Origin: Escherichia phage VEc20
Sequence record: MN022785.1
Reading direction: 5' to 3' (one strand)
Length of the DNA: 64,000 nt
The position numbers were made by a program, and so were the translations under genes. Shown in pieces: positions 1 through 64,000 of this stretch. The notes beneath the pieces were generated by a model. The model saw only the letters and a list, made by a program, of their open reading frames with translations. It searched no databases and was not told the DNA's origin. How positions within the stretch are numbered: position 1 is the first letter of the stretch; the number at the start of each line of letters is the position of its first letter.

Positions 1-2178
1 TTAGGCCGCAAGGGCCTTCATAGTTTTAGCGATTTGAGAAACTTCATCATCACTTAAAGAGTTGCGATATCCGATGAAGTCGGAAACAATACGGAATTTC
101 TTGGTAAACTCAGCAACCATTTTATCACTGTTTTTTGAAGCATTATTTGATAATACATCAAAAAGATTAGTTACTGTCCAGATGTCATGACCGATGGTAT
201 CTTTTCCACCATTAAAATATACACCGCGCAATGAACTAACTATATTAGCGAGTCGTGTATATTCTTCAGAAACTTCATCTGTACTGAAGTACTTCATCAT
301 AAAATCTAGTTCAGGATACTTGATAATTTTATCAATATATCGTTGAGCTGAACTTGAATAACCTACGTACTTATCATAATCTACATCATCAAAAGCATCT
401 ACATATAAATCACGCAGAGTTTCAAAAATACATTGGCACTGACCGAGTTCTTTTACCTTTTTCTGCAAAAGCGGACGAATAACATAAAACTCATTAATGC
501 CAATAAGATTAGCCATACGAATCAAAATATTCATAGATGGATGACAAAGAGATGTAGTACCATCCATAGAGAAAATATCAGAACGATGCATATACGCTAC
601 ATACCCAGTAATTTCATCTGCTTCTGATGTGAGCGTAAATAATTCCTCTTTTTCCCAGCGCCCGTCTTTAATTTCAAACTTAAATGCTGTAGCAGCTTTA
701 GGACGAGGAGCTTTACTTTTAACTACCTTTGGAATATAGCTTTTAACTAAAGCTTCAATTTCTGACAAATAATGAATGTTAACTTCATCACTTTCAAACA
801 TCGCCATAATATCAGGAAGCAAATCAATCTGCGATTCTACTTCTGGATTAATAAACAGAAGGCGTTCGTTGTGATGAATATTCAAAGTGTTATTAAATTC
901 ACTATCATCTAACGCATGTGCTAATCCACGGACAATATTAACACGATTTTTAATATTATCAATAACGATATTAATTTTTGTTGCATTAATACCAAACAGA
1001 CGATAACTTGATGCAACGGCTGAAGTTTCATGACTTTGCTTAATGCGCTTCAGTCGAGGGTCAAGATTTACTTCATACACAACTCCTGCATTGCATAACT
1101 TACTATCAGGTTCAAACATGCTTTGCATCTTCTTATATGACAGATTTTTAGTCGTAAATTTGACTGAATTACTAATCATATAATCTCGAGCAGAATACCC
1201 CATCTTCATCAATTCACGATATGTATGACGGGGAGATGTGGATTCTTTAAATCGTTTTACATCTTCATTAAATGCTTTCTCACTGAGTTCTTTAACTCGT
1301 TCAATAATATTTTTACGAGTACGATCATCCAGTGAAAGAGCCTCGCGAGATGGAGCAATATCAAGTGAACCCATTGGAAACTTAATGTAATTCACTTCAT
1401 TGCGAATGCTTAGCCAGTTACGGTCTCTAATAACACCATCGATAGGATAAACAATACCGCCATAGATAGCATATAATCCACCACGATCAGGCCAGTATCT
1501 TTCTGGATTTACACCGTAATAGTCATCAAAATCCGGAAAATAATCAATTTCGCGGTCAAGACCATTAATGATAGCCAAATCTTTGAATGGTCGCATGATA
1601 TAAGAAACTTCATAAGCAAAGTTTCTAAAGTCTTTTTCTTCAACTGGAACTACGATTTCAATACCAGTTTTATCATCTGGACCCATTTCTTTTACGAATG
1701 TAGGTTTAATCTGTGGACCATCACCATCCATGTAAGCTACATAACCACGAATTTCACCTTTATGATACGAAGTAATACTAAATGTATCAGTATAACTAAA
1801 CGGAGATTTAGAACCTAAACCAAACCCGCCAATAAAGTCATTAGATTCAGCCTTAGATGAACTGAAGTATGAATTATATAACCCAGGAGAATTATCATCA
1901 CCCTGAATATCAAAATCACTCATACCCGGACCAAAATCTCGACAAACAAATCGCGGATCTAATCGTCCTGGAACTTGTATGATAAATTTTTCAGGATTTC
2001 CATTAAGTGCATGGGCATCAATCATATTAGTAATTAATTCACGGACTACTGCACGAATCTTGTTTGTATACAAATCAGATGACAGAATTTTAAATACTTT
2101 AGGAGATGCTGTGATGCTAAATGCTTTTGATTTAGAACCATTGCCAAGAATTGTTTCTTTTTCAGTGGTGATAATCAT
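1..2178 (-). CDS. rIIA: rIIA membrane-associated protein (Rex exclusion target)
   Basis: 725-aa ORF, N-terminus [14 protein letters not shown] and length match T4 rIIA; stop at window pos 1-3. Confidence 0.9.
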
Positions 2179-2188
2179 AATTTCCTCA

Positions 2189-2392
2189 TTAATTCATATT
2201 ACGCTTAATAACTTCAGCAACTTCTAGTAATTCATCTTTAGTTGCAGTGTCGGATTGAATTTTATCTCTAATATCTTTAAAGCGGTTTTTAAATTCTTCG
2301 GCTTCTCCCATATCGAAAAAGCGTTGAATGATTCTATATTCTCGATGAACTGCTTTATCAAAAAGTTCTAAATTTACTTTATATGATTTCAT
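2189..2392 (-). CDS. hypothetical protein (rIIA.1 position)
   Basis: 67-aa ORF directly upstream of rIIA, same strand. Confidence 0.6.
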
Positions 2393-2416
2393 TTCAATAT
2401 CCTCATTTGCCCAATT

Positions 2417-2448
2417 AATTATATCACATCCTTGTGGTAAAGTAAACT
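2417..2448 (-). promoter_or_regulatory. T4 early-type promoter (-35 GTTTAC, 17-18 nt, TGaTATAAT) driving rIIA.1/rIIA
   Basis: revcomp reads GTTTAC-tttaccacaaggatgtg-ATATAAT between gene 39 stop and rIIA.1 start. Confidence 0.6.
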
Positions 2449-4267
2449 ACTGGCTCATCCATTCTTTACGAAGGTCAGCATTATCTCCCATGAGCATTTC
2501 AAAAAGCTCTTTCCAGTTCTCAGGAAGTTTAACAACATCATATACTGGATTTTGAATCATCTCACGATATTCAGATTTTTCCAAAGAGCCAAGTCCTTTA
2601 ATATAACGGATGCTATGTTTAGGTAGAGCATCTTTAGCACTCTCATATTCAGCGACTGTATAAAACCATTCTTGTTTTTTACCAATCTGTGCGATGATTA
2701 CAGGAGTTTTGACAAAGCGAATTCGTCCTTGCTCAAACAGTTCTGGCCAATTACTAAAAAATCCAAGCAGAGAAGGATAAATGCTTCCTAGGCCATCATG
2801 GTCAGCATCAGTCATAATAGCGATATTATGATAATTCAAGTTTTCAGCTTTTTCACCGAGAACTAATCCAGTGATTGCGCAAATATCAAATAGTTCTTTG
2901 TTTTTAAGCATATCTGCATAAGACATACCCCAACTGTTGAGAACTTTACCGCGCAATGGATAACCACCGTGAAGTTCTTTATCACGAACATCAATAAGAT
3001 ATCCGATAGCCGAATCACCCTCAGTCAAGAAAAGAGTAGTGTCAGCATCTTTACCACAAAGATTCGCTTTGATATGTTTATGAACCTTAGCTTTAGATGC
3101 CTTTTTAGCTGCTTTAGTTTCTGCTGCTTTTTCTGCCGCCAATTTACGAGCCAAAGCAGCTTCAATAATTGGCATCAGAATTGCTTCATTATTCAAAATA
3201 GCACGTGAAATCTTTTTAGCATCAAGCTGAATATGACTACGGATTTCACCAAATGGAGAAGTCAAACGCTCTTTAGTTTGAGAATCAAATCGCATGTTTT
3301 TCATATCACGAACAAACATAACGATTGTCAAACATTCTTTAACGCGTGCTTTAGTCACATCAATTTTGAACTTACGTTTGATTTGTGGAATAAGGTCTTC
3401 ACAAATATCATCCATAACGCAGTCAATATGATGGCCACCATTCTTAGTATGAATGTTATTGACGTATGTTAATTGACGAAAACCATCCGGTGAACGACCA
3501 ACCGCAATAGAGCAATTTTCTTGTTCTTGAACAATAGCATGCTCATCATATTGGCGTGCATATTTCTTAAAATTGCCCTGAACCTTTTTACCATTAAAGG
3601 TAAATTGAATATCAGGATAAACTACTGCAAGTGTCTGGAGACGATCTAGTGTAATGTCAAGATAAACTTGGGACAGCTCATTAGTTTCAAATGACATAAA
3701 ATCAGGAATGAAAGTAACACGAGTTCCTTTCCATTTTCCAGGAATAGTTTCCCATGATTTATTTTCCATGCCATTTGAACAACGAACTACAATATTATTT
3801 TGACCATCACCAGTTTCACCGACAAACATCACAGAAAAAATGTTTGTCAAACTAGAACCAACACCATTCATACCGCCAGTGACGCGTTCTTTATCATCAC
3901 CAAAGTTACCACCTGCTTTTGGAATAGTCCATGCAGCAACAGGACCAGGAATTTCTTCACCGGTAGGTGTTTTAACCATCGCTTGTGGAATACCGCGACC
4001 GTTATCTTCAACTGTTACTTGATTGTTTTTAATAGTAACATTAATTTTATTTGCGAATTTAAACTTAGTACGAATACCTTCATCTACTGAGTTATCGATA
4101 ATTTCATCAATAAGCTTAACAAGACCAGGTACATACTGAACACTTTCCCATTTACCAAACAGAAAGCGCTCATGCATTTCATTAGCGGAAGAGCCAATGT
4201 ACATGCCGCTACGCTTTTTGATATGTTCAATATCGCTCAGAATTTTAATTTCATTCTTAATCATCAC
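2447..4267 (-). CDS. 39: DNA topoisomerase II large subunit, uninterrupted (gp39 + gp60 equivalent in one ORF)
   Basis: 606-aa ORF; GHKL ATPase motifs (VEDNGRGIP, GGNFGDDKERVTGGMNGVGSS) plus TOPRIM-like C-terminal part; no internal gap or stop. Confidence 0.9.
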   Translation of the reverse strand: MMIKNEIKILSDIEHIKKRSGMYIGSSANEMHERFLFGKWESVQYVPGLVKLIDEIIDNSVDEGIRTKFKFANKINVTIKNNQVTVEDNGRGIPQAMVKTPTGEEIPGPVAAWTIPKAGGNFGDDKERVTGGMNGVGSSLTNIFSVMFVGETGDGQNNIVVRCSNGMENKSWETIPGKWKGTRVTFIPDFMSFETNELSQVYLDITLDRLQTLAVVYPDIQFTFNGKKVQGNFKKYARQYDEHAIVQEQENCSIAVGRSPDGFRQLTYVNNIHTKNGGHHIDCVMDDICEDLIPQIKRKFKIDVTKARVKECLTIVMFVRDMKNMRFDSQTKERLTSPFGEIRSHIQLDAKKISRAILNNEAILMPIIEAALARKLAAEKAAETKAAKKASKAKVHKHIKANLCGKDADTTLFLTEGDSAIGYLIDVRDKELHGGYPLRGKVLNSWGMSYADMLKNKELFDICAITGLVLGEKAENLNYHNIAIMTDADHDGLGSIYPSLLGFFSNWPELFEQGRIRFVKTPVIIAQIGKKQEWFYTVAEYESAKDALPKHSIRYIKGLGSLEKSEYREMIQNPVYDVVKLPENWKELFEMLMGDNADLRKEWMSQ

Positions 4268-4316
4268 TTATCCTCGTTTGGTTTCGGGAATATTATACTC
4301 CGGTAATCATAAAGCT

Positions 4317-4335
4317 AAAGGCCCGAAGGCCTTTT
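4317..4335 (-). terminator. GC stem-loop (aaaggcc-cgaa-ggccttt), UUCG loop on transcript
   Basis: perfect 7-bp stem with 4-nt loop overlapping stop of ORF 4334..4603, upstream of gene 39. Confidence 0.45.
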
Positions 4336-4603
4336 ATTTAAAACGGATAGTCGAATCCTTGAAGAATAGACCAGAACACACGGTTCCTTCTACTTTCTGC
4401 CCAGTAGGTCCAATAGCACGAAATCCAGTATGTTGGAAATCATTTTCAGAGCAACCGAACCAGTTGTATCCAGTGATTTCAATATTAGTAAAACCACTTG
4501 AAGATAAAACTTTGGTTGCATTATCAGCATCAGTACATCCTGCTAAAGACACTGCTAATACTAATGCTGCGATAGAACGATTAATATATTTCATAGTTTT
4601 CAC
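4334..4603 (-). CDS. putative lipoprotein (39.1 position)
   Basis: 89-aa ORF; N-terminal signal peptide with lipobox LAGC. Confidence 0.6.
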   Translation of the reverse strand: MKTMKYINRSIAALVLAVSLAGCTDADNATKVLSSSGFTNIEITGYNWFGCSENDFQHTGFRAIGPTGQKVEGTVCSGLFFKDSTIRFK

Positions 4604-4971
4604 TTAAATTTAATGGCTTGAAGGAGACTAATAATTCTCAAGCGACTTCTTTCATCTTTAACCGTAAATGAAAGAGGGTCACCAGATTTCATAGTGATAG
4701 TGCATTCAAAATCAAAACCTTCGGGGACTTCTTCGAATAGGTCAAATTCTTCATCATATATTAGAACATTACTCTGAAAACTGTGAAGAATTTTTCCATC
4801 ATTTCCAGATGCTGTACTAATCATTGTAACATTATTACCTTTCATATCTTCAACGATAAATTCGCTTGTAGATATTACGGCATTAATAGAACCATTCCTA
4901 TAAATAGCAGAAAATAGATATTTCTGTTCTTCACCTTCACGAATGCGATATTTCTTACCGATTTTAAACAT
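4600..4971 (-). CDS. hypothetical protein
   Basis: 123-aa ORF, start overlaps stop of next ORF. Confidence 0.55.
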   Translation of the reverse strand: MFKIGKKYRIREGEEQKYLFSAIYRNGSINAVISTSEFIVEDMKGNNVTMISTASGNDGKILHSFQSNVLIYDEEFDLFEEVPEGFDFECTITMKSGDPLSFTVKDERSRLRIISLLQAIKFK

Positions 4972-4973
4972 AA

Positions 4974-5150
4974 TTACCCTTTAAGTAAGTCGTAAAATCC
5001 ACCATTCACATGCTTAGGAGCAGAAGGCCGACGAGTAGACAGACGATGACATTTAGGGCAAACATCATTTTCTCGTTCAGAAATCTTTTTAATTTTTTCA
5101 TATTCATGCCCGCAATCTTCGGATTGGCATTTATAATCATACATTGGCAT
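4974..5150 (-). CDS. small zinc-ribbon protein (CxxC...CxxC), 58 aa
   Basis: hand-translated MPMYDYKCQSEDCGHEYEKIKKISERENDVCPKCHRLSTRRPSAPKHVNGGFYDLLKG; below ORF-track cutoff; stop 2 nt from next start. Confidence 0.45.
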   Translation of the reverse strand: MPMYDYKCQSEDCGHEYEKIKKISERENDVCPKCHRLSTRRPSAPKHVNGGFYDLLKG

Positions 5151-5152
5151 AA

Positions 5153-5572
5153 TTATTCCTTAAAGTGTGCTTTCAACATCTGATACAAGGACCATGCTTG
5201 TTCATTATTTTCAATAGTAACTTTCATGATCGGGAATTCTGTGAAATCTTCTATTTGTTCTTGCTCTTCCTGCTCTTGTTCTTCAGCTGCCTGATATGGA
5301 TTTTCCACTTCATTAAAGAACTCAGCTTCGCTCGTTGAAAGCCAAATAAAATCTTCATCCAAAATATCTTTACCGGAGGATAACGCCAATCTTCCAGTAG
5401 ATGTCACAATTTTAGTAGGACGACCAAGATGGTCAATATCTATAACTTTAAAAGGTTCCATACCTAAACGCCGCGCATAGATTCCGTTATCAGTATGGTC
5501 TTTAATAAAATTTTCTTGAGCTTGTTTATTTTTAAATTGATACCATTTATTAACTTCAAATTTAATAGCCAT
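5153..5572 (-). CDS. hypothetical acidic protein (goF position in T4 order)
   Basis: 139-aa ORF with [10 protein letters not shown] acidic tract; name positional only. Confidence 0.5.
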
Positions 5573-5787
5573 TAATAAATTTCCTTCCAGTAAGTTGTAC
5601 CATCTTCAGTGATTTCACGAAATACACCGTAAATTGGTTGTTTATCCCCAACCTTTTCATACACATAAACCGAAGTCAAGTGAGTAAACTTAGCAGTGTG
5701 TTCCTTTTGAACTACTACCAAATCTGGATCGAATAACACATCTTCAAATTCGTCATTAGTGCAGTTCTGAACAATTTTACGTTTCAT
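5572..5787 (-). CDS. hypothetical protein (cef position in T4 order)
   Basis: 71-aa ORF; positional. Confidence 0.5.
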
Positions 5788-5866
5788 TACAATTTCCTCG
5801 TTAATTGAACATTGGAGCGATGCGTTTCAGAAGAGTAGCAGCACCTTTGGCAAATTTTCCATTTTA

Positions 5867-5909
5867 TTCTCCAAATTATTTTCTATATCAGTAGTTGATA
5901 TTGATATAG
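5867..5909. repeat. 13-bp perfect inverted repeat (atcagtagttgat / atcaactactgat) with 17-nt loop
   Basis: read directly; sits in 170-bp non-coding gap between the two flanking ORFs. Confidence 0.7.
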
Positions 5910-5959
5910 TACCATAATCAACTACTGATGTATATAGTTTTATGAAAAAATTTTAAACT

Positions 5960-6451
5960 TTATGCATAGCGAGCTTTGCTATAGTGTTTAATCCAACTTT
6001 CAGGAATGACTTTGTATGTTCCTAAAAATACCGCGTTGTATAACTTAACGCCATCTTCTACCCATTGATCAGTAATGTATGCACACATAGCGCGAGTACG
6101 CCGAGGAAGTGGTTGTCCACCTTCGGTAAATTCAAACTCATAAGGAGCAATGAACTTGATAGCTTGACCAAGTTTCCACTTAAAGTCTACACCTACATGC
6201 GAAGTATCAATCGTTTCAATTCCTTTAGCAGGAACAGCTTTCAAAAACGCAGGCTCAAGAAATTTCCATCGAACATAACCAAACTGGGGCTTAGACATTC
6301 CATCTTTAGCAATGATACGTACTTTTACTTCAGAATCTTCATCTTTAACACCGTGTTTAAGCTGAATGCTTACAACTTCGACCAATTTTCCTGCTGCTTT
6401 AGAACGGGATTTATCAGATACACGAGCAATTTCGCCGATATTAATATTCAT
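5960..6451 (-). CDS. MotB-like protein (positional)
   Basis: 163-aa ORF at motB position; C-terminal domain shared with ORF 6525..7028. Confidence 0.55.
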   Translation of the reverse strand: MNINIGEIARVSDKSRSKAAGKLVEVVSIQLKHGVKDEDSEVKVRIIAKDGMSKPQFGYVRWKFLEPAFLKAVPAKGIETIDTSHVGVDFKWKLGQAIKFIAPYEFEFTEGGQPLPRRTRAMCAYITDQWVEDGVKLYNAVFLGTYKVIPESWIKHYSKARYA

Positions 6452-6524
6452 AATTATCTCTCACTTGTTAAAAAGGTTTTATACTCCACAGGACCATTAT
6501 ACTCTGATCCCAAGAGTTTGTAAA

Positions 6525-7028
6525 CTAGCTTACACGAACATTAATCACTGCGCTGCGAGGAACGACAGAATACTCTCCAGCATGAACTACATTAAGAAGT
6601 TCAACGCCATCTTCAATCCACTGGTCAGTTACCCAACCGCCGACCGGATTCGCGAATGGACGACGAATGTAAACTGCCTTACACAACAAATCAGTCGGGT
6701 CTTCAATTTTTTCAACTGGTGCCACATACATAGAAACTAAATCCATATCAATATGGGATTTTTCCTGTTCTTCTTTTTCAATTTCTGTCAATAGACTAAA
6801 ATCTTTTTCATAAATAAGAAGCGATGACACCATTCCATAATAGTTTCTAATTTCAATATACATCATGCCGATAAGAATTCCGCTATTAACACTAATAACA
6901 GTAAAAGGATATCCGCCAGTTAAAGCAAGAAGTTCACAAAACTTATTATGAGCTGTATTAGACAGTACCGGAAAATTCTTAATTTCATCAAATTTTTTCA
7001 ATTGATAAACAGCATTATTTTTAATCAT
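6525..7028 (-). CDS. hypothetical protein, paralog of ORF 5960..6451 (shared C-terminal domain)
   Basis: 167 aa; C-terminus DQWIEDGVELLNVVHAGEYSVVP vs DQWVEDGVKLYNAVFLGTYKVIP. Confidence 0.55.
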   Translation of the reverse strand: MIKNNAVYQLKKFDEIKNFPVLSNTAHNKFCELLALTGGYPFTVISVNSGILIGMMYIEIRNYYGMVSSLLIYEKDFSLLTEIEKEEQEKSHIDMDLVSMYVAPVEKIEDPTDLLCKAVYIRRPFANPVGGWVTDQWIEDGVELLNVVHAGEYSVVPRSAVINVRVS

Positions 7029-7038
7029 AATTTTCTCT

Positions 7039-7539
7039 TTAATCTAAGGTAATAAAGCCTTTTAATTCGGCATGCGATTTGCGGAACATTACTTGATGTC
7101 CGCCAATGATAACTTGGTCATCTGGTACTTCGTATACAGCAAGATAAAATCCTTTCGAAGCTAATTCTTCACGCTCTTCTCGTGTGAACCATCTCATCAT
7201 ATCATATTCGCTAGCGAAAGCAAAATGATAAAGAGCTATAAACCATCCTGGAATATGATATTCTACTCCAACATAATCTTTCTTGAACTTAGTATTAATT
7301 ACTATATTAGCGTTTTTAACTAATAGTTTATCTTCGTGTGGTAAAGGAATTCTTTTATTATTATCGCTATGATGCATAAAATTAGGTCTGTCATAACCTA
7401 CGTGTAATAGCCACTCTTCGCTCCATGAATCTATTATACTCCTGTACGGCGTTATTTGAACACAAAGATTTCGACGTATTGTTATAGCATCTTCATAATC
7501 AAGAATACTAAACGATGATTCAACACGATAAATTTTCAT
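7039..7539 (-). CDS. hypothetical protein
   Basis: ORF track 7039..7578; start trimmed to ATG at 7539 with GAGGA RBS because the 5' extension overlaps promoter. Confidence 0.5.
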   Translation of the reverse strand: MKIYRVESSFSILDYEDAITIRRNLCVQITPYRSIIDSWSEEWLLHVGYDRPNFMHHSDNNKRIPLPHEDKLLVKNANIVINTKFKKDYVGVEYHIPGWFIALYHFAFASEYDMMRWFTREEREELASKGFYLAVYEVPDDQVIIGGHQVMFRKSHAELKGFITLD

Positions 7540-7563
7540 TTTATTATCCTCAGTAGCTATGGT

Positions 7564-7596
7564 GTTATAATACCACAACTAACCGAGGAAGTAAAC
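7564..7596 (-). promoter_or_regulatory. T4 early-type promoter
   Basis: GTTTAC -35 and GGTATTATAA -10 region on minus strand. Confidence 0.45.
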
Positions 7597-7602
7597 AACT
7601 TT

Positions 7603-8286
7603 TTATCGTTTTGTTGGAAGAGACAGAGGATCGCACTCTTCCTCTGACGGAGCATCTTCAAGACCCATAGCGTATCGCAAAGCATACTTCATCATCAGGA
7701 TGTCTTTCGCACAGTCATGAATAGAATCATGCGCAACGAATCCATCTAAAGTTCCTTTTGGAAGAGGACACGTGGTCATATCACGAACAAGCAGAAGTGC
7801 TTCAATTCTGGTACGAATATCACGCTGATTCCAGAATTTACATGGTTCTAACTTAAATGTGTCAAGCTCATTCTCAGAAACACCATTAAAACGTTGAATA
7901 TCACGAATAAGATCGACTAAAATTGGAAAATCAAACGACATTCCACGGCACCAGCCTTGAGATTTCCAAGGATCGATATTATGTGCATTGATGTAATCAT
8001 TAAATTTTGCAATACCATCGATAGTGCTTACATCTTCATCTGATGGTGCAATATTTTTTCGAGCTTCAGGAGATTGATTCTTCCACCATTCGATAGTGCT
8101 TTTAGTAAAAAGACGATGTCCTTTTTGGCTTTTTAAATCAAACTTGATTTTAATGCCGCGTGAAACTAATTCATCAAATGTTTCAACTACTTCTGGATTA
8201 GGGTCAAAGGCAATAACAGCCAAATCAATAACAGCTGCCTTTTCACCGCTTCCCATTGTTTCAAAATCTATAATAAAATCAAACAT
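7603..8286 (-). CDS. dexA: exonuclease A (DEDD 3'-5' exonuclease)
   Basis: 227-aa ORF, size and position match T4 dexA; acidic catalytic motifs (DFETMG). Confidence 0.8.
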   Translation of the reverse strand: MFDFIIDFETMGSGEKAAVIDLAVIAFDPNPEVVETFDELVSRGIKIKFDLKSQKGHRLFTKSTIEWWKNQSPEARKNIAPSDEDVSTIDGIAKFNDYINAHNIDPWKSQGWCRGMSFDFPILVDLIRDIQRFNGVSENELDTFKLEPCKFWNQRDIRTRIEALLLVRDMTTCPLPKGTLDGFVAHDSIHDCAKDILMMKYALRYAMGLEDAPSEEECDPLSLPTKR

Positions 8287-8528
8287 TAAATTTTCCTCGC
8301 TAAATCGCGAATTTGGCCTACAGTATAGTCTTGAATATAAACTTTATTAATAGGTTCATCAATAAATTTTGCCATAGATTCAATATCTTTTTGCATCTCT
8401 TCAAGACTGTATATTATCTTTAAAGCTTTTTCGCGAATAGTAATATTTTCAGGACCAGAATTTTTCTCAATGACAGCTTTAACATTTGTCATAAGAGATT
8501 TAAACTGACACCAACTTAATTCAATCAT
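8286..8528 (-). CDS. hypothetical protein (dexA.1 position)
   Basis: 80-aa ORF. Confidence 0.5.
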   Translation of the reverse strand: MIELSWCQFKSLMTNVKAVIEKNSGPENITIREKALKIIYSLEEMQKDIESMAKFIDEPINKVYIQDYTVGQIRDLARKI

Positions 8529-8781
8529 TAATAATCGCCTTATAAAGATAGCTAATTTCGCCTAAAATATAATCATTGATTGTAACAGTTTTCACTTCAC
8601 CGCAAAAGAATTCTAACGCAATCAAATCTCGTTCAATTTCTTCCAATTGAAGCATTAACTTGCCTGATTCAATTTTCACGTTTTTGCGATTTTTACTATA
8701 AGCTATTTCATAAATTTCGCTCACTTTATCTTGAAGCAGATAAAACTGGTCTTTAGTTATTTCCACGAATAGCTTCCTCAA
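8521..8781 (-). CDS. hypothetical protein (dexA.2 position)
   Basis: 86-aa ORF. Confidence 0.5.
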   Translation of the reverse strand: MRKLFVEITKDQFYLLQDKVSEIYEIAYSKNRKNVKIESGKLMLQLEEIERDLIALEFFCGEVKTVTINDYILGEISYLYKAIIND

Positions 8782-9013
8782 ATTTAATCAGCAGCTTACA
8801 GACACTTTCATCTAATGTAATTACCGTGTCTGTATTACTATGATATGATTGTTTTTCAATTCGTTTAATTGCTAGTATAGTATCACTTATAAGATTAAGT
8901 TTATAAAGGAGCTCAGCTCCTGTTACCATAACACTGAGGTTATCTTGCTTATCAGTATGCTTCTTTATACCATCTATTAGACGATTTAAATATTTTGAAT
9001 TGATGTTAATCAT
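8753..9013 (-). CDS. hypothetical protein
   Basis: 86-aa ORF. Confidence 0.45.
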   Translation of the reverse strand: MININSKYLNRLIDGIKKHTDKQDNLSVMVTGAELLYKLNLISDTILAIKRIEKQSYHSNTDTVITLDESVCKLLIKFEEAIRGNN

Positions 9014-9019
9014 ATATCC

Positions 9020-10339
9020 TCACACATAAAACACATCATAACGACCACGAGTAACACCAACATAAAGAAGCTGCTGAGCTAGTTCAGCGTCTGCATAATG
9101 AATACAAGGCGTATAAATGAAAGCACGGTCTACAGACATACCTTGAGCTTTATGGAATGTTGATGCAGGAAGTGCTTTCACTTTACTAAACTGTGATTTA
9201 GCATCCCAAAAATCACTCCATGGAGCTTTTCCGCCTTTGTTCCAATTTTTATAAGTTTCTGCCGTTTTACCTAAAAATAGGTTAAACTTATATAACTCTT
9301 CATCAGATGAAATTATTTTAATCTTTTCACGATAATATTCATCATCGCCGTAAGTTTCTACTGTTAAATCCCAATGACGAATTAAGTATTCTCCAGGAAC
9401 ACCACGAGCTTTAACAAACGTCGATGTATACTCTGCTTCTATAATACGAACTAATTGTCCGTTATTAAAAATAATTTCTGACACAGGCTTTCCATCAATT
9501 TTATATGTTTTAATTAATGGTTCCTGCATTACAATAATTTCACCGACAATAAAATCTTTATCAGTTTCAAAAATCTTTTTACGAATAATGCTATTTAACT
9601 TGTCAACAGATTTATTTGTAAATGCCATTACGCGATTTTCAAACAAATCGTCTAGTGATTTTACGATTGAAAAATAATTTACCATAAAATCGCGTAAAGC
9701 GGTATCACCAGTAAATCCACGTACTCCATGGCCGTCAACAACTTTATCATAAATCCACTTACCGTTGCGAACATCAGTAGCTACATCAATAATAGGAGCA
9801 TTACTGCGTTTAACTTCAGTGAGTTCACACTGATAAAAATCTTTATGTGTAAAGAATGGACTGATATAAGCAGTATTTTCTCCTGGGTCAACAGGTCTAA
9901 TTTGCTTATTATCACCTATTCCAATTATAGTACACCACGGCGGGATAGTTGAAAGCAGAATTTTAAATAGCTTTCTATCATACATTGACACTTCATCGCA
10001 GATTAATACCCTGCATTTAGCTAAATCTGGTACTTCCTTCTGCTCAAAGAGGACATTTTCTTCATATGTTACAGGGTTAATTTTAAGAATACTATGAATA
10101 GTACTTGCTTCTTTCCCTGATAGTTTTGAAAGAATCTTTTTAGCTGCATGAGTAGGAGCTGCTAAAATAATACCAGTTTCACCCGTAGATATTAAAGCTT
10201 CAATGATGAACTTAGTAAGAGTAGTCTTACCGGTACCGGCAGGTCCATTAATAGTTACATGATGTTTCTTTTCTTTAATAGCCTTCATAACAATGTTAAA
10301 GGCATTTTTCTGGCCTTCGGTCAAATCATCAAATGTCAT
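9020..10339 (-). CDS. dda: Dda DNA helicase (SF1B)
   Basis: 439-aa ORF; Walker A GPAGTGKT; sequence recognisable as T4 Dda. Confidence 0.9.
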   Translation of the reverse strand: MTFDDLTEGQKNAFNIVMKAIKEKKHHVTINGPAGTGKTTLTKFIIEALISTGETGIILAAPTHAAKKILSKLSGKEASTIHSILKINPVTYEENVLFEQKEVPDLAKCRVLICDEVSMYDRKLFKILLSTIPPWCTIIGIGDNKQIRPVDPGENTAYISPFFTHKDFYQCELTEVKRSNAPIIDVATDVRNGKWIYDKVVDGHGVRGFTGDTALRDFMVNYFSIVKSLDDLFENRVMAFTNKSVDKLNSIIRKKIFETDKDFIVGEIIVMQEPLIKTYKIDGKPVSEIIFNNGQLVRIIEAEYTSTFVKARGVPGEYLIRHWDLTVETYGDDEYYREKIKIISSDEELYKFNLFLGKTAETYKNWNKGGKAPWSDFWDAKSQFSKVKALPASTFHKAQGMSVDRAFIYTPCIHYADAELAQQLLYVGVTRGRYDVFYV

Positions 10340-10647
10340 CGTAAATTCCCTGCAATTGGTATACTAACAATACGCCCAGTATCTAAAATTCGCTGATATA
10401 ATCTTTGCGTGTCTACGTCAGGCTTAACATGTTTAACTTCTATTTTATTAAACCAAAATTTACGTGGAGTCTCAACTAATCTTGGAATTCCTTTACCTAA
10501 AGCTAGTCGATACTGCTCTTTAAGAGTGGTAAATACTTTATCAGCAATCTTCCATTCAAAAAATACAGCAGGACGATGTTCATCAAGTGGAACTGGCGCC
10601 GTAAATCCGTCTTTGTCTCGGTAAACTATCGCATATACATAAACCAT
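10336..10647 (-). CDS. hypothetical protein (dda.1 position)
   Basis: 103-aa ORF. Confidence 0.55.
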   Translation of the reverse strand: MVYVYAIVYRDKDGFTAPVPLDEHRPAVFFEWKIADKVFTTLKEQYRLALGKGIPRLVETPRKFWFNKIEVKHVKPDVDTQRLYQRILDTGRIVSIPIAGNLR

Positions 10648-10648
10648 A

Positions 10649-11395
10649 TTATCCTCGGATAAGTTTAAAAATTGAACAATTTAGCGGGTATCCTCTTTTC
10701 AGTTTAAGTTTATCAATAAAAGACAAGTTTTGATACCGCTCTACACCTTGAATAATTTTATCACACATATCATATTGCATTTCTGCTTCTGACAACTTTT
10801 TCACAGTTTTCCAATCCGAGCCTTTAAGAAGAACGTTCAATTTAACAACTTCAGTTCCTTCTGCTATACGAGAACCATCAATACGAGCTTTGAGTGCTAC
10901 AATCGTTAGCTTAACGTCAGAGGTCTGTTTTGATTTAGAAAGCTGAGAAATGTGCTCAATTCGGTTTTCACGTTTTTTCTGTATAGCTTTAATTTGATTA
11001 TAAGTCTTTTTGATTTTAGCCCATTTCTTTTCATCTAAATTTAGTTTATAAACTTTTTTCGCAGATGAACGACCAATTCGCAAAGCAAATAAATCACGCT
11101 TTTCAATCAACTCTTCTAAAGTATAATCAGAACGAAATGTATTGTACTTTTTCTTTACTGCAATAACATTCCCTTTAATGTATCCAACGTTATTATCAAA
11201 ACGTTCTAATGATAATTTCTCTCCTTCAATACGATTATCAAAAGGTTCTCCCGAGTAAGCACAAACTTTCTGATCTAAAATGTTCTTAATGTAATTGAAG
11301 TCTAAGTTAAAATCTTTAGAACGTCTTTTTGCAGATGCCTGAGTATGCTCTAGACGACGTTTAATTTTACGAATTTGGTTATTAGACAGCTTCAT
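10649..11395 (-). CDS. hypothetical basic protein (srd position in T4 order)
   Basis: 248-aa ORF between dda.1 and modA; positional. Confidence 0.5.
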   Translation of the reverse strand: MKLSNNQIRKIKRRLEHTQASAKRRSKDFNLDFNYIKNILDQKVCAYSGEPFDNRIEGEKLSLERFDNNVGYIKGNVIAVKKKYNTFRSDYTLEELIEKRDLFALRIGRSSAKKVYKLNLDEKKWAKIKKTYNQIKAIQKKRENRIEHISQLSKSKQTSDVKLTIVALKARIDGSRIAEGTEVVKLNVLLKGSDWKTVKKLSEAEMQYDMCDKIIQGVERYQNLSFIDKLKLKRGYPLNCSIFKLIRG

Positions 11396-11427
11396 ATTTT
11401 TCTCACATCTTACGGACGGTTAACTAC

Positions 11428-11461
11428 TTATACTATAACATTTTTACTTTAACTTGTAAAC
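11428..11461 (-). promoter_or_regulatory. T4 early-type promoter upstream of ORF 10649..11395
   Basis: GTTTAC, 17 nt, TGTTATAGT on minus strand. Confidence 0.45.
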
Positions 11462-11471
11462 AACTTTATGA

Positions 11472-11500
11472 AAAATGCTTTAAAACTTTCATGGTATAAT
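11472..11500 (+). promoter_or_regulatory. plus-strand MotA-box middle-promoter-like element (aaaaaTGCTTTA, 12 nt, TATAAT), antisense to modA
   Basis: TGCTTTA at 11476-11482, 12-nt spacer, TATAAT at 11495-11500 preceded by TGG. Confidence 0.35.
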
Positions 11501-11517
11501 GAATCTAAGTCCTTCCA

Positions 11518-12120
11518 TTATAGATTAAATCCTTCAAAATCAAGAGTATAGATAGTATATGTTGAATACTTTTTGTACTCATATCTATCTGCAATTCTAA
11601 ATACACTTCCAGCTGGTATCATTACTTCTTGTTCATCTGAAACTAATTCCATATTACGATAACGATGACTATCCGGAAACTTAAAGTTTGGATTGTATTC
11701 TTTACAGCGTAGAGCTTTTATAGCATACTCCTGGAAATTGAATACCATAGGAGCTTTGAATTCAAAAATAACTTGTGTGTTATACTCTAAACCGGAAGCA
11801 AAATGTAGAGCTATATTTTTATCATATGAAGCTGATACTACTTTATCAAATATAATAGTATCAATTCCTTGATTTAACACCTGCTTAGTCTCAGCTGGAA
11901 CACCTCTCCAAAGAGGTTTATCGTTTGGAACCAAACGAGATTTGATTATTTCATTTAACCAAGAATGATCGTCTGGTTTATTAGTAATACAATGAATTAA
12001 AAGTTCAATTTCAGATAAATTAAACCCTTCAGAAAGTAATTCTTCACGAATAGAAGCACGCACCGATGCATCCATTGATTTTATTTTAAAATCTTTTAGT
12101 TGCATTACTGAGTATTTCAT
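11518..12120 (-). CDS. modA: ADP-ribosyltransferase ModA
   Basis: 200-aa ORF, size and position match; tandem with 207-aa ORF. Confidence 0.7.
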   Translation of the reverse strand: MKYSVMQLKDFKIKSMDASVRASIREELLSEGFNLSEIELLIHCITNKPDDHSWLNEIIKSRLVPNDKPLWRGVPAETKQVLNQGIDTIIFDKVVSASYDKNIALHFASGLEYNTQVIFEFKAPMVFNFQEYAIKALRCKEYNPNFKFPDSHRYRNMELVSDEQEVMIPAGSVFRIADRYEYKKYSTYTIYTLDFEGFNL

Positions 12121-12740
12121 TCAACTACCTCAATATCATAAACTTTAAATGTTCCAAATGAATCGTGTAATTTTTCTTTTGAAATAGAAGTTATTCTATA
12201 CTTTCCAATTGGAATCATCCATTCTTGTTCACGCACAATCATCATTAAGTTATCAGTACGCTCTGAATCTAGCCCATCAGTATCTTCATACGTGTACTTA
12301 AACTCAGTATTAGGAGAAGAAAGTATAATATCGCTGATATGGTCAGAATAATTAAAAGCTTTATCAGTTTTTAAGCGAAATATTATTTCAGTGAAATATT
12401 CAGCATAAGAAAAAGAACACGCTGTATGCAAACTAGTAGTAAATGAATCTACTCTGTTCGTTGAAAACACTTCTCCAACTTGTAAATCTTTAATGAGTTC
12501 TTTTGTCGATTTTGATATACCACGATATAGCTGATAAGGCGATTTAGTTAAATGCTTTTTAACGATTTTATTCAACTGCTGATGAAGAGCTTCATTCTTT
12601 TTGGCTTCCATACATTGCCAAAGAACTGACTGCTCAAAGTCAGTAAATTTTTCACAGACTTTTTTATACATATCATATTGAAAATCGACACTTTCAGCTT
12701 TTATAGATAACTGTTCAACATCTGCGAGATTAATAATCAT
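12117..12740 (-). CDS. modB: ADP-ribosyltransferase ModB
   Basis: 207-aa ORF, size and position match T4 modB. Confidence 0.7.
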   Translation of the reverse strand: MIINLADVEQLSIKAESVDFQYDMYKKVCEKFTDFEQSVLWQCMEAKKNEALHQQLNKIVKKHLTKSPYQLYRGISKSTKELIKDLQVGEVFSTNRVDSFTTSLHTACSFSYAEYFTEIIFRLKTDKAFNYSDHISDIILSSPNTEFKYTYEDTDGLDSERTDNLMMIVREQEWMIPIGKYRITSISKEKLHDSFGTFKVYDIEVVE

Positions 12741-12768
12741 GATAGCCTCCGTATACTTCAGAAGCTAT

Positions 12769-12796
12769 CATATCATCGTTAGAAAGGAAAGTAAAC
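12769..12796 (-). promoter_or_regulatory. T4 early-type promoter upstream of modB
   Basis: GTTTAC, 17 nt, TGATATGAT. Confidence 0.45.
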
Positions 12797-12807
12797 AACT
12801 TTTTGAA

Positions 12808-12990
12808 TTATTTTGCCCAGGGAGCCCAAGGCGGAGGGTCAAGATGGTATGAAGCTAGTTCTTCTAGAAGAGCATCTGGGGCTTCAATTCCATAATTCTG
12901 TAATACTATACGGTACTCTTTCTTATAATCACTAGAATCATTCTGGATATTCATAGAATGATTATCTTCTAACATCTCAAATAAATCCAT
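12808..12990 (-). CDS. hypothetical protein
   Basis: 60-aa ORF. Confidence 0.45.
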   Translation of the reverse strand: MDLFEMLEDNHSMNIQNDSSDYKKEYRIVLQNYGIEAPDALLEELASYHLDPPPWAPWAK

Positions 12991-12998
12991 ATTAATTC

Positions 12999-13469
12999 CT
13001 AGCGATAAAAACCAAAATAACGATTAGCTTCAATAATCTTTCTTTCTTCTTCGGACATTCTCCAGCGTAGTCCAACGTCAAAATGAGCCCAGACCATCTT
13101 AACAAATGCATTTATATCTTTAATATCTTCAATAATGAATGTTTTACTTTTCGAAGGTTGACTCGCTAATTTAACTTTATCATCTTCAAACAGGTCAAAA
13201 AGACCATATTCATGAGCTCTTTTATAGCCTTTAATAGTTAAAGCTTCAGAAGAAGAAAACGGTGAATCAGTATTCTGCAAAATATCTTCAGTATGCTTTA
13301 TAATTAGAATAATATTTTCTGGATATTTTCTTTCTTTTATATCTTTAATTAAAAAATCCGGATTTTCTGCTAAAGGAATAATTAATGAGCATTTTTTATC
13401 AAGTGCATTTACTGATTTACCTTCTTTAGACATAAATTCTATTGAATAATGTTTTGCTACTTCAATCAT
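12999..13469 (-). CDS. hypothetical protein
   Basis: 156-aa ORF. Confidence 0.55.
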
Positions 13470-13626
13470 GTGATTTCCTTTTGCCTACTAATGGGCCGTC
13501 AGGAATTTTGTTTTCCTGGATATATTTCTCATTTTCTTCCATCATTTTACTGCCAATTTTAAGAAGCAAATCCAGTGCTTCATTTGCTTTAGCCTTGGCC
13601 TCTTCTAGCGTCATATCTCTGTTCAT
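13462..13626 (-). CDS. hypothetical small protein (54 aa)
   Basis: hand-translated; ATGA overlaps at both ends. Confidence 0.35.
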
Positions 13627-13826
13627 GATTTATCCCCATAGATATCTCTCATCAATTTAAGCGCTGAGCGTTCTAATTTCTTTTCTTTCTCAGCACTAAT
13701 CATTGATTTCATCCATTCTTCTGATTCGTTCTGCATTTCTTTATTTGCTTGTTCAACCCAACCATCATCAATATACATCGAGTTTGGTCTATTGAACCAT
13801 TCAAGCATCTTCTTCAGAGCTTTCAT
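13623..13826 (-). CDS. hypothetical protein
   Basis: 67-aa ORF. Confidence 0.5.
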
Positions 13827-14298
13827 TTGTTTTACCTAAAACAACAGTAGGAGCATCATCAAATTCATGAATTTTGAGCAAATTTGGATGTAAACTATTC
13901 CATACAGAAGAAATAAAGTATGATAAAGCATCTTCACTCGCAATTATAAATTTATTTCCTTTATCTATTTTCCAACTATATACTGAATCGTACGAATAAA
14001 AAGATAAAGGTTTATCATTATATTGTTCTGCGCTAACATTAATGTATTCTGATTTAGTAAATGCTTCAATTGCTCTAAACGGAATATTTGGTACAGTTTC
14101 AATAATACCAATCTTTTTAAGTTTTATTTCAGCATCTTCTGGAACTGGCATTGAAACGAAATTTTCTACGAGATACATTGGGTCACAATAACCCTTATCA
14201 ATCATTACTGCTACAGTAATTGGAACATCTTTAGCAAATGACAAACTATTACTGCTAATATACATTTCAAACAAAATCGCTTCCATAATTTTCCTCAA
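13801..14298 (-). CDS. hypothetical protein
   Basis: 165-aa ORF. Confidence 0.55.
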
Positions 14299-14633
14299 TC
14301 ACAAGATGTAGATGAACAACTAGAATCACAAGAACTTCCACATGAATCGCCCGTCCACACATGAACAGGAACATTAGTATCATATGAATCAGAACTAGAC
14401 TGTGTATTCTGCGTATTAGATGATGTAGGTGTTGACCAACGCCAAGGATTTTTATAATATTCCTGGGCTTCTTCATAAGTCATAGTAACTGCTTCTACTG
14501 TTCCATCTCCCATATAAACATATTCAACTACAGTTAAAGGAAGGTAGTCATTTGAAATAGGAACTACACCTTCTCCGGGAGTTGTAGAGAAAAAATCCGT
14601 AAAGAAACTTTTAAACCAATTAAAGATAAACAT
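14295..14633 (-). CDS. small membrane-anchored protein with Cys/Ser-rich C-terminal tail
   Basis: ORF track 14295..14678; start trimmed to ATG 14633 (TAATG overlap); hydrophobic N-terminus, tail [18 protein letters not shown]. Confidence 0.5.
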
Positions 14634-14845
14634 TACAAAAAGCCTCTTTGAAATTCGACTCTTTGAAATCCACCCCAATCAGTGTATCGCATTTCAGCAT
14701 TGAACTCGACTGAACCATCTGCATGCATCATGAATGAATGCGTGACGATATCACAATCCCAGCTTTTCATACCCCATTTATCAGAGATAGCTTTATCAAG
14801 AACCTTCTGGAGGTCTTCATTTGGTTTAATCCAACGATTTAACAT
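14633..14845 (-). CDS. hypothetical protein
   Basis: 70-aa ORF with GAGGAG RBS. Confidence 0.55.
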   Translation of the reverse strand: MLNRWIKPNEDLQKVLDKAISDKWGMKSWDCDIVTHSFMMHADGSVEFNAEMRYTDWGGFQRVEFQRGFL

Positions 14846-14870
14846 AGTGTTCTCCTCTATAAGATATTTT

Positions 14871-14902
14871 TATTATACCACACTCATTTTGACATGTAAA
14901 CC
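14871..14902 (-). promoter_or_regulatory. T4 early-type promoter (GTTTAC, 18 nt, TGGTATAAT)
   Basis: perfect extended -10 on minus strand upstream of ORF 14633..14845. Confidence 0.55.
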
Positions 14903-14914
14903 ATAAAATGAAAA

Positions 14915-14936
14915 AAGGAATCCCGGAGGATTCCTT
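14915..14936 (-). terminator. rho-independent terminator after soc
   Basis: 9-bp stem aaggaatcc/ggattcctt, loop cgga, followed on minus strand by UUUUUCAUUUU. Confidence 0.6.
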
Positions 14937-14943
14937 AAATTAT

Positions 14944-15180
14944 TTAACCATCTATTGATGTAGGCGTAAACATTGCAGCATTCTTAGTTTTCCAGTCAGC
15001 TGCATCAGAAACTACAGTAGAATATGCTGCCTTTTCAGAAGGAAAGGTCTGATAATGAGAATCTGCAATACGATGCTCGTTAGAATAGATTTCAAACGGA
15101 ACAGAAACTTCCATACCTTTAACTTCTTTGCCTTCACCTGCTGGATGAGTAAAGGTCTTTATATTAACGAAACCACCCAT
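14944..15180 (-). CDS. soc: small outer capsid protein Soc
   Basis: 78-aa ORF; VNIKTF and HYQTFPSEKAAYSTV segments recognisable as Soc. Confidence 0.8.
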   Translation of the reverse strand: MGGFVNIKTFTHPAGEGKEVKGMEVSVPFEIYSNEHRIADSHYQTFPSEKAAYSTVVSDAADWKTKNAAMFTPTSIDG

Positions 15181-15210
15181 AATAAACTCCTTTATTGTTT
15201 AATTACAGGT

Positions 15211-15218
15211 GTATTTAT
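15211..15218 (-). promoter_or_regulatory. T4 late promoter TATAAATA upstream of soc
   Basis: plus strand tatttata = revcomp TATAAATA, about 30 nt upstream of soc ATG. Confidence 0.6.
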
Positions 15219-15389
15219 ATCAATCTTCAATGAAAACTTGTGCCAGGAATTCATGCTCATCTTGAATTTGTTTATATAAAGCCATTACAGCATTTATGTT
15301 AGAGCTATCTACTTTAAGTTGATAAGCATACCACTCATGTAAATTAATTAAAGCTTTTTGACGTCTAATAAATTCTTCTTTGGATATTT

Positions 15390-15599
15390 TCATTTTGAAT
15401 GCTCTATAATTAATTTTAAGGCTTCTTCACTGACAAAAATTTCGTCAGGACCTTTTTCTACAACCCAATCAACCCAATCAACCATACGAAGCTGATTAGA
15501 AAAGAGCTCACATACGAGCTCCTTGTCATAATCTTTAAATAGCTGGTCAATACGCTTCTTGCGGGCTTTCTTGAGCTGGCGTTTATTTAAACGAGCCAT
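15390..15599 (-). CDS. hypothetical basic protein
   Basis: 69-aa ORF between soc and 56. Confidence 0.5.
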   Translation of the reverse strand: MARLNKRQLKKARKKRIDQLFKDYDKELVCELFSNQLRMVDWVDWVVEKGPDEIFVSEEALKLIIEHSK

Positions 15600-16117
15600 T
15601 AATATCCTCTGTCTTGACGAGCGAAGTTTTCAGCATTTTTCAGATAATAAAGTTTAAAGATTTCCTCAGCTGACATTCCAAGAGCAATGAATTTATTCAT
15701 GAAAAAGTGAAATTGATCAATCAGTTCAAATTTAATTTCAAGCTGATCTTCGGGAGATAAATCTTGAATTTTCTTGGATTGCATTTCAGAATAACGTTTC
15801 TTCCAAGGTTTCCATACGGCAGAAGCTTCTTTTTCACCATTACTCATACCACCAAGAGAAGTATATAGCTCGCGAGTTTCATCTGCGATATAATCGTCTT
15901 GGTTTCGCAACCAAGCAAGAACTTCTCCTGCAGTTTCAAGTGAATCAGGATGACGATTTGTTTCTGGTTTATCATTAGCCAAACGAATCTGTAAAGACCG
16001 CTGCATATCAAGCATAACCTGCAATGGGTCAATATTGTGCATAATATTCTCAGCATATGCACGAGTTGCTTTATCAACACCTTCGATCAAATGAGCACAT
16101 TCATTAAAGTGAGCCAT
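15599..16117 (-). CDS. 56: dCTP pyrophosphatase gp56 (MazG-like)
   Basis: ORF track 15599..16210; true start taken as MAHFNECAHLIEG at 16117 with GGA RBS. Confidence 0.85.
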   Translation of the reverse strand: MAHFNECAHLIEGVDKATRAYAENIMHNIDPLQVMLDMQRSLQIRLANDKPETNRHPDSLETAGEVLAWLRNQDDYIADETRELYTSLGGMSNGEKEASAVWKPWKKRYSEMQSKKIQDLSPEDQLEIKFELIDQFHFFMNKFIALGMSAEEIFKLYYLKNAENFARQDRGY

Positions 16118-16188
16118 TATTTTTCCTTTCAATTCATGGATTAATAGATTAATTATACAATAAATATATAAAGCAATAAGGAGGACAT

Positions 16189-16389
16189 ATGGTACAAAAA
16201 TTAATGGCACTTGTTAATGCCATAAAAGGTAATAAGAAACGTATAGCTTTTACTATTTCTGCTATGATAGGAATTTTACTTTGGAATTTTGTTCTATCAC
16301 CTGTTGCAATTGCACATGGTATTAATATTCCAGTAGTTACTCTTGATACATTCGTAGATTTAGCATTTGCTTTAGTTGGGTTAATTTAA
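16189..16389 (+). CDS. small hydrophobic protein on plus strand (66 aa)
   Basis: canonical SD AAGGAGG 4-5 nt before ATG; hydrophobic segments; divergent from flanking genes. Confidence 0.45.
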   Translation: MVQKLMALVNAIKGNKKRIAFTISAMIGILLWNFVLSPVAIAHGINIPVVTLDTFVDLAFALVGLI

Positions 16390-17414
16390 ATCTTGGCATA
16401 TTTAGATAACCGCATTTTAGCCATCAACCCCTGGGCAATATTATTTTTCATATATTCCATAATTTGTTCAGGGGTTGCACCTTCCTTTCTAATCATATCA
16501 TTAACATCTTTTGATTTCCAGGGAGATTTATCCCAAAACATAACCCTTTCTCCTGCATCAACTAATTTAGTCATTCGCTTAATAGTGTCAGGATGACGAG
16601 GTTCATTATCTAAAACCCACACACGTCTATCTTTAAATGGAACAACTTCTAGGTCTAATTGACCACCTGTAATAGCTATACCATTTTCAATAAAAAGTGA
16701 ATCTATAGGTCCTTCTAGAACATATACATCACCATCTTTAACTCGTTCGACTCCATAGATTTTTGTTGCCTCAGGATAAGCTTTGATGGTGATATATTTT
16801 TGAGGAGCATCTTTCTTTAATGCACGTCCTTGAAAAGACTCAGCTTTTCCATTAGCATTATAAATTGGAATAACAAGACGAGGCTCAGGTATTTCCTTTT
16901 TATATGTTCCTGGTGCTATACTATTAACTAATTTAGGCCATTCAGTTGTAAACCAAAGATATTTCCATTTATCCTTTGGAATACAACGAGCTTTTACGTA
17001 TTTTATAATTGGATGGTCTTCCGCCAATTTATCTAGTCTAATGCATGACGGAAGAGATTTAATTATTTTCTTCTCAGGTTGTTTAGGAAGTTCTTTAGGT
17101 TTTTCTACTGGACGACTTTTACCTTTTTCTTTTCTTATTTCAAAGATATACTCACGATATAAATCAGGTTCAAACTCCTTTAAATATATTCCGATTGGTG
17201 CATGATAGTTACAGTTATAACAATGAATATTTCCTTCATTATTATCACCATAATACCATCCACGAGCTTTATTCTGGTCGGTTTTTGAATCTCCACAAAC
17301 AGGGCATCTAAACCGCAATTTAAAAGTTGAACTATTATTTACTTGTGTGAATTTAGGTAAATGAGCTAATGCACGATACGCAAACTCATTATCAATCCAA
17401 GGTATTGATGACAT
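16386..17414 (-). CDS. 61: DNA primase gp61
   Basis: 342-aa ORF; zinc-ribbon CPVCGDSK...CYNC and TOPRIM-like core; recognisable as T4 gp61. Confidence 0.9.
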   Translation of the reverse strand: MSSIPWIDNEFAYRALAHLPKFTQVNNSSTFKLRFRCPVCGDSKTDQNKARGWYYGDNNEGNIHCYNCNYHAPIGIYLKEFEPDLYREYIFEIRKEKGKSRPVEKPKELPKQPEKKIIKSLPSCIRLDKLAEDHPIIKYVKARCIPKDKWKYLWFTTEWPKLVNSIAPGTYKKEIPEPRLVIPIYNANGKAESFQGRALKKDAPQKYITIKAYPEATKIYGVERVKDGDVYVLEGPIDSLFIENGIAITGGQLDLEVVPFKDRRVWVLDNEPRHPDTIKRMTKLVDAGERVMFWDKSPWKSKDVNDMIRKEGATPEQIMEYMKNNIAQGLMAKMRLSKYAKI

Positions 17415-17416
17415 TT

Positions 17417-17581
17417 TTACTCTTCTTTTTCTTTAGATTCCTCTTTTTTCTTTTTAGGAATCTGCTCAGGACCTTTATTTACTACAGAGCCTGACGTTGT
17501 TCCAGTAGAGATATTTTCAGGATTACCACCTGAATCTCCAGCGACCATATCTTCTTTGATAAATTCTTTATATGTTTTCAT
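17417..17581 (-). CDS. hypothetical protein (61.1 position), 54 aa
   Basis: hand-translated MKTYKEFIKEDMVAGD...; stop adjacent to gene 61 start. Confidence 0.4.
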   Translation of the reverse strand: MKTYKEFIKEDMVAGDSGGNPENISTGTTSGSVVNKGPEQIPKKKKEESKEKEE

Positions 17582-17582
17582 A

Positions 17583-17939
17583 TTAACCTCTATTCATAAA
17601 AGCATTAAAAATTTGGTCATCAATAGATGGTGCAGTAATATTTTCTGCATCATTTAGCAAATCATTAATTTCATCAGATAGCATAACACATGTACCTTTA
17701 TTTCCTGTAATTGTTACTGCGCAATTACGAACGTTTTCTTTATTAAATTTTAGGTTAATATTTTCGTAATGAAAATCCTTTAATGCTGAATATATTTTTA
17801 AAATAAAATTGTCTTTTACTACAATAAACCCAACCTCACTATTAAAACGTGGTTCATGGAAACTGTAATAAACCTTTTCATCTATAAAATCGTATGAAAT
17901 TTTTTCCATTTTTAAATATGAAAATTCAGAACTATACAT
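17583..17939 (-). CDS. hypothetical protein (61.2 position)
   Basis: 118-aa ORF. Confidence 0.55.
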   Translation of the reverse strand: MYSSEFSYLKMEKISYDFIDEKVYYSFHEPRFNSEVGFIVVKDNFILKIYSALKDFHYENINLKFNKENVRNCAVTITGNKGTCVMLSDEINDLLNDAENITAPSIDDQIFNAFMNRG

Positions 17940-17951
17940 ACTAACCTCTAA

Positions 17952-18245
17952 TTACTCACCTACCACTTCAGCGATGATATTTTTGTTATTAAAGTTTTTA
18001 TCGCAATACAGAACATAATTATACTACATTACACCACCAGACTTAAGCTGTTTTTGCACTTCGGCTTTCATTTCAGGACGATCGCGCTCAACGATATTCA
18101 TAATATCTGCTTCAATTTGAGTTTCAACCTCAGTCTGATCAGCAGTCATAGACCATTCGCACAAATCTTTATCATAACCTGCCATAGCAGGCTGAGCAGC
18201 ACAAGAAGATAAAGCAAAAATTGTAGCAAAGATAAATTTTTTCAT
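17952..18245 (-). pseudogene. sp: spackle (61.3) homologue interrupted by in-frame TAG at codon 74
   Basis: 73-aa ORF with signal peptide ends at TAG (18024-18026); 23 more in-frame sense codons (YNYVLYCDKNFNNKNIIAEVVGE) run to TAA just before next gene's RBS; total 97 codons. Confidence 0.55.
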
Positions 18246-18271
18246 GATAATCTCCTCAGCAGTTTATGTTT

Positions 18272-18303
18272 ATATAGTATCTCAATTTCCAACAAAAGTA
18301 AAC
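18272..18303 (-). promoter_or_regulatory. T4 early-type promoter upstream of spackle homologue
   Basis: GTTTAC, 18 nt, TACTAT. Confidence 0.45.
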
Positions 18304-18305
18304 AG

Positions 18306-18563
18306 TTATTTTAAAACTTCTGCGTAATCACATGTTACAAACTGTTTCTCTAGCTTAACGATCTTACGAAAATACCTTTTACACTGACGAATCTGTCGCT
18401 TCGTAGGACGTACAGCAAACTTAATAAATTCAACTCGACCAAATGGAGGACTTTCTTCTGCTGGAATATCTAACACCAATTCCCACGTATCTGAAATAAG
18501 TGCTTTGAATTGCGTATTTTTCCTGACGTTATACGGAGTAGGTTTAAATAAAACAATATGCAT
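18306..18563 (-). CDS. hypothetical protein (61.4 position)
   Basis: ORF track 18306..18605; start trimmed to internal ATG to avoid overlap with dmd. Confidence 0.45.
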   Translation of the reverse strand: MHIVLFKPTPYNVRKNTQFKALISDTWELVLDIPAEESPPFGRVEFIKFAVRPTKRQIRQCKRYFRKIVKLEKQFVTCDYAEVLK

Positions 18564-18564
18564 A

Positions 18565-18747
18565 TTATCCTCGGCAATCCACTTCACACACTTTCTTGTC
18601 ATCAATGAAAGCTTTAACTAATGCTTTATTAACTTCGGCATATTGAGTAGTAGCCCATTGAACGTCATCTTTCATCATTGTAGTTTCTTTAGTAAACATG
18701 CTTTCATTCTTAAACCACCCCATAAAAACTACCTTTACCAATTCCAT
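18565..18747 (-). CDS. dmd: Dmd (61.5), inhibitor of host RnlA/LsoA toxins
   Basis: 60-aa ORF immediately downstream of gene 41; size and position match. Confidence 0.7.
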   Translation of the reverse strand: MELVKVVFMGWFKNESMFTKETTMMKDDVQWATTQYAEVNKALVKAFIDDKKVCEVDCRG

Positions 18748-18805
18748 AACAATCTCCTCATTTAACCAACAAGACTACTATACCATAGTCTTGTCAGCTT
18801 GTAAA

Positions 18806-20233
18806 CTAAAATTTTAATTCATTTGCCAAAGCATCTAACTGAGCTCGAGTGGATTCATTTCTTTGATAGCGATTCTGCTCAGCCTGAATCTGTTGTGAAC
18901 CTGCTACTTCGTTCACTTCAGTTGGAGTAGAATCTTGTTCAATTTCTACCCATTTTTGATTTCCTTTTTGAACACCCATCAAAAACTTATTCCATTTGTT
19001 CTTATCACCATATCGTGATTTGATTTGCTTAATGAGTTGTTGTTCAGCAGCTGCTAGCTCCTCGGTTTCAATGACCGCAAGCATAAAATCGGCTGTTGCT
19101 GGAAGACCAGCAGATTCTGCAATATCGCTCATGTTAACATCAGAAGAATCCCAAGCCTGTTTACCAACCTGTGCTGCAGTCCAAAGAACAGTTTCGGTTT
19201 CAACAGCAAGAGCACGCAATTCCTCTGCAATAGCTTTAACAGTTGTGTAACTATTTTCTGAATAAACTCTAATGCGGCAAGATTTACAAATACCTAGATA
19301 GTCGACAATAATGATTGTTGGAACAAAATTCTTCTTGAGCTTCAATTCGTTTAAAAGTGATCGAAATGTATTAGCGTCTGCTCCACCAGTAGGATATTGC
19401 TTAACGATTAAACGACCAAGGGTAGATTTCTCACGCCATTTTTCCATTTTTCCTTTATATTCAGCGTAAGAAATATGCCCATCATCAATGTCATCAAGAG
19501 AAACATCAAGCATGTTAGCGTCAATACGCTTAGCACAGACTTCTTCTGCCATTTCCATGGAAATGTAAAGAACGTTATGACCAAGCTGCAAATAATCTGC
19601 TGCTAATGAACAAAGTCCTAATGATTTACCGACGTTAACGCCAGCCATTAAAACGTTCAGTGTTCCAGTCTCAGCTCCGCCTTTAGTAATTTTGTTTAGA
19701 ATTCTGAGTTTAAATGGAACCTTACGAGCTTTATTCATATAAGATAGCCAACGTGCTTCATAGTCATCCATCCAATCATGGCCAACGTAGCTATCAAATG
19801 AAATTGATAATGCTTGGCGCATGATGTCAGGAATAGCACCTACATCTGGCATTTTCTTATTTCGTTTTTCTGGAGGAAGCTCAGCATTGGTTTGAATTTC
19901 GATTATTTTAGACGTAGCATTAAACATCGCCCTTTGCTGAACATATTTTTCTGTTTCTTTTATTAACCAGCTGTGGTCTTCTGGAGAATCAGCCAGTTTT
20001 GAAATAAGTGTTTTTACACCAGAATATTCTGTTTCAGTAAATGAACTATTTTCTAATGCAACATTTAACGCATTAATAGATGGAACGCTATGATACTCAT
20101 TAACATGAGATTTAATTAATTTGAATGTATTTTTAGCTGGACCACTTTCAAAATATTCTGAATCCATATATGGCCAAACTTTTGAAAAATAAGCTTGATC
20201 AAATATGAGATGAGAAAGAATAATTTCTACCAC
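18806..20233 (-). CDS. 41: replicative DNA helicase gp41 (DnaB-like)
   Basis: 475-aa ORF; Walker A GVNVGKS; size matches T4 gp41. Confidence 0.9.
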   Translation of the reverse strand: MVEIILSHLIFDQAYFSKVWPYMDSEYFESGPAKNTFKLIKSHVNEYHSVPSINALNVALENSSFTETEYSGVKTLISKLADSPEDHSWLIKETEKYVQQRAMFNATSKIIEIQTNAELPPEKRNKKMPDVGAIPDIMRQALSISFDSYVGHDWMDDYEARWLSYMNKARKVPFKLRILNKITKGGAETGTLNVLMAGVNVGKSLGLCSLAADYLQLGHNVLYISMEMAEEVCAKRIDANMLDVSLDDIDDGHISYAEYKGKMEKWREKSTLGRLIVKQYPTGGADANTFRSLLNELKLKKNFVPTIIIVDYLGICKSCRIRVYSENSYTTVKAIAEELRALAVETETVLWTAAQVGKQAWDSSDVNMSDIAESAGLPATADFMLAVIETEELAAAEQQLIKQIKSRYGDKNKWNKFLMGVQKGNQKWVEIEQDSTPTEVNEVAGSQQIQAEQNRYQRNESTRAQLDALANELKF

Positions 20234-20242
20234 ACTTACTCC

Positions 20243-20605
20243 TTAAAAGAATTTAAATTTTTTCTTTGACCTTTTATTAAATGCATCTTGCAGTTGCATT
20301 GTAATACATTTTTCTACATGAGGAGCTAACTCAGCTTTTCTTTCTTGGTCAAGAACAGCAAAGTCCATTACAACCTTTCCATCAACCCAATCCAGTTTAG
20401 TTACATACACTATATGTGTAGAACCATCTTCTAGTTTAATGACAATCTCCTGGATAACATTTTCCATAGCGGATTTAATTATCTTAAGAGATTCATTAAA
20501 AAGACGTTCTTTTCTTTCTTCTTCCCCCTCCGAAGAGGGGGATTCATCGATAATTTCTAGATCTAAATCTAAATCATCTTTATTCATTAAATTCTTCCAT
20601 ATCAC
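20243..20605 (-). CDS. 40: gp40 head-assembly accessory protein (positional)
   Basis: 120-aa acidic ORF between 41 and uvsX. Confidence 0.6.
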   Translation of the reverse strand: MIWKNLMNKDDLDLDLEIIDESPSSEGEEERKERLFNESLKIIKSAMENVIQEIVIKLEDGSTHIVYVTKLDWVDGKVVMDFAVLDQERKAELAPHVEKCITMQLQDAFNKRSKKKFKFF

Positions 20606-21761
20606 TTAACTGTTCTAGGTCAGTTTCTAAATCAGCAGCTGATTTACTTTTACTTTCTGGAGATTTAAATTTTTCAACCTTTGAGTTAATCAATTCATCA
20701 ACTTCAGCTTCAACAATTTCATTACTATCAATAGCACCTAACTGATAAGCACGTTTAATAGCATCTCGGAATGGTTGATGCTTAAATAAAGGACCCCAGA
20801 ATGTAGTGCAGTTGGTATCTTTTGCACGCCAAGATTTTTCTTCGCGAATCATCTCACCGGTTTCTTCATCAAGAAATTCACGGGCATACCAGCCATTTTT
20901 AGGTTTTACTACAAATCCTAATTCTAGAGCCATATCTAACAATCCAGAATAAGGATCGATACCACCGTCAAATTTAACATCAATAAAGAATTTACTTTTT
21001 TCTTTAACGGTACGAGATTTTTCTACATTTAGAACAAATTGATACCCCTGAAGATCAGAACCATCTTTAATCTGACGTTTACCGATAATGAATACAGTAT
21101 CAGCCGAATACATTACGCCTGTACCACCTGTCATCACGGTTTTACTAAACATTTCAATTGTTTCAATTGTATGGTTAACCGCAACACACGGAATATTTTT
21201 AATGCTAAAATAAGGAGTAACGATACGGAATAATGACTTCAGTGATTTAGCACGAGTCATATCTGCCACAGATTTTTCATTCAAGGCATCTTCCGTTTCT
21301 TTCTTAGAAGCCATATTACCAATTGAGTCGATGAATACTATAACCTTTTCACCACGCTCAATAGCTTCAAGCTGATTCACCATATCAATTTTCAGCTGTT
21401 CAACTGATTGAATTGGCGTATGAATTACACGTTCCGGGTCAACTCCCATGGATCGCAAATAAGCTGGAGTAATACCAAATTCGCTATCATAGAATAGACA
21501 AACCGCGTCAGGATATTTGTTCAAATATGCCGCAACCATAGTCAAAGACATATTTGATTTAAAGTGTTTAGAAGGCCCTGCGAAAATAGTTAAACCAGAC
21601 TGCATACCGCCATCAATCGCACCAGAAATAGCAATATTCAGCATTGGAATTTTTGTACGGATTACATCCTTTTCATTAAAGAATTTAGATGTAGTCAGTT
21701 CAGCAGTCATTTTAGAAGTGGAAGCTTTAATCAAACGGGATTTTAAATCTGCAATAGACAT
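20580..21761 (-). CDS. uvsX: UvsX recombinase (RecA-like)
   Basis: 393-aa ORF; Walker A GPSKHFKS; near-identical to remembered T4 UvsX. Confidence 0.95.
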   Translation of the reverse strand: MSIADLKSRLIKASTSKMTAELTTSKFFNEKDVIRTKIPMLNIAISGAIDGGMQSGLTIFAGPSKHFKSNMSLTMVAAYLNKYPDAVCLFYDSEFGITPAYLRSMGVDPERVIHTPIQSVEQLKIDMVNQLEAIERGEKVIVFIDSIGNMASKKETEDALNEKSVADMTRAKSLKSLFRIVTPYFSIKNIPCVAVNHTIETIEMFSKTVMTGGTGVMYSADTVFIIGKRQIKDGSDLQGYQFVLNVEKSRTVKEKSKFFIDVKFDGGIDPYSGLLDMALELGFVVKPKNGWYAREFLDEETGEMIREEKSWRAKDTNCTTFWGPLFKHQPFRDAIKRAYQLGAIDSNEIVEAEVDELINSKVEKFKSPESKSKSAADLETDLEQLSDMEEFNE

Positions 21762-21814
21762 TCATTTTTTCCATAGGCATCATTATATTTTCCTCACTGG
21801 TTAAAGATAGAGTA

Positions 21815-21838
21815 ATTATAACACAATAAATTTAGGCA
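21815..21838 (-). promoter_or_regulatory. MotA-box-like middle promoter upstream of uvsX
   Basis: minus strand TGCCTAA (one mismatch to TGCTTTA), 11 nt, TATAAT. Confidence 0.35.
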
Positions 21839-22681
21839 TTAATCAACTGCTATTGGATGAATAGCATTAAACTTATGAAATGCTTCTGATTTTTCTTTAC
21901 GTGAAACGCACATGCGAAGAACCTTTAATGGCTCGTCTTCTTCACCCAACGATTTTCGTTTTTCAATATTAGAAGTTTTCCAACGAGCTTGCTCTGGAAA
22001 CTCTCTATTGATTTGCTCAAGCGCTCTATTATGTTTAGAATTACTACGAATTGAACTGCACCCGCCAGGAGCTTGTGCTTTTCCAGATACAACCAGATAT
22101 TTGAACAAGGCCAAATGCGGATAACCTTGATTAATTAAATTGAGAAATGCATACATATCTTCGCACAAATCAATTTTTCCATACCCAATTTGTTCTGTCG
22201 TAAGTTTTCCAAGGTCATACCATGTATTCGTGAATCCATATGAGTTTTCACGATAATTGCCCCAAGATGAAGTAATTTTAAAAATTGGTAGACGAGCATG
22301 ACCGTGATAATACCCGCAATCCATGGCATCTTCAACGTATTGAATTAATTCATAGAACTGTTCACGAGTTAATTGATTAATTTTATCTACACGCCGTTTA
22401 TCGTCTCTCTTTCGTATTGAACTCATACGAATAGTAGTATCATCATCAATCATCCAGATTCGTTGACCTGCATACATATCAGTAATTGCTTTACGAGTAC
22501 CGGCAATTCCATTAACATCATCAGGAATAGTTACAATTTTAGCTCTAGACCCATAAGCATCATAATAAGCTTTTTCTTCGTGTTCACGCACTACAATATG
22601 GGGTTCATAATCAGTCGGAAACATATTAAGGGCAGAAACTGCCCCTACACGCTGATAACTTGGAATTACGAATTGAATCAT
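21839..22681 (-). CDS. GT-A-fold glycosyltransferase (DxD motif), possibly a beta-alpha glucosyltransferase acting on HMC DNA
   Basis: 280-aa ORF at the beta-gt position; WMIDDDTTIRM motif; not the 351-aa T4 beta-gt. Confidence 0.6.
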   Translation of the reverse strand: MIQFVIPSYQRVGAVSALNMFPTDYEPHIVVREHEEKAYYDAYGSRAKIVTIPDDVNGIAGTRKAITDMYAGQRIWMIDDDTTIRMSSIRKRDDKRRVDKINQLTREQFYELIQYVEDAMDCGYYHGHARLPIFKITSSWGNYRENSYGFTNTWYDLGKLTTEQIGYGKIDLCEDMYAFLNLINQGYPHLALFKYLVVSGKAQAPGGCSSIRSNSKHNRALEQINREFPEQARWKTSNIEKRKSLGEEDEPLKVLRMCVSRKEKSEAFHKFNAIHPIAVD

Positions 22682-23319
22682 TTAAGTGCCTTACATTTGT
22701 CAAAATGGTATCTTGTCATATTTGGCCCACGTCCTTTTAGTCCGCAATGCGGACATATTTTTTCTATCAAATTATGAGGTTTTCCTTTACGATTTTTAGA
22801 CATCGTTTCTTTAATTATTTTAGCTTTTTCTACGCCAAAAATTTCTTCATAAGTTTTACCAGAATTTTCCTTGGCTCGATTTATAATTCCATATGCCTGC
22901 TCATTTTTACCATACATTGGATTACCTTCGCCTTTCATTCTTTTAGAATGATCAGGACGCTTGATTCCACGAAAGGCATTTCCGCACTTATATCTTTCTT
23001 CTGGAGATAGTTTTTTACCGTACATTCCATTTAATTTGCCTGGAAAACTTCCTCCCCATGCTTCATTCTTTAAATTATATGAATCCGGACAATTAGCAGC
23101 ATCTAAACAAGTTAAAATAATTTCTTCAACCTGTCTAAACATTGGTCCTTCATATAATATTTCTTTATTAAAGGATTTTATTCCATATTTCTTTTTAGCA
23201 TGTTGCCAAACTACACCCGAACCATCATAATTCGGGTTGTGACCATCATGACTTCCTATATACCACTTTTTAGTTTTAGGATGTTTATACTTATAAACAT
23301 GTGGCACATTTACTTCCAT
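22678..23319 (-). CDS. GIY-YIG homing endonuclease (Seg-like) with NUMOD3-type DNA-binding repeats
   Basis: 213-aa ORF; N-terminal VYKYKH...KWYIGSHDG; repeats GKLNGMYGKK and GEGNPMYGKN; overlaps both neighbours. Confidence 0.75.
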   Translation of the reverse strand: MEVNVPHVYKYKHPKTKKWYIGSHDGHNPNYDGSGVVWQHAKKKYGIKSFNKEILYEGPMFRQVEEIILTCLDAANCPDSYNLKNEAWGGSFPGKLNGMYGKKLSPEERYKCGNAFRGIKRPDHSKRMKGEGNPMYGKNEQAYGIINRAKENSGKTYEEIFGVEKAKIIKETMSKNRKGKPHNLIEKICPHCGLKGRGPNMTRYHFDKCKALK

Positions 23320-24050
23320 TTTCCAGTATAATCCTTTTTAGCAATATGAGTCTCACCGGTGTTCCACCAATGGTCAACTAAATAAAACTGATTTTCGTAC
23401 ACATGAAGACTTCCAACGTTCCATATAATAGAACCTGCTTTATATTGCCGCGATGGGTCGCCTGCATTCAAATCAGATACTAATTTATCTAGTACGTATT
23501 TTTGCCAAGCATAATCATTACGATAGCCTGCCCAGCAATCATTGCTTCTCATGCTAACAACCGCATTGACTTTCTTATCACGAATCAGGTACTGTACTGT
23601 ATTAGTACACATGAAATCTGACATACCATCTTTATTGTAGTCAAATTGCATGGATGGACGAGTATAAATCATGATACCACGTCGAGAATCAGGATTTTGA
23701 CCAAGTTCAGCTAAACACATATCATACTGGGCATAGTTATCTTCTGACCAAATAGCCCAACCATAATTCGAGTTAATTTCGCCTTTAGAAGATGCTACCT
23801 GCTGCCAAATCTTTGGTGTTTCACCTGGAATATCTTTAACGAACAAGCTCTTAGATTTATACCATTCAAGTTCACGCTGAATGTATTCATCATTAAGAGC
23901 GCCAAAAATAAACGGTTCATCTGCTATAAATGATGCGCCAATAATTTCAATAGTTTTAACGCCAGTTTTATCAACTACGAAATCTTTTTCTTTTAATGCA
24001 AGCCCCAAATGAAGACGGATTTCTTCAACTGTCATAGAGTCATTAATCAT
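23310..24050 (-). CDS. 42: dCMP hydroxymethylase gp42
   Basis: 246-aa ORF; thymidylate-synthase-like fold; size matches T4 gp42. Confidence 0.9.
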   Translation of the reverse strand: MINDSMTVEEIRLHLGLALKEKDFVVDKTGVKTIEIIGASFIADEPFIFGALNDEYIQRELEWYKSKSLFVKDIPGETPKIWQQVASSKGEINSNYGWAIWSEDNYAQYDMCLAELGQNPDSRRGIMIYTRPSMQFDYNKDGMSDFMCTNTVQYLIRDKKVNAVVSMRSNDCWAGYRNDYAWQKYVLDKLVSDLNAGDPSRQYKAGSIIWNVGSLHVYENQFYLVDHWWNTGETHIAKKDYTGKWK

Positions 24051-24057
24051 TTAAACC

Positions 24058-24207
24058 TCAATTGATGCATTCATATTTAAATTGTAACAGTAATAAACCC
24101 CACCCTATGATAAGAGTTGGAATCATAGCAGGAACTGTTACGCTATAGTATATACTTATTATAACCATCAAGATTAAAAGCAATGCTGCTATAATTTTGC
24201 TTTTCAT
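24058..24207 (-). CDS. small membrane protein (49 aa)
   Basis: hand-translated MKSKIIAALLLILMVIISIYYS...; ATGA overlap with imm stop. Confidence 0.35.
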   Translation of the reverse strand: MKSKIIAALLLILMVIISIYYSVTVPAMIPTLIIGWGLLLLQFKYECIN

Positions 24208-24455
24208 TCCTTCTCTCTGATGATAATTACTTGATTTGGCTGTGCAGACTTTTTAGTTTCACCCGCAATTGACCAAATAAATGTAATAAACCAACCAATA
24301 ATTGACCAGTTAAACAGTAAAGATGTGAAAAAGATTCCTACTGTCGATTTTGACCCACGCATCAAGGCGATAAACCATGGAAGCATGTATATAATAATAG
24401 CCAACACACCTGAAACTAAAACCATAAAAATTGAACCTGCTACTAAAGTTTCCAT
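24204..24455 (-). CDS. imm: Imm, superinfection immunity membrane protein
   Basis: 83-aa ORF with two transmembrane segments; size matches T4 Imm. Confidence 0.85.
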   Translation of the reverse strand: METLVAGSIFMVLVSGVLAIIIYMLPWFIALMRGSKSTVGIFFTSLLFNWSIIGWFITFIWSIAGETKKSAQPNQVIIIREKE

Positions 24456-24462
24456 GTTTTCC

Positions 24463-24855
24463 TCACTTAGTCAAATTTTTTACACATGAATTATAAGAAT
24501 TCACTACATACTCCATAGGAGCATTTTTACCTGTACGCCACTGGTAATTATTAGCCCAATTTGCCCAAAGTTCAGCGCAGTAGTTTTCAATTTTTTCTTC
24601 GCGTGTAATTACATCTGAATTACGATATGCTTGAGCAGATTCATCTGGACGAATAGCTTCGTCAAAATTCGCCTGCATTTGTTCTACTGTTTGCTTTGGA
24701 GCTTCTTTATAACACTTGACATTAGGATTATAAAATTTGCTTGAACAGTTTACAATTTTTCCTGCATCAGACTGATTTACTACCGGTCCTTGAGCTACAC
24801 AACCAGTAAGACCTAATGCAATAACCAAAATAGCGATTTTCATTTCATTCTCCAA
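24463..24855 (-). CDS. putative lipoprotein (imm.1 position)
   Basis: 130-aa ORF; signal peptide with lipobox LTGC. Confidence 0.6.
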   Translation of the reverse strand: MENEMKIAILVIALGLTGCVAQGPVVNQSDAGKIVNCSSKFYNPNVKCYKEAPKQTVEQMQANFDEAIRPDESAQAYRNSDVITREEKIENYCAELWANWANNYQWRTGKNAPMEYVVNSYNSCVKNLTK

Positions 24856-24876
24856 ATCCGTATTAGTTGATAGTTG

Positions 24877-24908
24877 TATAGTACCATGGAAGAACAGTCT
24901 TGTAAACA
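24877..24908 (-). promoter_or_regulatory. T4 early-type promoter (GTTTAC, 18 nt, TGGTACTAT)
   Basis: part of repeated promoter module also seen near 50102 and 52021. Confidence 0.55.
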
Positions 24909-24993
24909 GTTTTGTGAAAAATTTTTTAGGGAATTCTAAGGGTCCAGAATCATCTGTTTTTCATAAGTATAGATTTATATTACTTGTATGAAA

Positions 24994-25013
24994 AAGGGAC
25001 CCGGAGGTCCCTA
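24994..25013 (-). terminator. stem-loop terminator after gene 43 (agggacc-cgga-ggtccct)
   Basis: 7-bp GC stem followed by U-tract on minus strand. Confidence 0.55.
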
Positions 25014-25024
25014 GATTTATTCTA

Positions 25025-27721
25025 TCAGCCAAACAGGAAGTCTAACGAAGCTTTTTCTTCATAGTCCATACCAGCCGATTCACACATACCCGCAAGCGGT
25101 TTAACAAACGATTTTTGGAACAAAGTTGAGTAGTCAATCCAAGATAGTACATCAGAACGAATTTCTTTTGGAAGTTCTGTGCCCGACGGCCAAGCAATGC
25201 ACTTGTCACCAAATGGATTTCCTTCACGCAATGGAAGAACCATTACTTTATTTCCATCCAAAATTGGAGCTACACCCAGACCACTAACAGCTCGACGATA
25301 AGTTAGCACACCGCGAATATGGAACGGGCATTTAAATCCTGGCCAACCTTTATCATCATATTTCGCTATATCGTTCGCAGTTTTTACTTCAGCAATAACT
25401 TTATAGTCGAGTTGACGATATTCTTTCTCGAAGTTCTTGTAATATTCTTGGACAGACTCTTCACCTTCCTGAAGAATACGACGAATACTTTCTTCGAGAG
25501 CTTCTTGCACTGCTTTTGGTGTTGAACTCTGCTGAGTTTCCATACCCATGATTTTTAGATGTGGTTCAGCAAATCGCTTATCTTCCATATCATAAACGTT
25601 CAGAGCATAACGCTTTTTCGCTTTCCAAAATCCGCCAACGCCCTTTGAACCAAGCGGAGGGCAAGAAATAGCTTCACGGTCCATATGCATCAGATGCTCG
25701 CGGTTATTCATATAATCACATAACTCACGATATGCAACATCAATCATAGGTTCCATCTTTTTCTTACCGAACTGATTCATGAATTCAACCAAATCGTTCT
25801 GCTCTTTGAATCGGTCAAGACCTACTTTTTCAATAACTTTATCTACACAAACATATACCGAATCAGTATCACCTGCTGCAATGAAATCTTCGCCATTAGT
25901 TCCGCATACTTTATTCAGATATTCATTAATTTTACGAGCAATCCACTGAATACCGACTTGGCCAAAAATTGTGATAGCAGTAGCATTTCGCAAATCATAG
26001 TAACGGAAATGAATATTACCAAGAGCACCATAAAGACTGTTAATGAGAATTTTACGGTTCAGCTGATTTGTGTTAGCAAGTGTAGCAGCTTTTTCACATT
26101 CCTCAATCAGACTATTGAGAACAGATTCAGTATAATTCGACAGTTCATTTAAGAAATCATCACTGAACTTAACATATCGTTCAACTTCTGGTTTAGTTGA
26201 ACAAGACCCTGCGCCTTTCATAATAATCTTTTTAATAGCTTCGGCATTCATTTCTTCAGCGAACATTTTCTTTTTCCAGTCTTTACGCTGGAAAAATACT
26301 TTAGCGATTTCCTTTGGAATGATACCTTCTTGATGCTTATCATACATCCATCCATTCGGAGAACAAGAATATTCATCACTTGGTTTAGGAGCTGTTCCTG
26401 CGATATATTCATGAATTGGATGAACTTTAAACTGCCCACGAATAGTCTCAGGACTAATGTTAACCTGACGAATAATGCTAGGATACAGAGACGTCAAGTC
26501 AAAACTCATAATATATCGACGAGCAATTGGTTTAGGTTCAAATACAAATGCACCCGGAAAACTCTGTTTAACATGCGAACCTTGTTGAGGAATAACCTTG
26601 TGTTCACCTTTCAATGAGTTAAAAATAATAGCATCCCAAGTTTTAATAGGACTCATTACACCAGAAAAAGGCATTTTAGCATAATAAGACATACTTAAAA
26701 CTAGATCGATAAACCCGCGAATTTTATCAATTGCTTGAACTGATTCTACGTCAATGATGTTATAACTAATATATCGCTGATGATTAGTCTCACGAAGTTT
26801 ATTAATAGGACCATCGTACGGTAATTTACCTTTTTTGGTTTCATGTTGAGCAACTGATTCCAAAGAGAATGACGGCAAATTAGTAAATGCGAATTTCTTA
26901 TACAAATCTAAATAATCAAGAATAGATACGCCATCAATAGAATAAATTTCTTTGCTACCGTACATATTTTGAATTAGTTTAGATTTTACCCGACCGATTG
27001 GAGAGAAACGTTTCATACTGCGTTCACCGAGAACCATTTTAACGCGATTCATGATATACGGAACGTCAAATCCCTCAATATTCCAACCAGTAAAAATAGC
27101 AGGTCGTTTCTGTTCCCAGAGATTAATATATTCCATGAGCATATCACGCTCATTATCAAATGGCATATAAATTACTCGGTCAAGAATTTCTTGAGGAACT
27201 TCATCACCACCTTCACAGTCAAGCTTAGCAGCTAACTTTGCATCCCATTTTGATACTGAACCGTACATTGAATTCAAAAGGTCGAAAACATAAAAACGAT
27301 CGTCAATTGAATCATAATGAGTGATAGCATCAATTTCATATTCAGCTTTCATTGGGTCAGGAAATTTATCACCAGTAACCTCAATGTCACAGTTAGCTAC
27401 ACGAACAAATTTTCGGTCATAAACAATTTCTGAACCATACGTATCACTGATATAAGCGAGTTTAAAATCGTTCATACCAAGAGCTTCGAGACCGATGTCT
27501 TCCATTCGCTTCATCCAATCTCGAGCATCTTTCATTGATTGAAATTTTTGAGGAGCGCAATTTTTACCATAAATGTCTTTGTACTTTGACTCTTCCTTAC
27601 AATGCCTAAACATAGTTGGAAGATATTCTACTTCACGAGTACGTTCCTTTCCGTTTTCATCAATATAACGTTCAACAATGTTATTTCCGACTGTTTCGAT
27701 AGAGATATAAAATTCTTTCAT
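25025..27721 (-). CDS. 43: DNA polymerase gp43 (family B)
   Basis: 898-aa ORF; exonuclease and polymerase motifs (e.g. AAGDTDS); length matches T4 gp43. Confidence 0.95.
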   Translation of the reverse strand: MKEFYISIETVGNNIVERYIDENGKERTREVEYLPTMFRHCKEESKYKDIYGKNCAPQKFQSMKDARDWMKRMEDIGLEALGMNDFKLAYISDTYGSEIVYDRKFVRVANCDIEVTGDKFPDPMKAEYEIDAITHYDSIDDRFYVFDLLNSMYGSVSKWDAKLAAKLDCEGGDEVPQEILDRVIYMPFDNERDMLMEYINLWEQKRPAIFTGWNIEGFDVPYIMNRVKMVLGERSMKRFSPIGRVKSKLIQNMYGSKEIYSIDGVSILDYLDLYKKFAFTNLPSFSLESVAQHETKKGKLPYDGPINKLRETNHQRYISYNIIDVESVQAIDKIRGFIDLVLSMSYYAKMPFSGVMSPIKTWDAIIFNSLKGEHKVIPQQGSHVKQSFPGAFVFEPKPIARRYIMSFDLTSLYPSIIRQVNISPETIRGQFKVHPIHEYIAGTAPKPSDEYSCSPNGWMYDKHQEGIIPKEIAKVFFQRKDWKKKMFAEEMNAEAIKKIIMKGAGSCSTKPEVERYVKFSDDFLNELSNYTESVLNSLIEECEKAATLANTNQLNRKILINSLYGALGNIHFRYYDLRNATAITIFGQVGIQWIARKINEYLNKVCGTNGEDFIAAGDTDSVYVCVDKVIEKVGLDRFKEQNDLVEFMNQFGKKKMEPMIDVAYRELCDYMNNREHLMHMDREAISCPPLGSKGVGGFWKAKKRYALNVYDMEDKRFAEPHLKIMGMETQQSSTPKAVQEALEESIRRILQEGEESVQEYYKNFEKEYRQLDYKVIAEVKTANDIAKYDDKGWPGFKCPFHIRGVLTYRRAVSGLGVAPILDGNKVMVLPLREGNPFGDKCIAWPSGTELPKEIRSDVLSWIDYSTLFQKSFVKPLAGMCESAGMDYEEKASLDFLFG

Positions 27722-27739
27722 AGATATTCCTTAGTTTAT

Positions 27740-27757
27740 AGCCCGAGTTATTAGGCT
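27740..27757 (-). promoter_or_regulatory. putative gp43 translational operator hairpin upstream of SD
   Basis: minus strand AGCC-taataactcg-GGCT about 18 nt upstream of gene 43 ATG, next to AAGGA SD. Confidence 0.35.
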
Positions 27758-27779
27758 CTTGATATATTATACTCCAATT

Positions 27780-27797
27780 AAGGGGCCGAAGCCCCTT
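27780..27797 (-). terminator. GC stem-loop (aggggc-cgaa-gcccct)
   Basis: perfect stem with UUCG-type loop; weak U-tract, may be RNA-stability element. Confidence 0.4.
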
Positions 27798-27799
27798 GC

Positions 27800-28021
27800 T
27801 TAAATTAGTACTATTTGTCGGGTGAAAATTGTCAATCCATCTGCATTAATTGACTTAACGACCGCGGTAAAGTGTTTTTGTTCTGGGTGAACTAATTTTT
27901 GAAATTCTACCTGAAATTTTAGTTGAAGGTTTTCTGGTAAATCGAAAAGTGTTTCTGTTGCAGAAAGATTATATTTTTCTTTAAGAGACGCCATGTATTC
28001 TTGCGGAGTTATAGCAGTCAT
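27800..28021 (-). CDS. hypothetical protein
   Basis: ORF track 27800..28063; start trimmed to ATG 28021 next to regA stop. Confidence 0.45.
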   Translation of the reverse strand: MTAITPQEYMASLKEKYNLSATETLFDLPENLQLKFQVEFQKLVHPEQKHFTAVVKSINADGLTIFTRQIVLI

Positions 28022-28022
28022 A

Positions 28023-28391
28023 TTAATTACCAATCGTATATTTAGGAACGAGTTTCCATTCATGTTTTTGTTTAAAAGAAATAACTCGGAAGTTATTAGT
28101 TAAATCTTTCATAAAAGTTCTTTGACCAGGAACGATTTCAATCAGTCCCCAATCTTCTAATAGCCATGCAATCGAATCACGACGAACTTCATCTTCTTCT
28201 GTCATTTCAACTTGACGACCATCCATACGAAGCATTTCTTTAAAATGAACGATATAGTATAGTCCTTTTTTCTGAAGAATATGACAGGACTGATACAGAA
28301 CTTTATCTTTATTATTAGCAATTCCCATACGAGTCAAAGTTTCTTTTACTTTCAGAAAATCTTCAGGTTTTTTAAGAGTAATTTCAATCAT
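28023..28391 (-). CDS. regA: RegA translational repressor
   Basis: 122-aa ORF; size and position match. Confidence 0.85.
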   Translation of the reverse strand: MIEITLKKPEDFLKVKETLTRMGIANNKDKVLYQSCHILQKKGLYYIVHFKEMLRMDGRQVEMTEEDEVRRDSIAWLLEDWGLIEIVPGQRTFMKDLTNNFRVISFKQKHEWKLVPKYTIGN

Positions 28392-28392
28392 T

Positions 28393-28956
28393 TTACCATT
28401 CCAATGCTAGTTTTTTGAGTTGTTTCTGTTCTTTTACGTTCTTAGTCACTTCTTTCAAAAAATCATCCGTGACTAAACCTTTTAGTTCTTTTAATACTAA
28501 AGGAAGTTTTCCATTTTTAGTAAGAATTGATTTATAGTTAATTGCATCATTTGTATTAACTTGATACCGCTTAGCAAGTAACTTAATAATCAATACTTCG
28601 GTGGAATCTTCAACCAGTTTTGCCCATTTACCATATCTTTTACCACGAGGAACTGCAGCCATTAGATAATTAAAATGAGCTTCATCACTTAAGCCTGATC
28701 CAATTAAATTCATAGCATATACAGCTGGCATGCACTCTGGAAATTGTGATAATGCATTTTCAACCATGAATTTTGAATAATCTTTTTGGGCAATTGAGCA
28801 TTTAGTTTTATTATTAATAGCTCCAATTATTTCAAAAAATTCATTTTCAGCTTTTTCTTTAAAAGAATCAGCAGCAGATTGGACAGCTGTCCAATCTTTT
28901 GAATACCAAGCAACTTGATGCTCGTTTAATTGAATATCATCTTCAAATAAGCTCAT
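28393..28956 (-). CDS. 62: clamp loader small subunit gp62
   Basis: 187-aa ORF; size and position match. Confidence 0.85.
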
Positions 28957-28957
28957 A

Positions 28958-29917
28958 TCACTTCCACTGCATTTCGCATGCTAATTGAATGAAAAGATAA
29001 GCTAAATGCAATTCAGTATTAGCTGCAATACCATGATACTGATTATTTTCGCCGACAATTTCGTACATACGAATAATACTCTGTGGTGTTACACGTGAAT
29101 AGATTTCTTCGGCAAGTTTACCCACGAACCACGAATAATCGGCTGCATATTTTGGTGCTAAAGCTCTGAGTTGTTTAACATCTTTATTTTTGAGAGACTC
29201 AAGAACATCATCAATAGCACCACGATCGTTAGTAACCAGTGATAAAATACCAGCATCCAAAACACCTTTAGATGAATAACTATCGAGCTCGCCAATAGTT
29301 TTACGAAAATCAGGAAAATTCTTTTTAACCAAAGCTGCTACAACTTTCATATCAGCTATAGCAATACCTTCATGTTTACAGATTTCAGTCAATCGACGAA
29401 TCATCTGCTTCATCATTTCAATTTTATCTTCATCGGTCGGTTGACCGAACGTAATAACTCGGCAGCGTGACTGAAGTGGTTTAATAATACCATCAATATT
29501 GTTAGCAGTAATAATAATACTACAGTTTGAACTATAAGCTTCCATAAAGGAACGAAGATGTCGCTGAGATTCTGCTAAACCTGAGCGGTCAAATTCATCA
29601 ATAACGATTACTTTTTGACGACCATCAAATGAAGCTGCACTCGCAAAATTAGTTAAAGGACCACGAACGAAATCAATTTTACAGTCTGATCCATTTACAA
29701 ACATCATATCAGCATTTACATCATGACACAATGCTTTTGCTACAGTTGTTTTACCTGTTCCTGGAGAAGGAGAATGAAGAATAATATGTGGAATCTTACC
29801 TTTACTTGTAATAGATTTAAAGGTTTCTTTATCAAAGGCGGGAAGAATACATTCATCGATAGTAGATGGACGATATTTCTGTTCAAGAATGTGTTCTTTT
29901 TCATTTACGGTAATCAT
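28958..29917 (-). CDS. 44: clamp loader ATPase gp44
   Basis: Walker A SPGTGKTT; start taken as MITVNEKEH (319 aa) rather than the 5-codon-longer ORF-track start. Confidence 0.9.
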
Positions 29918-29949
29918 AATTTCCTCATTCAAGTTTTAGTGTAAATTAT

Positions 29950-29967
29950 AAAGGGCCGAAGCCCTTT
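29950..29967 (-). terminator. GC stem-loop (aaagggc-cgaa-gcccttt); identical copy at 34660
   Basis: 7-bp stem with 4-nt loop between genes 45 and 44. Confidence 0.45.
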
Positions 29968-29968
29968 A

Positions 29969-30655
29969 TTAAAAATCGTGGGTAGAATCAGCTTCAAGAG
30001 CTACTACATAATTCGCATGTTCACCTTCAAATTTAGCAGCGCCTTGTTTACCTTTTGCCCAAAGCAGAAGTTTATAATTTCCTGGTTGCATTTTCATATT
30101 TGCCATATTGATAATGAAATTAAATGTATTTTCACCATCATAATCACCAAGAGTCAAAGAATATTTAACACGTGTCAAAGCAGAATCTTCTACTTTATTA
30201 AAACCGTTAATTACGATTTTACCTTCTTTTACCGTGATAGCAATTGTATCAATTTGCAGACCACGAGATACACGCAACAGCTGTTGAAGGTCTTCAGCTT
30301 TAATTTCGGTAACAACAGATGCTACCGGGAATGGAATTGGTTTATTAGGAGCAACTACTGTACTCGGATCGGCTGCTGGCCAAAAAATTGTTGAGCGGGC
30401 ATCAGCAATTTTAATATTTCCATCTTCTGACTGGGAAATTTCTGCATCATCATTAACTAGAGACAGAATACCGAGAAAACCGTTCAAATCGTAAATTGCT
30501 ACATCAAAATCAATAACGTCAGAAATATTTGCTTCCGCATAAGTTGTACCATTAACTGCGCGAGTCATAATAAATTGACCTGATTTAAGCATAATACCAG
30601 AGTTAATAGTAGCGAAATTTTTAAGCAGAGCAGTAGTATCTTTAGACAGTTTCAT
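29969..30655 (-). CDS. 45: sliding clamp gp45
   Basis: 228-aa ORF; size and position match. Confidence 0.9.
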   Translation of the reverse strand: MKLSKDTTALLKNFATINSGIMLKSGQFIMTRAVNGTTYAEANISDVIDFDVAIYDLNGFLGILSLVNDDAEISQSEDGNIKIADARSTIFWPAADPSTVVAPNKPIPFPVASVVTEIKAEDLQQLLRVSRGLQIDTIAITVKEGKIVINGFNKVEDSALTRVKYSLTLGDYDGENTFNFIINMANMKMQPGNYKLLLWAKGKQGAAKFEGEHANYVVALEADSTHDF

Positions 30656-30684
30656 GTAATTTCCTTCAATTCAAATGAGATTTA

Positions 30685-30709
30685 ATTTTATAACTAATTA
30701 AATAAAGCA
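30685..30709 (-). promoter_or_regulatory. MotA-dependent middle promoter upstream of gene 45
   Basis: minus strand tTGCTTTA, 12 nt, TAAAAT. Confidence 0.5.
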
Positions 30710-30710
30710 A

Positions 30711-31100
30711 TTAACGATTAAAATCAGCTGCGATTGTTTCGGCAACAATTTGAGCAGCAACAATCAGACGTTCATCTGCATTGCCGCAATATTCATCTTC
30801 AAGGCGTTCACCACATGAAGTCATAATAAATTTAGCACCGGCGTTTAGGGATTCTGTAGTATGTTTGCGCATTAGTTCAATCCATTTATTACTTACTTCA
30901 CGATCGATAGCTTCATAATACGCATGACGAGCAGGTGCAGATTTAATTTTGTTCTGAATAACTTCCATTGCGTTATCAGAAAGAGACAAAACCCATGCTC
31001 GACGAATTTTATTTTGGTTTTGTGGATTTGATTCAGAACGCACGTGTTTTGGCTGAATATCTTTTACATCAACAGTATAATTCACAGTAATTTTAGTCAT
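30711..31100 (-). CDS. rpbA: RNA polymerase-binding protein RpbA
   Basis: 129-aa ORF; size and position match. Confidence 0.75.
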
Positions 31101-31109
31101 AATACACCT

Positions 31110-31298
31110 TTAGTCATAATAATCAGTAACAGTCCAAGCTTCATTTCTGTTGGACATTATTTTCGTATATTCTGCTTTAAATGCATTCTTAAGCATAGAT
31201 TCAGTAACTATATGCTCTTCATTAGAAAAATTATTTCTCAGAATATATCGTTTTATTTCAGGAATAGTTAATAGATGCTGTCCAGTTGAATATTCCAT
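31110..31298 (-). CDS. hypothetical protein (45.2 position)
   Basis: 62-aa ORF. Confidence 0.55.
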   Translation of the reverse strand: MEYSTGQHLLTIPEIKRYILRNNFSNEEHIVTESMLKNAFKAEYTKIMSNRNEAWTVTDYYD

Positions 31299-31353
31299 GT
31301 TTTTCCTCCATAGAGATTATACTCTAATAAATTAAAGCATAATCTCTTATAAA

Positions 31354-33036
31354 TTAAACCATTACAGTAAATCGACCAACTTTCTTCATTTGAAGATGCT
31401 GACCGTATGCTTGTGGGTCATGGTCTCTATGCGAAATAACAAAAACATTAGTATTTTTTAAACTATCTAAAATAGTTGAAATAGCTTTTACACCTTCAAC
31501 GTCGGTAGCTGAATCAAAAACTTCATCAAGAATTAGTGTGTTTATTTTAACACCTGAAACTTTTTCAGCAATATCACGCCAAGTAAATAAAAGAGCAATA
31601 TCAATTCGTGCTTTTTCACCTTGACTGAATGAAGCATAACTAAAATCTTCACGACCACGGGATTTAATTGTCTCATTAAATTCTTCATCTAATGTAAACA
31701 CATAATCCGCTTCCATTATTTTAAGATAATGGTTAATCTGCTTATTAAATAATGGAATGTACTTTTTAATAATAGCACCTTTAATACCAGAATCTTTGAG
31801 CATATCAGTCAAAATTCCTCGGTGGTATTTTTCCATTACTAAATTAGTTTTTGTCTTAACAATTTTATCAAGTTCTTCTTGAAGCAGTGCTATTTCATCA
31901 GCATGGTCAATAAACTCAGAAGATGCTTTTTCTATAGCCGCTTTAACTTTTTTAGCTTTATCTACCGTCGTGATTAGAGATTGCTTTTTATTGCGAATAT
32001 CATTTGCCAACGACTGCTGGGTTTTAATATTATCTCGGTATTCATCAACAAGAACTTTTAAATTATCACGATGTGTTGAAAGCTGTTCAAACGAATGTGT
32101 GCATTCAGAAACTTTATCTTTAATTTTAGAAACAACTTTATCACCGGAACTTAATTGTGACAAGCAGGTTGGACATAATCCACCTTCGTGATACATATTA
32201 ATGACTTTATTATATGAGTCAATTTTTGATTTAATTAAAACTGCTTCTTGACCGATTTTATTAAATGCATCAGTCGGGTCTTCATCTAAAACAATATTAA
32301 CTAATCTTTCATTAGCTTTTTCTATTTCCGATTTTAGCGTTCTAGCTTCTTTTGCCAAATCATCATACATATTTTGCAGACGAGTAAGATTGTCACCCGT
32401 TAATTTTTTCTGGCGTTCAACGTTATCATTATATATTTTAATTTGTTGGATAATACTATCTTTTTTAACGTCAAGCACTTGGTTTTGTGAATTTAATTCA
32501 CGTATTAGTGCTTTATTAAGCTTATCCATTTCAGCTAATGTTCCTACCTCAAGCAGGTCTTCCACAAGCTTTCTTCGCGCAGGGGTCGACAAACCCATGA
32601 AAGGGGTATACCCTGCTGTACCAAGGACAACAATCTGCTTGAAACTGGCATATGACATTCCGATAAGCTGTTCAAATTCTGCTTGGAAATCTTTACTGCT
32701 GGCAGATTCATTAAGACGTGTACCGTTAACGGTGATTTCAAAAACGTTCGGTTTTTGTCCTCTTTTGATATAGTACTTTTTCTCATCATATTCCATCCAC
32801 AGTTCAACTAAAAGTTCTTTCTTATTTGTGCTGTTTATTAATTGGCCTTTCTTTACATCACGAAATGGCTTGCCAAAAAGCCCAAATGTGATGGCTTCTA
32901 ACATAGTAGACTTACCACCGCCATTTCGTCCAGTAATAAGAGTTTTTTGAACCTTATCTAATTGAATGTCAATAGGATTTCCACCTACTGACATTATATT
33001 TTGATACCTAACTCGGTTTAGTTTAAAATTCTTCAC
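31354..33036 (-). CDS. 46: recombination nuclease subunit gp46 (Rad50/SbcC-like ATPase)
   Basis: 560-aa ORF; Walker A GRNGGGKST, central coiled coil, C-terminal signature region. Confidence 0.9.
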   Translation of the reverse strand: MKNFKLNRVRYQNIMSVGGNPIDIQLDKVQKTLITGRNGGGKSTMLEAITFGLFGKPFRDVKKGQLINSTNKKELLVELWMEYDEKKYYIKRGQKPNVFEITVNGTRLNESASSKDFQAEFEQLIGMSYASFKQIVVLGTAGYTPFMGLSTPARRKLVEDLLEVGTLAEMDKLNKALIRELNSQNQVLDVKKDSIIQQIKIYNDNVERQKKLTGDNLTRLQNMYDDLAKEARTLKSEIEKANERLVNIVLDEDPTDAFNKIGQEAVLIKSKIDSYNKVINMYHEGGLCPTCLSQLSSGDKVVSKIKDKVSECTHSFEQLSTHRDNLKVLVDEYRDNIKTQQSLANDIRNKKQSLITTVDKAKKVKAAIEKASSEFIDHADEIALLQEELDKIVKTKTNLVMEKYHRGILTDMLKDSGIKGAIIKKYIPLFNKQINHYLKIMEADYVFTLDEEFNETIKSRGREDFSYASFSQGEKARIDIALLFTWRDIAEKVSGVKINTLILDEVFDSATDVEGVKAISTILDSLKNTNVFVISHRDHDPQAYGQHLQMKKVGRFTVMV

Positions 33037-33296
33037 AAAAGATTCCTTTTAATGTATCTTTTAGACCATTCTATCATATCATCATAATCTAAAAAGTATT
33101 CATCAAATTCAGCCATGCAAACAACGCCTTGTGCTGTTTTTGATGTAATATAAATTATTCCAACATATCTAGAATCTTCTTCGGTATAATCAATGTTTGC
33201 TATGAATTCATCATTAATGTCAAATGTCGAAAACTTCACAGTATGCATCCTTAATACAAGATACGGCCATATCTCGTAATGACTTAGGTGTGTCAT
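33033..33296 (-). CDS. hypothetical protein (46.1 position); start uncertain
   Basis: 87-aa ORF; overlaps next ORF by 77 nt. Confidence 0.4.
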   Translation of the reverse strand: MTHLSHYEIWPYLVLRMHTVKFSTFDINDEFIANIDYTEEDSRYVGIIYITSKTAQGVVCMAEFDEYFLDYDDMIEWSKRYIKRNLL

Positions 33297-33483
33297 TATC
33301 TAAAATGTTGAAGTTAAAGGACACAGCCCAGTCAGTGCAGACCGTAACCTTTTTAATACAATTATCTTCAACCTCTAGCGGTTCAAACCAATATTCAATA
33401 ATTTCTTTATGCCCAATATCATCTTTTACTTCGCATTCAAAATGCTGACTCATCATAACATTTTTAAATTCATCAAAAGTCAT
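33220..33483 (-). CDS. hypothetical protein (46.2 position)
   Basis: 87-aa ORF. Confidence 0.45.
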   Translation of the reverse strand: MTFDEFKNVMMSQHFECEVKDDIGHKEIIEYWFEPLEVEDNCIKKVTVCTDWAVSFNFNILDNDTPKSLRDMAVSCIKDAYCEVFDI

Positions 33484-34499
33484 TGTGTTGCCTCTACATA
33501 TAGCTGATTTGCATATTGAATAAGTGCTTCACGGTCAGAATCGGTGATGTCTGGAATTGCATTAATGTATTCTTCCATCAATGTCTGAAGCGATTGAACT
33601 TCAACTTCTTCACTGTCATCTGACTCGACAGAGTTATCAATCTTTGACACAACTCGTAATGAATGCACAACTTTCTCTAGTTCAGATTCGAACTTCGTCA
33701 GATTTTTGTCTACTTCAGTTACTATAACACGTACTGATAGATTTGTAAAATCTTTATAGTCAATTTTTCCTTTAAATGGATAATGAATTCTACGATGCCA
33801 GGTAGTATTATTTGGAATAAATTCCATTCGTTCTGTTTCTGTATCAAACATCCAGAACCCACGAGGGTCATTCTCGTCACCTGCTGTTAGTGTCCATGGT
33901 GTCCCAATATATCTGACGTTAGCAGCCTCAGAAATAGTATGGAAGTGACCAGACCACACTTCTTTATAAGTCTTAAGGAAATCAGGTTCAAGACCATGAG
34001 ATTTCATTCCTTTATAAAAATAAAATCCATTCAGTTCCCAGTGACCAACACAAAAAGAAGCAGATGAAGTTTTGATATGCTCAAGAATTTCACCAGTATT
34101 TTCTTCACACATCCAAGGAATTAAATCAATTAAACATCCGTCAAAATCTACTGTAGTAGGCTTATCATATACTTTAACATTAGGATATTTAGCCAAAAGC
34201 TCAGTAGAGGCATTTGGATGCATTACATTTTTATAGTGGAGATCGTGATTTCCTACAATAGTATGTAATGTGATTCCAGCACCATCAAGCATTTGAACTA
34301 TTTCACGGGCAAACTCCATAGTTTTATGCGTGATTGCTTTTCGCACATCAAAAATATCACCATATTGAATCCATACAGTAATTCCATTTTTCTTAGAATA
34401 TTCTATCGCTTGCTTAATTCCATCAATTTGAATACCGCGAATCCACTCATCATCAGCTTTAACGCCTAAATGCCAATCACCTAAATTTAAAATTTTCAT
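33480..34499 (-). CDS. 47: recombination nuclease subunit gp47 (Mre11/SbcD-like phosphoesterase)
   Basis: 339-aa ORF; metallophosphoesterase motifs (GDWH, GNHD). Confidence 0.9.
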   Translation of the reverse strand: MKILNLGDWHLGVKADDEWIRGIQIDGIKQAIEYSKKNGITVWIQYGDIFDVRKAITHKTMEFAREIVQMLDGAGITLHTIVGNHDLHYKNVMHPNASTELLAKYPNVKVYDKPTTVDFDGCLIDLIPWMCEENTGEILEHIKTSSASFCVGHWELNGFYFYKGMKSHGLEPDFLKTYKEVWSGHFHTISEAANVRYIGTPWTLTAGDENDPRGFWMFDTETERMEFIPNNTTWHRRIHYPFKGKIDYKDFTNLSVRVIVTEVDKNLTKFESELEKVVHSLRVVSKIDNSVESDDSEEVEVQSLQTLMEEYINAIPDITDSDREALIQYANQLYVEATQ

Positions 34500-34636
34500 A
34501 TATCAAGAACCGTCATTGAAATGCAAAATAAAATTATTGAAATAAACCCATCTGGTGTGCTAAAGAAACCAATCCAGCATGCTCTAGTGAATAGATAAAA
34601 TGCAAGAAAAAGTATCACATATCCAAGAAATATCAT
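34496..34636 (-). CDS. small membrane protein (46 aa)
   Basis: hand-translated MIFLGYVILFLAFYLF...; stop overlaps gene 47 ATG. Confidence 0.3.
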   Translation of the reverse strand: MIFLGYVILFLAFYLFTRACWIGFFSTPDGFISIILFCISMTVLDI

Positions 34637-34659
34637 TATATCAAACTCCGTATAAAGCT

Positions 34660-34677
34660 AAAGGGCCGAAGCCCTTT
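34660..34677 (-). terminator. GC stem-loop, same sequence as 29950..29967
   Basis: aaagggccgaagccctttatt repeated exactly. Confidence 0.45.
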
Positions 34678-35878
34678 ATTTTGTAATAATGTCAAACTGT
34701 TCTTTAAAGCAGAAGCTTGAATCTTGATGCTGATACAAAAATTCATATGCTTTTTCTCGCTCACGGTCATAAAGAGCTCGGTCAGATGACAGTTCTTTAA
34801 TACGTTCAAACGTTGATTCCATATCATTTTCATCAAACCAAATGATACCGCTATCATGCGAGGTCAAAGGAGTATTATCAACACGGAATTTTAAATTTTC
34901 GCCAGTAGATTTCCAAAATACCGGAATTGTTCCACATGCACCAAGCTCGAGATGAGTATATTCTAAAGAACGTTGCAGATATTTTTTATCCAACTTACTC
35001 AACTGATAACCAAATCCGGATTTACTCATGCGTTCAAGCATTTCGCTATTTACATAACGGTCAAGAATTTGCGTTGGCAAATTAGGAGCAATTTTAATTT
35101 GGTCTACTTGATGAAGACGATAATACTCGTATGGAATTCCTTTTTCTTTAATAGGAATGAACGCTGGAGAACGTTCCAGACCTTCCATAATAGTACTTAG
35201 TCCTGCAGGTTTAAGATGTTTTTCATGAAAATCAAACATCTGATAAAAACCTTTCCATGTAGTCGTACGACCAATCCAACGGTTGATATTCATGTTAATT
35301 TCAGAAACATCTTTCCAGTAGGTTGACCGAACCTTCGCAATATCCATAGGAGGCTGAAAGTTATATACTGTCGGTGCTTCTTCAATATCATCAAACAGAG
35401 AAACAGTTTCTGGATACCATTCTTTCATCAGAACTTTATTAAAATCACCATTATCAGAATGACTAAAAATAACATCAGCTCGACGAACAGTTTCTTCTAA
35501 TCCCAAATTTCGACGCAAAGAAAGAGAAGAATGGTCATGTTGATAAACTACAACACGAACAGAAGGTTTAATGTTATCAATAATTTTTTTATAGTTATTA
35601 ATAGTGTCTTCTTCAACTGAAGTAGCAGGAACTGAATTGATAATTAGAATATCACAATCATTTACCAGCTTAAGTGTTTTATCGTATTCTTTTGCCAATA
35701 AAACCGGAATTGAAAATGATTTATAATCATGCGCACAGTTACGAGTAAATGATTTATCTTTGGCATAAACCAAAGTTACTTCATGACCATTTTTAATAAA
35801 CCAATCACGTTGCTCAAGTGAGAATTTTGTTACACCACAACCTTCAAGACCTCGAGCCATAAAAATACATACTTTCAT
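34676..35878 (-). CDS. agt: DNA alpha-glucosyltransferase
   Basis: 400-aa ORF; length and position match T4 alpha-gt. Confidence 0.85.
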   Translation of the reverse strand: MKVCIFMARGLEGCGVTKFSLEQRDWFIKNGHEVTLVYAKDKSFTRNCAHDYKSFSIPVLLAKEYDKTLKLVNDCDILIINSVPATSVEEDTINNYKKIIDNIKPSVRVVVYQHDHSSLSLRRNLGLEETVRRADVIFSHSDNGDFNKVLMKEWYPETVSLFDDIEEAPTVYNFQPPMDIAKVRSTYWKDVSEINMNINRWIGRTTTWKGFYQMFDFHEKHLKPAGLSTIMEGLERSPAFIPIKEKGIPYEYYRLHQVDQIKIAPNLPTQILDRYVNSEMLERMSKSGFGYQLSKLDKKYLQRSLEYTHLELGACGTIPVFWKSTGENLKFRVDNTPLTSHDSGIIWFDENDMESTFERIKELSSDRALYDREREKAYEFLYQHQDSSFCFKEQFDIITK

Positions 35879-35901
35879 TTAATATCCTCTTTGTTTTGGT
35901 T

Positions 35902-35929
35902 TATTTTACCAAAAATTTATAAAGCAATA
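35902..35929 (-). promoter_or_regulatory. MotA-dependent middle promoter upstream of agt
   Basis: minus strand TGCTTTA, 11 nt, TAAAAT. Confidence 0.45.
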
Positions 35930-35948
35930 TAGGAGCCGAAGCTCCTAT
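35929..35948 (-). terminator. GC stem-loop (aggagc-cgaa-gctcct)
   Basis: perfect stem, UUCG-type loop. Confidence 0.4.
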
Positions 35949-36136
35949 CCACATAATACGCCATACAGAGGCTCGTTAGAACTTTTAAATTTTATGCGCT
36001 TATATTTTATAGTTCCTTCTGCTTTAGCTTTATCATGAGACTCTTTAAAGCGTCTCATCATTTCCTCTTGAGAGGAACGAATTTTATTATAATCTATTTC
36101 AGAAGTCTGGTGTTCATCTTTCATAACTGCCACCAT
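35945..36136 (-). CDS. hypothetical protein
   Basis: 63-aa ORF. Confidence 0.45.
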   Translation of the reverse strand: MVAVMKDEHQTSEIDYNKIRSSQEEMMRRFKESHDKAKAEGTIKYKRIKFKSSNEPLYGVLCG

Positions 36137-36327
36137 TTTTTGACTTGATAAGAATCAACCCACACTTTCATATTGGGGTCTGCTCTTACAATAGGAGGAT
36201 TAACTTCTTTAATTGAACTATCATGGTATTCTTTTTCAGAAATTTTCACACAAAGATGACCATTCAAAGATTCAGTAAATCCTGCATTAATTTTAAGACG
36301 CTTGAATTTTACGTGTGTAAGCATCAA
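36121..36327 (-). CDS. hypothetical protein
   Basis: 68-aa ORF. Confidence 0.45.
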   Translation of the reverse strand: MMLTHVKFKRLKINAGFTESLNGHLCVKISEKEYHDSSIKEVNPPIVRADPNMKVWVDSYQVKKWWQL

Positions 36328-36610
36328 TCATATCCTCAATCTGCGATCTAGTAGTCTTCCAAAGAATACTGATGAGTTCATCGTTATATGGCTGTTTCAG
36401 AATATCCCGACTTTTCTTGATAGCATATTCGTATTGAGCAAAATTATTGTTTTCAGCTGCGATCTGAGCGTGCTTATAAAGACGATTCAGTTCGCGTTTG
36501 TTTTTAGACAATAACTTATTTGCTTTTCTTTCTGCTTCAAGACGGTTCTTTTCTTCAATAGAAGAAATAAGCTTTTCCACTTCATCATTAATTTCGGGTT
36601 TATCAGTCAT
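36293..36610 (-). CDS. hypothetical protein
   Basis: 105-aa ORF. Confidence 0.5.
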   Translation of the reverse strand: MTDKPEINDEVEKLISSIEEKNRLEAERKANKLLSKNKRELNRLYKHAQIAAENNNFAQYEYAIKKSRDILKQPYNDELISILWKTTRSQIEDMIDAYTRKIQAS

Positions 36611-36611
36611 A

Positions 36612-36830
36612 TTATTTCTCTAATATAAAATAAAAATCATCATCTGTTAAATGATACCTGTAATTTAATTCTACACCATTAGATTTAAAAGCGGTATCAT
36701 ACGGATTTTCTGGATCAATATCAATGTCAAGAGCTAAAACTTCCCTGAGATACATTTTAAGTAAATAGGGAATAGCTTCAACTTCAGGTATTTCTTCCAA
36801 GAATCCGGAGAGGTTAATCGTTAGCCTCAT
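36612..36830 (-). CDS. hypothetical protein
   Basis: 72-aa ORF. Confidence 0.5.
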
Positions 36831-37371
36831 ATAAAAAATCCAAACTAGGAGAATCGTCTACAACACTTTTCTTTTCAGCCCCCGGTGTTCTATAGGTTGA
36901 TTCTTCGTAATGCGTCATTTTATCGTAGATGTCTTGAATAAAAGTTTCATCTACTAACGCAACCATATCGTCGTCACGACTGTCATAGACATTGTGAACG
37001 AAGTAACTGTATTTCTTTGCAACTTCCTTACGTTCTTTTTTAATACGTTGGACGAATGCATTAAAACAAGCTTGAGTTATATATGCATGCGGGTTTTTAT
37101 ATTTCGTTTCATCAAAATTGTGAAGCCCCTTAATAGAAGCTTCTATACCATCTGCAATCATTTCTTGTTTCCAAGACTGGGTGTATCCTGAAAAGTTGAA
37201 ACGTTTAGATAAGCCTTCTGCAATAAGCATAATGGCTAATCCGATAGTATCATTCTGACGAACTACTTTATTTGGGTCTTTATTATTTGCTAATTCTGTT
37301 TTCCAATCAATAATAGCTTGTAAAAGCTCTTTATTGTTTACGTAATTATATTTAGGCTTAGTTTCTGACAT
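36814..37371 (-). CDS. 55: late-transcription sigma factor gp55
   Basis: start taken as [13 protein letters not shown] (185 aa); recognisable as T4 gp55. Confidence 0.9.
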
Positions 37372-37449
37372 TTTCACCTCTTAGCTCAATTCATAGATCT
37401 ATTATATCATAATATTTGAAGATCTATCTTAAAGCATAGAGGATATCAG

Positions 37450-37719
37450 TTATCTAAGTAAACAGTATGCTTGGAACACTTTTTCCATCATCTTTTTAAA
37501 TTCATGAATATCTATGTAATGACTAGTTAAATCAGCATGATATAAAAAGTCTAAAAACTTTTCATGTGTACTAACATATTCACTTTCATTTAATTCAGAA
37601 ACATGGCTTTCCCAATATCCAACACCAGTCTTATTTGGGAAAAATGAAATTTTCATGTATTTGTCAACATAGAAAATGCCATAATTTTCAATAGTAATAG
37701 AAATATTAATAAATTTCAT
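37450..37719 (-). CDS. hypothetical protein
   Basis: 89-aa ORF. Confidence 0.5.
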   Translation of the reverse strand: MKFINISITIENYGIFYVDKYMKISFFPNKTGVGYWESHVSELNESEYVSTHEKFLDFLYHADLTSHYIDIHEFKKMMEKVFQAYCLLR

Positions 37720-37931
37720 ACATTCATCAACTTAGCCGCTTCAAGAGCTGCATCTAGTGAATCAAATTGATCAACATATTCAATCAATTCGCCGTAATTA
37801 GCATATAGCCACCATTGGCTAAATTCATACTCAAGGATGAATCCGTTTCCTTCAATTTGAGTTAAACCAATGCCATTTGTATTTACTTCATACCCAGCAA
37901 GACGTAAATCGTTAATAAGAGCTTCGTTCAT
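37716..37931 (-). CDS. hypothetical protein
   Basis: 71-aa ORF. Confidence 0.5.
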   Translation of the reverse strand: MNEALINDLRLAGYEVNTNGIGLTQIEGNGFILEYEFSQWWLYANYGELIEYVDQFDSLDAALEAAKLMNV

Positions 37932-37933
37932 AA

Positions 37934-38260
37934 TTATACCTTAGTAATTTTCAGGTCTGCAAATTTTTTCTTGCGTTGATTTTTCATGCGACGAATAGTT
38001 TTATCGGAAATTTCATGCTTTTGATAAGCTTTAGATTCTACACCAAAAGCTTTAACATCAAATTCTGACAAGATATATTGAACCAACAATTCACGGACAG
38101 TATTGCGTCCAATCTTCTGATCATTCTGTTTCATCGTCTGATGAAGCTCTTTTTCCCATTTATCCAAAATTTGAGGAGTTACAATATCGCCTTTTTCTAG
38201 CAAAGAAACTACTTTATCATATGCGTAAGAATTAATGACGTTTTTAATTTGAATAGTCAT
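37934..38260 (-). CDS. hypothetical protein
   Basis: 108-aa ORF. Confidence 0.5.
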   Translation of the reverse strand: MTIQIKNVINSYAYDKVVSLLEKGDIVTPQILDKWEKELHQTMKQNDQKIGRNTVRELLVQYILSEFDVKAFGVESKAYQKHEISDKTIRRMKNQRKKKFADLKITKV

Positions 38261-38298
38261 ACATTATCCTCAATTACGTTAAAATTTTATTATCCAAA

Positions 38299-38314
38299 AA
38301 GGGCCGAAGCCCTT
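38299..38314 (-). terminator. GC stem-loop (aagggc-cgaa-gccctt)
   Basis: perfect stem, UUCG-type loop. Confidence 0.4.
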
Positions 38315-38513
38315 AGCTAAACTTTTTGGCACCCTTCCAGCCTTCGTACATCATTGCGACTGACAATGACAAAGCTCCTTCACATGCTGCATACTTATTA
38401 TTCCAGAACCAATTTAGAAAAACTTCATCCTCAATACCATTGTGTTTCATGTTCTGGAAAAATTTGGCGCGTTCTTCAGCAATTCGCTGCGATAATTTAG
38501 ATTCAGGATTCAT
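38313..38513 (-). CDS. hypothetical protein
   Basis: 66-aa ORF. Confidence 0.5.
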   Translation of the reverse strand: MNPESKLSQRIAEERAKFFQNMKHNGIEDEVFLNWFWNNKYAACEGALSLSVAMMYEGWKGAKKFS

Positions 38514-38645
38514 TTAAATTTCCCAATTACCATTTTCATCAATAAATTTAATCCAGTCATTTACTGACCACTTAGTTGTATCGCCTTTTGGAGTAACATT
38601 TAAAGTATATAACCCCTGCTTAAAAAGCATTCGTTTGATATTCAT
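38514..38645 (-). CDS. hypothetical small protein (43 aa)
   Basis: ORF track 38514..38729 trimmed to ATG 38645 with GAGGAAAAT RBS. Confidence 0.4.
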   Translation of the reverse strand: MNIKRMLFKQGLYTLNVTPKGDTTKWSVNDWIKFIDENGNWEI

Positions 38646-38652
38646 ATTTTCC

Positions 38653-38946
38653 TCAGCTATAACGATAACACTCGTTTGATTTACGTTTAGCAACTCGTTG
38701 AGAAGTATTGTAATCAAAATCATCGTCAATGTAAACTGATTTTTTCAACTTTCTTACTTCACCACGTAATTGGCGATTTAGCTCATCTTTAACTTCTGAA
38801 TCGATGCCTTTCATTCTACGCCATTTATCAGAGCGAAAAATGTTTTCAACCATATCTTTATGACTTACACCATCAGGAGCTTTACGCTTTCCGAAATAGT
38901 CATAATCACGAACTTTCAAGTCTTTACGACGATACGTTTTACCCAT
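38653..38946 (-). CDS. hypothetical basic protein
   Basis: ORF-track start is GTG at 38991; ATG at 38946 with AAGGA RBS preferred. Confidence 0.45.
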   Translation of the reverse strand: MGKTYRRKDLKVRDYDYFGKRKAPDGVSHKDMVENIFRSDKWRRMKGIDSEVKDELNRQLRGEVRKLKKSVYIDDDFDYNTSQRVAKRKSNECYRYS

Positions 38947-39115
38947 GGAGTTTAATTTCCTTAGCAACTGAACTAAATACAGCACGATCACAAATCAAGC
39001 GTTTATTCCATTTAAGTAAAGTATAGTGAACCTCAAAATCATCTACTGCTGTAACAATAACGATATGTCCATTAACACGATAATACTGATCTCTTTTAAT
39101 CTCTTTATTAACCAT
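38939..39115 (-). CDS. hypothetical small protein (58 aa)
   Basis: hand-translated MVNKEIKRDQYYRVNGHIVIVTAVDD...; GAGGA RBS; downstream of promoter 39142..39175. Confidence 0.4.
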   Translation of the reverse strand: MVNKEIKRDQYYRVNGHIVIVTAVDDFEVHYTLLKWNKRLICDRAVFSSVAKEIKLHG

Positions 39116-39141
39116 ATCAAATCCTCAAAGGTAATTCATGT

Positions 39142-39175
39142 GTTAATAATACCATAGTTTGAACTCGTTGTAAAC
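39142..39175 (-). promoter_or_regulatory. T4 early-type promoter (GTTTAC, 18 nt, TGGTATTAT)
   Basis: promoter half of a promoter + stem-loop module. Confidence 0.5.
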
Positions 39176-39256
39176 AACTTTGTGAAAAATATTTTAGGGA
39201 ATGATAAGAAAGGAACGATAACTTAGAATGGTAATATACAGAATGTGAGAAAGAAA

Positions 39257-39270
39257 GGCCCAGAGGGCCC
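39257..39270 (-). terminator. short GC stem-loop followed by U-rich tract
   Basis: ggcc..ggcc stem, UUUCUUUCUC downstream on minus strand. Confidence 0.35.
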
Positions 39271-39273
39271 GTC

Positions 39274-39597
39274 TTAATCTTCTATGATATCTCTATCATA
39301 TCCAAGTGAAATGAGAGTTTCTTTGAAGTGTTTAATGTTCTTTTGTCTAGAATCATTAATAAAAATGACTGGATAACGAATGTTAAGAGATGTGAATCCA
39401 GCGCGTTTAGCAAGAGATACAATCAGCGGACGATCATACTCAATCTTACCATTATTTGTAAGAACTTTATAGAAAGTAAAAGGAGCATTGAGCTCCTTTA
39501 GAAGTTTTGTAACTGATTGACATCCAGGACAACGACCTACTTCATCTGGAATTCCATAGACTTCAATCTTATTCTTTAAGTTCGAGTTTTGTTCCAC
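39274..39597 (-). CDS. glutaredoxin/NrdH-like redoxin (CPGC), start codon uncertain
   Basis: C-terminal 100 residues of the 150-aa ORF carry CPGC; no in-frame ATG after upstream ORF stop, GTG at 39597 with AAGGAA RBS proposed. Confidence 0.5.
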   Translation of the reverse strand: MEQNSNLKNKIEVYGIPDEVGRCPGCQSVTKLLKELNAPFTFYKVLTNNGKIEYDRPLIVSLAKRAGFTSLNIRYPVIFINDSRQKNIKHFKETLISLGYDRDIIED

Positions 39598-39880
39598 GAG
39601 AAATAATTCCTTGGTAAGCCCAATAAGGAGGATTAACAGAATCCTCGCCAGAGTTTTCTTCAGGAAAATAAACCTGGATAACAAATCCAGATGCATCAAA
39701 GGTAAAATAAACCGTAGGCAGTTCACCTAACAATTCGGCACGAGCATTAATTTCTTCGAGATCTCGTTCACGTCCAGCCCAAAAACTAGGATTTAGACTA
39801 CATTCGTAAAAATAATAGTCATTACCGAACATATCAAAACCCTTCCAACTCTCTACCACATACCGCTCAAAACTAATCAT
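39569..39880 (-). CDS. hypothetical protein
   Basis: 103-aa ORF. Confidence 0.5.
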   Translation of the reverse strand: MISFERYVVESWKGFDMFGNDYYFYECSLNPSFWAGRERDLEEINARAELLGELPTVYFTFDASGFVIQVYFPEENSGEDSVNPPYWAYQGIISRGTKLELKE

Positions 39881-39882
39881 AA

Positions 39883-40098
39883 TTAAGCCTTTTTATCAAG
39901 AACAGAATTCAGCTTGTTAGTAATTTTATCCAGACGCTCATTGAACTCGCTAGAAGATAAACCCTTTTCTGGAGAAATCAAACTAATCACGAAAAATATA
40001 GCAATAAAAGGAATAAGGAAAATAGCTCCAACTGCCATAAACAGAAAGAATGTTACAGTTGTAAGAAAATCAGCTAAACCTTTACGAAATTTATACAT
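39883..40098 (-). CDS. small membrane protein
   Basis: 71-aa ORF with two hydrophobic segments. Confidence 0.5.
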   Translation of the reverse strand: MYKFRKGLADFLTTVTFFLFMAVGAIFLIPFIAIFFVISLISPEKGLSSSEFNERLDKITNKLNSVLDKKA

Positions 40099-40213
40099 AT
40101 TTTACCCTTAATTGATTAACCAAGCATTGATAAGCACTAAACTATACTGCGAATAAAATTCTGGACCAAAATGAAAAATCATATCATTTATAGTATCCAT
40201 AATGTAATTCAAT

Positions 40214-40684
40214 TTAATCATGTTTCCACACCCCATCGGTATTTGACCAAAGCCGCTGATTATCTGATCCTCTCCACAGCTTTTTGGTCGGAAGATTTTT
40301 CTCATACTTCCCATCAATAATAACATCAACATATTTAAGCATTTCTAGTTGTTTAATATCTTCAAACTTATATCCTGTCCACAACCAAATGCTTTTATTT
40401 GGATAAAGATTTTTTACTGTTTGAACAATGCAATGAATAACATCTCGATTATCAGGATAGAGAGGGTCTCCTCCAGTTATAGTTAATCCTTCTATATAAT
40501 CATTATTCAAACATTCAATTAATTGTTCTAGTGTTTCACCAGTGAATGGAATACCATTTCTAGCATTCCATGTTGATTTATTATAACACCCTTCGCATTT
40601 ATGCAAACAACCTGTAACGAAAAGAACGACCCTGCAACCAGGGCCATTCACAAAATCGCAAGGATAAAATCTATCATAATTCAT
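40214..40684 (-). CDS. nrdG: anaerobic ribonucleotide reductase activating protein NrdG (radical SAM)
   Basis: 156-aa ORF; Cys cluster CLHKCEGC. Confidence 0.85.
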   Translation of the reverse strand: MNYDRFYPCDFVNGPGCRVVLFVTGCLHKCEGCYNKSTWNARNGIPFTGETLEQLIECLNNDYIEGLTITGGDPLYPDNRDVIHCIVQTVKNLYPNKSIWLWTGYKFEDIKQLEMLKYVDVIIDGKYEKNLPTKKLWRGSDNQRLWSNTDGVWKHD

Positions 40685-42498
40685 TGATGCTTAACCCTAT
40701 GCATGATTTCTTTATTTTTGCCGAGATTAAATCCGCGTTCGTTCGGATTTCCCAAATAACCACACGTTCTTCTTATTGTATTCATCTTTTTAGGATCAGT
40801 TTCTCCACAAATAGAACAAACAAATCCGTTTTCAGTAGGAGTCATTTCATGGGTACTTCCGCATGTAAAACATTTATCCACTGGCATATTAACACCAAAA
40901 TAATCTAAATGTTGTGCAGCATAATCCCATACGGCCTCAAGACCTTTCAAGTTATTTTTCATATCAGGAAGTTCAACATAAGAAATGTGACCACCTGTCG
41001 CAATGAAATGATATGGCGCTTCACGAGAAATCTTTTCAAACGGAGTAATATTTTCTTCTACTGAGACATGGAAACTGTTAGTGTACCAGCCTTTATCGGT
41101 AACATCTTTTACGCTTCCATATTTTTCTGTATCGAGTTTACAGAAGCGATAACAAAGGTTTTCAGCAGGAGTCGAATATAAACTAAAAGCAAATCCGGTT
41201 CTTTCAGTCCACTGTTTAAGATGAGCATTCATTTTAGTTAAAATTTCTCGTCCAATATCACGACCGACAAGAATATTCAATTCGTGAATACCAATGTATC
41301 CTAAAGACACTGAACTTCTACCGTTTTTAAATAACTCAATTATATCGTCATCAGGTTTAAGACGAACCCCAAATGCACCTTCTTGGTAAAGAATAGGAGC
41401 AACAGTAGCTTTAACTCCTTTTAAGGAACTAATTCTACACATCAAAGCTTCAAAACATAAATCCATTCGTTCATTGAACAATTCAACAAATTTCTGTTCA
41501 TTGAACTGTGTTCCAATATAAGAATCTAACGCGATGCGAGGAAGATTCAGTGTTACAACACCAAGATTATTACGTCCATCAAGAATTTCATTACCAGTCG
41601 AATCTTTCCATACGCCCAAGAAACTACGGCAACCCATTGGAGAAACAGGAATAGATGAGCCGGTGATAGCTTTATTGTTCTTAGCTGAAATAATATCAGG
41701 ATACATCCTTTTGCTTGCACACTCTAAAGCAAGCTGCTTAATATCATAGTTCGGATCGTCTTTATAAAGATTAACGCCTTCTTCAACGAACATAACAAGC
41801 TTAGGGAAAATAGGAGTTATCCCATCACGACCGAGACCTTTAATACGATTTTTCAGAATTGCTTTCTGAATCATTCGTTCAGTCCAGTCAGTTCCCGTAC
41901 CAAATGTAATTGTTACAAAAGGAGTCTGTCCGTTTGAACTAAAGAGAGTATTTACTTCATATTCATAAGCTTGGAATGCATCGTATACATCTTTTTCTGT
42001 TTTAGATTGAGCATAATTCAACGCATCAGCGATTTGCCATTTTTCTGCATCCTCAATATGTTTTGCATAGGTGCGTTTAACATAAGGAGAAAGTACTTTA
42101 TCGACATTAGCAAATGTAGTTCCGCCATATTGGTGAGAAGCAACCTGTGCAGTAATTTGTGCCATAATTGCAGTAGCAACACCGATTGATTTAGGAGTTT
42201 CAATCTGTGCATTACCAAGCTTAAATCCGTTTTCAAGCATTCCTTTTAAATCTACTAAACAACAATTAGTAAATGGAAGAGCAGGGGAATAATCAATATC
42301 ATGGAAATGAATAATTCCGCTTTCATGCGCTTTCATAATAAAAGACGGGACCATATTTTTGGCAATGTGTTTAGACACAATACCAGCCATAAGGTCCCGT
42401 TGAGTTGGAAAAACACGAGAATCTTTATTAGCATTCTCGTTTAAAAGGTCTTTATTAGTTTTATGAATCAATCCTTCAATTTCTTTTTCAATTGTCAT
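40681..42498 (-). CDS. nrdD: anaerobic ribonucleoside-triphosphate reductase NrdD, intron-less
   Basis: 605-aa continuous ORF; C-terminal zinc ribbon CFTCGS...CSICG and glycyl-radical region. Confidence 0.9.
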   Translation of the reverse strand: MTIEKEIEGLIHKTNKDLLNENANKDSRVFPTQRDLMAGIVSKHIAKNMVPSFIMKAHESGIIHFHDIDYSPALPFTNCCLVDLKGMLENGFKLGNAQIETPKSIGVATAIMAQITAQVASHQYGGTTFANVDKVLSPYVKRTYAKHIEDAEKWQIADALNYAQSKTEKDVYDAFQAYEYEVNTLFSSNGQTPFVTITFGTGTDWTERMIQKAILKNRIKGLGRDGITPIFPKLVMFVEEGVNLYKDDPNYDIKQLALECASKRMYPDIISAKNNKAITGSSIPVSPMGCRSFLGVWKDSTGNEILDGRNNLGVVTLNLPRIALDSYIGTQFNEQKFVELFNERMDLCFEALMCRISSLKGVKATVAPILYQEGAFGVRLKPDDDIIELFKNGRSSVSLGYIGIHELNILVGRDIGREILTKMNAHLKQWTERTGFAFSLYSTPAENLCYRFCKLDTEKYGSVKDVTDKGWYTNSFHVSVEENITPFEKISREAPYHFIATGGHISYVELPDMKNNLKGLEAVWDYAAQHLDYFGVNMPVDKCFTCGSTHEMTPTENGFVCSICGETDPKKMNTIRRTCGYLGNPNERGFNLGKNKEIMHRVKHQ

Positions 42499-42968
42499 TT
42501 TAAACTCTTTCTAAGCTGCTTCTTAAATGAAGCTATTAACTGTGTTTTGGTGTCAGATTCATTATATTCAAATCCTCTTTGAAGCATCTCGGCCATCATT
42601 TCCTCTTTTCCTAAACGAGAAAATTCCTTTGATTTATCTCCAACAAAGTTAGGGTGAATATTATTTTGGGTGTAATCGGATTTTAAATAAGTAAGTAAAT
42701 TTTCTAACCATTCAAGATAATCAACACCTTGTCCCTTTAAGCCAGAACGATTAAATTTGTGCTTCATTTGACCTTCTGCAGCATTGCAGAGATTACAAAG
42801 CAATCCACGTACCTTTCCTGCTTTTGGTCCATTTAATTCATGGTCATGGTCGAGGTGATTAGCTTGAACATCAGGATTTAGTTCTCGTTGGCAAATTAAG
42901 CATTTACCGTTTTGTGCATTATAAAATTTTTGTTTTTCTTCTTTGTATAATTTGCCAGTCAATAACAT
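42495..42968 (-). CDS. 49: endonuclease VII gp49 (Holliday junction resolvase)
   Basis: 157-aa ORF; zinc-binding cysteines; size matches T4 gp49. Confidence 0.85.
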   Translation of the reverse strand: MLLTGKLYKEEKQKFYNAQNGKCLICQRELNPDVQANHLDHDHELNGPKAGKVRGLLCNLCNAAEGQMKHKFNRSGLKGQGVDYLEWLENLLTYLKSDYTQNNIHPNFVGDKSKEFSRLGKEEMMAEMLQRGFEYNESDTKTQLIASFKKQLRKSLK

Positions 42969-43010
42969 AATAAAACCCTTACCTTAAATAGATAAGGGTA
43001 TTTATTATTT

Positions 43011-43057
43011 TTAAGTATTGTAAAACATTCGATGCAATCGTTTATACTGTCGAATCA
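43011..43057. repeat. imperfect direct repeat copy 1 (about 46 bp); copy 2 at 43224..43269
   Basis: about 40 of 46 positions identical between copies. Confidence 0.7.
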
Positions 43058-43187
43058 TCTTTTTAGTAGGACGAGAATAGGTTCCTACGCAAGTGGTCAT
43101 ATGAGGGTCCGTAGAATGTCCTTTAATAAAAAGTTTCCAAACCTTACCGCCATTTAACTTTTCAGTATAAACCAATTCGGTTTTCAT
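43011..43187 (-). CDS. hypothetical small protein (58 aa) whose C-terminal 14 residues duplicate the pin C-terminus
   Basis: hand-translated; ends IRQYKRLHRMFYNT vs pin IRQYKRLHQMFYNT. Confidence 0.35.
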   Translation of the reverse strand: MKTELVYTEKLNGGKVWKLFIKGHSTDPHMTTCVGTYSRPTKKMIRQYKRLHRMFYNT

Positions 43188-43199
43188 TAAAATGTCCTG

Positions 43200-43298
43200 T
43201 CAGAAAAAGAATTTTGAGTTTTTTCAAGTATTGTAAAACATTTGATGCAATCGCTTATATTGCCGAATCTTTTGGTCAGAAAAAGAAATTTGAGTTTC
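43200..43298. repeat. duplicated pin 3'-end segment: 23-bp B-repeat (43200-43222, 43276-43298) flanking A-repeat copy 2
   Basis: tcagaaaaagaattttgagtttt vs tcagaaaaagaaatttgagtttc. Confidence 0.65.
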
Positions 43299-43709
43299 AA
43301 GCCATTCAATGTACTCTGCGGCAGCTTGCATCAGGTTACCTTCATAGCCATCGTTATTTTCTTGTGCAGCTAATTTAGCTAATGCGTATGAAATACGTTC
43401 ACCTTGAAAATCGGCTTTAGGCTTCTGAACAACTTGATTAGTTCTCTCTACAACTTCCTCGATTTCACCATTTTCAACGGATTCAGTATTCCACAAACAC
43501 CAATACGTAATTGGCTTATCATAGATGTTAATAATCTTTCCGTCGGAAAGTTCAATTTCAACAATTCCAGTGTCAGGCTCTATATCATCTTCACATTCTT
43601 TTGCAAGTTCACGAACTTTAAAGACAGTACCTGCACTAAGTTCCGGCCAGTAATTACATAGCCCTGTATCAATACGATTAATTCTAAACCACTTATCTAC
43701 TGTAATCAT
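43224..43709 (-). CDS. pin: Pin, inhibitor of host Lon protease
   Basis: start taken as MITVDKWF (161 aa); ORF track gives TTG-start 167-aa version. Confidence 0.7.
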   Translation of the reverse strand: MITVDKWFRINRIDTGLCNYWPELSAGTVFKVRELAKECEDDIEPDTGIVEIELSDGKIINIYDKPITYWCLWNTESVENGEIEEVVERTNQVVQKPKADFQGERISYALAKLAAQENNDGYEGNLMQAAAEYIEWLETQISFSDQKIRQYKRLHQMFYNT

Positions 43710-43828
43710 GTCCCATCTCCATATCAATTAAGTCATTTATCGTTGGTTCATTATATACTGTTTCTTCATCAGTGTAAACCGGTTCTTCCGGCTCTGGCTC
43801 TACAGTTTCCCATCTAGCCGCCCACCAA

Positions 43829-44002
43829 GGTTTAACCCCGAAGCTTATTAAGTTCTTCATAATCAATCCAGGATTCTAATCCTGATGGCAAATCAGATTC
43901 AATTTCCCAAAGAAGTTCTTCAATTTTATGAAGACGATCTAGTTCTTCGGCTGGAATAGTAACCATTGACGGAGTTCTTGATACATTAATATCGTAAATC
44001 AT
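43829..44002 (-). CDS. hypothetical small protein (57 aa)
   Basis: hand-translated MIYDINVSRTPSMVTIPAEELDRLHKIEELLWEI... Confidence 0.3.
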
Positions 44003-44004
44003 AT

Positions 44005-44220
44005 TTACCCCAATTTAACCATACAATCGCCGTATTTCCACTTAGAAATAGACTTTTCACCGTTAGAATAATAAACTTCGAGTTTAGCACGATTATTTTT
44101 AATTTGAATAACCTTGGCTGTCATCAAAGTTCCATACCCATAATAAACTGCAACTTCATCACCTACATATACCGCGCTTCCGCGGTAATCATGAATATAG
44201 TCAGTTCCTTCGAGCATCAT
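44005..44220 (-). CDS. hypothetical protein
   Basis: 71-aa ORF. Confidence 0.5.
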   Translation of the reverse strand: MMLEGTDYIHDYRGSAVYVGDEVAVYYGYGTLMTAKVIQIKNNRAKLEVYYSNGEKSISKWKYGDCMVKLG

Positions 44221-44480
44221 TTAAAGTATTCCCGCAATTGATCAAATCCACCAATATGACTTCCATCAGGAGCAAATACCTGAGGCATTGTCAAGCCTAT
44301 TTGAGTATCACGACCTAGTTTAGTCAGAAGCTCAGCGATTTTCTCATCATCAAAAACACCTTTTTCCGGCATAATATTGATAAATTCAAACGGCTGTTTC
44401 TTCACAGTCAAAAGACGTTTTGCATTATCACAATACACACATTTATGGATGTTGCTATCATAACCATATACTTTAAACAT
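44217..44480 (-). CDS. nrdC: thioredoxin/glutaredoxin NrdC
   Basis: 87-aa ORF with CVYC active site; matches T4 thioredoxin. Confidence 0.85.
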   Translation of the reverse strand: MFKVYGYDSNIHKCVYCDNAKRLLTVKKQPFEFINIMPEKGVFDDEKIAELLTKLGRDTQIGLTMPQVFAPDGSHIGGFDQLREYFK

Positions 44481-44481
44481 A

Positions 44482-44724
44482 TTATTCCTTAATTCCTAGT
44501 ACTTGTTTAAAAGTCTCGTCGTAATCAAGACTTTGGCCCGTTTGTTCTTTATGTTTGTATATAATATCACTTACTTCTGATAGCATATTTTTATATGAAC
44601 GAGTTAAAGCAGATTTAAGCACGCTGTATCTATCAGGAAATTTACCGTGTTCATTATAATAAGCTATTGCTAATTCACGGACTGCCTTTTCAGCAGCCTC
44701 CATATATTCTTTACGCTTGGTCAT
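44482..44724 (-). CDS. hypothetical protein (nrdC.1 position)
   Basis: 80-aa ORF. Confidence 0.5.
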
Positions 44725-44726
44725 TT

Positions 44727-45116
44727 TTAATCCAAAATATTATTAGGCATTGGTTGAACACTCACAAGTTCTTTAAAGAACTCAGTAGAGTCAGGCAATT
44801 TAACCATTTCCGGAGCATGCTTACTGAATTTATGTTTACATTGACGGCATTTATATTCAAGCTCTGGTTTACGCCAGTTAATCAACTGAACTTGTTCAGT
44901 ACCGCATTCAGGGCAATTAGGAACGTTTTTAGAAGCTCTTTCACGTCGTTCAACCATAGCCATAATAGCATCCCATGCTGGAGGTTTAAAATCTAAATCG
45001 TCGCAGCCGTGAATCTTTCCACGCATTTCCATATCATCTTCCTCACCAGCCATAATAATTTTAATTAGACTAGAATTACTTGAAGCTGCAATGTCTTCTA
45101 ATAAACGCTTTTTCAT
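44727..45116 (-). CDS. zinc-finger protein (CPECG...CRQCKH)
   Basis: 129-aa ORF. Confidence 0.5.
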
Positions 45117-46042
45117 TTCAATACCTCAATAGCATTACGTAAACCATTTGCTTTTGCATTAAGAGCTTTTAACAATTTGGTGTGTTCTGCAATTTGGGCT
45201 TCAACTTCAATCAAACGGGCATTGAGATATTCACGTTCTTCACTCAGATTATCAACCTTTTCTACTTTAGGCTCTTTTACAACTGTCTTATATGTATTAG
45301 GGTTCTTCAGTTTAATTAGAATGCGTGAACTGTATAACATTGAACCATTATCTTCGGTTTCGTCATACATTTCCACTACGTCCATAATTTTTAACATCAT
45401 GCGGAGTTTATAAGACAACGAACGAATAGTTTTGTTGTGCTTATTAATTTCTTTAGCTGTCATGGTGCCAAGATTACGTGAGTAATAATAAGGAACCTGG
45501 ATATTAATTAATACTGATGAACCACCTGGCTTGTGTGTTACTTCATCAGCAATAACCCAATCCTTAACATGAACTGTATTTGTACGGTCATCGCCCGCGG
45601 TAAATAGTTTACGAGCATGCTTAAAAAGCATATTCACTTGGTCATTGAATTGACAAGCGAATTTATCAGCAAATTTAGTTTCGGGAATGGTAGATAACCA
45701 ATCAGCCAAATGGGTCTTTTTAACATCGTTAACAATAGTAAATTCAACCAAATCGGTTATAGATGTCGCAGTTTTAATGAATCTCGGCTTCATAAAGTTT
45801 TTAATGTTATCGCGAGCTACAGTAGAAGATAACATACGAGAACGTTTAAACCATTCAAGTAAATTGCCTAACGAATGAGAATAAGCGTTCTGAGTATCTT
45901 TACAGATATGATTTTCCTGGCCAACATACTGAAGGAAATCACGAAGAATATTATTGATTACTGCTCTGTGTCCTATCTGATAATCACGATGTTTAGTAAT
46001 AAGACTGTCAAAATAATCAATATAATGTTTACGAGTTTTCAT
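45113..46042 (-). CDS. paralog-family protein with C-terminal coiled coil (member 1 of 4)
   Basis: 309 aa; shares LF-K--RKL--GDD-like core motif with following three ORFs. Confidence 0.55.
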   Translation of the reverse strand: MKTRKHYIDYFDSLITKHRDYQIGHRAVINNILRDFLQYVGQENHICKDTQNAYSHSLGNLLEWFKRSRMLSSTVARDNIKNFMKPRFIKTATSITDLVEFTIVNDVKKTHLADWLSTIPETKFADKFACQFNDQVNMLFKHARKLFTAGDDRTNTVHVKDWVIADEVTHKPGGSSVLINIQVPYYYSRNLGTMTAKEINKHNKTIRSLSYKLRMMLKIMDVVEMYDETEDNGSMLYSSRILIKLKNPNTYKTVVKEPKVEKVDNLSEEREYLNARLIEVEAQIAEHTKLLKALNAKANGLRNAIEVLK

Positions 46043-46096
46043 GTTCTTCTCACTTGGTTAATGGTTTATACTCCGAGCCATCCTTGGCTTTAAATT

Positions 46097-47098
46097 TTAC
46101 TTAATTAACTGTAAAGCTTGTTCAAGACGATCCAGGCGATTAACAGATTCTTCCCAAATCCTTTTAGCCTGCTCATATTCTTTCTGTGCTTTATTAGAAA
46201 TTTCTAGAACTTCTTTATAAGCTTTTTCTAATGCAATAACTTCTGGACGAATTTCTACCGGTTCAGGTGAATCATCAAGATTATCCATTAGTTCCTCAAG
46301 GGTAGTTTCTTCTTTAGGAGTATTCACAATTTCATCACATTTTTGTTGGTAAATTTCTTTATCAGTCGGTGAGTACGCACACTTTACTTCACGAAGACTA
46401 ACTACAATTTTATATCCTTCCCAACCGCATATATTCTTAAAAGGATAAGTATGAATATTTTCTACCGTTTCCATACAAAGTAATGCAGTCTCTAACTGAC
46501 GAGTTGTATCACTAGCAATTGAGAAAAATTTATTAATGTTCTTTTGATTAGCTTCTGGTGTAAAAAATTCATAATTCACAAAAATAGCTGCTTTATTTTT
46601 ATCAAGTTCATATTCTTTTATGATAATCATATCAGAAGCCAAAGGATGAATTTGACGATAATCGCCATAACATAATTTAGAAGCTGATTTTAGAATTTGC
46701 TTCTTGAAAAGTCTAAAATTACTAATCCAACGACGAGTAAAAATATTCTCAGGGTCTTCTTTATTATTAAGATGATAAGAATTAACATCACCGAACCAAC
46801 TGTATCCTACTACATCTTTGGTTCGTTTAATTTCTTTCCCAAAATTACTAAGAATATCTTGATTAACTAAATATGAAAGAAGACGAGACCCTTTAAAGGT
46901 TTCCTTAATATCATCTTTATCTACACGACTAGAAATTTTATGAACTTCATGAATAAATTTGCTGGAAGAAACAATACTTGCATCAGTATTGTTGAGCCAC
47001 TGATTGATAATAGAAAGAACACTATTCTGACTAGACATAGGTTTAACTTTATCATCAATAACGCTATTGAATGATTTGATATATTCGTTACGAGTCAT
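46097..47098 (-). CDS. paralog-family protein with C-terminal coiled coil (member 2 of 4)
   Basis: ORF track 46097..47149 trimmed to ATG 47098 with GAGGAG RBS; motif FRLFKKQILKSASKL. Confidence 0.55.
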   Translation of the reverse strand: MTRNEYIKSFNSVIDDKVKPMSSQNSVLSIINQWLNNTDASIVSSSKFIHEVHKISSRVDKDDIKETFKGSRLLSYLVNQDILSNFGKEIKRTKDVVGYSWFGDVNSYHLNNKEDPENIFTRRWISNFRLFKKQILKSASKLCYGDYRQIHPLASDMIIIKEYELDKNKAAIFVNYEFFTPEANQKNINKFFSIASDTTRQLETALLCMETVENIHTYPFKNICGWEGYKIVVSLREVKCAYSPTDKEIYQQKCDEIVNTPKEETTLEELMDNLDDSPEPVEIRPEVIALEKAYKEVLEISNKAQKEYEQAKRIWEESVNRLDRLEQALQLIK

Positions 47099-47128
47099 AT
47101 TAATCTCCTCAGTAGAAAGTAAGAACAT

Positions 47129-47156
47129 TATACCACATCCTTGTGGCAAAGTAAAC
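47129..47156 (-). promoter_or_regulatory. T4 early-type promoter, near-identical to rIIA.1 promoter at 2417..2448
   Basis: GTTTAC-tttgccacaaggatgtg-GTATAAT. Confidence 0.55.
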
Positions 47157-48175
47157 TAGTTCAGTGCATTTAGTGCATTGTTCAATTTAGAACGTTGCTT
47201 CGTGAGATTTTTGACTTTTTCTTGAGCTTTTTCTAGCATCTTTTCAGCTTCTAGCACTTCATTAGTTGCTTTAACGAGTTCATCATCTACTGCCTTGATA
47301 GACTTCTCAATCGCATCCGCGTGCCATTTTTCAACAGGTTTAAGACTCGGATTTTCAATAGGAAGAAAATTCACTTTATTGAATTTCCATGCATCTTTAT
47401 TACCTGAGCTATACATCCAAAATTTAGGATCGTTTGATGAGCAATTAGATAAATTTAAGTTATCTTGCACTTCCTGCTTTTTCTCTTGCGGGACTTCATC
47501 CTTTCTCAAAAAATCGTATTTAAATGAAACGATCATATCAAGTTCATACGTTGTTGTATGTTCCCAATTTCGCTCAAAATGAGGTAAAATCTTAGACTGA
47601 ACAGCGGCAACAACATCCATATACTTAAATGCTTCTGTCAACTGTGATTTAAGGCATTCACAAATTGAAAGAGAATTTTTTGTATTAGGTTTAAAGCTAA
47701 TTCGTGCAGTTCTATTATTTTCTTTTAATGGTCTTACTTCCATCTGAAGAGTATAACCATCAAATTTCAGGTTCTTTAAGTTAATGTCAGAACCTTTTAA
47801 TCGACTAGCCGTCGACAAAATTTGCTTTAATTGTTTACGGAATAGAGCAATAAATCTCCATTCAAGACGGTAATGATTTGGATTAAAAAATCCTGTTGAT
47901 AAATCAACCTTACTCTGACCAACGCCTTGAACAAATAGAGGATTTTTATAATCAATAGTTTTACAGAAATCGGTGAGCTGTTCGCGAGCAGTCATTTGCG
48001 TAATATATCCAGCTTTATCAAAATGTCGCAGCCATTCACTGCTATTCATATACTTAAAGTGAATGGAACTATTAACTCTATCAGGGTCTAAATTATTTTG
48101 GCACAAAAATGTCATAACATCACGAGTATAACTGGCATTACGAACCATATCTTCAATTTGAGAACGAGTTTTCAT
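47156..48175 (-). CDS. paralog-family protein with C-terminal coiled coil (member 3 of 4)
   Basis: 339 aa; motif FIALFRKQLKQILSTASRL. Confidence 0.55.
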   Translation of the reverse strand: MKTRSQIEDMVRNASYTRDVMTFLCQNNLDPDRVNSSIHFKYMNSSEWLRHFDKAGYITQMTAREQLTDFCKTIDYKNPLFVQGVGQSKVDLSTGFFNPNHYRLEWRFIALFRKQLKQILSTASRLKGSDINLKNLKFDGYTLQMEVRPLKENNRTARISFKPNTKNSLSICECLKSQLTEAFKYMDVVAAVQSKILPHFERNWEHTTTYELDMIVSFKYDFLRKDEVPQEKKQEVQDNLNLSNCSSNDPKFWMYSSGNKDAWKFNKVNFLPIENPSLKPVEKWHADAIEKSIKAVDDELVKATNEVLEAEKMLEKAQEKVKNLTKQRSKLNNALNALN

Positions 48176-48183
48176 GGTGTTCC

Positions 48184-49089
48184 TTAAGATTTAAGTAAAT
48201 CAACAATTTTAATTAACTTTTCACGCTCAGATTTAGCTTTACTACTCAATCCAGATAGTCTGAAAATTTCATCATCATATTGTTGAATAGAAATATTCAG
48301 CTCTTCAATCTGTTTATTAAAATAATCAATTTGTTCAGAATGTTTTTCGTTACTACGAACTGGTACAGGTTTTGTAGGCAATTTAGTTGAACTGGATTCA
48401 TCCGGGCGATAAATTAAAATACAATTTGAACCAATCGGGCATTTAGCACCAGACACATATTCTAGTGTTCCAGCTTCTTTTAAAACTTCAAAAGCTAAAC
48501 GGAGATGATGACCCATATTGACATAATCTGTAGAGTGAGCTCTGATATAATAATCATCTCCACGAGTACTAAATTTAAAGCATTTAAGGTCTTCTGTATT
48601 ATTAGTTTTAAAAATCATTTGTTTATCTAGACCTTTAGCTAATCGAGCACCTAATGCTAATAATCGTCGTTGATTTTCCCATAAATCCGCAATCATTTGA
48701 TCGAATGACAATTTCGGCATTAGTCGACCATAAAGGTCATATCCTTTATTATAATTGCGAAGAATTTCACTCGCGTTAATACGAGACAACGCTCCAATTT
48801 TATTAAGGGCTTTCATGATGCGATTAGATAAACTCATTCCAGACCCGTTTGTTCGCTGTAAATGTTTTTCTAATCCAAATCCAATATCAACTTTAAATTT
48901 ATCTAAAATTTTGGCATGAACATCTCTGTCAATAACATTCAAATCCAAAGTTGGGTTAAATCTATGAAAAAATTTATCTGGCTCTCCACGACGAAGTACA
49001 GTCCATTCATTCATCATTTTTTTATTAACTAAAGATTTAATTACTGCATTGACATTATTAATTACTACTGACATATTTTCCTCACTCAA
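48184..49089 (-). CDS. paralog-family protein with C-terminal coiled coil (member 4 of 4)
   Basis: 301 aa; motif RRLLALGARLAKGLDKQ. Confidence 0.5.
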   Translation of the reverse strand: MSEENMSVVINNVNAVIKSLVNKKMMNEWTVLRRGEPDKFFHRFNPTLDLNVIDRDVHAKILDKFKVDIGFGLEKHLQRTNGSGMSLSNRIMKALNKIGALSRINASEILRNYNKGYDLYGRLMPKLSFDQMIADLWENQRRLLALGARLAKGLDKQMIFKTNNTEDLKCFKFSTRGDDYYIRAHSTDYVNMGHHLRLAFEVLKEAGTLEYVSGAKCPIGSNCILIYRPDESSSTKLPTKPVPVRSNEKHSEQIDYFNKQIEELNISIQQYDDEIFRLSGLSSKAKSEREKLIKIVDLLKS

Positions 49090-49490
49090 TTTTCAATTTT
49101 ACTAAATACGCAGAATATAATGGAAAAGACTATATAAGCACCACACACAGATTGAACTAATACCATTCCAAAGAACCAAACAATATTATCAAACCATGTC
49201 TGTTTTACGTCGAAAGGACGTAAACTTACAGTAATATTATCACCTTTTTCTATTGAAGAATACATCTCCGGTGAAATATATTCGCTAAATCTATAACCGT
49301 CTTTGAGTTCATATACAGCAATAAACGATAAACTAGACCCCTTTCCTTGAGTTCCTGTAAGGGTATTAACTACAGTAACATCATAATCTTTATAATGCAT
49401 ATAATCATTAATAGCATAATAACCATATGCAACTACTACACATAAACAGCATATCAATAAATTCAATCTTTTAATTATCAACTGTTTCAT
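49086..49490 (-). CDS. membrane protein
   Basis: 134-aa ORF with N- and C-terminal transmembrane segments. Confidence 0.55.
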   Translation of the reverse strand: MKQLIIKRLNLLICCLCVVVAYGYYAINDYMHYKDYDVTVVNTLTGTQGKGSSLSFIAVYELKDGYRFSEYISPEMYSSIEKGDNITVSLRPFDVKQTWFDNIVWFFGMVLVQSVCGAYIVFSIIFCVFSKIEN

Positions 49491-49545
49491 AATAATCTCA
49501 ATTAAAAGGGCTTAGAACCATTATACCATCCTTGGTATAAAGCGG

Positions 49546-50073
49546 TTATGCGAGTACCGTCTTTAACCGTTCTTCAAACTTCCGAAGAGTATTCTGGCGT
49601 TCAGCTCTTTGCTTTTTGTAAGTTTCAATACGCTCTGAAATGAGAGTGTATCGTTCATTTACTGATTCTTTCATAAAATCAGGAATTTCACGAGAAGCTT
49701 TAATCTCATCAAATTTATCAATAACAGCTTGCTCTTCAGCAATTAAGTTATCATACATCAAAATATCTTTCTTGATGAACTCAATATCTTCTTGAGTTAC
49801 ACGAGATAACTTAGATGCTTTATCCTTTTTGTAATGTTCATTAGTATCACGAGACCAGTGTAATGTACGATTTTTATTCGTATTCTTGTAAATTTCTACA
49901 ATACCAATCTCATCGATAATAACGATCCAATTCCAACGGGATTTGTAAATTTGTCCTCCATCAACCGTGATTTCACCTCCGATTGAGATGTCATTAAAGA
50001 ACTTGCTTTGCGCTTCAGATTTAAATTTACCATCGTTGTAATTTACCAGGTTGAAAATATCTTTAGCGTTCAT
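49546..50073 (-). CDS. hypothetical protein
   Basis: ORF track 49546..50133 trimmed to MNAKDIF at 50073 with GGAGG RBS. Confidence 0.5.
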   Translation of the reverse strand: MNAKDIFNLVNYNDGKFKSEAQSKFFNDISIGGEITVDGGQIYKSRWNWIVIIDEIGIVEIYKNTNKNRTLHWSRDTNEHYKKDKASKLSRVTQEDIEFIKKDILMYDNLIAEEQAVIDKFDEIKASREIPDFMKESVNERYTLISERIETYKKQRAERQNTLRKFEERLKTVLA

Positions 50074-50101
50074 TTTGTGTTCCTCCGTAGTTGATAGTTG
50101 T

Positions 50102-50131
50102 ATAGTACCACAGAGGAACAGTCTTGTAAAC
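50102..50131 (-). promoter_or_regulatory. T4 early-type promoter (GTTTAC, 18 nt, TGGTACTAT)
   Basis: about 45-bp module near-identical to 24870-24915 and 52012-52058. Confidence 0.55.
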
Positions 50132-50133
50132 AA

Positions 50134-50448
50134 CTAAAAGAAACTTCTTTCACAATTTTTTCCACTAAACCATGCGCTAACCGCTTTCTTAGTCTCAGGA
50201 GCAGTGTTATCCATAAACCATTCAAAGGCAGCCTTTTTATGATTCTGGAGGGCTTCTCGGGCTTTAATCTGCTCACGGTCTATTAACACTAACATATGAG
50301 CCTTTCTTGTCACCAGGGGCTTCTTATGATTTTTTGAATACTCCCAATCATTTGTCCATCGCATCGTTGTTGCGAATTGAAGTACAGCTTCTTTAATCTT
50401 AGTTTCGTAAATTTCACGAGCCTTTGAGTATAACATCATTACCTCCAT
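50134..50448 (-). CDS. hypothetical protein
   Basis: 104-aa ORF. Confidence 0.5.
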   Translation of the reverse strand: MEVMMLYSKAREIYETKIKEAVLQFATTMRWTNDWEYSKNHKKPLVTRKAHMLVLIDREQIKAREALQNHKKAAFEWFMDNTAPETKKAVSAWFSGKNCERSFF

Positions 50449-50538
50449 TTACCAGTTTAATTCTAGTCATCTTTTTAATGGCAGTCCATATAATCTATTT
50501 CTGAACTGCCTTTTTGTCTTAGAAGTCCTCTTATGAAT

Positions 50539-51519
50539 TTATTTCAGAAGAGTAACCTCAGCGATTTCTTCCCAACCGTTTTTGTCGGTCATAATAAAGT
50601 CAGCAAGATAAAGAGCAGTACGCAGTGAAACATTACGTAAACGGTTAACATTGACTTTCATCCATGATAATGCTTTATAAGTTTCTTCATCAGAAAGACC
50701 GCGCTTTTGCATCATGTCGGTTGAAAGAATAACATCTTCAACCCTGACCATAATTTCTTCATTAGTGTGAACACCCAAATCTAAATAAACTGAGCGGGAC
50801 ACTAATGCTTGTAAATGTGGAGCAAGTTTAGTACCACGGTCTAATTCGCGGTCAATGTCAACGTTTGTGATAAAAACAATCGTTCCTTTAAATTCAAACT
50901 CACGCTCAATGCCTTTTTCTTCTAAGTAAGAAGATGCGGTGCTCCAGCAGACTTTGCGGGTCTCTCCGGTGTCCAGAGCAGCTTTCAGAAGATTAAGAAT
51001 GTCCATATCAGAGAAAACATCCACATCATCAATCAAAAGGACAGAATTCTCTTCACGATTATTCCAAAGCTGTTCATAAAGACCGATACCGGAGATTTTA
51101 CCGTTAATGCTTTTATATTCAATGTATCCATTATCATTTGCTTTATTCAAAGCTTTATCTAAAGAATACGTTTTACCAATACCCGCCGCACCAGAGATAA
51201 TTAATGAACGAATGTTTCCGTTAATAATACCATTCGTCATCATTCCCATAACATTAAATCTTTTATTAATGCGGGTTTTCATATCTTCATATGATTCTTT
51301 AACTTCTTCAACTTTTACACCATCATATGAAATGTCTGATTTGTAAACCCAAACACCGCGACGCTTACCGTCAATTTCAACAAAAACTTTACCATCTCCT
51401 TGTGCATCCACCGGAGCATTATCTGGGAACCATTCACCTAAGAGCTCAAAAGTTCCAGAGATTTCTTTACCAAAGTAGATACCCTTATTGATAGTTACAG
51501 TTTTCATTTTATTCTCCAA
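50539..51519 (-). CDS. P-loop AAA-type ATPase of unknown function
   Basis: 326-aa ORF; Walker A GAAGIGKT, Walker B VLLIDDVD. Confidence 0.65.
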   Translation of the reverse strand: MENKMKTVTINKGIYFGKEISGTFELLGEWFPDNAPVDAQGDGKVFVEIDGKRRGVWVYKSDISYDGVKVEEVKESYEDMKTRINKRFNVMGMMTNGIINGNIRSLIISGAAGIGKTYSLDKALNKANDNGYIEYKSINGKISGIGLYEQLWNNREENSVLLIDDVDVFSDMDILNLLKAALDTGETRKVCWSTASSYLEEKGIEREFEFKGTIVFITNVDIDRELDRGTKLAPHLQALVSRSVYLDLGVHTNEEIMVRVEDVILSTDMMQKRGLSDEETYKALSWMKVNVNRLRNVSLRTALYLADFIMTDKNGWEEIAEVTLLK

Positions 51520-51542
51520 TTTTACATTTGTTTTGATAGGGT

Positions 51543-51573
51543 AATAGTATCACACTACTACCCTGCTGTAAAC
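51543..51573 (-). promoter_or_regulatory. T4 early-type promoter upstream of AAA ATPase
   Basis: GTTTAC, 18 nt, TGATACTAT. Confidence 0.45.
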
Positions 51574-51576
51574 AAT

Positions 51577-51840
51577 TTATTTTAATGTTTGCCAAATTTT
51601 TACTGCTTCGCGACGAGATACTTCTACAGCTCCAAGTTCTACAGCTTTTTGGCGTCGCCGAGCGTGTAAGTCATAATGTTTAATGCGTTTATCTTGAAAC
51701 CAAGAACGTTTCATTCCTATTGCTTCTGCCATTTCGTGAAGCTCTTCAATATCTCCATCAGTGAACATATGACAATTTTTAGTTGGATGACCGCGAAGTT
51801 TCCATCCATGATTCATTAAAACATCTACGTAAACTGTCAT
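51577..51840 (-). CDS. hypothetical protein
   Basis: 87-aa ORF. Confidence 0.5.
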   Translation of the reverse strand: MTVYVDVLMNHGWKLRGHPTKNCHMFTDGDIEELHEMAEAIGMKRSWFQDKRIKHYDLHARRRQKAVELGAVEVSRREAVKIWQTLK

Positions 51841-51986
51841 TGATTCTTCTCCAAATAAGTTTCGATAATTTTCTGGGCGAGATAAACCGCGTTATCTTCA
51901 GTTGCGTCTTCTAAGAAACTTTCAAAACACTCTGAAATTTCTTCTGTATCAATCAACTTTTTTACTTCAATTGGTGTAATTTTCAT
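51837..51986 (-). CDS. hypothetical small acidic protein (49 aa)
   Basis: hand-translated MKITPIEVKKLIDTEEISECF...; ATGA overlap with next gene. Confidence 0.35.
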   Translation of the reverse strand: MKITPIEVKKLIDTEEISECFESFLEDATEDNAVYLAQKIIETYLEKNQ

Positions 51987-52020
51987 TTTGTTTTCCGTTT
52001 AAGTGTTTGTTTTGATAGTT

Positions 52021-52052
52021 GTATAGTACCATAAAGCTTTATGCTTGTAAAC
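52021..52052 (-). promoter_or_regulatory. T4 early-type promoter (GTTTAC, 18 nt, TGGTACTAT)
   Basis: promoter half of a promoter + stem-loop module. Confidence 0.5.
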
Positions 52053-52054
52053 AA

Positions 52055-52085
52055 CTTTGTGAAAAATTTTTGAAATAAAAAAGGG
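52055..52085. repeat. 31-bp exact direct repeat copy 1 (ctttgtgaaaaatttttgaaataaaaaaggg); copy 2 at 52675..52705
   Basis: identical 31-mers 620 bp apart, flanking ORF 52111..52611. Confidence 0.8.
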
Positions 52086-52106
52086 GACCTCTAGGGCCCC
52101 TTTTAT
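52085..52106 (-). terminator. stem-loop (aaaagggg ... ccccttttt)
   Basis: 8-bp stem with 10-nt loop, U-tract on both sides. Confidence 0.4.
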
Positions 52107-52110
52107 GCTT

Positions 52111-52611
52111 TTATTCCATTTCTATTATATGCATGCTCTTTTTGCTATCAAAATATATGTTTTTAACTGTTAACTCCGAATTAATTGGCAATAAAAACTC
52201 TCTTTCATAATCCACCATAGAAAGATTATCATAAAGCTTATTAAGCTTATCATCATCAATCTGGCCAGATTCTTCAATTGCGATTAAATTTTCTAAAATT
52301 TCAATCATAGCAGTTGAATAGTCAAAAACGTTTGCATTTTTTAACACTATTAAAACATTAGTCATATAGCGTTCTGCCGCAAATGTTTCAGCTATATGAG
52401 ATTCACTACTAAAGGAAGTTATTCTTTTAAATTTGATTCTCCTATTAACTTCAAACTTATAAGATAGTACTTCCTCTATTGTAAGTCCTCTAAAAAGCAC
52501 GTCTTTAATCTCAAGTTTGTCTTTAATGTAATCATTAACACGCTTATGATTAAAATCATTAATTTTGTTGCCAAGGCATTTCATTAAAATATGCATTGTG
52601 TTTCTCTTCAA
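52111..52611 (-). CDS. hypothetical protein in promoter/stem-loop cassette
   Basis: 166-aa ORF with own early promoter, flanked by hairpins and 31-bp direct repeats. Confidence 0.55.
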   Translation of the reverse strand: MKRNTMHILMKCLGNKINDFNHKRVNDYIKDKLEIKDVLFRGLTIEEVLSYKFEVNRRIKFKRITSFSSESHIAETFAAERYMTNVLIVLKNANVFDYSTAMIEILENLIAIEESGQIDDDKLNKLYDNLSMVDYEREFLLPINSELTVKNIYFDSKKSMHIIEME

Positions 52612-52643
52612 TTTTTAAAGAACAATTAATTAACTACAAATAT

Positions 52644-52673
52644 ATTATAATATGCTTTATGATAGAAGTAAAC
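52644..52673 (-). promoter_or_regulatory. T4 early-type promoter (GTTTAC, 17 nt, TTATAAT)
   Basis: upstream of ORF 52111..52611. Confidence 0.5.
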
Positions 52674-52674
52674 C

Positions 52675-52705
52675 ACTTTGTGAAAAATTTTTGAAATAAA
52701 AAAGG
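52675..52705. repeat. 31-bp exact direct repeat copy 2
   Basis: identical to 52055..52085. Confidence 0.8.
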
Positions 52706-52721
52706 GAGCCCGAAGGCTCCC
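52704..52721 (-). terminator. GC stem-loop (gggagcc-cgaa-ggctccc)
   Basis: perfect 7-bp stem, UUCG-type loop, after nucleotidyltransferase gene. Confidence 0.45.
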
Positions 52722-52723
52722 TA

Positions 52724-53737
52724 TCATTTATAATAACTTCGGTGGTTTTCAAGATAGACCTTCTCAAGGAAGTCATCCCAGAAACCCATGTCCACTTTTT
52801 GCTGCATACCGTTCTTAGAAGCTTCAGTAGATGCTGCTTCTACTTGATCGACCACATCTTCCAAAAACTCTTGAACGGTTTTAAATGGATGTTTACCCAA
52901 CTTCACGTCGAGAATAAATGGAGCGTCTTGAAGTGGATAAATCAAGTCGCCAGTTTTGTAAATTTCCAATAGTTGGAGTCCACCACGGCAAGCATGACTC
53001 AAAGCTTTCCAGTTAATACCTTCATTGGCTTCGGCCTTACGAGCACGTTCACCATATTCAGCATCTAATTTGTTCAGTGACTGCTTAAGCTCAATAAGAG
53101 AAAGAGTTGTCTGATATTTACGACCCAACACAGTGTAGAACGTTTGTGGACCTGTTTTCTCATGATTATGGAACACCCATTCACAGAATTCATTTTCTGG
53201 AAGACGATGCTTAATATCTTCAACTTTAGTGCGGCGCTGCTTAATAGAACCATCTTCTTGGTAATCAACCCATTGCTCGGGGATTTGATTAACTACTTTC
53301 AATACATCACGTAATGCAGCCAAACGAGAACCCTTAACGCCGTATTTAGAAGCTTGCTTACGGACATATCCTAAATATGATTTCATGTTAGTCGTATAAA
53401 AACGAGAACGATTGTCTTGAATAAACTTCCATACATCAGGCAAATCTGATTTAACCACTAGCTCAGGTGGAGTGTGAAGCATATCCAACGCTACAGTTTC
53501 ACCATCTGCTGCTAATTTAAAGAAATATTTAAGACTGTATAGTTCATGGTCAATATCATCTTTAGTGTTTTTAGATGATGTGTTGTTAGTGTTTTTACTC
53601 ATATGCTCTTTGACATTTCCGATAAGAATATCGCGAGCAGGAGGAACAAAGATTTCTTTAAAATCGACATCAGATTCTGGTGTAGAAGTTCCATAAAGAT
53701 GACTACCAAAATAACTTTTCATTACTGTTTTCATCAT
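52724..53737 (-). CDS. Pol-beta-superfamily nucleotidyltransferase of unknown function
   Basis: 337-aa ORF; N-terminal GSHLYGTSTPESDVDF fits GS-x(9-13)-DxD motif. Confidence 0.55.
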   Translation of the reverse strand: MMKTVMKSYFGSHLYGTSTPESDVDFKEIFVPPARDILIGNVKEHMSKNTNNTSSKNTKDDIDHELYSLKYFFKLAADGETVALDMLHTPPELVVKSDLPDVWKFIQDNRSRFYTTNMKSYLGYVRKQASKYGVKGSRLAALRDVLKVVNQIPEQWVDYQEDGSIKQRRTKVEDIKHRLPENEFCEWVFHNHEKTGPQTFYTVLGRKYQTTLSLIELKQSLNKLDAEYGERARKAEANEGINWKALSHACRGGLQLLEIYKTGDLIYPLQDAPFILDVKLGKHPFKTVQEFLEDVVDQVEAASTEASKNGMQQKVDMGFWDDFLEKVYLENHRSYYK

Positions 53738-54195
53738 TCAGCCTTATATTCAATAACAGGACACACTTTAGCTTTACGAGCTTTTAAAAATTCAACGATA
53801 ATCGATTTCTTGGGTTGAATAGGAGGTAAACCTTTATTTTTCCTATCAATGTTTTCTACGTGTAAAGCATAATCCTTTTTCCATTTATAATCTTTATATT
53901 TTTCACGCAAATGTACAGGAATAACAAATGAACCAATAATAAGTAAAACAAGCAAAATGGCAAGTATAAATGCTGATGGAAGCAAAGTCCATAAACTACC
54001 GAAAATAAGCCATCGTTGTAAGCTTTCTGCACAAATAATTGTTAGCCCTACGAGTATAGCACACCCAAAAATAGAAACGAAAAATGTAGGGATAACAATA
54101 GACCAAAAATATGCGCATAGTGTCTTAGGTCGTTGCCATTCATCGTTAAACAATTTGAATAATTTATAGTGCCAAGAGTTTTCATTAATAATCAT
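53734..54195 (-). CDS. integral membrane protein
   Basis: 153-aa ORF with about 3 transmembrane segments; ATGA overlap with nucleotidyltransferase. Confidence 0.55.
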   Translation of the reverse strand: MIINENSWHYKLFKLFNDEWQRPKTLCAYFWSIVIPTFFVSIFGCAILVGLTIICAESLQRWLIFGSLWTLLPSAFILAILLVLLIIGSFVIPVHLREKYKDYKWKKDYALHVENIDRKNKGLPPIQPKKSIIVEFLKARKAKVCPVIEYKAE

Positions 54196-54197
54196 AA

Positions 54198-54719
54198 CTA
54201 TCCTTTCATTGAAGGCGTAACAGTTGTTAAATACTTAATCATAGCTTCAGCTTCTGATTTTGATAGTGAAATTTCTCCATTGTTTTGACGAATAGAAATA
54301 AAATCCGGATGACGGTCACCACCAGCTTTTAAAACACACATATAAGTATCAGTTTCATCTTCAATATTTGAAATGATTGAAGCAGTTCCACATGAATGCG
54401 GTTTTTGATAAATCAATACAGCTTTTCTTCCGCCATTTGACTGTTCATAAACTTTTAATACATCAAACAAATCACTTCTTTTATCAATAGCTAAAATGTT
54501 ATTTTCATCTTCAATGTTAAATCCTTCGGATACTTCATAAAGTGTCACCCATAAATCGCCAATATCAATAACAGCGTTCACTTTTCCATGACTTTCAAGA
54601 GCATGACAAATTTTCTTGATTTCGTCATAACTCATTTTAATAATATCATCTCCTTGAATAAGAAAGATGTCATTTTTAAATTCAACACGAATTAAACCAC
54701 TTCCACTTGAAATAAACAT
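54198..54719 (-). CDS. hypothetical protein, tandem paralog A
   Basis: 173 aa; C-terminus SKSEAEAMIKYLTTVTPSM resembles next ORF. Confidence 0.5.
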   Translation of the reverse strand: MFISSGSGLIRVEFKNDIFLIQGDDIIKMSYDEIKKICHALESHGKVNAVIDIGDLWVTLYEVSEGFNIEDENNILAIDKRSDLFDVLKVYEQSNGGRKAVLIYQKPHSCGTASIISNIEDETDTYMCVLKAGGDRHPDFISIRQNNGEISLSKSEAEAMIKYLTTVTPSMKG

Positions 54720-54725
54720 ATTTCC

Positions 54726-55283
54726 TCACTTTGAAATCATAGTTGGAATGACAGAATCAAGATAAGTCTTTAGTGCAATAGCTTCGTCTTTGGTAAATGT
54801 GACAATATGTGATCGAAAATCGTCGATTTGGCGAATAGTTAAGACATCTCCCTCTTCATAACATTTTGATACATTTAAAAGAGTTTCATCATTCTGATTG
54901 CAAGAGTTAGTAATAATAGCATTGCAATTTTTGAGCCATTTTAAACTATGTTTTCTTTCATTAGAATAATAAAAATATTTAATCTTAGCTATAAAACTAT
55001 CCCAATGGATAACTGATAAACACATTGACTCACTTTTAATATTAAATCCTGGGCATGAAGAATAAAAATGAATTTTGTGCTCATCATTGATACTTACTAT
55101 TTTATCAGTATAAGGATATTCAATTTGGGTTAAATGAATGATTTCACTAGGCGTAAAATATAGCATATCGTCTTCTTGCGTCAAACGATACATGTTATTT
55201 ACTTTTTCTATAGCCAATTCACCAAAAAGCGGACTAACTTCTAATACTAATCGTTTCATATTGATTCTCTTCGACTCACTCAC
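54726..55283 (-). CDS. hypothetical protein, tandem paralog B
   Basis: 185 aa (GTG start in ORF track); C-terminus TKDEAIALKTYLDSVIPTM. Confidence 0.5.
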   Translation of the reverse strand: MSESKRINMKRLVLEVSPLFGELAIEKVNNMYRLTQEDDMLYFTPSEIIHLTQIEYPYTDKIVSINDEHKIHFYSSCPGFNIKSESMCLSVIHWDSFIAKIKYFYYSNERKHSLKWLKNCNAIITNSCNQNDETLLNVSKCYEEGDVLTIRQIDDFRSHIVTFTKDEAIALKTYLDSVIPTMISK

Positions 55284-55408
55284 AATTACATACTCCTTTG
55301 AATAATATCAATAATGTTGTTCACCAGATTATAAGTAAACATTGGGTAATTATATTGAATCATTACATACACAACAAACAAAACTTTCATTCTCTTCTCC
55401 TTGACAGT

Positions 55409-55448
55409 TGACAAGATTACTATACCATAACCTTGCCAACTTGTAAAC
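55409..55448 (-). promoter_or_regulatory. T4 early-type promoter (GTTTAC, 18 nt, TGGTATAGT)
   Basis: upstream of ORF 54726..55283. Confidence 0.45.
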
Positions 55449-55450
55449 CG

Positions 55451-55624
55451 TTAAATGTTGTTTTCAATAAAATTCTGAAGCTTTGTGTGAGCATCAACCA
55501 TGATTTTCATTTCTTCTTTGGCGAAAGCTGTACCTCTTTCCCGAGAAGAACACTCATAGTCAGAAACTGCATTAGCATATTCTTCAATTAGTTTCATTAA
55601 AAACATCTGCTTTTCAGTTTTCAT
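55451..55624 (-). CDS. small protein (57 aa), MKTEKQ paralog 1
   Basis: hand-translated MKTEKQMFLMKLIEEYANAV...; RBS GGTGGAACA. Confidence 0.35.
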   Translation of the reverse strand: MKTEKQMFLMKLIEEYANAVSDYECSSRERGTAFAKEEMKIMVDAHTKLQNFIENNI

Positions 55625-55808
55625 TGTTCCACCTAATCATTTCAAGATATTGAACTAACTTAGCTTTAGATTTATCCAAATCCTTTTTAGCTGCTTCTAT
55701 ACCATCGTATGAATATCCTTCACAATGCTCAACTGCTAATTGATATGAATCTATTTCAATATCACGTGCTAATTTAATGATTTTTTCAAACTGTTCGCGT
55801 GTTAGCAT
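55614..55808 (-). CDS. hypothetical protein
   Basis: 64-aa ORF. Confidence 0.5.
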   Translation of the reverse strand: MLTREQFEKIIKLARDIEIDSYQLAVEHCEGYSYDGIEAAKKDLDKSKAKLVQYLEMIRWNNEN

Positions 55809-55810
55809 AC

Positions 55811-56014
55811 TTACACTCTCGTATTATGATCGATAATTTCATCAAGAAACATATCTAACGCTTCTATAGCATTATCCACTTTAGTTTCAAAGTCTTTAAT
55901 GCCTTTATTCGAAATACCCGATGAATACCAAGCAAAGTCAATCAGCTCTTCATCTGCTTTGCGAATTGAAGCCACTAATTCCTTAATTTTATCCGCTTGC
56001 TTTTCAGTTTTCAT
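55811..56014 (-). CDS. small protein (67 aa), MKTEKQ paralog 2
   Basis: ORF track 55811..56050 trimmed to [12 protein letters not shown]; RBS GGTGGAATA. Confidence 0.4.
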   Translation of the reverse strand: MKTEKQADKIKELVASIRKADEELIDFAWYSSGISNKGIKDFETKVDNAIEALDMFLDEIIDHNTRV

Positions 56015-56202
56015 TATTCCACCACATATGAAAGAGAGAATATTGCACACGCCATGTGAGTTGCAACTTCATCACACATATTATAACGTTTCTTGAGAAG
56101 TTCTACAAGTTCTTCACTAGTAACTTCATCCATGTCGACGAAAAAATCACCATTAATGATGACGTAGATATTTCCTTCTTGATTAAGTGCTTCAATTTTC
56201 AT
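56014..56202 (-). CDS. hypothetical acidic protein
   Basis: ORF track 56014..56247 trimmed to ATG 56202 (GAGGAG RBS) because extension overlaps promoter. Confidence 0.45.
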
Positions 56203-56227
56203 GATGTTCTCCTCTTTATCCGATGGT

Positions 56228-56260
56228 TGTATAGTACCACAGCTCAAACGGAAAGTAAAC
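56228..56260 (-). promoter_or_regulatory. T4 early-type promoter (GTTTAC, 18 nt, TGGTACTAT)
   Basis: promoter half of a promoter + stem-loop module. Confidence 0.5.
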
Positions 56261-56275
56261 CGGTAAAATGAAAAA

Positions 56276-56293
56276 AGTCTCCCGAAGGAGACT
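56276..56293 (-). terminator. GC stem-loop (gtctcc-cgaa-ggagac)
   Basis: perfect stem, UUCG-type loop. Confidence 0.45.
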
Positions 56294-56297
56294 AATG

Positions 56298-56684
56298 TTA
56301 TTCGAGGGAAAGAAGATACTTACTCTGGTAAAACATTCCAGTAATATCATCTATCGTGCTTTGGATGGCTGGAGGCATTTCTTTATAAATGCTGTTAGAT
56401 TGGTCTAGTATACGATCAATCATTTTAATTGTGTCGGTAGGAAGTTTACTGGCATCTGGAATTGAAGGTGTGTATTTTCTACCAGAATACCCCAAATATT
56501 GCTCACCAAATTTATCAATCAAATCTGGCAACTCGGAGAAAATAAAATCGTATGCTTTGTGTCTAGCATAACTTTTAGTTTCAAAATGTGCAGAATGAAA
56601 ATAAGCTTGTGCAGCCATTAATAAACCTAAGTATTCATCTGCCTTTGAAGGTTTTCCACTTTGTGAAAAGTCGCTGAATTTCAT
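56298..56684 (-). CDS. hypothetical protein (rI.-1 position)
   Basis: 128-aa ORF. Confidence 0.55.
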
Positions 56685-56974
56685 TCAGTCTCCAATTTAA
56701 TGTTCATAATTCTAGCGTATGATTGTGCCATCTCCGCGCCTCGTTCTATACATTCAAAATCAGAAGAGCACGGGTCATTTTTATAGGTCGTTCTCATAAA
56801 ACTATAGAATTGTTCAGACGATTCTACGCTTTTATTTTCAAAAAGTGTATAAACGTGCCTAATACCAGATTCCATAAATTTATCAAAATGAGGATCGACA
56901 TTCGCTTCAATCGGTGGAGATAAAGCAAACGCTAATCCTAGCATGGCAAATAGTGCCGTTGCTTTTAAGGCCAT
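56681..56974 (-). CDS. rI: RI lysis-inhibition regulator (antiholin)
   Basis: 97-aa ORF with N-terminal signal-anchor; size and position match. Confidence 0.75.
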   Translation of the reverse strand: MALKATALFAMLGLAFALSPPIEANVDPHFDKFMESGIRHVYTLFENKSVESSEQFYSFMRTTYKNDPCSSDFECIERGAEMAQSYARIMNIKLETE

Positions 56975-56986
56975 AAAGGCCTCCTA

Positions 56987-57199
56987 TCATTTTTGTCCTG
57001 TATTTACTTTATGCCGATGCACGGCCTTAACTTTATCAAGGTATTTTTCAAAATTTCGCAATCTAGTATAGTCTGCCGGAGATTGGTTGAGTGATACTTC
57101 TCGACGCAAAGCTGAAATGATATTTCCAACTTCCCTACGAATTTCATCTAATTGAAGCACAGTAAGATTGCGAAGTTGCTTTTCAGTTAATTGTAGCAT
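56987..57199 (-). CDS. hypothetical protein (rI.1 position)
   Basis: 70-aa ORF with AAAGGGG RBS. Confidence 0.5.
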
Positions 57200-57224
57200 A
57201 TATACCCCTTTAGTTAGATAAACC

Positions 57225-57232
57225 TATTTATA
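57225..57232 (-). promoter_or_regulatory. T4 late promoter TATAAATA upstream of rI.1/rI
   Basis: plus strand tatttata about 26 nt upstream of ATG at 57199. Confidence 0.5.
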
Positions 57233-57241
57233 ACTTTTGCA

Positions 57242-57823
57242 CTAACCGAGCTTTTTAGTTAATTCATTCCAATGTTTTCTACACAAAGAAACATAAATTT
57301 CATCACCAATACAGATTTGATTACCTTCTTTAACGGGTGTTCCATCTTCCATTAATCGAGCTGTCATAATAGCTTTTTTACCACAATGACAAACTGCCTT
57401 TAGTTCAATAAGTTTATCTGCAATCGCTAAAAGTTCTTTAGAACCTTCAAACAATTTTCCAGCGAAATCAGTCCTTAATCCATAAGCCATAACAGGAACA
57501 TTATATGTATCAACAATTCGACTTAATTGATGCACTTGTTCAGTTTTTAAAAACTGGGCTTCATCTACAAATACGCAATGAATATCTTTTTGTGCTTCAG
57601 CCCATTTATAGAACTCGAAAATATCCATATCATCTGTAATAATATTCGCTTCCTGTTTAATTCCAATGCGAGAAACAACTTCACAGACAGAATCGCGAGT
57701 ATCAATAGCGGGTTTAAGAACTAATACACTCATTCCACGTTCTTTATAATTATGTGCGGCAGTCAAAAGAGAAGCAGATTTTCCAGCATTCATTGCTGCA
57801 TAAGTAAAAATTAAACTCGCCAT
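57242..57823 (-). CDS. tk: thymidine kinase
   Basis: 193-aa ORF; P-loop AMNAGKS and C-terminal zinc-binding cysteines. Confidence 0.9.
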   Translation of the reverse strand: MASLIFTYAAMNAGKSASLLTAAHNYKERGMSVLVLKPAIDTRDSVCEVVSRIGIKQEANIITDDMDIFEFYKWAEAQKDIHCVFVDEAQFLKTEQVHQLSRIVDTYNVPVMAYGLRTDFAGKLFEGSKELLAIADKLIELKAVCHCGKKAIMTARLMEDGTPVKEGNQICIGDEIYVSLCRKHWNELTKKLG

Positions 57824-57832
57824 ATCACCTTC

Positions 57833-58018
57833 TTAAAGCGTATTCACATAAGCTATTAATTCATTTTCTTTCTTATCAAACCGATCAGCAAATTCTTCCT
57901 GCTGTTCGGGAGATAACGGGCCGTATTCATCATAAAAGGTGTTTGCTTCTGTATGCTCATCTAGAAGTTCATGGATAAGCTCAAATAATTTATCTTTTTG
58001 TTCTTTACTCAGACTCAT
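57833..58018 (-). CDS. hypothetical acidic protein
   Basis: 61-aa ORF. Confidence 0.5.
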   Translation of the reverse strand: MSLSKEQKDKLFELIHELLDEHTEANTFYDEYGPLSPEQQEEFADRFDKKENELIAYVNTL

Positions 58019-58188
58019 ATATTAATTTCCAAAAGTTTTAAAATAATTCGCTTTTGCTTAAATATTTCCACAGTTAAATGATCAGTATCTTTTTGACCGA
58101 TTCCAATGACAAAACCTTTATTAACAGCGAGTTCAATTAAATTATCAAGCTCACGTAACACTTCGTATTGTAACTCAAAACTATTCAT
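58015..58188 (-). CDS. hypothetical small protein (57 aa)
   Basis: hand-translated MNSFELQYEVLRELDNLIELAVNKGF...; stop overlaps next ATG. Confidence 0.35.
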   Translation of the reverse strand: MNSFELQYEVLRELDNLIELAVNKGFVIGIGQKDTDHLTVEIFKQKRIILKLLEINI

Positions 58189-58397
58189 TTTGGTTTACCT
58201 TCTTTAACGAAATCTGGATAAAGATAAAATCCCGAATAAAATCCTTCACCTTTATGATTGATGCATCCTTTATTAGAACAATAGCACCAATAATCGAAAT
58301 CACAAACCATTTCATCGTTGCATAAAGCAAAAACAACCGGCCATTTACACTTTTCGCAGTGGGCATTTTTAAGAATACTAGTTTGGCTCATAACCAT
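58185..58397 (-). CDS. Cys-rich zinc-binding protein
   Basis: 70-aa ORF with about 8 cysteines (CEKCKW...CDFDYWCYCSNKGC). Confidence 0.5.
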   Translation of the reverse strand: MVMSQTSILKNAHCEKCKWPVVFALCNDEMVCDFDYWCYCSNKGCINHKGEGFYSGFYLYPDFVKEGKPK

Positions 58398-58615
58398 GTC
58401 ACCTTCAAGCAGTATTCTTCTACATGCTGTTTACGACCTTTCTTATCAATAAAGGTATATTCAACGAATGTTCCAATGTAGTCTTTATCTACATCATGCG
58501 GACTATTAATTGGACATTTAGTACGGCAAATGCGTTCCCATTGACGAATAATTACTGCCTTATTCTTTGGGTCATATGGATGTGGATAATGTATATTCAT
58601 AATAACGGTTCCCAA
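58388..58615 (-). CDS. hypothetical protein
   Basis: 75-aa ORF. Confidence 0.5.
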   Translation of the reverse strand: MGTVIMNIHYPHPYDPKNKAVIIRQWERICRTKCPINSPHDVDKDYIGTFVEYTFIDKKGRKQHVEEYCLKVTWL

Positions 58616-59064
58616 TCAACAATCACAATTTCTAATTTAGAGGAATATGTATCTAAAATCCCCTCAATAATATCCCAGTTCCCTTTACCTATGCCTGCAC
58701 CAATCCTAGGCATATAGATTGTAGGTTTAATCAGTTTATTTTCACCAAACTCATTTAATTCTAACATACAATTCATTAAAGCGGAATACTCAAAATTTGG
58801 CCCTGGTTGAAATTGAGTATAAAGATTAAAGCAGTAAGCTTTATGAGTCCTAAAGTATTTTTCATAAACTGAGTAAGAACCAAGTTTAGTTACATCACCC
58901 CATTCAGTCTGTAATTTATCAGCTTCCAAAATTTTAGGGAAAGCTTTGGTTAATTGACCCGCTACGCCTGAACCCATAGTATGAAAACAATTACATCCAT
59001 GCGCAATATTTTTACCTTCAGCGAAAAGGGCGACAATATCGCCCTTGATATATTTTACAATCAT
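58597..59064 (-). CDS. macro-domain protein (ADP-ribose binding/hydrolase-like)
   Basis: 155-aa ORF; motifs HGCNCFHTMGSGVAG and PRIGAGIGKG typical of macrodomains. Confidence 0.6.
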   Translation of the reverse strand: MIVKYIKGDIVALFAEGKNIAHGCNCFHTMGSGVAGQLTKAFPKILEADKLQTEWGDVTKLGSYSVYEKYFRTHKAYCFNLYTQFQPGPNFEYSALMNCMLELNEFGENKLIKPTIYMPRIGAGIGKGNWDIIEGILDTYSSKLEIVIVDWEPLL

Positions 59065-59408
59065 CTAGTACTCAATCCTCGATTATAAGAATCTACCAAA
59101 CGGTCAACCATTGAATGACAAGCGGCTTTATCTTTCTCCTCCGCAACTGAACATTCTAAGGTATTCCACTTTTTAGCATATCGTTTTAATAATGTATCGT
59201 TTTTGTATCTGCTTGATTTATCTCTTTCTCCGTCTTTATATGCATATATTAATTTCTGTGCAAATTCAGCTTGGCATGCTTTATTTTTCCCACAATAATC
59301 TGCCGCAGTGCGGTTTACATATTCTCTAATTTCAGTATATGATGTATCTGCTGACGCAGAAGCAGAAAATGAAATTAATCCTATACATAAAACCAAAATT
59401 TTAGTCAT
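59061..59408 (-). CDS. secreted protein (vs position)
   Basis: 115-aa ORF with cleavable signal peptide. Confidence 0.5.
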   Translation of the reverse strand: MTKILVLCIGLISFSASASADTSYTEIREYVNRTAADYCGKNKACQAEFAQKLIYAYKDGERDKSSRYKNDTLLKRYAKKWNTLECSVAEEKDKAACHSMVDRLVDSYNRGLSTR

Positions 59409-59946
59409 TTACTATTTCCAAAAGTTTATTATTTTTAAGGTAATTAGCCTTTTCTAGGACTTCAGAAGCATATTTAGAACCTGCTTTAACATTCCATCCC
59501 GAATTATAAGAGGATATTGCTTTTCTTATATCGCCCTTATGTATATTTAACCAATAAGAAAGTTCAATGTACGCCCAGGAAGCTGAATTGGATCGTTTAT
59601 TCAACATTCTTTTTATTTCAGCATCGGTCATATTATAACCAAGTTCCTTAACTCTTGCTCGCATAGTAGGCAAATAATTTTGGAACATTCCATAAGCGTG
59701 ATGCTTTGGTTTAGGTTTTAAATTAACTCCGCCAGAGCTTTCTTGCCATAAAATAGCAGCCATTATATGACCTAATCCGCTCTTGTGGATATTTTTGTGT
59801 GTTTTATATTTTCCATCCTTAGAAAATTGTTCCCCGAATTGATACGCGTAACGCATGTTATCGAGTTGGACATTACTGAAAGTATGCTCGGAGCTATGTG
59901 CCATCATTGAAATGGCCAATAGACCAGCGAGTAGTGCTTTTCTCAT
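59401..59946 (-). CDS. secreted lytic-transglycosylase-like protein
   Basis: 181-aa ORF; signal peptide; QESSGG...YGMFQ resembles SLT catalytic motif. Confidence 0.5.
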   Translation of the reverse strand: MRKALLAGLLAISMMAHSSEHTFSNVQLDNMRYAYQFGEQFSKDGKYKTHKNIHKSGLGHIMAAILWQESSGGVNLKPKPKHHAYGMFQNYLPTMRARVKELGYNMTDAEIKRMLNKRSNSASWAYIELSYWLNIHKGDIRKAISSYNSGWNVKAGSKYASEVLEKANYLKNNKLLEIVND

Positions 59947-59953
59947 GCTTACC

Positions 59954-60415
59954 TCATTGAGTTTTAATTACTGCTTTAGAAGCCTTTCCTGGTAAACGAC
60001 GACTATTGATAATTGCCATCCTGCACTGAAGTGACGGGTCTTTGAACTTCGCATTAGGTTTACAAACTGTAAATCCAAGCCAAAGATTTCCATCTGTGAT
60101 TTCTAAACGTCCAGGACGATATTCAACCCCATCAATAAAATCCTCGTCAATATCAGGACGCGGAGGCATACTCAGGAATTCATTAACTTCTAAAACATGG
60201 TCTTTTATTTTATGGAATAATTCAAAAACGTATGTCTCATCAATCTCCCGTTGAATTGCGCGATCAAGAAGATGTTGAGAATATTTTAGATGAAACGATG
60301 AGACTCCTGCTGCTTTTGATGCCTCACGAATCTCATTGTTAATTTGACGAAACTCCGACTCAAAGTGACGACGAAGCTTATTTCGACGGATAAAAACTTC
60401 TGTATTGATAGTCAT
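59954..60415 (-). CDS. regB: RegB endoribonuclease
   Basis: 153-aa ORF; size and position match. Confidence 0.8.
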   Translation of the reverse strand: MTINTEVFIRRNKLRRHFESEFRQINNEIREASKAAGVSSFHLKYSQHLLDRAIQREIDETYVFELFHKIKDHVLEVNEFLSMPPRPDIDEDFIDGVEYRPGRLEITDGNLWLGFTVCKPNAKFKDPSLQCRMAIINSRRLPGKASKAVIKTQ

Positions 60416-60442
60416 GTTATTCTCCTCTTAACTGATAGAAAA

Positions 60443-60472
60443 ATTATACCACAGTCAAGAGGAAAAGTAAAC
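60443..60472 (-). promoter_or_regulatory. T4 early-type promoter upstream of regB (GTTTAC, 18 nt, TGGTATAAT)
   Basis: perfect extended -10. Confidence 0.55.
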
Positions 60473-60474
60473 AG

Positions 60475-60795
60475 TTATTCTTTAAATCTAATCAATTTAT
60501 TCATAGACTTTGAAACTTCTGCACGAACCTCATGTAGATTTTTGAGCTGTTCAAGACGCTGCGTATAGTAAGCAATTTCATCTTCTTCGAGACAGTCCTG
60601 TGAATCTTCTTTAAGATACCGTGCATAGTCCTGGAAAGCGTTACGGACTACTTCCTGGAAGTCATCAAGACTTTGAATTTTCTTAGGAGCAGCAGACACA
60701 CGACGAGGGGCAGTATAATACTCATAACCAAACCCTGCGCTTAATTGAGCCATTAGTATTTTTCCTCTGGTTGGAACACAGCACGACAAGCCCAC
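60475..60795 (-). CDS. hypothetical protein (vs.3 position)
   Basis: 106-aa ORF. Confidence 0.5.
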
Positions 60796-61055
60796 ATACT
60801 GGCTTCTTTGAGTTTCGTTTTAGCAATAGCTAACTGATCGAGGCTTTCAGCATAATTCTTCGCGAGTTCAAAGTCTTCGCAATCGTCCCACGCTTCCCAG
60901 AATTCATCATATAAAGCATCAAAGATAAGTCCTAAACGAACTTCAGCGTCTTTAATAGCATTTACTTTACCGATTTTTTCGTCGGTATGTGGTTTATAAC
61001 CCTTAATATCTTCAATCATATTTGACTTCCTCACCAGTGCATAAATCGTATTCAA
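60753..61055 (-). CDS. hypothetical protein (vs.4 position; T4 vs.4 is the anti-CBASS sponge Acb2)
   Basis: 100-aa ORF; assignment positional only. Confidence 0.45.
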
Positions 61056-61233
61056 CTAAACGAATAGGTTCATGAATGCCATATCCCTGAACAGAAATTT
61101 CTGTCGTAGGATAAATTCCATCAATATCACCCATATTCCAGGCTTCATTAAATTGCTGTTCGCCTGAATTACTAAACCACTCGGCGAAAGCATTTAGCAC
61201 ATCTTCAGAACCTTCAATAATTATCTTTGCCAT
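61012..61233 (-). CDS. hypothetical protein
   Basis: 73-aa ORF. Confidence 0.5.
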   Translation of the reverse strand: MAKIIIEGSEDVLNAFAEWFSNSGEQQFNEAWNMGDIDGIYPTTEISVQGYGIHEPIRLVEYDLCTGEEVKYD

Positions 61234-61595
61234 TACAAACTCTCGGTAAAGGTACGAGCGATAACGTCGCGCTGCTGTTCCGGAGTCAGAGAGTTAAAGC
61301 GAACTGCATAACCGGATACACGGATGGTCAGCTGCGGATATTTTTCCGGATGCTTAACTGCATCTTCCAGAGTTTCACGACGCAGAACGTTAACGTTCAG
61401 GTGTTGACCACCTTCAATTTTAACTGTAGGCTGTGGCTCAATTTCAATTTCACGGGCATGCAAACCATAGAAAATTTCTGGGTCTACAAAAGAGTCCTCT
61501 TTAAAGGTTTTAGAAACGATAATTCGTGCTTGAATACCATCTTCAAAATAAATAGTGCCTTTGTGTGTGCCTTCAAGAATTTGATATGCTTTCAT
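61233..61595 (-). CDS. autonomous glycyl radical cofactor (GrcA/YfiD-like)
   Basis: 120-aa ORF; C-terminal [59 protein letters not shown] matches E. coli GrcA radical domain. Confidence 0.85.
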
Positions 61596-61602
61596 ATAAA
61601 CC

Positions 61603-61983
61603 TCAATTAGAAAATAAATTTATCCAAGATTGTTCTTTAATTAAAAACGGCTCAGAATCATATGCCATTAAACTTTGCGTAATTAATCCTTTAAAAGGTC
61701 CATCAATAAATTCCATGGTAAAATACGGAATTTTATTCATTAATCTTGCATTAGGAGCAGTGCACAAAACTCTGCATCCTTTGAATACGCCTTTTTGTAA
61801 TTTGTATTGCTTGGGATAAAATTCGCTCAAAATGTTATTTTTTGCCAAAATTTCAAAATGATTCACCAATTTATTTTTAATAGTTTTTGGTGAAAAATAA
61901 AGATATTCGAAAAGCTGAGTGTCTGTCATCATTGCATTCCGATTACGAAAAACTGTGGACGAGTAATACCACCAATGCAACAT
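61603..61983 (-). CDS. hypothetical protein
   Basis: 126-aa ORF. Confidence 0.5.
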
Positions 61984-62516
61984 TTAATATTACAGCAGCA
62001 GTGTACAGTGTCAATATGGACACTATAAATCTTATCCATATCAGGAGATTTGACAGGCTCATCAATTATATACAAAATTCGCGAAAGCGATAAACCTCTG
62101 AACTTGCTTCCTTTATTACCAATAAAACTGCGCACAGAATCAGTAAATAAACGAAAACGTATATCATCATTAGAATAACGCGAAAATTCCTTTTTAATAT
62201 TATCTGCGGAAATTTTAGCGTAAGCTGAAGTATTAGAAAGAACAATAACTGTTCCACCGTCATACAACCAATTAGCGGCAAAATTAGTTACTGCAGTTGA
62301 TTTACCAGATTGACGCCCACCATCTAGTCGAAGTGTACAATACTGTTTAAGTAAGTCTTCAAATGGCGGGATATATTCGTTTTTACAAATTTCTTCTACT
62401 CTAGCATCAGAATGGTGTGTAAAAGCATTCATCAGGGATAGATAAGGACCAGTTAAAAATGTTCTCATTTTGTTCTCTCTAGGTTTGGGCCATTCCATGG
62501 CGCATGAATTGTCCAT
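61929..62516 (-). CDS. small P-loop NTPase
   Basis: 195-aa ORF; Walker A GGRQSGKST, Walker B ILYIIDEP; C-terminal Cys cluster. Confidence 0.5.
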   Translation of the reverse strand: MDNSCAMEWPKPRENKMRTFLTGPYLSLMNAFTHHSDARVEEICKNEYIPPFEDLLKQYCTLRLDGGRQSGKSTAVTNFAANWLYDGGTVIVLSNTSAYAKISADNIKKEFSRYSNDDIRFRLFTDSVRSFIGNKGSKFRGLSLSRILYIIDEPVKSPDMDKIYSVHIDTVHCCCNIKCCIGGITRPQFFVIGMQ

Positions 62517-62613
62517 TTCTGTATTTACCCATTACCGCACTTGGGCTCGACCTTATTACAGGTTGGCGGGAATCCCTCACAGAATCATGAGGTCCAGGTT
62601 ATTCCCATGTTAT

Positions 62614-63030
62614 TTAAATGTAAATATTTTTGCCGTAATACTTATACCAGTGTGGCTTCATTAAAATTTTTTCATCGAGTCGTTGTTGACTCAACTTAAT
62701 AGCTGATTTGCATGGATTATAATCATTTTTCCATTCTACTGGAATATCGCTGATGTCAGGAACTTCAGTATCTTTTATACTGAACCCGCGTTTTAAGCAT
62801 TCCGTTATAATGTCCGATTGACGCTTTCGCAAAAATTCTAACTTATCGTAAAAGAAAGTAACATGACCAGAACCTAAAATAAATTTAGAAGATATTTTAA
62901 AATCTTTAACGCGCTTACCGTTTGCCACATGCTTACGAACTATACCAAAAACACGCGGCAATTCACGGTATTCTGCGATTAAATGTTGATCAGCAAGTTC
63001 AGATACTAAAGTCAAATTAATACGAGTCAT
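62614..63030 (-). CDS. denV: endonuclease V (pyrimidine-dimer DNA glycosylase)
   Basis: 138-aa ORF; N-terminus [17 protein letters not shown] recognisable. Confidence 0.9.
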
Positions 63031-63049
63031 TTTATCCCTCCAAGTAACT

Positions 63050-63085
63050 GTGAATATACTATCACAATTCTAGGAGAAAGTAAAC
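63050..63085 (-). promoter_or_regulatory. T4 early-type promoter upstream of denV
   Basis: GTTTAC, 18 nt, TGATAGTAT. Confidence 0.45.
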
Positions 63086-63089
63086 AACT

Positions 63090-63620
<531 letters not shown>

Positions 63621-64000
63621 TTAAAAGAGGCTGTTCATTATTCGGTAAAGTGAAGGACCCATCACATATTGCCACTGAGTACGAGGAATAAGAGCAAAAG
63701 CATCCATCTCTGGAATCATAACGCCATCTTTATTTTCAAAATAAGACTCGCAATGGCAATTTCTAAACATCTTATGCTCTACTGGAATCGTATAATAAAA
63801 TAACTGTAAGTCTTTATTACTAGAATATTTAAATACACCTAGGTCTTCTAGAAGGTCTGGATTATAATTGCTAAAACCGGTCTCTTCTAAGCATTCTCTT
63901 TTTGCAGCTTCCAGTGCATTCAAATCAGAACTTTCTACACGTCCCTTTGGAATATCCCAGCGATGTGCCATCATTCCAGGCTTACGAGAACCAGTAACCC
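63621..64000 (-). CDS. nudE: Nudix hydrolase NudE, 5' end truncated by window
   Basis: Nudix box AKRECLEETGF; ORF open to window end. Confidence 0.75.
   Translation of the reverse strand, partial: VTGSRKPGMMAHRWDIPKGRVESSDLNALEAAKRECLEETGFSNYNPDLLEDLGVFKYSSNKDLQLFYYTIPVEHKMFRNCHCESYFENKDGVMIPEMDAFALIPRTQWQYVMGPSLYRIMNSLF

Follow-up and report, generated by a model that had tools for sequence, protein, structure and literature searches.

The window, 64,000 nucleotides of Escherichia phage VEc20 (MN022785.1), comes from the genome of a Tequatrovirus; 656 phage records match, the best of them at 98.7%. On its minus strand, between positions 45113 and 49089, lie four consecutive ORFs, the orthologues of nrdC.3, nrdC.4, nrdC.5 and nrdC.6 of phage T4, within a locus whose order is that of the T4 annotation (nrdC, nrdC.1, nrdC.2, nrdC.3 to nrdC.6, nrdC.7 and nrdC.8). 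The genes themselves are already known. A sequence-only reading of this DNA had proposed four consecutive ORFs of 301 to 350 amino acids; the consecutive arrangement was confirmed, and the starts and lengths of two of them, nrdC.4 and nrdC.6, had to be corrected.

The nrdC.3 orthologue (45113..46042, minus strand; 309 aa; phrog_1435, E 2.5e-116), placed also by synteny with T4, is about 60-62% identical to the T4 protein and represents a window-type allele distinct from the T4 type. The nrdC.4 orthologue (46097..47098, minus strand; phrog_1435, E 1.3e-166) encodes a protein of 333 aa, 92% identical to that of T4. Two features place its start at the ATG at 47098 and not at the TTG at 47149, namely the conserved N-terminus of the family, MTRNEYI, and a ribosome-binding site, GAGGAG; the 350-aa ORF is too long at its N-terminus. 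The Pfam model PF26897 matches every nrdC.4 homologue. The nrdC.5 orthologue (47156..48175, minus strand; 339 aa; 91% identity to T4 NrdC.5) matches DUF7235 (PF23882) with 416.2 bits and E 1.2e-124, the gathering threshold of this model being 30 bits, and the nrdC.3, nrdC.4 and nrdC.6 proteins, scanned with the same model, do not match it. The nrdC.6 orthologue (48184..49074, minus strand; 296 aa; 94% identity to T4) starts at the ATG at 49074, which is preceded by a ribosome-binding site, and is assigned by phrog_2257 (E 3.8e-151) and by PF26899 on its homologues. The N-terminal MKTR that had been remarked on in two of the proteins is present in nrdC.3 and nrdC.5, and with the MTR of nrdC.4 the shared start becomes M(K)TR in three.

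Two elements in the region resemble the T4 early-promoter consensus GTTTAC-N14-GTGGTAxxAT, in agreement with the earlier placement of the array in an early region. The element upstream of nrdC.4, GTTTAC-N14-GTGGTATAAT (47127..47155, minus strand), scored 10/12 with TG in the scan, and the annotation of phage ASO78A lists it as a T4 early promoter; the element upstream of nrdC.8, GTTTAC-N14-GTGGTACTAT (50102..50131, minus strand), lies where ASO78A also has an early promoter. As the intergenic gaps are short (8-11 nt), the genes from nrdC.8 to nrdC.5 may be co-transcribed, and the promoter upstream of nrdC.8 probably drives nrdC.8, nrdC.7, nrdC.6 and nrdC.5. In T4 the genes nrdC.3 to nrdC.6 are dispensable (PMC9825161; HIDEN-SEQ supplement), and insertions in nrdC.3, nrdC.4 and nrdC.6 had no significant effect in the one HIDEN-SEQ comparison covered.

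Pfam and PHROGs place the four proteins in three separate families of unknown function: nrdC.5 in PF23882/PHROG 2351, nrdC.3 and nrdC.4 in PF26897/PHROG 1435 and nrdC.6 in PF26899/PHROG 2257. The evidence given below unites these families and defines a two-module architecture, neither of which turned up in a search of the literature and of databases. Many GenBank records carry a thioredoxin label, taken over from the nrdC.x gene names. We rejected this label, since scans against Pfam, NCBIfam and PHROGs gave no thioredoxin or glutaredoxin family and a CxxC is not visible in the four translations. A tyrosine-recombinase SAM-like domain was likewise rejected; it was matched by nrdC.3 only, one of 32 family members, at 18.4 bits in NCBIfam, where the cutoff is 279, and at 13.7 in Pfam, where it is 22.3 (E 0.001 in NCBIfam and 0.078 in Pfam). 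Nor was there a case for decoys or mimics of defence proteins, as PADLOC returned tail-type or short matches only (BrxC and BrxF, E 0.004-0.03).

All four genes descend from one gene by ancient tandem duplication, their paralogy having been proposed in the sequence-only reading, and they belong to one superfamily, connected by profile similarity either directly or through an intermediate. The proteins of nrdC.3 and nrdC.4 are 25.7% identical over 226 aa by BLASTP, with an E of 6e-12 between the families (hhalign); nrdC.4 and nrdC.5 match with E 2.6e-4 over 232 columns, and with E 1.3e-3 when the tails are cut off and the heads alone are compared. Paralogue heads are only about 12-25% identical to one another. 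In the alignment of nrdC.3, nrdC.4 and nrdC.5 the sole invariant residues are T3, R4 and F70, and a catalytic-looking constellation is therefore absent.

The relationship of nrdC.6 is less direct. Compared with the other three, its N-domain gives E values of 0.17-0.43 (hhalign), the same as controls, so that of the pairwise comparisons proposed earlier those of nrdC.3 with nrdC.4 and of nrdC.4 with nrdC.5 were significant and that of nrdC.6 was at noise level; a direct comparison with a deeper alignment gave P 0.004. Together with its separate family in both Pfam and PHROGs, and with the absence of nrdC.6-type proteins at E<=0.001 when the nrdC.3/.4/.5 head profile was searched against 1.84 billion representatives, this could mean that nrdC.6 is no true paralogue and has converged on the same architecture of a mixed alpha/beta head and a helical tail. 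We consider such convergence very improbable. A family of single-copy syntenic homologues in Kanagawavirus matches the nrdC.6 family (E 1.5e-6, 161 columns, 90% probability; hhalign) in a stretch that includes the central motif, the beta/alpha region and the tail, in this order, and it matches the nrdC.5/.4/.3 alignment with an equal E (1.5e-6, 243 columns, 90% probability). The protein gp085 of IME523 is hit by both the nrdC.5 (9e-8) and the nrdC.6 (3e-6) HMM. With nrdC.6 included, the motif N-x-R-x-(L/I)-L-x-L-G-x-R-L-x-x-G...FKT keeps its register, and nrdC.6 adjoins the other members within the array. The head fold was compared from AF2 models of nrdC.5 (pLDDT 72) and nrdC.6 (pLDDT 78.5) only, that is from predicted and not solved structures; in these the secondary-structure elements follow in the same order, the motif has the same position, and Foldseek matches of the two models have six Straboviridae proteins in common (E 1e-4 to 1e-8, near full length). 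Linkage of nrdC.6 to the superfamily appears to be transitive, by the bridge family and by the structure prediction called for in the sequence-only reading rather than by direct profile comparison.

All four proteins are predicted to follow one plan: a head of about 225-250 residues, a flexible linker and, at the C-terminus, a helix of 45-56 residues with heptad periodicity. Within the head a helical part is followed by a conserved helix-helix motif and then by a hairpin-helix-hairpin; relatives of this fold were looked for among solved structures and none were found. The core motif noticed earlier stood up well, being in register in all four proteins of the window and in three distant homologues. 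In the seven-protein alignment it corresponds to the central motif helix of nrdC.3 (residues 120-153, PETKFADKFACQFNDQVNMLFKHARKLFTAGDDR; 45584..45685, minus strand), and by alignment with nrdC.5 and nrdC.3 to residues 116-149 of nrdC.4 (46652..46753, minus strand). In nrdC.5 it covers residues 100-133 (47777..47878, minus strand), where alignment is joined by AF2 helices at 104-114 and 116-127, and in nrdC.6 residues 120-153 (...WENQRRLLALGARLAKGLDKQ; 48616..48717, minus strand), placed by alignments and HMM comparisons.

The C-terminal segments had been described as heptad-like, and when the periodicity of the last 45-56 residues was tested against shuffles of the same segment it was significant in all four. 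The helices comprise residues 265-309 of nrdC.3 (45116..45250, minus strand; p=0.0115), 285-333 of nrdC.4 (46100..46246, minus strand; p=0.001) and 283-339 of nrdC.5 (47159..47329, minus strand; p<0.0005), the last modelled by AF2 as a single helix at 283-338 behind a disordered linker of residues 227-282 (47330-47497, minus strand; pLDDT <50). In nrdC.6 residues 243-296 (48187..48348, minus strand; p<0.0005) are modelled as two helices, 243-272 and 278-295, which in the monomer fold back as a helical hairpin. The tails are thus predicted to be heptad-periodic helices, with coiled-coil pairing putative; Pfam coiled-coil families gave weak matches in 8-12 of the 32 family members scanned. Within each orthologue set the tail is better conserved than the head: 78-83% against 60% for the N-domain between nrdC.3 and the T4-type allele, and, between genera, 57-60% against 41-49% for nrdC.4 and 57-70% against 41-44% for nrdC.6. 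The tail also supplies most of the cross-family HMM score, and its end carries a signature common to the paralogues, (Q/E)R-x-(K/R)L-x-x-A-x-x-x-L-K.

The family is confined to T4-like (Straboviridae-type) phages, with 14 matches among 1.84 billion representatives, and its copy number varies from one to four per phage, with natural deletions and chimeras: LH2 is without nrdC.4, F2 has two members, and Dhakavirus/Gaprivervirus-type loci are without nrdC.3. The heads diverge faster than the genes next to the array. Identity between genera is 25-53% for the four genes and 67-80% for the flanking nrdC.8 and nrdC.10; the dN/dS of the four is 0.12-0.27, against 0.04-0.10 for the same two neighbours; values below 1 give no sign of gene-wide positive selection.

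For one of the four a function is on record, and the statement that function is unknown is for nrdC.5 outdated. T4 nrdC.5 neutralises Dsr1, a SIR2-TPR NADase sirtuin defence: a deletion mutant again forms plaques on Dsr1 cells when these carry nrdC.5 on a plasmid (Srikant et al. 2022, eLife, PMC9391042). That publication gives the phenotype only and does not report a mechanism, a structure or a link to nrdC.3, nrdC.4 and nrdC.6. The gene at 47156-48175 is the orthologue by synteny, identity and DUF7235, the other three being its paralogues; as the window NrdC.5 differs from that of T4 at 9% of residues, the anti-Dsr1 activity of the window allele is an extrapolation. The anti-defence role suggested for the family is thus demonstrated for T4 nrdC.5 and inferred for the other three, for which no phenotype is reported in the literature. 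Adjacent genes also have known targets, 49.2 being anti-OLD and nrdC.1 anti-Septu; they share with nrdC.3-nrdC.6 the same island (gene 49 to nrdC.11), early expression, dispensability and restriction to T4-like phages, but encode small unrelated proteins with no domain or tail in common with them.

We favour, with a probability of roughly 0.6, the reading that nrdC.3 to nrdC.6, transcribed early and dispensable on laboratory hosts, encode modular, non-enzymatic inhibitors of host immunity in which a variable head is joined to a constant tail. Such proteins would block host immune proteins stoichiometrically and without enzymatic activity; the fast-diverging head would give target specificity, and the conserved tail a constant function, most likely self-association, association of paralogues (avidity) or docking. 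NrdC.5 would bind Dsr1, possibly its capsid-sensing TPR domain, ahead of the late capsid protein, and nrdC.3, nrdC.4 and nrdC.6 would act likewise on other targets. The best functional analogy for this proposed action is DSAD1 of phage SPbeta, an inhibitor of the sirtuin defence DSR2; this SIR2-NADase, too, has a C-terminal sensor, by which a structural protein of the phage is recognised.

It is possible, if doubtful, that nrdC.5 is the sole immune antagonist and that the other three have drifted to unrelated roles in host takeover or regulation, such as the binding of host or phage core proteins or of DNA, or are near-neutral passengers. The lack of a reported phenotype, the non-essentiality of all members and their frequent loss (LH2, F2, Dhakavirus/Gaprivervirus-type loci) would fit, as would the weak likeness of NrdC.3 residues 30-88 to the XerD-type N-terminal SAM-like DNA-binding domain, although this appears in a single one of the 32 members. 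All four genes are under purifying selection and therefore not neutral, and presence/absence polymorphism combined with rapid divergence is characteristic of accessory host-range genes; the flanking genes, moreover, are anti-defence. We think it unlikely that the four proteins block a single class of targets, redundantly or as variants, each being tuned to a different Dsr1 allele or to other defence proteins with the capsid-sensing TPR domain of Dsr1/Avs7 and not to unrelated systems. The Dsr1 sensor domain, common to Avs7 and to proteins whose effectors include nucleases and kinases, shows great diversity (9,097 proteins; PMC12803255), and all four paralogues keep a common tail and a predicted common fold; heads only some 12-25% identical, however, lie further apart than one would expect if they were adjusted to the alleles of a single sensor.

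The inhibitors favoured here have a parallel of design within T4 itself. The internal proteins IPI, IPII and IPIII are clustered, fast-diversifying accessory proteins which combine a short capsid-targeting sequence with variable anti-defence bodies, and ipIII has a host-range role. The likeness lies in the constant handle and variable head. In the internal proteins, however, the constant module is an N-terminal peptide of 10 residues that serves packaging into the phage head, whereas nrdC.3-nrdC.6 are early cytoplasmic proteins with a C-terminal helix of about 50 residues, and there is no sequence relationship. A bolder extension, which we regard as distinctly unlikely, is a modular adaptor system in which the C-terminal helix is a common handle and interchangeable heads capture different immune sensors for sequestration or disposal. 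The handle could zip the paralogues into mixed oligomers or dock all of them onto one hub, which could be the paralogues themselves, some factor of the phage or machinery of the host, for instance a protease. If true, it would be a phage counterpart of the eukaryotic-virus adaptors, by which one constant machine of the cell is directed to changing restriction factors.

Although T4 has been studied more than any other phage, three of its four early proteins of about 300 aa considered here have no assigned function, and for the fourth there is a phenotype but no mechanism. The analysis corrects a widespread thioredoxin mis-annotation and offers a head fold without a solved relative. With a two-module design common to all four, what was a single observation on Dsr1 becomes a hypothesis on a whole family that can be tested; it predicts specificity in the head and a common function in the tail. 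Candidates for counter-defence are nrdC.3, nrdC.4 and nrdC.6, and with them their homologues, one to four in number, in other T4-like phages used for therapy.

The phage genome in the window belongs to Tequatrovirus (T4-like), and the 3,977-bp interval holding the four genes (45113-49089, minus strand) is matched by 656 phage records, the best being Escherichia phage D5505 at 98.7%, with at least 80% of the interval covered by 462 of them. Comparison with the annotated T4 genome identifies the four minus-strand ORFs as the orthologues of nrdC.3, nrdC.4, nrdC.5 and nrdC.6, flanked by nrdC.2 and nrdC.7 and located downstream of nrdD, gene 49, pin and nrdC. As these are long-known T4 ORFs, one of them with a published phenotype, the array cannot be called a new system. 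In PHROGs the four genes fall into three families, all with the function label unknown: phrog_1435 (nrdC.3 and nrdC.4), phrog_2351 (nrdC.5) and phrog_2257 (nrdC.6). In Pfam nrdC.5 is DUF7235 (416 bits), and labels precomputed on homologues assign nrdC.3 and nrdC.4 to PF26897 and nrdC.6 to PF26899. The databases and papers searched contained no merging of the three database families into one superfamily, no description of a variable head combined with a constant tail, and none of the single copy in distant T4-like phages as the ancestral state.

Two of the ORFs called in the sequence-only reading were too long. The nrdC.4 protein has 333 and not 350 amino acids, starting at ATG 47098, because the family always opens with MTRNEYI and a GAGGAG ribosome-binding site lies upstream of this codon; nrdC.6 starts at ATG 49074 and encodes 296 amino acids. 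Two MKTR starts were noted earlier; once the starts are corrected, three of the four proteins open with M(K)TR. In the T4 reference (NC_000866) nrdC.6 is annotated with 275 amino acids and a divergent or short C-terminus (12067-12894), while it has 296 in other Tequatroviruses and in the T4 annotation of the HIDEN-SEQ supplement (891 nt); the difference may be due to a frameshift or to annotation. Many GenBank phage records label homologues of nrdC.3-nrdC.6 as thioredoxin. No thioredoxin-fold match or CxxC motif is present in the homologues so labelled, and the label has spread from the locus names nrdC.x.

The paralogy proposed from sequence inspection was examined by pairwise and profile alignment, which is significant for two pairs and reaches nrdC.6 only indirectly. 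NrdC.3 and NrdC.4 share 25.7% identity over 226 amino acids by BLASTP (hhalign E 6e-12; 2.5e-12 with heads only, the head being the N-terminal 225-250 or so residues), and NrdC.4 and NrdC.5 align over 232 columns (hhalign E 2.6e-4, 1.3e-3 after tail removal). The core motif reported before, F-[KR]KQ-L---AS[KR]L-G-D, is in register across all four proteins and three distant homologues. No DNA-level repeats were found between the paralogues, so that the duplications are old rather than recent. The sole DNA-level similarity among them is a 17/19 identity between the translation-initiation regions of nrdC.3 (46031-46049) and nrdC.5 (48164-48182), GAAxAxCATGAAAACTCGT.

Direct BLASTP and hhalign comparison of NrdC.6 with the other three gave no score above controls; its head alone yields hhalign E 0.17-0.43, the level of unrelated controls, and with a deeper alignment a topologically congruent stretch reaches P 0.004. 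The link needed a bridge family. Distant T4-like phages, including Marfa (gp080), Enterobacter phage IME523 (gp085) and the Kanagawavirus relatives, carry a single homologue in the same position, directly upstream of nrdC.2. The Kanagawavirus profile, built from five sequences, matches the nrdC.6 family with E 1.5e-6 over 161 columns, a stretch that takes in the central motif, the beta/alpha part and the tail, and the nrdC.5/.4/.3 alignment with E 1.5e-6 over 243 columns. IME523 gp085 is matched by the HMMs of nrdC.5 (9e-8) and nrdC.6 (3e-6), and Marfa gp080 by those of nrdC.5 (1.5e-11) and nrdC.4 (1.5e-6). AlphaFold2 models of NrdC.5 and NrdC.6 (mean pLDDT 72 and 78.5) agree in how their elements are ordered: the N-terminal part is helical, the two consecutive motif helices come next, and a beta-hairpin, a helix and another hairpin lead to a low-confidence linker and the long C-terminal helix. 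In Foldseek both models hit the same six uncharacterised Straboviridae proteins (304-346 aa; Pectobacterium phage PM2, Acinetobacter phages fHyAci03 and Acj61, Klebsiella phage Mineola, Yersinia phage fHe-Yen9-01 and Serratia phage CBH8) with E 1e-4 to 1e-8 and alignments across roughly the full length, and neither found a target outside such phages at E 1e-3. Bridge family, element order in the models and common Foldseek targets are three independent lines tying nrdC.6 to the rest. On the predicted models, one shared fold for NrdC.5 and NrdC.6 is well supported but not proven, and we put the probability that all four genes are paralogues at about 0.9.

The heptad pattern seen at the C-termini holds, the last 45-56 residues exceeding same-segment shuffles with p 0.0115, 0.001, <0.0005 and <0.0005 for NrdC.3,.4,.5 and.6; these values come from a segment-level test, as a whole-protein heptad scan under-calls NrdC.3 and NrdC.4. 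In each orthologue set the head is less conserved than this tail, with tail against head identities of 57-60% and 41-49% for NrdC.4, 57-70% and 41-44% for NrdC.6, 78-83% and 60% between the NrdC.3 alleles, and 57% and 32% for a divergent NrdC.6-type protein of phage F2. Across families, the HMM score to distant homologues derives mostly from the linker-tail junction (P-x-P-V-E...H) and a terminal signature, (Q/E)R-x-(K/R)L-x-x-A-x-x-x-L-K. The tail is modelled as a single 56-residue helix in NrdC.5 and as a helix-turn-helix in NrdC.6; these are monomer predictions, and oligomerisation through the tail is an even bet. Heptad periodicity is likewise seen in the C-terminal helix of the 175-aa nrdC.8 orthologue (49546-50073, minus strand; p=0.001). 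Its inclusion as a fifth, shorter or truncated member is unsupported, tail periodicity alone being shared and hhalign giving E 0.06-0.8. Among the weak Foldseek matches to the two models is a 175-aa protein of Klebsiella phage KPV15, at E 8e-3 and 0.22.

The number of copies is one in Marfa and Kanagawavirus, two in phage F2, three in phage LH2 (without nrdC.4) and in loci of the Dhakavirus/Gaprivervirus type (without nrdC.3), and four in T4 and the window; the single copy of the distant phages appears to be the ancestral state. An exhaustive HMM search of 1.84 billion representative proteins with the nrdC.3/.4/.5 head profile matched 14 clusters, the named ones all T4-like phages or phage-sized contigs, and no bacterial homologue hinting at function. 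Identity from genus to genus is 25-53% for the four genes, compared with 67-80% for the flanking nrdC.8 and nrdC.10. Within Tequatrovirus the dN/dS of the heads is 0.12-0.27 compared to 0.04 and 0.10 for nrdC.8 and nrdC.10, which indicates purifying but relaxed selection on the heads. Two nrdC.3 alleles of about 60% identity exist (comparison loci L001-L003 against L004, L005, L009 and L018), and the window (45113-46042) carries the non-T4 type, with 18% identity to the T4 allele in the linker and about 80% in the tail. F2/JS09-like phages share this type (84-88% nucleotide identity), but in them divergence puts the remaining genes of the array beyond the reach of megablast, a sequence pattern that suggests allele exchange through recombination. 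In a 167-kb contig (P0056) nrdC.4 is lost and nrdC.5 and nrdC.3 form an in-frame chimera with its junction at FN(K/D)xVN microhomology, and nrdC.4 is split in locus L009 (6971-8003).

Matches to the T4 early-promoter consensus GTTTAC-N14-GTGGTAxxAT occur at two places, upstream of nrdC.8 (50131-50102) and between nrdC.5 and nrdC.4 (47155-47127), and both elements carry early-promoter annotation in phage ASO78A. The 54 nt that separate nrdC.4 from nrdC.3 contain a GC-rich stem-loop (GAGCCATCCTTGGCTT, 46073-46090, plus strand). The nrdC.1-nrdC.6 block can be deleted in T4 (PMC9825161), and transposon mapping scores all four genes as non-essential (HIDEN-SEQ supplement). In the neighbourhood, nrdD (40681-42498, minus strand) is one unbroken 605-aa ORF, while T4 nrdD has the I-TevII intron and adjoining mobC. 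With a minimum of 60 aa, the stretch between pin and nrdC (43224-44220) contains just one more ORF, of 71 aa; T4 carries 49.1, the anti-OLD gene 49.2 and 49.3 there. The nrdC.2 orthologue (44727-45116, minus strand; 129 aa, 98 to 129 among relatives) includes a CxxC...CxxC segment that resembles a zinc ribbon (sub-threshold match to Zn_ribbon_8, E 6.6e-6). The nrdC.10 orthologue (50539-51519, minus strand), about 79% conserved between genera, is a Walker-A P-loop NTPase with weak sub-threshold matches to STAND/AAA families (nSTAND3 E 1.2e-4, AAA_16 2e-4).

Anti-defence activity is established for the T4 orthologue of one member, nrdC.5, against the sirtuin defence Dsr1, which kept an evolved, deletion-bearing T4 clone from infecting ECOR17 (Srikant et al., eLife 2022, PMC9391042). 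A literature search turned up no subsequent study of nrdC.5, anti-Dsr1 or DUF7235, and for nrdC.3, nrdC.4 and nrdC.6 nothing beyond listings; nor was NrdC.5 found in the supplements searched of the EVADES anti-defence compendium. A PDB sequence search gave no match, and NCBIfam, PADLOC and Pfam scans no meaningful domain; an XerD-like N-terminal match in NrdC.3 was rejected as not reproducible across the family. Invariant positions shared by the nrdC.3, nrdC.4 and nrdC.5 families are limited to T3, R4 and F70, and with so few such residues the proteins may be non-enzymatic binders, in which the variable head would choose the target and the conserved tail would serve self-association or a shared docking function. 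The TPR sensor of Dsr1, which Avs7 has as well, is reported to be triggered by the phage major capsid protein (2026 preprint, PMC12803255). By analogy with DSAD1 and DSR2, NrdC.5 could occupy Dsr1 ahead of the appearance of the late capsid protein. Neighbouring genes counter other systems, gp49.2 being directed against OLD (PMC13096335) and nrdC.1 against Septu (bioRxiv 2025.11.20.689424). The four genes share a two-module architecture, have early promoters, can be dispensed with in T4 and show the dynamics of accessory genes; an anti-defence role for the whole family is slightly favoured, in which the other three paralogues would be aimed at other immune targets.

Follow-up and report, generated by a model that had tools for sequence, protein, structure and literature searches.

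The analysed window, a 64-kb stretch of DNA from Escherichia phage VEc20 (MN022785.1), comes from a T4-like phage genome (Tequatrovirus) and has its genes on the minus strand. Two conserved genes frame the locus. The upstream one (52724..53737, minus strand) is a homologue of nrdC.11 and encodes an RlaP-type nucleotidyltransferase (Pfam RlaP, E = 1.8e-11; PHROG 388, E = 5.5e-136), and the one downstream of the variable interval (50539..51519, minus strand) is a homologue of nrdC.10 and encodes an AAA/STAND-like NTPase (PHROG 1250, E = 6e-167). Both could be aligned with their counterparts in T4 and T2. A single-gene cassette lies between them, followed by a neighbouring module (51577..51986, minus strand) composed of a 49-aa gene (51837-51986) and a DUF4031 gene (51577-51840; Pfam DUF4031, E = 1.1e-21). 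This module exists in neither T4 nor T2 and assorts independently of the cassette. The GC content of the cassette was 27.7%, against 37-38% in the flanking genes.

Repeats, stem-loops and promoters

The same order of elements was read twice on the minus strand: a GC stem-loop with its T-run, a repeat, and a T4-type early promoter. The proximal repeat copy (52675..52706, minus strand), which reads CCCTTTTTTATTTCAAAAATTTTTCACAAAGT, and the distal copy (52054..52085, minus strand) were identical over exactly 32 nt, and 38 of 39 positions agreed once the adjacent GTAAAC of the -35 hexamer (52047-52052 and 52668-52673) was included. The unit between the two copies was 621 bp long and comprised a promoter, a gene and a terminator. 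The 64-kb window contained exactly two occurrences of the 31-mer CTTTGTGAAAAATTTTTGAAATAAAAAAGGG (52055-52085 and 52676-52706); further copies with up to 3 mismatches were absent from the window, and the repeat was never seen in 100 dinucleotide-preserving shuffles. An exact scan of the IMG/VR viral contigs returned no match to the 31-mer. The search of Rfam gave sub-threshold matches only, driven by the terminator hairpins, and the repeat is not explained by any RNA family known there.

The repeat was confined to the tract between hairpin and -35, with TTTTTTATTTCAAAAATTTTTCACAAAG standing 5' of each -35 as the AT-rich tract of a PeSL does, while the sequences of both hairpins and of both promoter bodies differed. 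In the proximal copy, the minus strand carries a terminator T-run and then an AT-rich, UP-element-like tract just 5' of the -35. A preliminary description of this DNA had reported exact direct repeats of 31 bp, each accompanied by a promoter and a GC hairpin, with the early promoter of the ORF at 52644-52673. The exact pair, the hairpin and T-run beside each copy and the promoter sequence were all recovered, with two corrections: the repeat measures 32 nt, and only the tract is repeated.

Stem-loop SL-A (AGGGAGCC-UUCG-GGCUCCCU; 52703..52722, minus strand) is followed by a U-run and is the predicted intrinsic terminator of nrdC.11. It has an 8-bp stem and a UUCG loop (-17.7 kcal/mol, z = -4.45; RNA fold and terminator scan), carries a terminator annotation in both G29 and DalCa, and is present in T4, T2 and DalCa. 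Stem-loop SL-B (GGGGCCCUAGAGGUCCCC; 52083..52100, minus strand), also followed by a U-run, is the predicted terminator of the cassette and likewise carries a terminator annotation in G29. Its stem is imperfect (-12.9 kcal/mol, z = -1.45; same methods), so that termination in VEc20 may be weak; the counterpart in Moon and KM16 is a perfect palindrome, GGGGACCTCTAGAGGTCCCC. At the sequence level, both are terminator-like stem-loops placed immediately 5' of a promoter.

The early-type promoter of the cassette, P-Y (52644..52673, minus strand), consists of G-TTTACT (52673..52667), 17 nt and TATAAT (52649..52644), with 10 of 12 matches in the promoter scan. It was nearly identical in T2, Moon, KM16 and STML-198, with 2 spacer mismatches in the latter three. 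The second one, P-X (52023..52052, minus strand), consists of G-TTTACA (52052..52046), 17 nt and TG-g-TACTAT (ending at 52023), and was found by the promoter scan with the upstream TG motif. In T4 and T2 this promoter stands in front of nrdC.10, and in VEc20 it would drive the next module (49-aa gene and DUF4031). TTTACT-17-TATAAT and TTTACA-17-TACTAT both agree with the T4/PST consensus TTTACW-N17-TAYWAT (PMC4122927), and UP, -35, TGn and -10 elements are known to compose T4 early promoters (PMC2988021). Another promoter-like sequence, TTGATA-16-TATAAT, was noticed within the 3' end of the gene (52151..52124); in DNA this rich in AT, it may have arisen by chance.

The Mod-family ADP-ribosyltransferase gene

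The cargo gene (52111..52596, minus strand) starts at ATG 52596, stops at 52113..52111 and encodes 161 aa. It had been described as an ORF of 52111..52611 with a 166-aa product; the ORF is real, but its start is most likely ATG 52596 instead of TTG 52611, since the TTG abuts the Shine-Dalgarno sequence and annotated relatives use the ATG. The Shine-Dalgarno sequence GAAGAG (52609..52604) lies 8 nt 5' of this ATG and is GAGGAG in phage Moon.

A homology search, which the preliminary description had suggested, assigned the product to the Mod family of R-S-ExE ADP-ribosyltransferases, to which ModA and ModB belong (PHROG 832, E = 4.9e-24), and tblastn against the ModB of VEc20 itself gave E = 4e-11 with 26% identity. 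PF26816 (Mod_ADP_RT) is precomputed on a protein 96% identical to the cargo product (P0001) and on all profile matches. The Pfam set used here, which is without PF26816, gave no match for the cargo product, nor for ModA or ModB; NCBIfam and PADLOC searches also gave no match, and the sequence search of the PDB gave chance-level matches only. R36-G37, S61 and E131-R-E133 aligned with R73-G74, the SFT serine and EQE of ModB, as well as with the ModA equivalents, and the R-S-ExE residues were invariant or nearly invariant among the 15 sequences aligned. R36 is thus the aligned counterpart of ModB R73, which is catalytic (PMC10468400).

An AlphaFold2 model from the single sequence reached a pLDDT of 36, and the model based on the 15-sequence alignment (pLDDT 90.5, pTM 0.84) was used instead. 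When it was searched against the PDB with Foldseek, the best 50 of 77 matches at E <= 0.001 were all R-S-E ADP-ribosyltransferases, including C3bot, Tre1, ExoS, XopAI, VIP2 and Certhrax (probability 1.00, TM-score 0.41-0.56), with C3, Tre1, ExoS and VIP2 at the top. ModA and ModB are proteins of about 200 aa with a helical extension at the N-terminus, and the 161-aa cargo protein does not share this full-length architecture. The first roughly 37-40 residues of both have no counterpart in it, and the cargo protein is thus a short variant within the Mod family.

Most probably, the cargo gene encodes a mono-ADP-ribosyltransferase specific for arginine, which would be made in the first minutes of infection and modify a host protein. 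ModA is known to act on the alpha subunit of RNA polymerase, and ModB on S1 and others. The database label 'RNA polymerase ADP-ribosylase' on the cargo was transferred by homology only. Nothing specific on a third Mod paralogue was found in the literature searched.

The gene could be thought of as filler or as a decaying gene without function, left between two copies of the nrdC.11-nrdC.10 intergenic region after a local tandem duplication. Such an origin would suit the exact identity of the tract in VEc20, suggesting a recent event, and the gene is indeed broken into two ORFs in phage BW-1. A duplication does not agree with the sequence differences between the hairpins and between the promoter bodies, and decay does not agree with an ORF which is intact in T2, Moon, KM16, STML-198 and UFV-AREG1, with 14 synonymous against 9 non-synonymous codon changes in the comparison with UFV-AREG1. 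In addition, homologues of 54-61% identity retain the R, S and E-x-E of the catalytic motif, and the fold was predicted confidently. This origin is hardly credible.

Presence, absence and transfer of the cassette

DNA of the cargo gene was present in 43 phage records, whereas about 750-790 share the flanking nrdC.10/nrdC.11, and all 43 occurrences, inspected or listed with context, were in the nrdC.10-nrdC.11 interval. The gene behaves as a locus-bound replaceable module, not as an element hopping between PeSLs. The interval was in at least five states among the phages compared. It was empty in T4, RB14, RB51 and wV7, contained the cargo gene only in T2, Manna and UFV-AREG1, the 49-aa and DUF4031 module only in DalCa, F1 and fFiEco06, both of them in the VEc20 window, G29, G4500, AV121 and ACG-C40, and a 66-aa gene in Kelasse and Ozark. 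Counted by records (flanks in about 750), the module was found in 154 and the 66-aa gene in 122. An invariant locus across T-even phages, which would have contradicted the preliminary description, was thus not observed, and the alternative genes for which it proposed to look between the same repeats are represented by the module and the 66-aa gene at this site.

The difference between close relatives was precise. Phages of the DalCa type aligned to 50401-52084 and 52654-54300 of the window and were exactly 621 bp shorter. In them, SL-A is joined to P-X by a single tract that diverges slightly, matching 27 of 31 repeat bases, and the breakpoints are in the tract. T4, with its empty site, and PST have the same single unit of stem-loop, tract and promoter in front of nrdC.10, and in T2 the two tract copies differ at several positions. 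The interval is a hyperplastic region with indels and replacements whose junctions fall inside the PeSL.

One tract in the empty sites and two around the insert is also the pattern of a site-specific or transposon-like insertion, in which the repeat would be a target-site duplication or the attachment sites of a dedicated recombinase, and Arbiol et al. left open a dedicated protein recognising the GGGG...CCCC stem-loop (PMC2839356). The 621-bp unit contains neither recombinase nor transposase, its single gene being that of the 161-aa ADP-ribosyltransferase. The differing copies in T2, and the flanks of different sequence in Moon and KM16, are unlike a duplication made by insertion. Besides, typical target-site duplications are far shorter than the 32 bp observed here. 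An insertion of this kind is very improbable, and exchange through PeSL-type linkers is preferred.

The cassette was also shared with other genera. In Moon and KM16 (Moonvirus) and STML-198 (Gelderlandvirus), window 52057-52690 was 95.6-96.8% identical, and 8-11 of the 486 nt of the coding sequence differed. The cassette was 96-98% identical, while the flanks were 74-76% (nrdC.10) and 67% (nrdC.11) identical. This block reached from the -35 of P-Y as far as the T-run behind SL-B, with its boundaries, 52057 and 52690, inside the two repeats. Judged from these identities, the cassette block moved horizontally across genera, and the earlier proposal of a horizontally exchanged accessory gene is supported. 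The two flanks of the cassette in Moon and KM16 were not identical to each other; the cassette can thus be present without an exact repeat around it. Homologues at 61% and 54% identity possess their own GTGTAC...TACTAT promoter and GGCC-TTCG-GGCC terminator, and the one at 61% is at a different locus, between regA and gene 43.

The repeat could also be explained by regulatory similarity only, as a terminator tail joined to a UP-type early promoter, without being a recombination substrate; the indels would then come from illegitimate recombination or from co-conversion by nearby homing endonucleases such as MobD. Conserved AT-rich upstream regions in T4 early promoters (PMC2988021), the position of mobD, a homing endonuclease gene, immediately upstream of nrdC.11 in T4, and the cassette in Moon and KM16 despite non-identical flanks are consistent with it. 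Against it, the window contains further terminator-promoter units, at about 14.9, 40.6 and 56.3 kb, which are without the 32-nt tract and have quite different and shorter spacers, so function does not demand this tract sequence. Identity at 32/32 positions, or 38/39 if the -35 is counted, indicates shared ancestry or exchange, and the deletion in DalCa is exactly one repeat period with one tract left. The cross-genus block of high identity stops inside the tracts and the flanks fall to 67-76%, which shows no extended co-conversion, and no endonuclease gene was found inside or beside the cassette in the VEc20 window. The regulatory explanation is thus unlikely, less strongly so than insertion or duplication. 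On the evidence given for each, tandem duplication, transposon-type target duplication and co-conversion by homing endonucleases were rejected.

The variable interval between nrdC.11 and nrdC.10 of this T4-like phage probably harbours a PeSL-type expression cassette. The shuffling cassette proposed in the preliminary description agrees with the published anatomy, the exact 621-bp indel and the alternative contents. In this model, the nrdC.11 transcript would end at the strong hairpin terminator SL-A, whose T-run merges into the AT-rich tract at the UP-element position of a T4 early promoter. Transcription from P-Y would pass through a leader of about 40 nt into the 161-aa ADP-ribosyltransferase gene and end at the second hairpin terminator, SL-B, and the T-run/AT-rich tract (32 nt, exact) recurs 5' of P-X, the putative driver of the next gene. 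The tract would offer 32-39 bp of homology to the general recombination system of the phage. By homologous exchange, the 621-bp unit might be deleted, leaving SL-A, one tract and P-X; it might be released as a small circle; or it might be integrated, or exchanged during co-infection with a related phage. Exchange with the other terminator-promoter units of the window is not expected, since they are without the tract. Owing to its own promoter and terminator, the cassette can be gained or lost without disturbing its neighbours.

Comparison with known systems

PeSL-mediated modular shuffling in T4-type phages has already been published, and the VEc20 cassette is a new instance; thus it confirms the idea rather than opening one. 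Its value is that of a clean natural example, with an exact one-period deletion allele, at least five contents at one site and a cross-genus transfer ending in the linker. T4 uses ADP-ribosyltransferases to reprogram both transcription and translation in the host, and its ModB links RNA chains to proteins, so a sporadic, short third Mod paralogue is cargo of current interest. PeSL recombination could be conveniently studied at this locus, as could the role of an extra Mod-type enzyme. Tentatively, this third, truncated enzyme might have a host target other than the targets of ModA and ModB, such as a factor in translation or defence, and its recent spread might reflect positive selection for host range or counter-defence. 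If the reading of the target is true, such selection would be recorded by the spread across Tequatrovirus, Moonvirus and Gelderlandvirus at 96-98% identity, and the locus would then be a natural, traceable case of inter-genus gene flow via PeSL linkers.

A PeSL is defined by a stem-loop terminator, an AT-rich tract, an early promoter, a Shine-Dalgarno sequence and an ATG (Arbiol 2010, PMC2839356; Comeau 2014, PMC4122927). Crossovers were proposed in the AT-rich region, and mini-circles were demonstrated by inverse PCR for ORFs of RB49/phi1 (PMC2839356); the concept was later extended to the T4/PST pair (PMC4122927). The VEc20 locus has the same order of stem-loop, tract, TTTACW-N17-TAYWAT promoter, Shine-Dalgarno sequence and start, also occupies a hyperplastic region among small non-essential early genes, with two units flanking a single ORF, and close relatives differ by a precise ORF indel with its junction in the AT-rich tract. 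It differs from them in that only the hairpin-to-(-35) tract is repeated in VEc20, not the hairpins or promoter bodies. The nrdC.11-nrdC.10 gap with a Mod-family cargo across three genera was not found in the searchable PeSL literature, and a literature search for an nrdC.10/nrdC.11 cassette gave nothing specific.

With T4 ModA and ModB (Mod family, R-S-E clade; PF26816), the cargo shares the sequence family, the R-S-ExE motif, a predicted C3/VIP2-like ADP-ribosyltransferase fold and predicted early expression. Unlike them, it lacks about 40 N-terminal residues, its length being 161 aa and theirs 200 and 207 aa; its gene lies at a different locus, 40 kb from modA-modB, and is sporadic among T4-like phages; modA and modB are also present in the VEc20 window. 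The T-even internal-protein (IP) locus, as far as it is described through PMC4122927 (Repoila et al. 1994), is similar in that small genes are swapped between conserved regulatory linkers and exchange takes place at one locus among close relatives, and it differs in locus and in cargo.

Setting and anatomy of the cassette

The genes round the cassette were on the minus strand throughout, including the counterparts of T4 nrdC.11 (52724-53737) and nrdC.10 (50539-51519), and the GC content of the cassette was 27.7% against 37-38% in its neighbours. With a 2.3-kb query round the locus 786 phage records were matched, the best being Tequatrovirus isolates G29, G4500, AV121 and ACG-C40 (~98% identity, full length). 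Homing endonuclease gene mobD lies directly upstream of nrdC.11 in T4 (2430-3209 of the T4 record, compared with window 53734-54719); its position was taken in the window, as in G29 and PST, by a 153-aa membrane-like ORF (53734-54195) and a 173-aa ORF (54198-54719); the stretch adjoining the locus is variable too.

Both copies of the exact 31-bp repeat in the preliminary description were recovered (52055-52085 and 52676-52706), but the exact match was 32 bp long (52054-52085 and 52675-52706), and base-by-base comparison including the adjoining GTAAAC gave 38 identical positions of 39. A third copy of the 31-mer was not found in the 64 kb with up to 3 mismatches allowed, and none occurred in 100 shuffles. 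The GC hairpin claimed at each copy was present, with hairpin and T-run before and a -35/-10 pair after on the minus strand. The proximal hairpin SL-A, AGGGAGCC-UUCG-GGCUCCCU (52722..52703, minus; -17.7 kcal/mol, z = -4.45), was followed by P-Y, the early-type promoter already proposed for the cassette gene (G-TTTACT, 17 nt, TATAAT; 52673..52644, minus). The distal hairpin SL-B, GGGGCCCUAGAGGUCCCC (52100..52083, minus; -12.9 kcal/mol), was imperfect in this phage and preceded P-X, the early-type promoter of the next module (G-TTTACA, 17 nt, TG-g-TACTAT; 52052..52023, minus). The repeat was confined to the tract between hairpin and -35, with hairpins and promoter bodies of differing sequence in the two units. 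T4 early promoters are composed of UP, -35, TGn and -10 elements (PMC2988021), and the repeated tract occupied the expected UP-element position. Rfam gave nothing above threshold at the cassette region.

In the Moonvirus copies (Moon and KM16) the counterpart of window 52083-52100 was the perfect palindrome GGGGACCTCTAGAGGTCCCC; since Tequatrovirus copies carried one substitution and a 1-nt deletion relative to it, their terminator may have decayed slightly. In a 5-kb scan the highest-scoring match to the sigma-70 consensus (TTGATA, 16 nt, TATAAT; 11/12 positions) lay in the 3' end of the cassette gene (52151-52124, minus), facing the stop codon and SL-B; it may be due to chance in AT-rich DNA or be the start of a very short transcript. 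The tract was absent from the other terminator-promoter units in the window (~14936, ~40649 and ~56293, minus strand). These units (14936-14872, 40649-40580 and 56293-56231) had a cassette-like layout of hairpin, T-run and GTTTAC/GTTTGC-N17-18-TAnnAT, with short unrelated spacers.

The cassette gene and its product

The reading frame previously given as 166 aa was open from TTG 52611, a codon lying directly against the Shine-Dalgarno GAAGAG (in phage Moon, GAGGAG), but annotated relatives use ATG 52596 as start (161 aa). Homology search of the product revealed PHROG 832 'RNA polymerase ADP-ribosylase' (E = 4.9e-24), and it was 26% identical to ModB of the same phage (12117-12740; E = 4e-11). 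In the alignment R36-G37, S61 and E131-x-E133 coincided with the R-S-ExE motif of ModA and ModB, R36 falling on ModB R73, which is catalytic by experiment (PMC10468400). Relatives of the product had precomputed assignments to Pfam PF26816 (Mod_ADP_RT); the Pfam set searched did not contain this model, and ModA and ModB likewise had no match there. A structure model from a 15-sequence alignment reached pLDDT 90.5, and the 50 best Foldseek matches in PDB were all R-S-E ADP-ribosyltransferases (C3 exoenzyme, Tre1, ExoS, XopAI and VIP2). The N-terminal ~37-40 residues of ModA and ModB had no counterpart in the product, which is a short variant inside the Mod family and a predicted active enzyme. 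The family is small: exhaustive phmmer against 1.84 billion representatives gave 18 clusters at E <= 0.001.

This ADP-ribosyltransferase (ART) gene was intact in T2, Moon, KM16, STML-198 and UFV-AREG1; relative to UFV-AREG1, 14 codons differed synonymously and 9 non-synonymously. In Escherichia phage BW-1 it was annotated as two ORFs of 198 and 291 bp (record 2102-2586), which suggests a frameshift or pseudogene in that lineage. Database records already label the gene ADP-ribosylase, while no paper on this cassette or on a third Mod paralogue was found in the literature searched.

Contents of the interval and transfer between genera

Invariance among T-even phages would have spoken against an exchanged cassette; the locus was not invariant, as differing layouts and record counts were found among relatives. 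By junction alignment, read on the minus strand, T4 has nrdC.11, SL-A, tract, P-X and nrdC.10, and DalCa carries a 49-aa gene and a DUF4031 gene between P-X and nrdC.10 of the same order. T2 has nrdC.11, SL-A, tract, P-Y, ART gene, SL-B, tract, P-X and nrdC.10, and the window has this order with the 49-aa and DUF4031 genes between P-X and nrdC.10. DalCa matched window 50401-52084 and 52654-54300 in BLAST, and is a deletion allele missing exactly 621 bp, one repeat period. A fifth state, with a 66-aa gene behind the same SL-A, tract and P-X, occurred in Kelasse, Ozark and PYps55T; PST, in which T4-group PeSLs (promoter-early stem-loops) were described (PMC4122927), had the empty state. The contents assort as modules: among about 750-790 records with flanks in common, the ART gene was present in 43, the 49-aa+DUF4031 module in 154, both modules together in 9, and the 66-aa gene in 122. 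All ART gene copies with context inspected or listed were in the nrdC.11-nrdC.10 interval.

The DUF4031 module, whose 154 records include Karamvirus phages at ~90% identity, assorts independently of the ART cassette. It was bracketed by two similar early-promoter/leader units (51501-51552 and 51980-52031; 73% identical over 52 nt, 479 bp apart), with promoters at 51572..51544 and 52051..52023 (P-X) on the minus strand; the downstream unit lacked a stem-loop, a 'half PeSL'.

At 97.4-98.3% nucleotide identity the ART gene was also found in Citrobacter phages Moon and CF1 and Salmonella phages KM16, STML-198 and Manna, of which Moon and KM16 belong to Moonvirus and STML-198 to Gelderlandvirus. 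The high-identity block (95.6-96.8%) corresponded to window 52057-52690 in Moon and KM16 and 52095-52690 in STML-198, while in these three nrdC.10 was 74-76% and nrdC.11 67% identical. Both block ends fell inside the repeated tracts. The shared unit began at the P-Y -35 and extended to the T-run behind SL-B; Moon had another upstream hairpin, CCTCC-TTCG-GGAGG, and its cassette had no identical flanks. Compared with Moon and T2, STML-198 (~2436-2500 of the record) had a deletion of the SL-B 3' half, the AT-rich tract and the downstream -35, joining the cassette straight to a -10 and leader like those of T2 nrdC.10, before a 59-aa ORF.

Two diverged homologues were identified. One (61% identical), from a T4-like metagenomic contig (Logan ERR12726568, 3001-3546), was flanked by regA and the DNA polymerase gene (gene 43) and had its own predicted GTGTAC...TACTAT promoter and GGGCC-TTCG-GGCCC terminator; the start called for its 181-aa product is probably too far upstream, since MHILMACLG... 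agrees with the start used elsewhere. The other (54%) lay downstream of a nrdC.11 homologue, preceded by hairpin, AT-rich tract and promoter and followed by a terminator. Genes of this enzyme lineage therefore travel together with their own promoter and terminator, and occur at two or more loci.

Comparison with described PeSLs

The 32-39-bp tract probably has two roles, regulatory as terminator tail and UP-like element, and as homology patch for deletion, insertion or exchange of the 621-bp unit. Recombination through the tract would be such a route, possibly with circle formation, and the promoters and terminators are presumed to be functional. The cassette is a good worked example of PeSL shuffling and would be no surprise to specialists. 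For the RB49 and phi1 PeSLs, promoter and terminator activity were shown, crossovers were proposed in the AT-rich region and mini-circles were detected by inverse PCR; T4 recombination needs <50 bp homology (PMC2839356). In the T4/PST pair, to which the concept was later applied, the promoters have the consensus TTTACW-N17-TAYWAT (PMC4122927). A PeSL consists of stem-loop terminator, AT-rich tract, early promoter, Shine-Dalgarno and ATG (PMC2839356), and every one of these features that sequence analysis can check was present in the window element, in agreement with its first reading as a PeSL cassette.

What the first reader, a model, noticed from the sequence alone, without database searches (positions are those of the whole stretch)
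58597..59064. Macro-domain protein in the tk-regB region
The 155-aa ORF carries macrodomain motifs (GCNCFHTMGSGVAG, PRIGAGIGKG). The same phage encodes ADP-ribosyltransferases ModA/ModB, so this protein could reverse or read ADP-ribosylation, or counter host ADP-ribosylating defences such as DarT-type toxins.
Basis: inference. Interest (0 to 1): 0.5.

Follow-up and report, generated by a model that had tools for sequence, protein, structure and literature searches.

The report
T4 Tk.4/AdfM anti-DarT2 macrodomain

Summary
The 155-aa ORF at 58597-59064 (minus strand) is real. Both quoted motifs are present, and it lies between tk and regB in a T4-like (Tequatrovirus) genome. Its protein is 100% identical to T4 ORF 60.5 (Tk.4); all 5 nucleotide differences are synonymous.

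A 2025 bioRxiv preprint (HIDEN-SEQ) found tk.4 to be the only T4 gene conditionally essential against DarTG2. A clean knockout sensitised T4 to DarTG2, and the authors renamed the gene adfM. The ModA/ModB partnership is not.

What I add: the family does not have the DarG/TARG1 catalytic lysine. It has an invariant Gln84 (118/118 homologues) and Asn25 (117/118). This is the Asn27/Gln85 pair of Streptomyces SCO6735, which does remove DarT's thymidine-ADP-ribose. Unlike SCO6735, it has a short mobile loop.

Biochemistry on Tk.4 itself is still missing.

Verdict: already known; low interest.

The parts
58597..59064 (-). tk.4 / adfM coding sequence: 155 aa, 17.5 kDa, pI 5.9. A stand-alone macrodomain.
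58957..58998 (-). Loop 1 motif G23-CNCFHTMGSGVA-G36. It contains invariant Asn25 (nt 58990-58992) and the G31-x-G33 ligand-binding loop.
   Evidence: Asn25 is kept in 117/118 homologues and Gly33 in 118/118. Asn25 aligns with SCO6735 Asn27 (hhalign), whose N27S mutant almost completely loses activity (PMC9411070).
58813..58821 (-). Y82-T83-Q84 at the end of strand 75-84. Gln84 occupies the position of the catalytic Lys of TARG1 (K84) and DarG (K80), and of Gln85 in SCO6735.
   Evidence: Gln84 is kept in 118/118 homologues. The profile alignment places it opposite TARG1 K and BT1257 Q, and hhalign places it opposite SCO6735 Q85. The K84=K80=Q85 equivalence and the dead Q85A mutant come from PMC9411070.
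58681..58710 (-). Loop 2 motif P119-RIGAGIGK-G128, the diphosphate-binding loop. Gly126 sits where TARG1 has catalytic Asp125.
   Evidence: P119, I121, G122 and G124 are invariant. Position 126 is Ala or Gly in all 118 homologues, against Asp in TARG1.
59076..59080 (-). GAGGA Shine-Dalgarno-like element upstream of the ATG. The vs stop codon overlaps the tk.4 start (ATGA), and the tk.4 stop overlaps the start of the next gene (ATGA).
   Evidence: Read directly from the sequence. A ribosome-binding site is annotated at the same place in T4 record X04567.
60443..60471 (-). Early-promoter-like site (TTTACT, 17-nt spacer, TG, TATAAT) upstream of regB. It is the likely start of the regB-vs.1-vs-tk.4-tk.3-...-tk transcription unit (inferred).
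   Evidence: Consensus scan, 10 of 12 matches with an extended -10. The same site is annotated as a T4 early promoter in the close relative ASO78A. No transcript data were examined.

Best explanation
The ORF is the T4-type gene tk.4 (adfM). It encodes a stand-alone macrodomain, probably made early in infection from the regB-tk transcription unit.

The macrodomain neutralises the host DarTG2 toxin-antitoxin defence. DarT2 attaches ADP-ribose to thymidine in TNTC motifs of single-stranded DNA and so blocks phage DNA replication. Tk.4 most likely binds the ADP-ribose moiety in the cleft formed by loop 1 (residues 23-36) and loop 2 (119-128) and hydrolyses the thymidine-ribose bond, restoring the DNA.

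Its active site is not the lysine type of DarG, TARG1 or PhiKZ AdfM. It is the Asn/Gln type of Streptomyces SCO6735. Invariant Gln84, held by invariant Asn25, would position the distal ribose for water-mediated cleavage.

Status of each step:
- Shown here: the gene, the fold, the structural class and the active-site residues.
- Shown in the literature: the anti-DarTG2 phenotype, for the identical T4 protein.
- Inferred: the hydrolytic step and its chemistry.
For: - Identity: the protein is 100% identical to T4 Tk.4. All 5 nucleotide differences are synonymous.
- Genetics: tk.4 was the only significant HIDEN-SEQ hit on a DarTG2 host, and a clean knockout was sensitised. T4 lacking adfA and adfN stays resistant to DarTG2, so another factor was expected (PMC11825919).
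- Active site: Gln84 in 118/118 and Asn25 in 117/118 homologues. These align with SCO6735 Gln85 and Asn27. SCO6735 removes DarT-made thymidine-ADP-ribose in vitro and rescues cells from DarT, and its Q85A and N27S mutants lose activity (PMC9411070).
- Precedent: a different phage macrodomain, PhiKZ gp104, has been shown biochemically to do this job (PMC13309987).
Against: - No biochemical assay of Tk.4 was found in the searched literature. The preprint infers hydrolysis only from the fold match.
- Gln at this position also occurs in the ALC1 macrodomain (PMC9411070), which is known as a poly(ADP-ribose) binder (general knowledge). Gln alone therefore does not prove catalysis.
- Tk.4 lacks the long, lysine-bearing mobile loop that is proposed to help SCO6735 hold DNA, and it is mildly acidic (pI 5.9).
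- T4 DNA carries glucosyl-hydroxymethylcytosine, so the real substrate motif in infected cells is untested.
- The key genetic evidence is a preprint.
Confidence: 0.75

Rival explanations
1. Tk.4 protects against DarTG2 without catalysis. It would bind and inhibit DarT2 directly, or bind and mask ADP-ribosylated DNA.
For: Catalytically dead SCO6735 Q85A, DarG K80A and TARG1 K84A all inhibit DarT in vitro by interaction, and SCO6735 does so most strongly (PMC9411070). The other anti-DarT factors AdfA and AdfB are reported or proposed to act through direct interaction with the toxin (PMC11825919; PMC11481870). The Gln-type ALC1 macrodomain is a reader (and general knowledge).
Against: Tk.4 is a bare 155-aa macrodomain without the C-terminal DarT-binding domain of DarG. 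The residues needed for SCO6735 catalysis, Asn and Gln, are invariant across homologues down to about 35% identity. A toxin-specific binding surface would be expected to vary between phages that meet different DarT2 proteins.
Confidence: 0.12
2. Tk.4 processes small ADP-ribose derivatives rather than DNA adducts. Candidates are ADP-ribose-1''-phosphate (the source of the 'phosphatase' database name), O-acetyl-ADP-ribose, or NAD-derived immune signals.
Against: These names are inherited from generic macrodomain activities and have not been tested. Poa1p has Ser where the family has invariant Gln84 (alignment). The only phenotype reported for tk.4 in the preprint is against a DNA-ADP-ribosylating system. 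Such activities could coexist as side reactions.
Confidence: 0.08
3. Tk.4 reverses or reads the ADP-ribosylation (or RNAylation) written by the phage's own Alt, ModA and ModB enzymes.
For: ModA and ModB are encoded in the same window (11518-12740). tk.4 lies downstream of an early-promoter-like site.
Against: The Tk.4 family is found in 2,750 phage records including Pseudomonas, Vibrio, Acinetobacter and Aeromonas phages, whereas ModB relatives are found in 1,010, almost all enterobacterial T4-like phages. Alt and Mod enzymes modify arginine, a linkage not known to be cleaved by TARG1-class macrodomains (general knowledge). The preprint calls tk.4 conditionally essential, with reads reduced specifically with DarTG2.
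Confidence: 0.05

Closest known systems
T4 Tk.4 = AdfM (anti-DarT factor Macrodomain), bioRxiv 10.1101/2025.11.20.689424
   Same: The amino-acid sequence is identical (155 of 155), the genomic position is the same (between vs and tk.3 in the tk-regB region), and the operon layout is the same.
   Different: Nothing at the protein level. The window comes from a different T4-like isolate, with 5 synonymous nucleotide differences in this gene. The preprint gives genetics and a fold match only, without catalytic residues or biochemistry.
Streptomyces coelicolor SCO6735 (PDB 5E3B) and Bacteroides BT1257 (2FG1/2AFC), the Gln-type ALC1-like macrodomains
   Different: The mobile loop after the Gln is 5-6 residues shorter in Tk.4 and lacks the lysines (K89 and K94 by the paper's numbering) proposed to hold DNA. 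Gly23 replaces Val25/Ile. Sequence identity is only 21-29%. Tk.4 is phage-encoded, acidic, and used for counter-defence rather than host genome protection.
DarG (DarG2) antitoxin macrodomain (PDB 5M31/5M3E/5M3I, 7OMU)
   Different: The catalytic Lys80 is replaced by Gln. There is no C-terminal DarT-binding domain and no adjacent darT gene. Identity is 18-23%.
PhiKZ gp104, also named AdfM (PMC13309987)
   Same: A phage stand-alone macrodomain that counters DarTG2. De-ADP-ribosylation of thymidine-ADP-ribose DNA has been shown biochemically for it.
   Different: It is only about 20% identical to Tk.4 (BLASTP E=0.005; hhalign probability 96.4%). It is reported as Lys-type (N23/K78) like DarG, is expressed late, and is imported into the phage nucleus. 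It looks like an independent recruitment that received the same name.
Human TARG1/OARD1 (PDB 4J5S)
   Same: It is the top Foldseek match (E=1.6e-9), has the same short mobile loop length, and also removes thymidine-ADP-ribose.
   Different: The TARG1 catalytic dyad Lys84/Asp125 corresponds to Gln84/Gly126 in Tk.4.

Membership tests
Macrodomain (Pfam PF01661) | Sequence score above the Pfam gathering threshold | tested here: met
   27.7 bits against a cut-off of 22, E=2.9e-6, covering positions 2-113 of the 118-position model.
Macrodomain (Pfam PF01661) | Alpha/beta macro fold with the GxG loop and the P-x-I-G-x-G diphosphate loop lining the cleft | tested here: met
Macrodomain (Pfam PF01661) | Binds ADP-ribose | not testable with these tools
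   This needs a binding assay or a co-crystal structure.
ALC1/TARG1-like macrodomain class (TARG1, DarG, SCO6735, Poa1p) | Closest structural and sequence neighbours are members of this class, separated from the MacroD, viral and PARG classes | tested here: met
T4 Tk.4 / AdfM | Orthology: same sequence and same locus as T4 tk.4 | tested here: met
   100% identity to T4 ORF 60.5 in X04567. The gene is flanked by vs and tk.3 as in T4 and T2 records.
T4 Tk.4 / AdfM | Protects the phage from DarTG2 | not testable with these tools
   Reported for the identical T4 protein by transposon sequencing and a clean knockout (preprint).
DarG2-type antitoxin | Catalytic lysine (T. aquaticus DarG K80 = TARG1 K84) | tested here: not met
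   The aligned position is Gln84, invariant in 118/118 homologues. The K80=K84=Q85 equivalence is from PMC9411070.
DarG2-type antitoxin | C-terminal DarT-binding domain and an adjacent darT gene | tested here: not met
   The protein is 155 aa and the macro fold fills it. Its neighbours are vs and tk.3. Two relatives deposited in MAGs lie in T4-like phage contexts without a DarT gene.
SCO6735/BT1257 subclass | Gln in place of the catalytic Lys, locked by a conserved Asn (Q85/N27) | tested here: met
   hhalign probability 98.6% with Q84=Q85 and N25=N27. The multiple alignment agrees.
SCO6735/BT1257 subclass | Mobile loop about 5 residues longer than in DarG/TARG1, carrying lysines | tested here: not met
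   The Tk.4 loop (Q84-FQPGPN-F91) has the same length as in TARG1. It is 5-6 residues shorter than in SCO6735 and BT1257 and carries no Lys.
SCO6735/BT1257 subclass | Val25 (or Ile), whose backbone carbonyl positions the proposed catalytic water | tested here: inconclusive
   The aligned residue is Gly23 (117/118 homologues). Because the proposed role is played by the backbone, the side-chain change neither supports nor excludes it.
TARG1 | Lys84/Asp125 catalytic dyad | tested here: not met
   Gln84 and Gly126 occupy these positions. Position 126 is Ala or Gly throughout the family.
Poa1p-type ADP-ribose-1''-phosphate phosphatase ('phosphatase' annotation) | Phosphatase activity on ADP-ribose-1''-phosphate | not testable with these tools

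The most novel reading that the evidence does not exclude
Tk.4/AdfM may represent a third active-site solution among thymidine-ADP-ribose erasers: Asn/Gln chemistry like SCO6735, but on the short-loop scaffold of TARG1 and DarG. Like SCO6735 and TARG1, it might also act on protein (Glu/Asp-linked) or RNA ADP-ribosylation. It would then be a broader eraser that shields T4 from several ADP-ribosylating defences, or that tunes the phage's own ADP-ribosylation programme, and not only an anti-DarT2 factor.
Probability: 0.15. Interest if true: 0.5.

Novelty: already known. Interest (0 to 1): 0.2.

Why it matters
The gene shows how T-even phages stack specific erasers against DNA ADP-ribosylation: AdfN (NADAR) against the DarT1 guanosine adduct and AdfM (macrodomain) against the DarT2 thymidine adduct. 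That point has already been made in the literature.

Two things remain open and testable. The first is the enzymology of the T4 protein. The second is the observation here that it uses the Asn/Gln (SCO6735-type) site rather than the DarG lysine. This affects which point mutants are the right catalytic-dead controls (N25A and Q84A, not a lysine). It also affects the use of one name, AdfM, for two proteins that share about 20% identity and differ at the catalytic position.

A practical point for annotation: the widespread 'phosphatase' label on this family in RefSeq and PHROGs is inherited and probably misleading.

Tried and rejected
- **Chance ORF or chance motif match.** Rejected by the Pfam score, PHROG match, structure prediction and fold searches, and by synonymous-only divergence from T4.
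- **DarG-type lysine mechanism.** Rejected by the profile alignments.
- **Full membership of the SCO6735 subclass.** Rejected because the long mobile loop is absent.
- **Functional partner of ModA/ModB.** Tested by distribution (2,750 against 1,010 phage records) and not supported.
- **Cellular origin next to a DarT gene.** Two homologues labelled as bacterial MAG proteins turned out to lie on T4-like phage contigs with no DarT gene. This is too small a sample to settle the origin.
- **A dedicated promoter just upstream of tk.4.** There is a perfect TATAAT 17-22 nt upstream of the ATG, but the only TTGACC lies 14 nt from it and no MotA box sits at the right spacing (read). The consensus scan lists no minus-strand site there. 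I left this as unproven.
- **Pairwise alignments around the catalytic position.** The phmmer alignment to BT1257 and the hhalign and BLASTP alignments to PhiKZ gp104 misplace or gap out the region around Gln84. For these I relied on the profile and multiple alignments, and for PhiKZ on the paper's own K78 assignment.
- **Other literature.** The CmdTAC and RNA-ADP-ribose reversal papers contain nothing on Tk.4.

Full report
**Observation**

The ORF exists exactly as described: 58597..59064 on the minus strand, ATG start, 155 aa. The quoted motifs are residues 23-36 (GCNCFHTMGSGVAG) and 119-128 (PRIGAGIGKG).

The gene lies between tk (57242-57823; Pfam TK, 6.3e-61) and regB (59954-60415; Pfam REGB_T4, 1.4e-68). 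It is packed head to tail with its neighbours. The vs stop overlaps its start (ATGA), and its own stop overlaps the start of the next gene (ATGA).

The window is a Tequatrovirus. The 3.3-kb region is 98-99% identical to many T4-like phages. ORFs of 200 and 207 aa at 11518-12120 and 12117-12740 match the genes annotated as ADP-ribosylases ModA and ModB in relatives.

**Identity**

The protein is 100% identical to T4 ORF 60.5 in record X04567 (H16). This is the gene called tk.4 in T2 and other T-even records. The window's DNA differs from T4's at 5 of 468 positions, all third-codon and synonymous. It is therefore a real gene under purifying selection.

tblastn finds relatives in 2,750 of 50,697 phage records, well beyond the T-even group. 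These include Klebsiella, Salmonella, Pseudomonas, Vibrio, Acinetobacter and Aeromonas phages.

**Fold**

- Pfam Macro (PF01661) scores 27.7 bits against a gathering cut-off of 22.
- With a 67-sequence alignment, AlphaFold2 gives pLDDT 95.3 and pTM 0.90.
- The best Foldseek matches in the PDB are TARG1 (E=1.6e-9), Poa1p, BT1257 and DarG.

The protein therefore belongs to the ALC1/TARG1-like class.

**What is already known**

A bioRxiv preprint of November 2025 (10.1101/2025.11.20.689424) ran a saturated T4 transposon library on a DarTG2-expressing host. [quoted passage not shown] A clean knockout sensitised T4 to DarTG2.

The authors noted structural similarity to the M. tuberculosis DarG macrodomain and renamed the gene adfM. 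They stated that enzymatic removal of ADP-ribose 'seems likely'. They reported no biochemistry and no catalytic-residue analysis.

This fits earlier work. T4 lacking both adfA and adfN (gene 30.3, a NADAR enzyme specific for the DarT1 guanosine adduct) remained resistant to DarTG2, so a further factor was predicted (PMC11825919). An unrelated-in-sequence phage macrodomain, PhiKZ gp104, was independently given the same name. It has been shown to remove thymidine-ADP-ribose from DNA (PMC13309987).

**What I add: the active-site type**

In TARG1 the catalytic dyad is Lys84/Asp125. In DarG only the lysine (K80) is kept. In Streptomyces SCO6735 the equivalent residue is Gln85, held by Asn27. SCO6735 nevertheless removes DarT-made thymidine-ADP-ribose efficiently and rescues cells from DarT. 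Its Q85A mutant is dead and its N27S mutant is nearly dead (PMC9411070).

The Tk.4 family aligns as follows:
- A profile of the family places its invariant Gln84 opposite TARG1 Lys84 and opposite the Gln of BT1257. It places Gly126 opposite TARG1 Asp125.
- I recovered the SCO6735 sequence from a PDB search. Its numbering reproduces the paper's V25, N27, L29, Q85, G87 and K89.
- hhalign of the family against SCO6735 gives 98.6% probability, with Q84=Q85, N25=N27 and G23=V25.
- In a MAFFT alignment of 118 homologues plus the three reference proteins, position 84 is Gln in 118/118, position 25 is Asn in 117/118, and position 126 is Ala or Gly in all.

So Tk.4 is not a lysine-type DarG mimic. It carries the SCO6735-type Asn/Gln pair.

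It is also not a plain SCO6735 homologue. The mobile loop after Gln84 is 5-6 residues shorter, the same length as in TARG1. It lacks the lysines proposed to hold DNA, and the protein is mildly acidic (pI 5.9).

PhiKZ gp104 is only about 20% identical to Tk.4 (hhalign probability 96.4%). It is reported to be Lys-type (K78). One name therefore covers two proteins that differ at the catalytic position and probably arose as independent recruitments.

**Mechanism**

Most likely, Tk.4 is made early. An early-promoter-like site lies upstream of regB at 60471-60443, and the same site is annotated as a T4 early promoter in a close relative.

Tk.4 would bind ADP-ribose attached by DarT2 to thymidine in single-stranded phage DNA. 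It would then hydrolyse the glycosidic bond by the water-mediated, Gln-positioned mechanism proposed for SCO6735. This would restore replication.

The fold, class and residues are shown here. The phenotype is shown in the preprint. The hydrolysis itself is inferred.

**Rivals**

1. *Non-catalytic inhibition of DarT2.* Dead mutants of SCO6735, DarG and TARG1 inhibit DarT in vitro. However, invariance of the catalytic residues across distant phages argues for chemistry rather than a toxin-specific surface.
2. *Small-molecule processing.* Databases label the family 'phosphatase' or 'O-acetyl-ADP-ribose deacetylase'. The labels are inherited from generic macrodomain activities. Poa1p has Ser at the Gln84 position.
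3. *Eraser or reader for ModA/ModB/Alt marks.* ModB relatives occur in 1,010 phage records against 2,750 for the macrodomain. Arginine-linked ADP-ribose is not a known substrate of this class (general knowledge). The preprint describes tk.4 as conditionally essential, depleted specifically with DarTG2.

**Origin**

Two homologues deposited as bacterial MAG proteins lie on T4-like phage contigs carrying Rnl1, PNK, dCMP deaminase and a Dda-like helicase, with no DarT gene nearby. As sampled here, the family looks phage-borne and orphan. The sample is small.

**Verdict**

The finding is already known: T4 tk.4 = adfM. The remaining open points are the enzymology of the T4 protein and the Gln-type, short-loop active site described here. 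Interest is low.

Noticed in passing
window 59061-59408 (-) and 59401-59946 (-): The product annotated as 'valyl-tRNA synthetase modifier' (Vs, 115 aa) begins with a Sec-type signal-peptide-like sequence, MTKILVLCIGLISFSASASA followed by DTS. The upstream Vs.1 (SLT transglycosylase domain, Pfam) also begins with a signal-peptide-like sequence. Export looks odd for a protein said to modify a cytoplasmic tRNA synthetase. The HIDEN-SEQ preprint reports vs as the most strongly depleted gene in minimal medium.
   Followed up: no
window 59026-59046: A G+C-rich hairpin with an 8-bp stem (AAGGGCGAC AATAT CGCCCTT) lies inside codons 7-13 of tk.4. The terminator scan flagged it on the plus (antisense) strand. 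Its function is unknown; it could simply reflect the coding sequence.
   Followed up: no
window 17583-17939 (-): The slot between 61.1 and sp, where the close relative ASO78A has ASO78A_035 ('RB32ORF033c'), holds a 118-aa ORF of the same size. From memory, this is where T4 carries 61.2, named adfA in the anti-DarT literature. Whether this phage has a functional AdfA equivalent was not checked.
   Followed up: partly
L005 1927-2397 and L006 6001-6480: Two Tk.4 homologues deposited as proteins of bacterial MAGs (Bacilli, Culicoidibacterales) sit on 40-44 kb contigs. Their neighbouring genes are typical of T4-like phages: Rnl1, PNK, dCMP deaminase, a Dda-like helicase and a T4 spanin. They are probably phage contigs binned into MAGs.
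   Followed up: partly
L007 12518-13006 (PhiKZ gp104): The name AdfM is used in the literature for two proteins that share only about 20% identity and differ at the catalytic position: PhiKZ gp104 (K78) and T4 Tk.4 (Q84).
   Followed up: yes
window 58597-59064; database annotations: RefSeq and PHROG label this family 'phosphatase', JGI labels it 'O-acetyl-ADP-ribose deacetylase (regulator of RNase III)', and one record calls the neighbouring vs gene 'valyl-tRNA synthetase'. These are inherited names that do not match the reported anti-DarTG2 function.
   Followed up: yes
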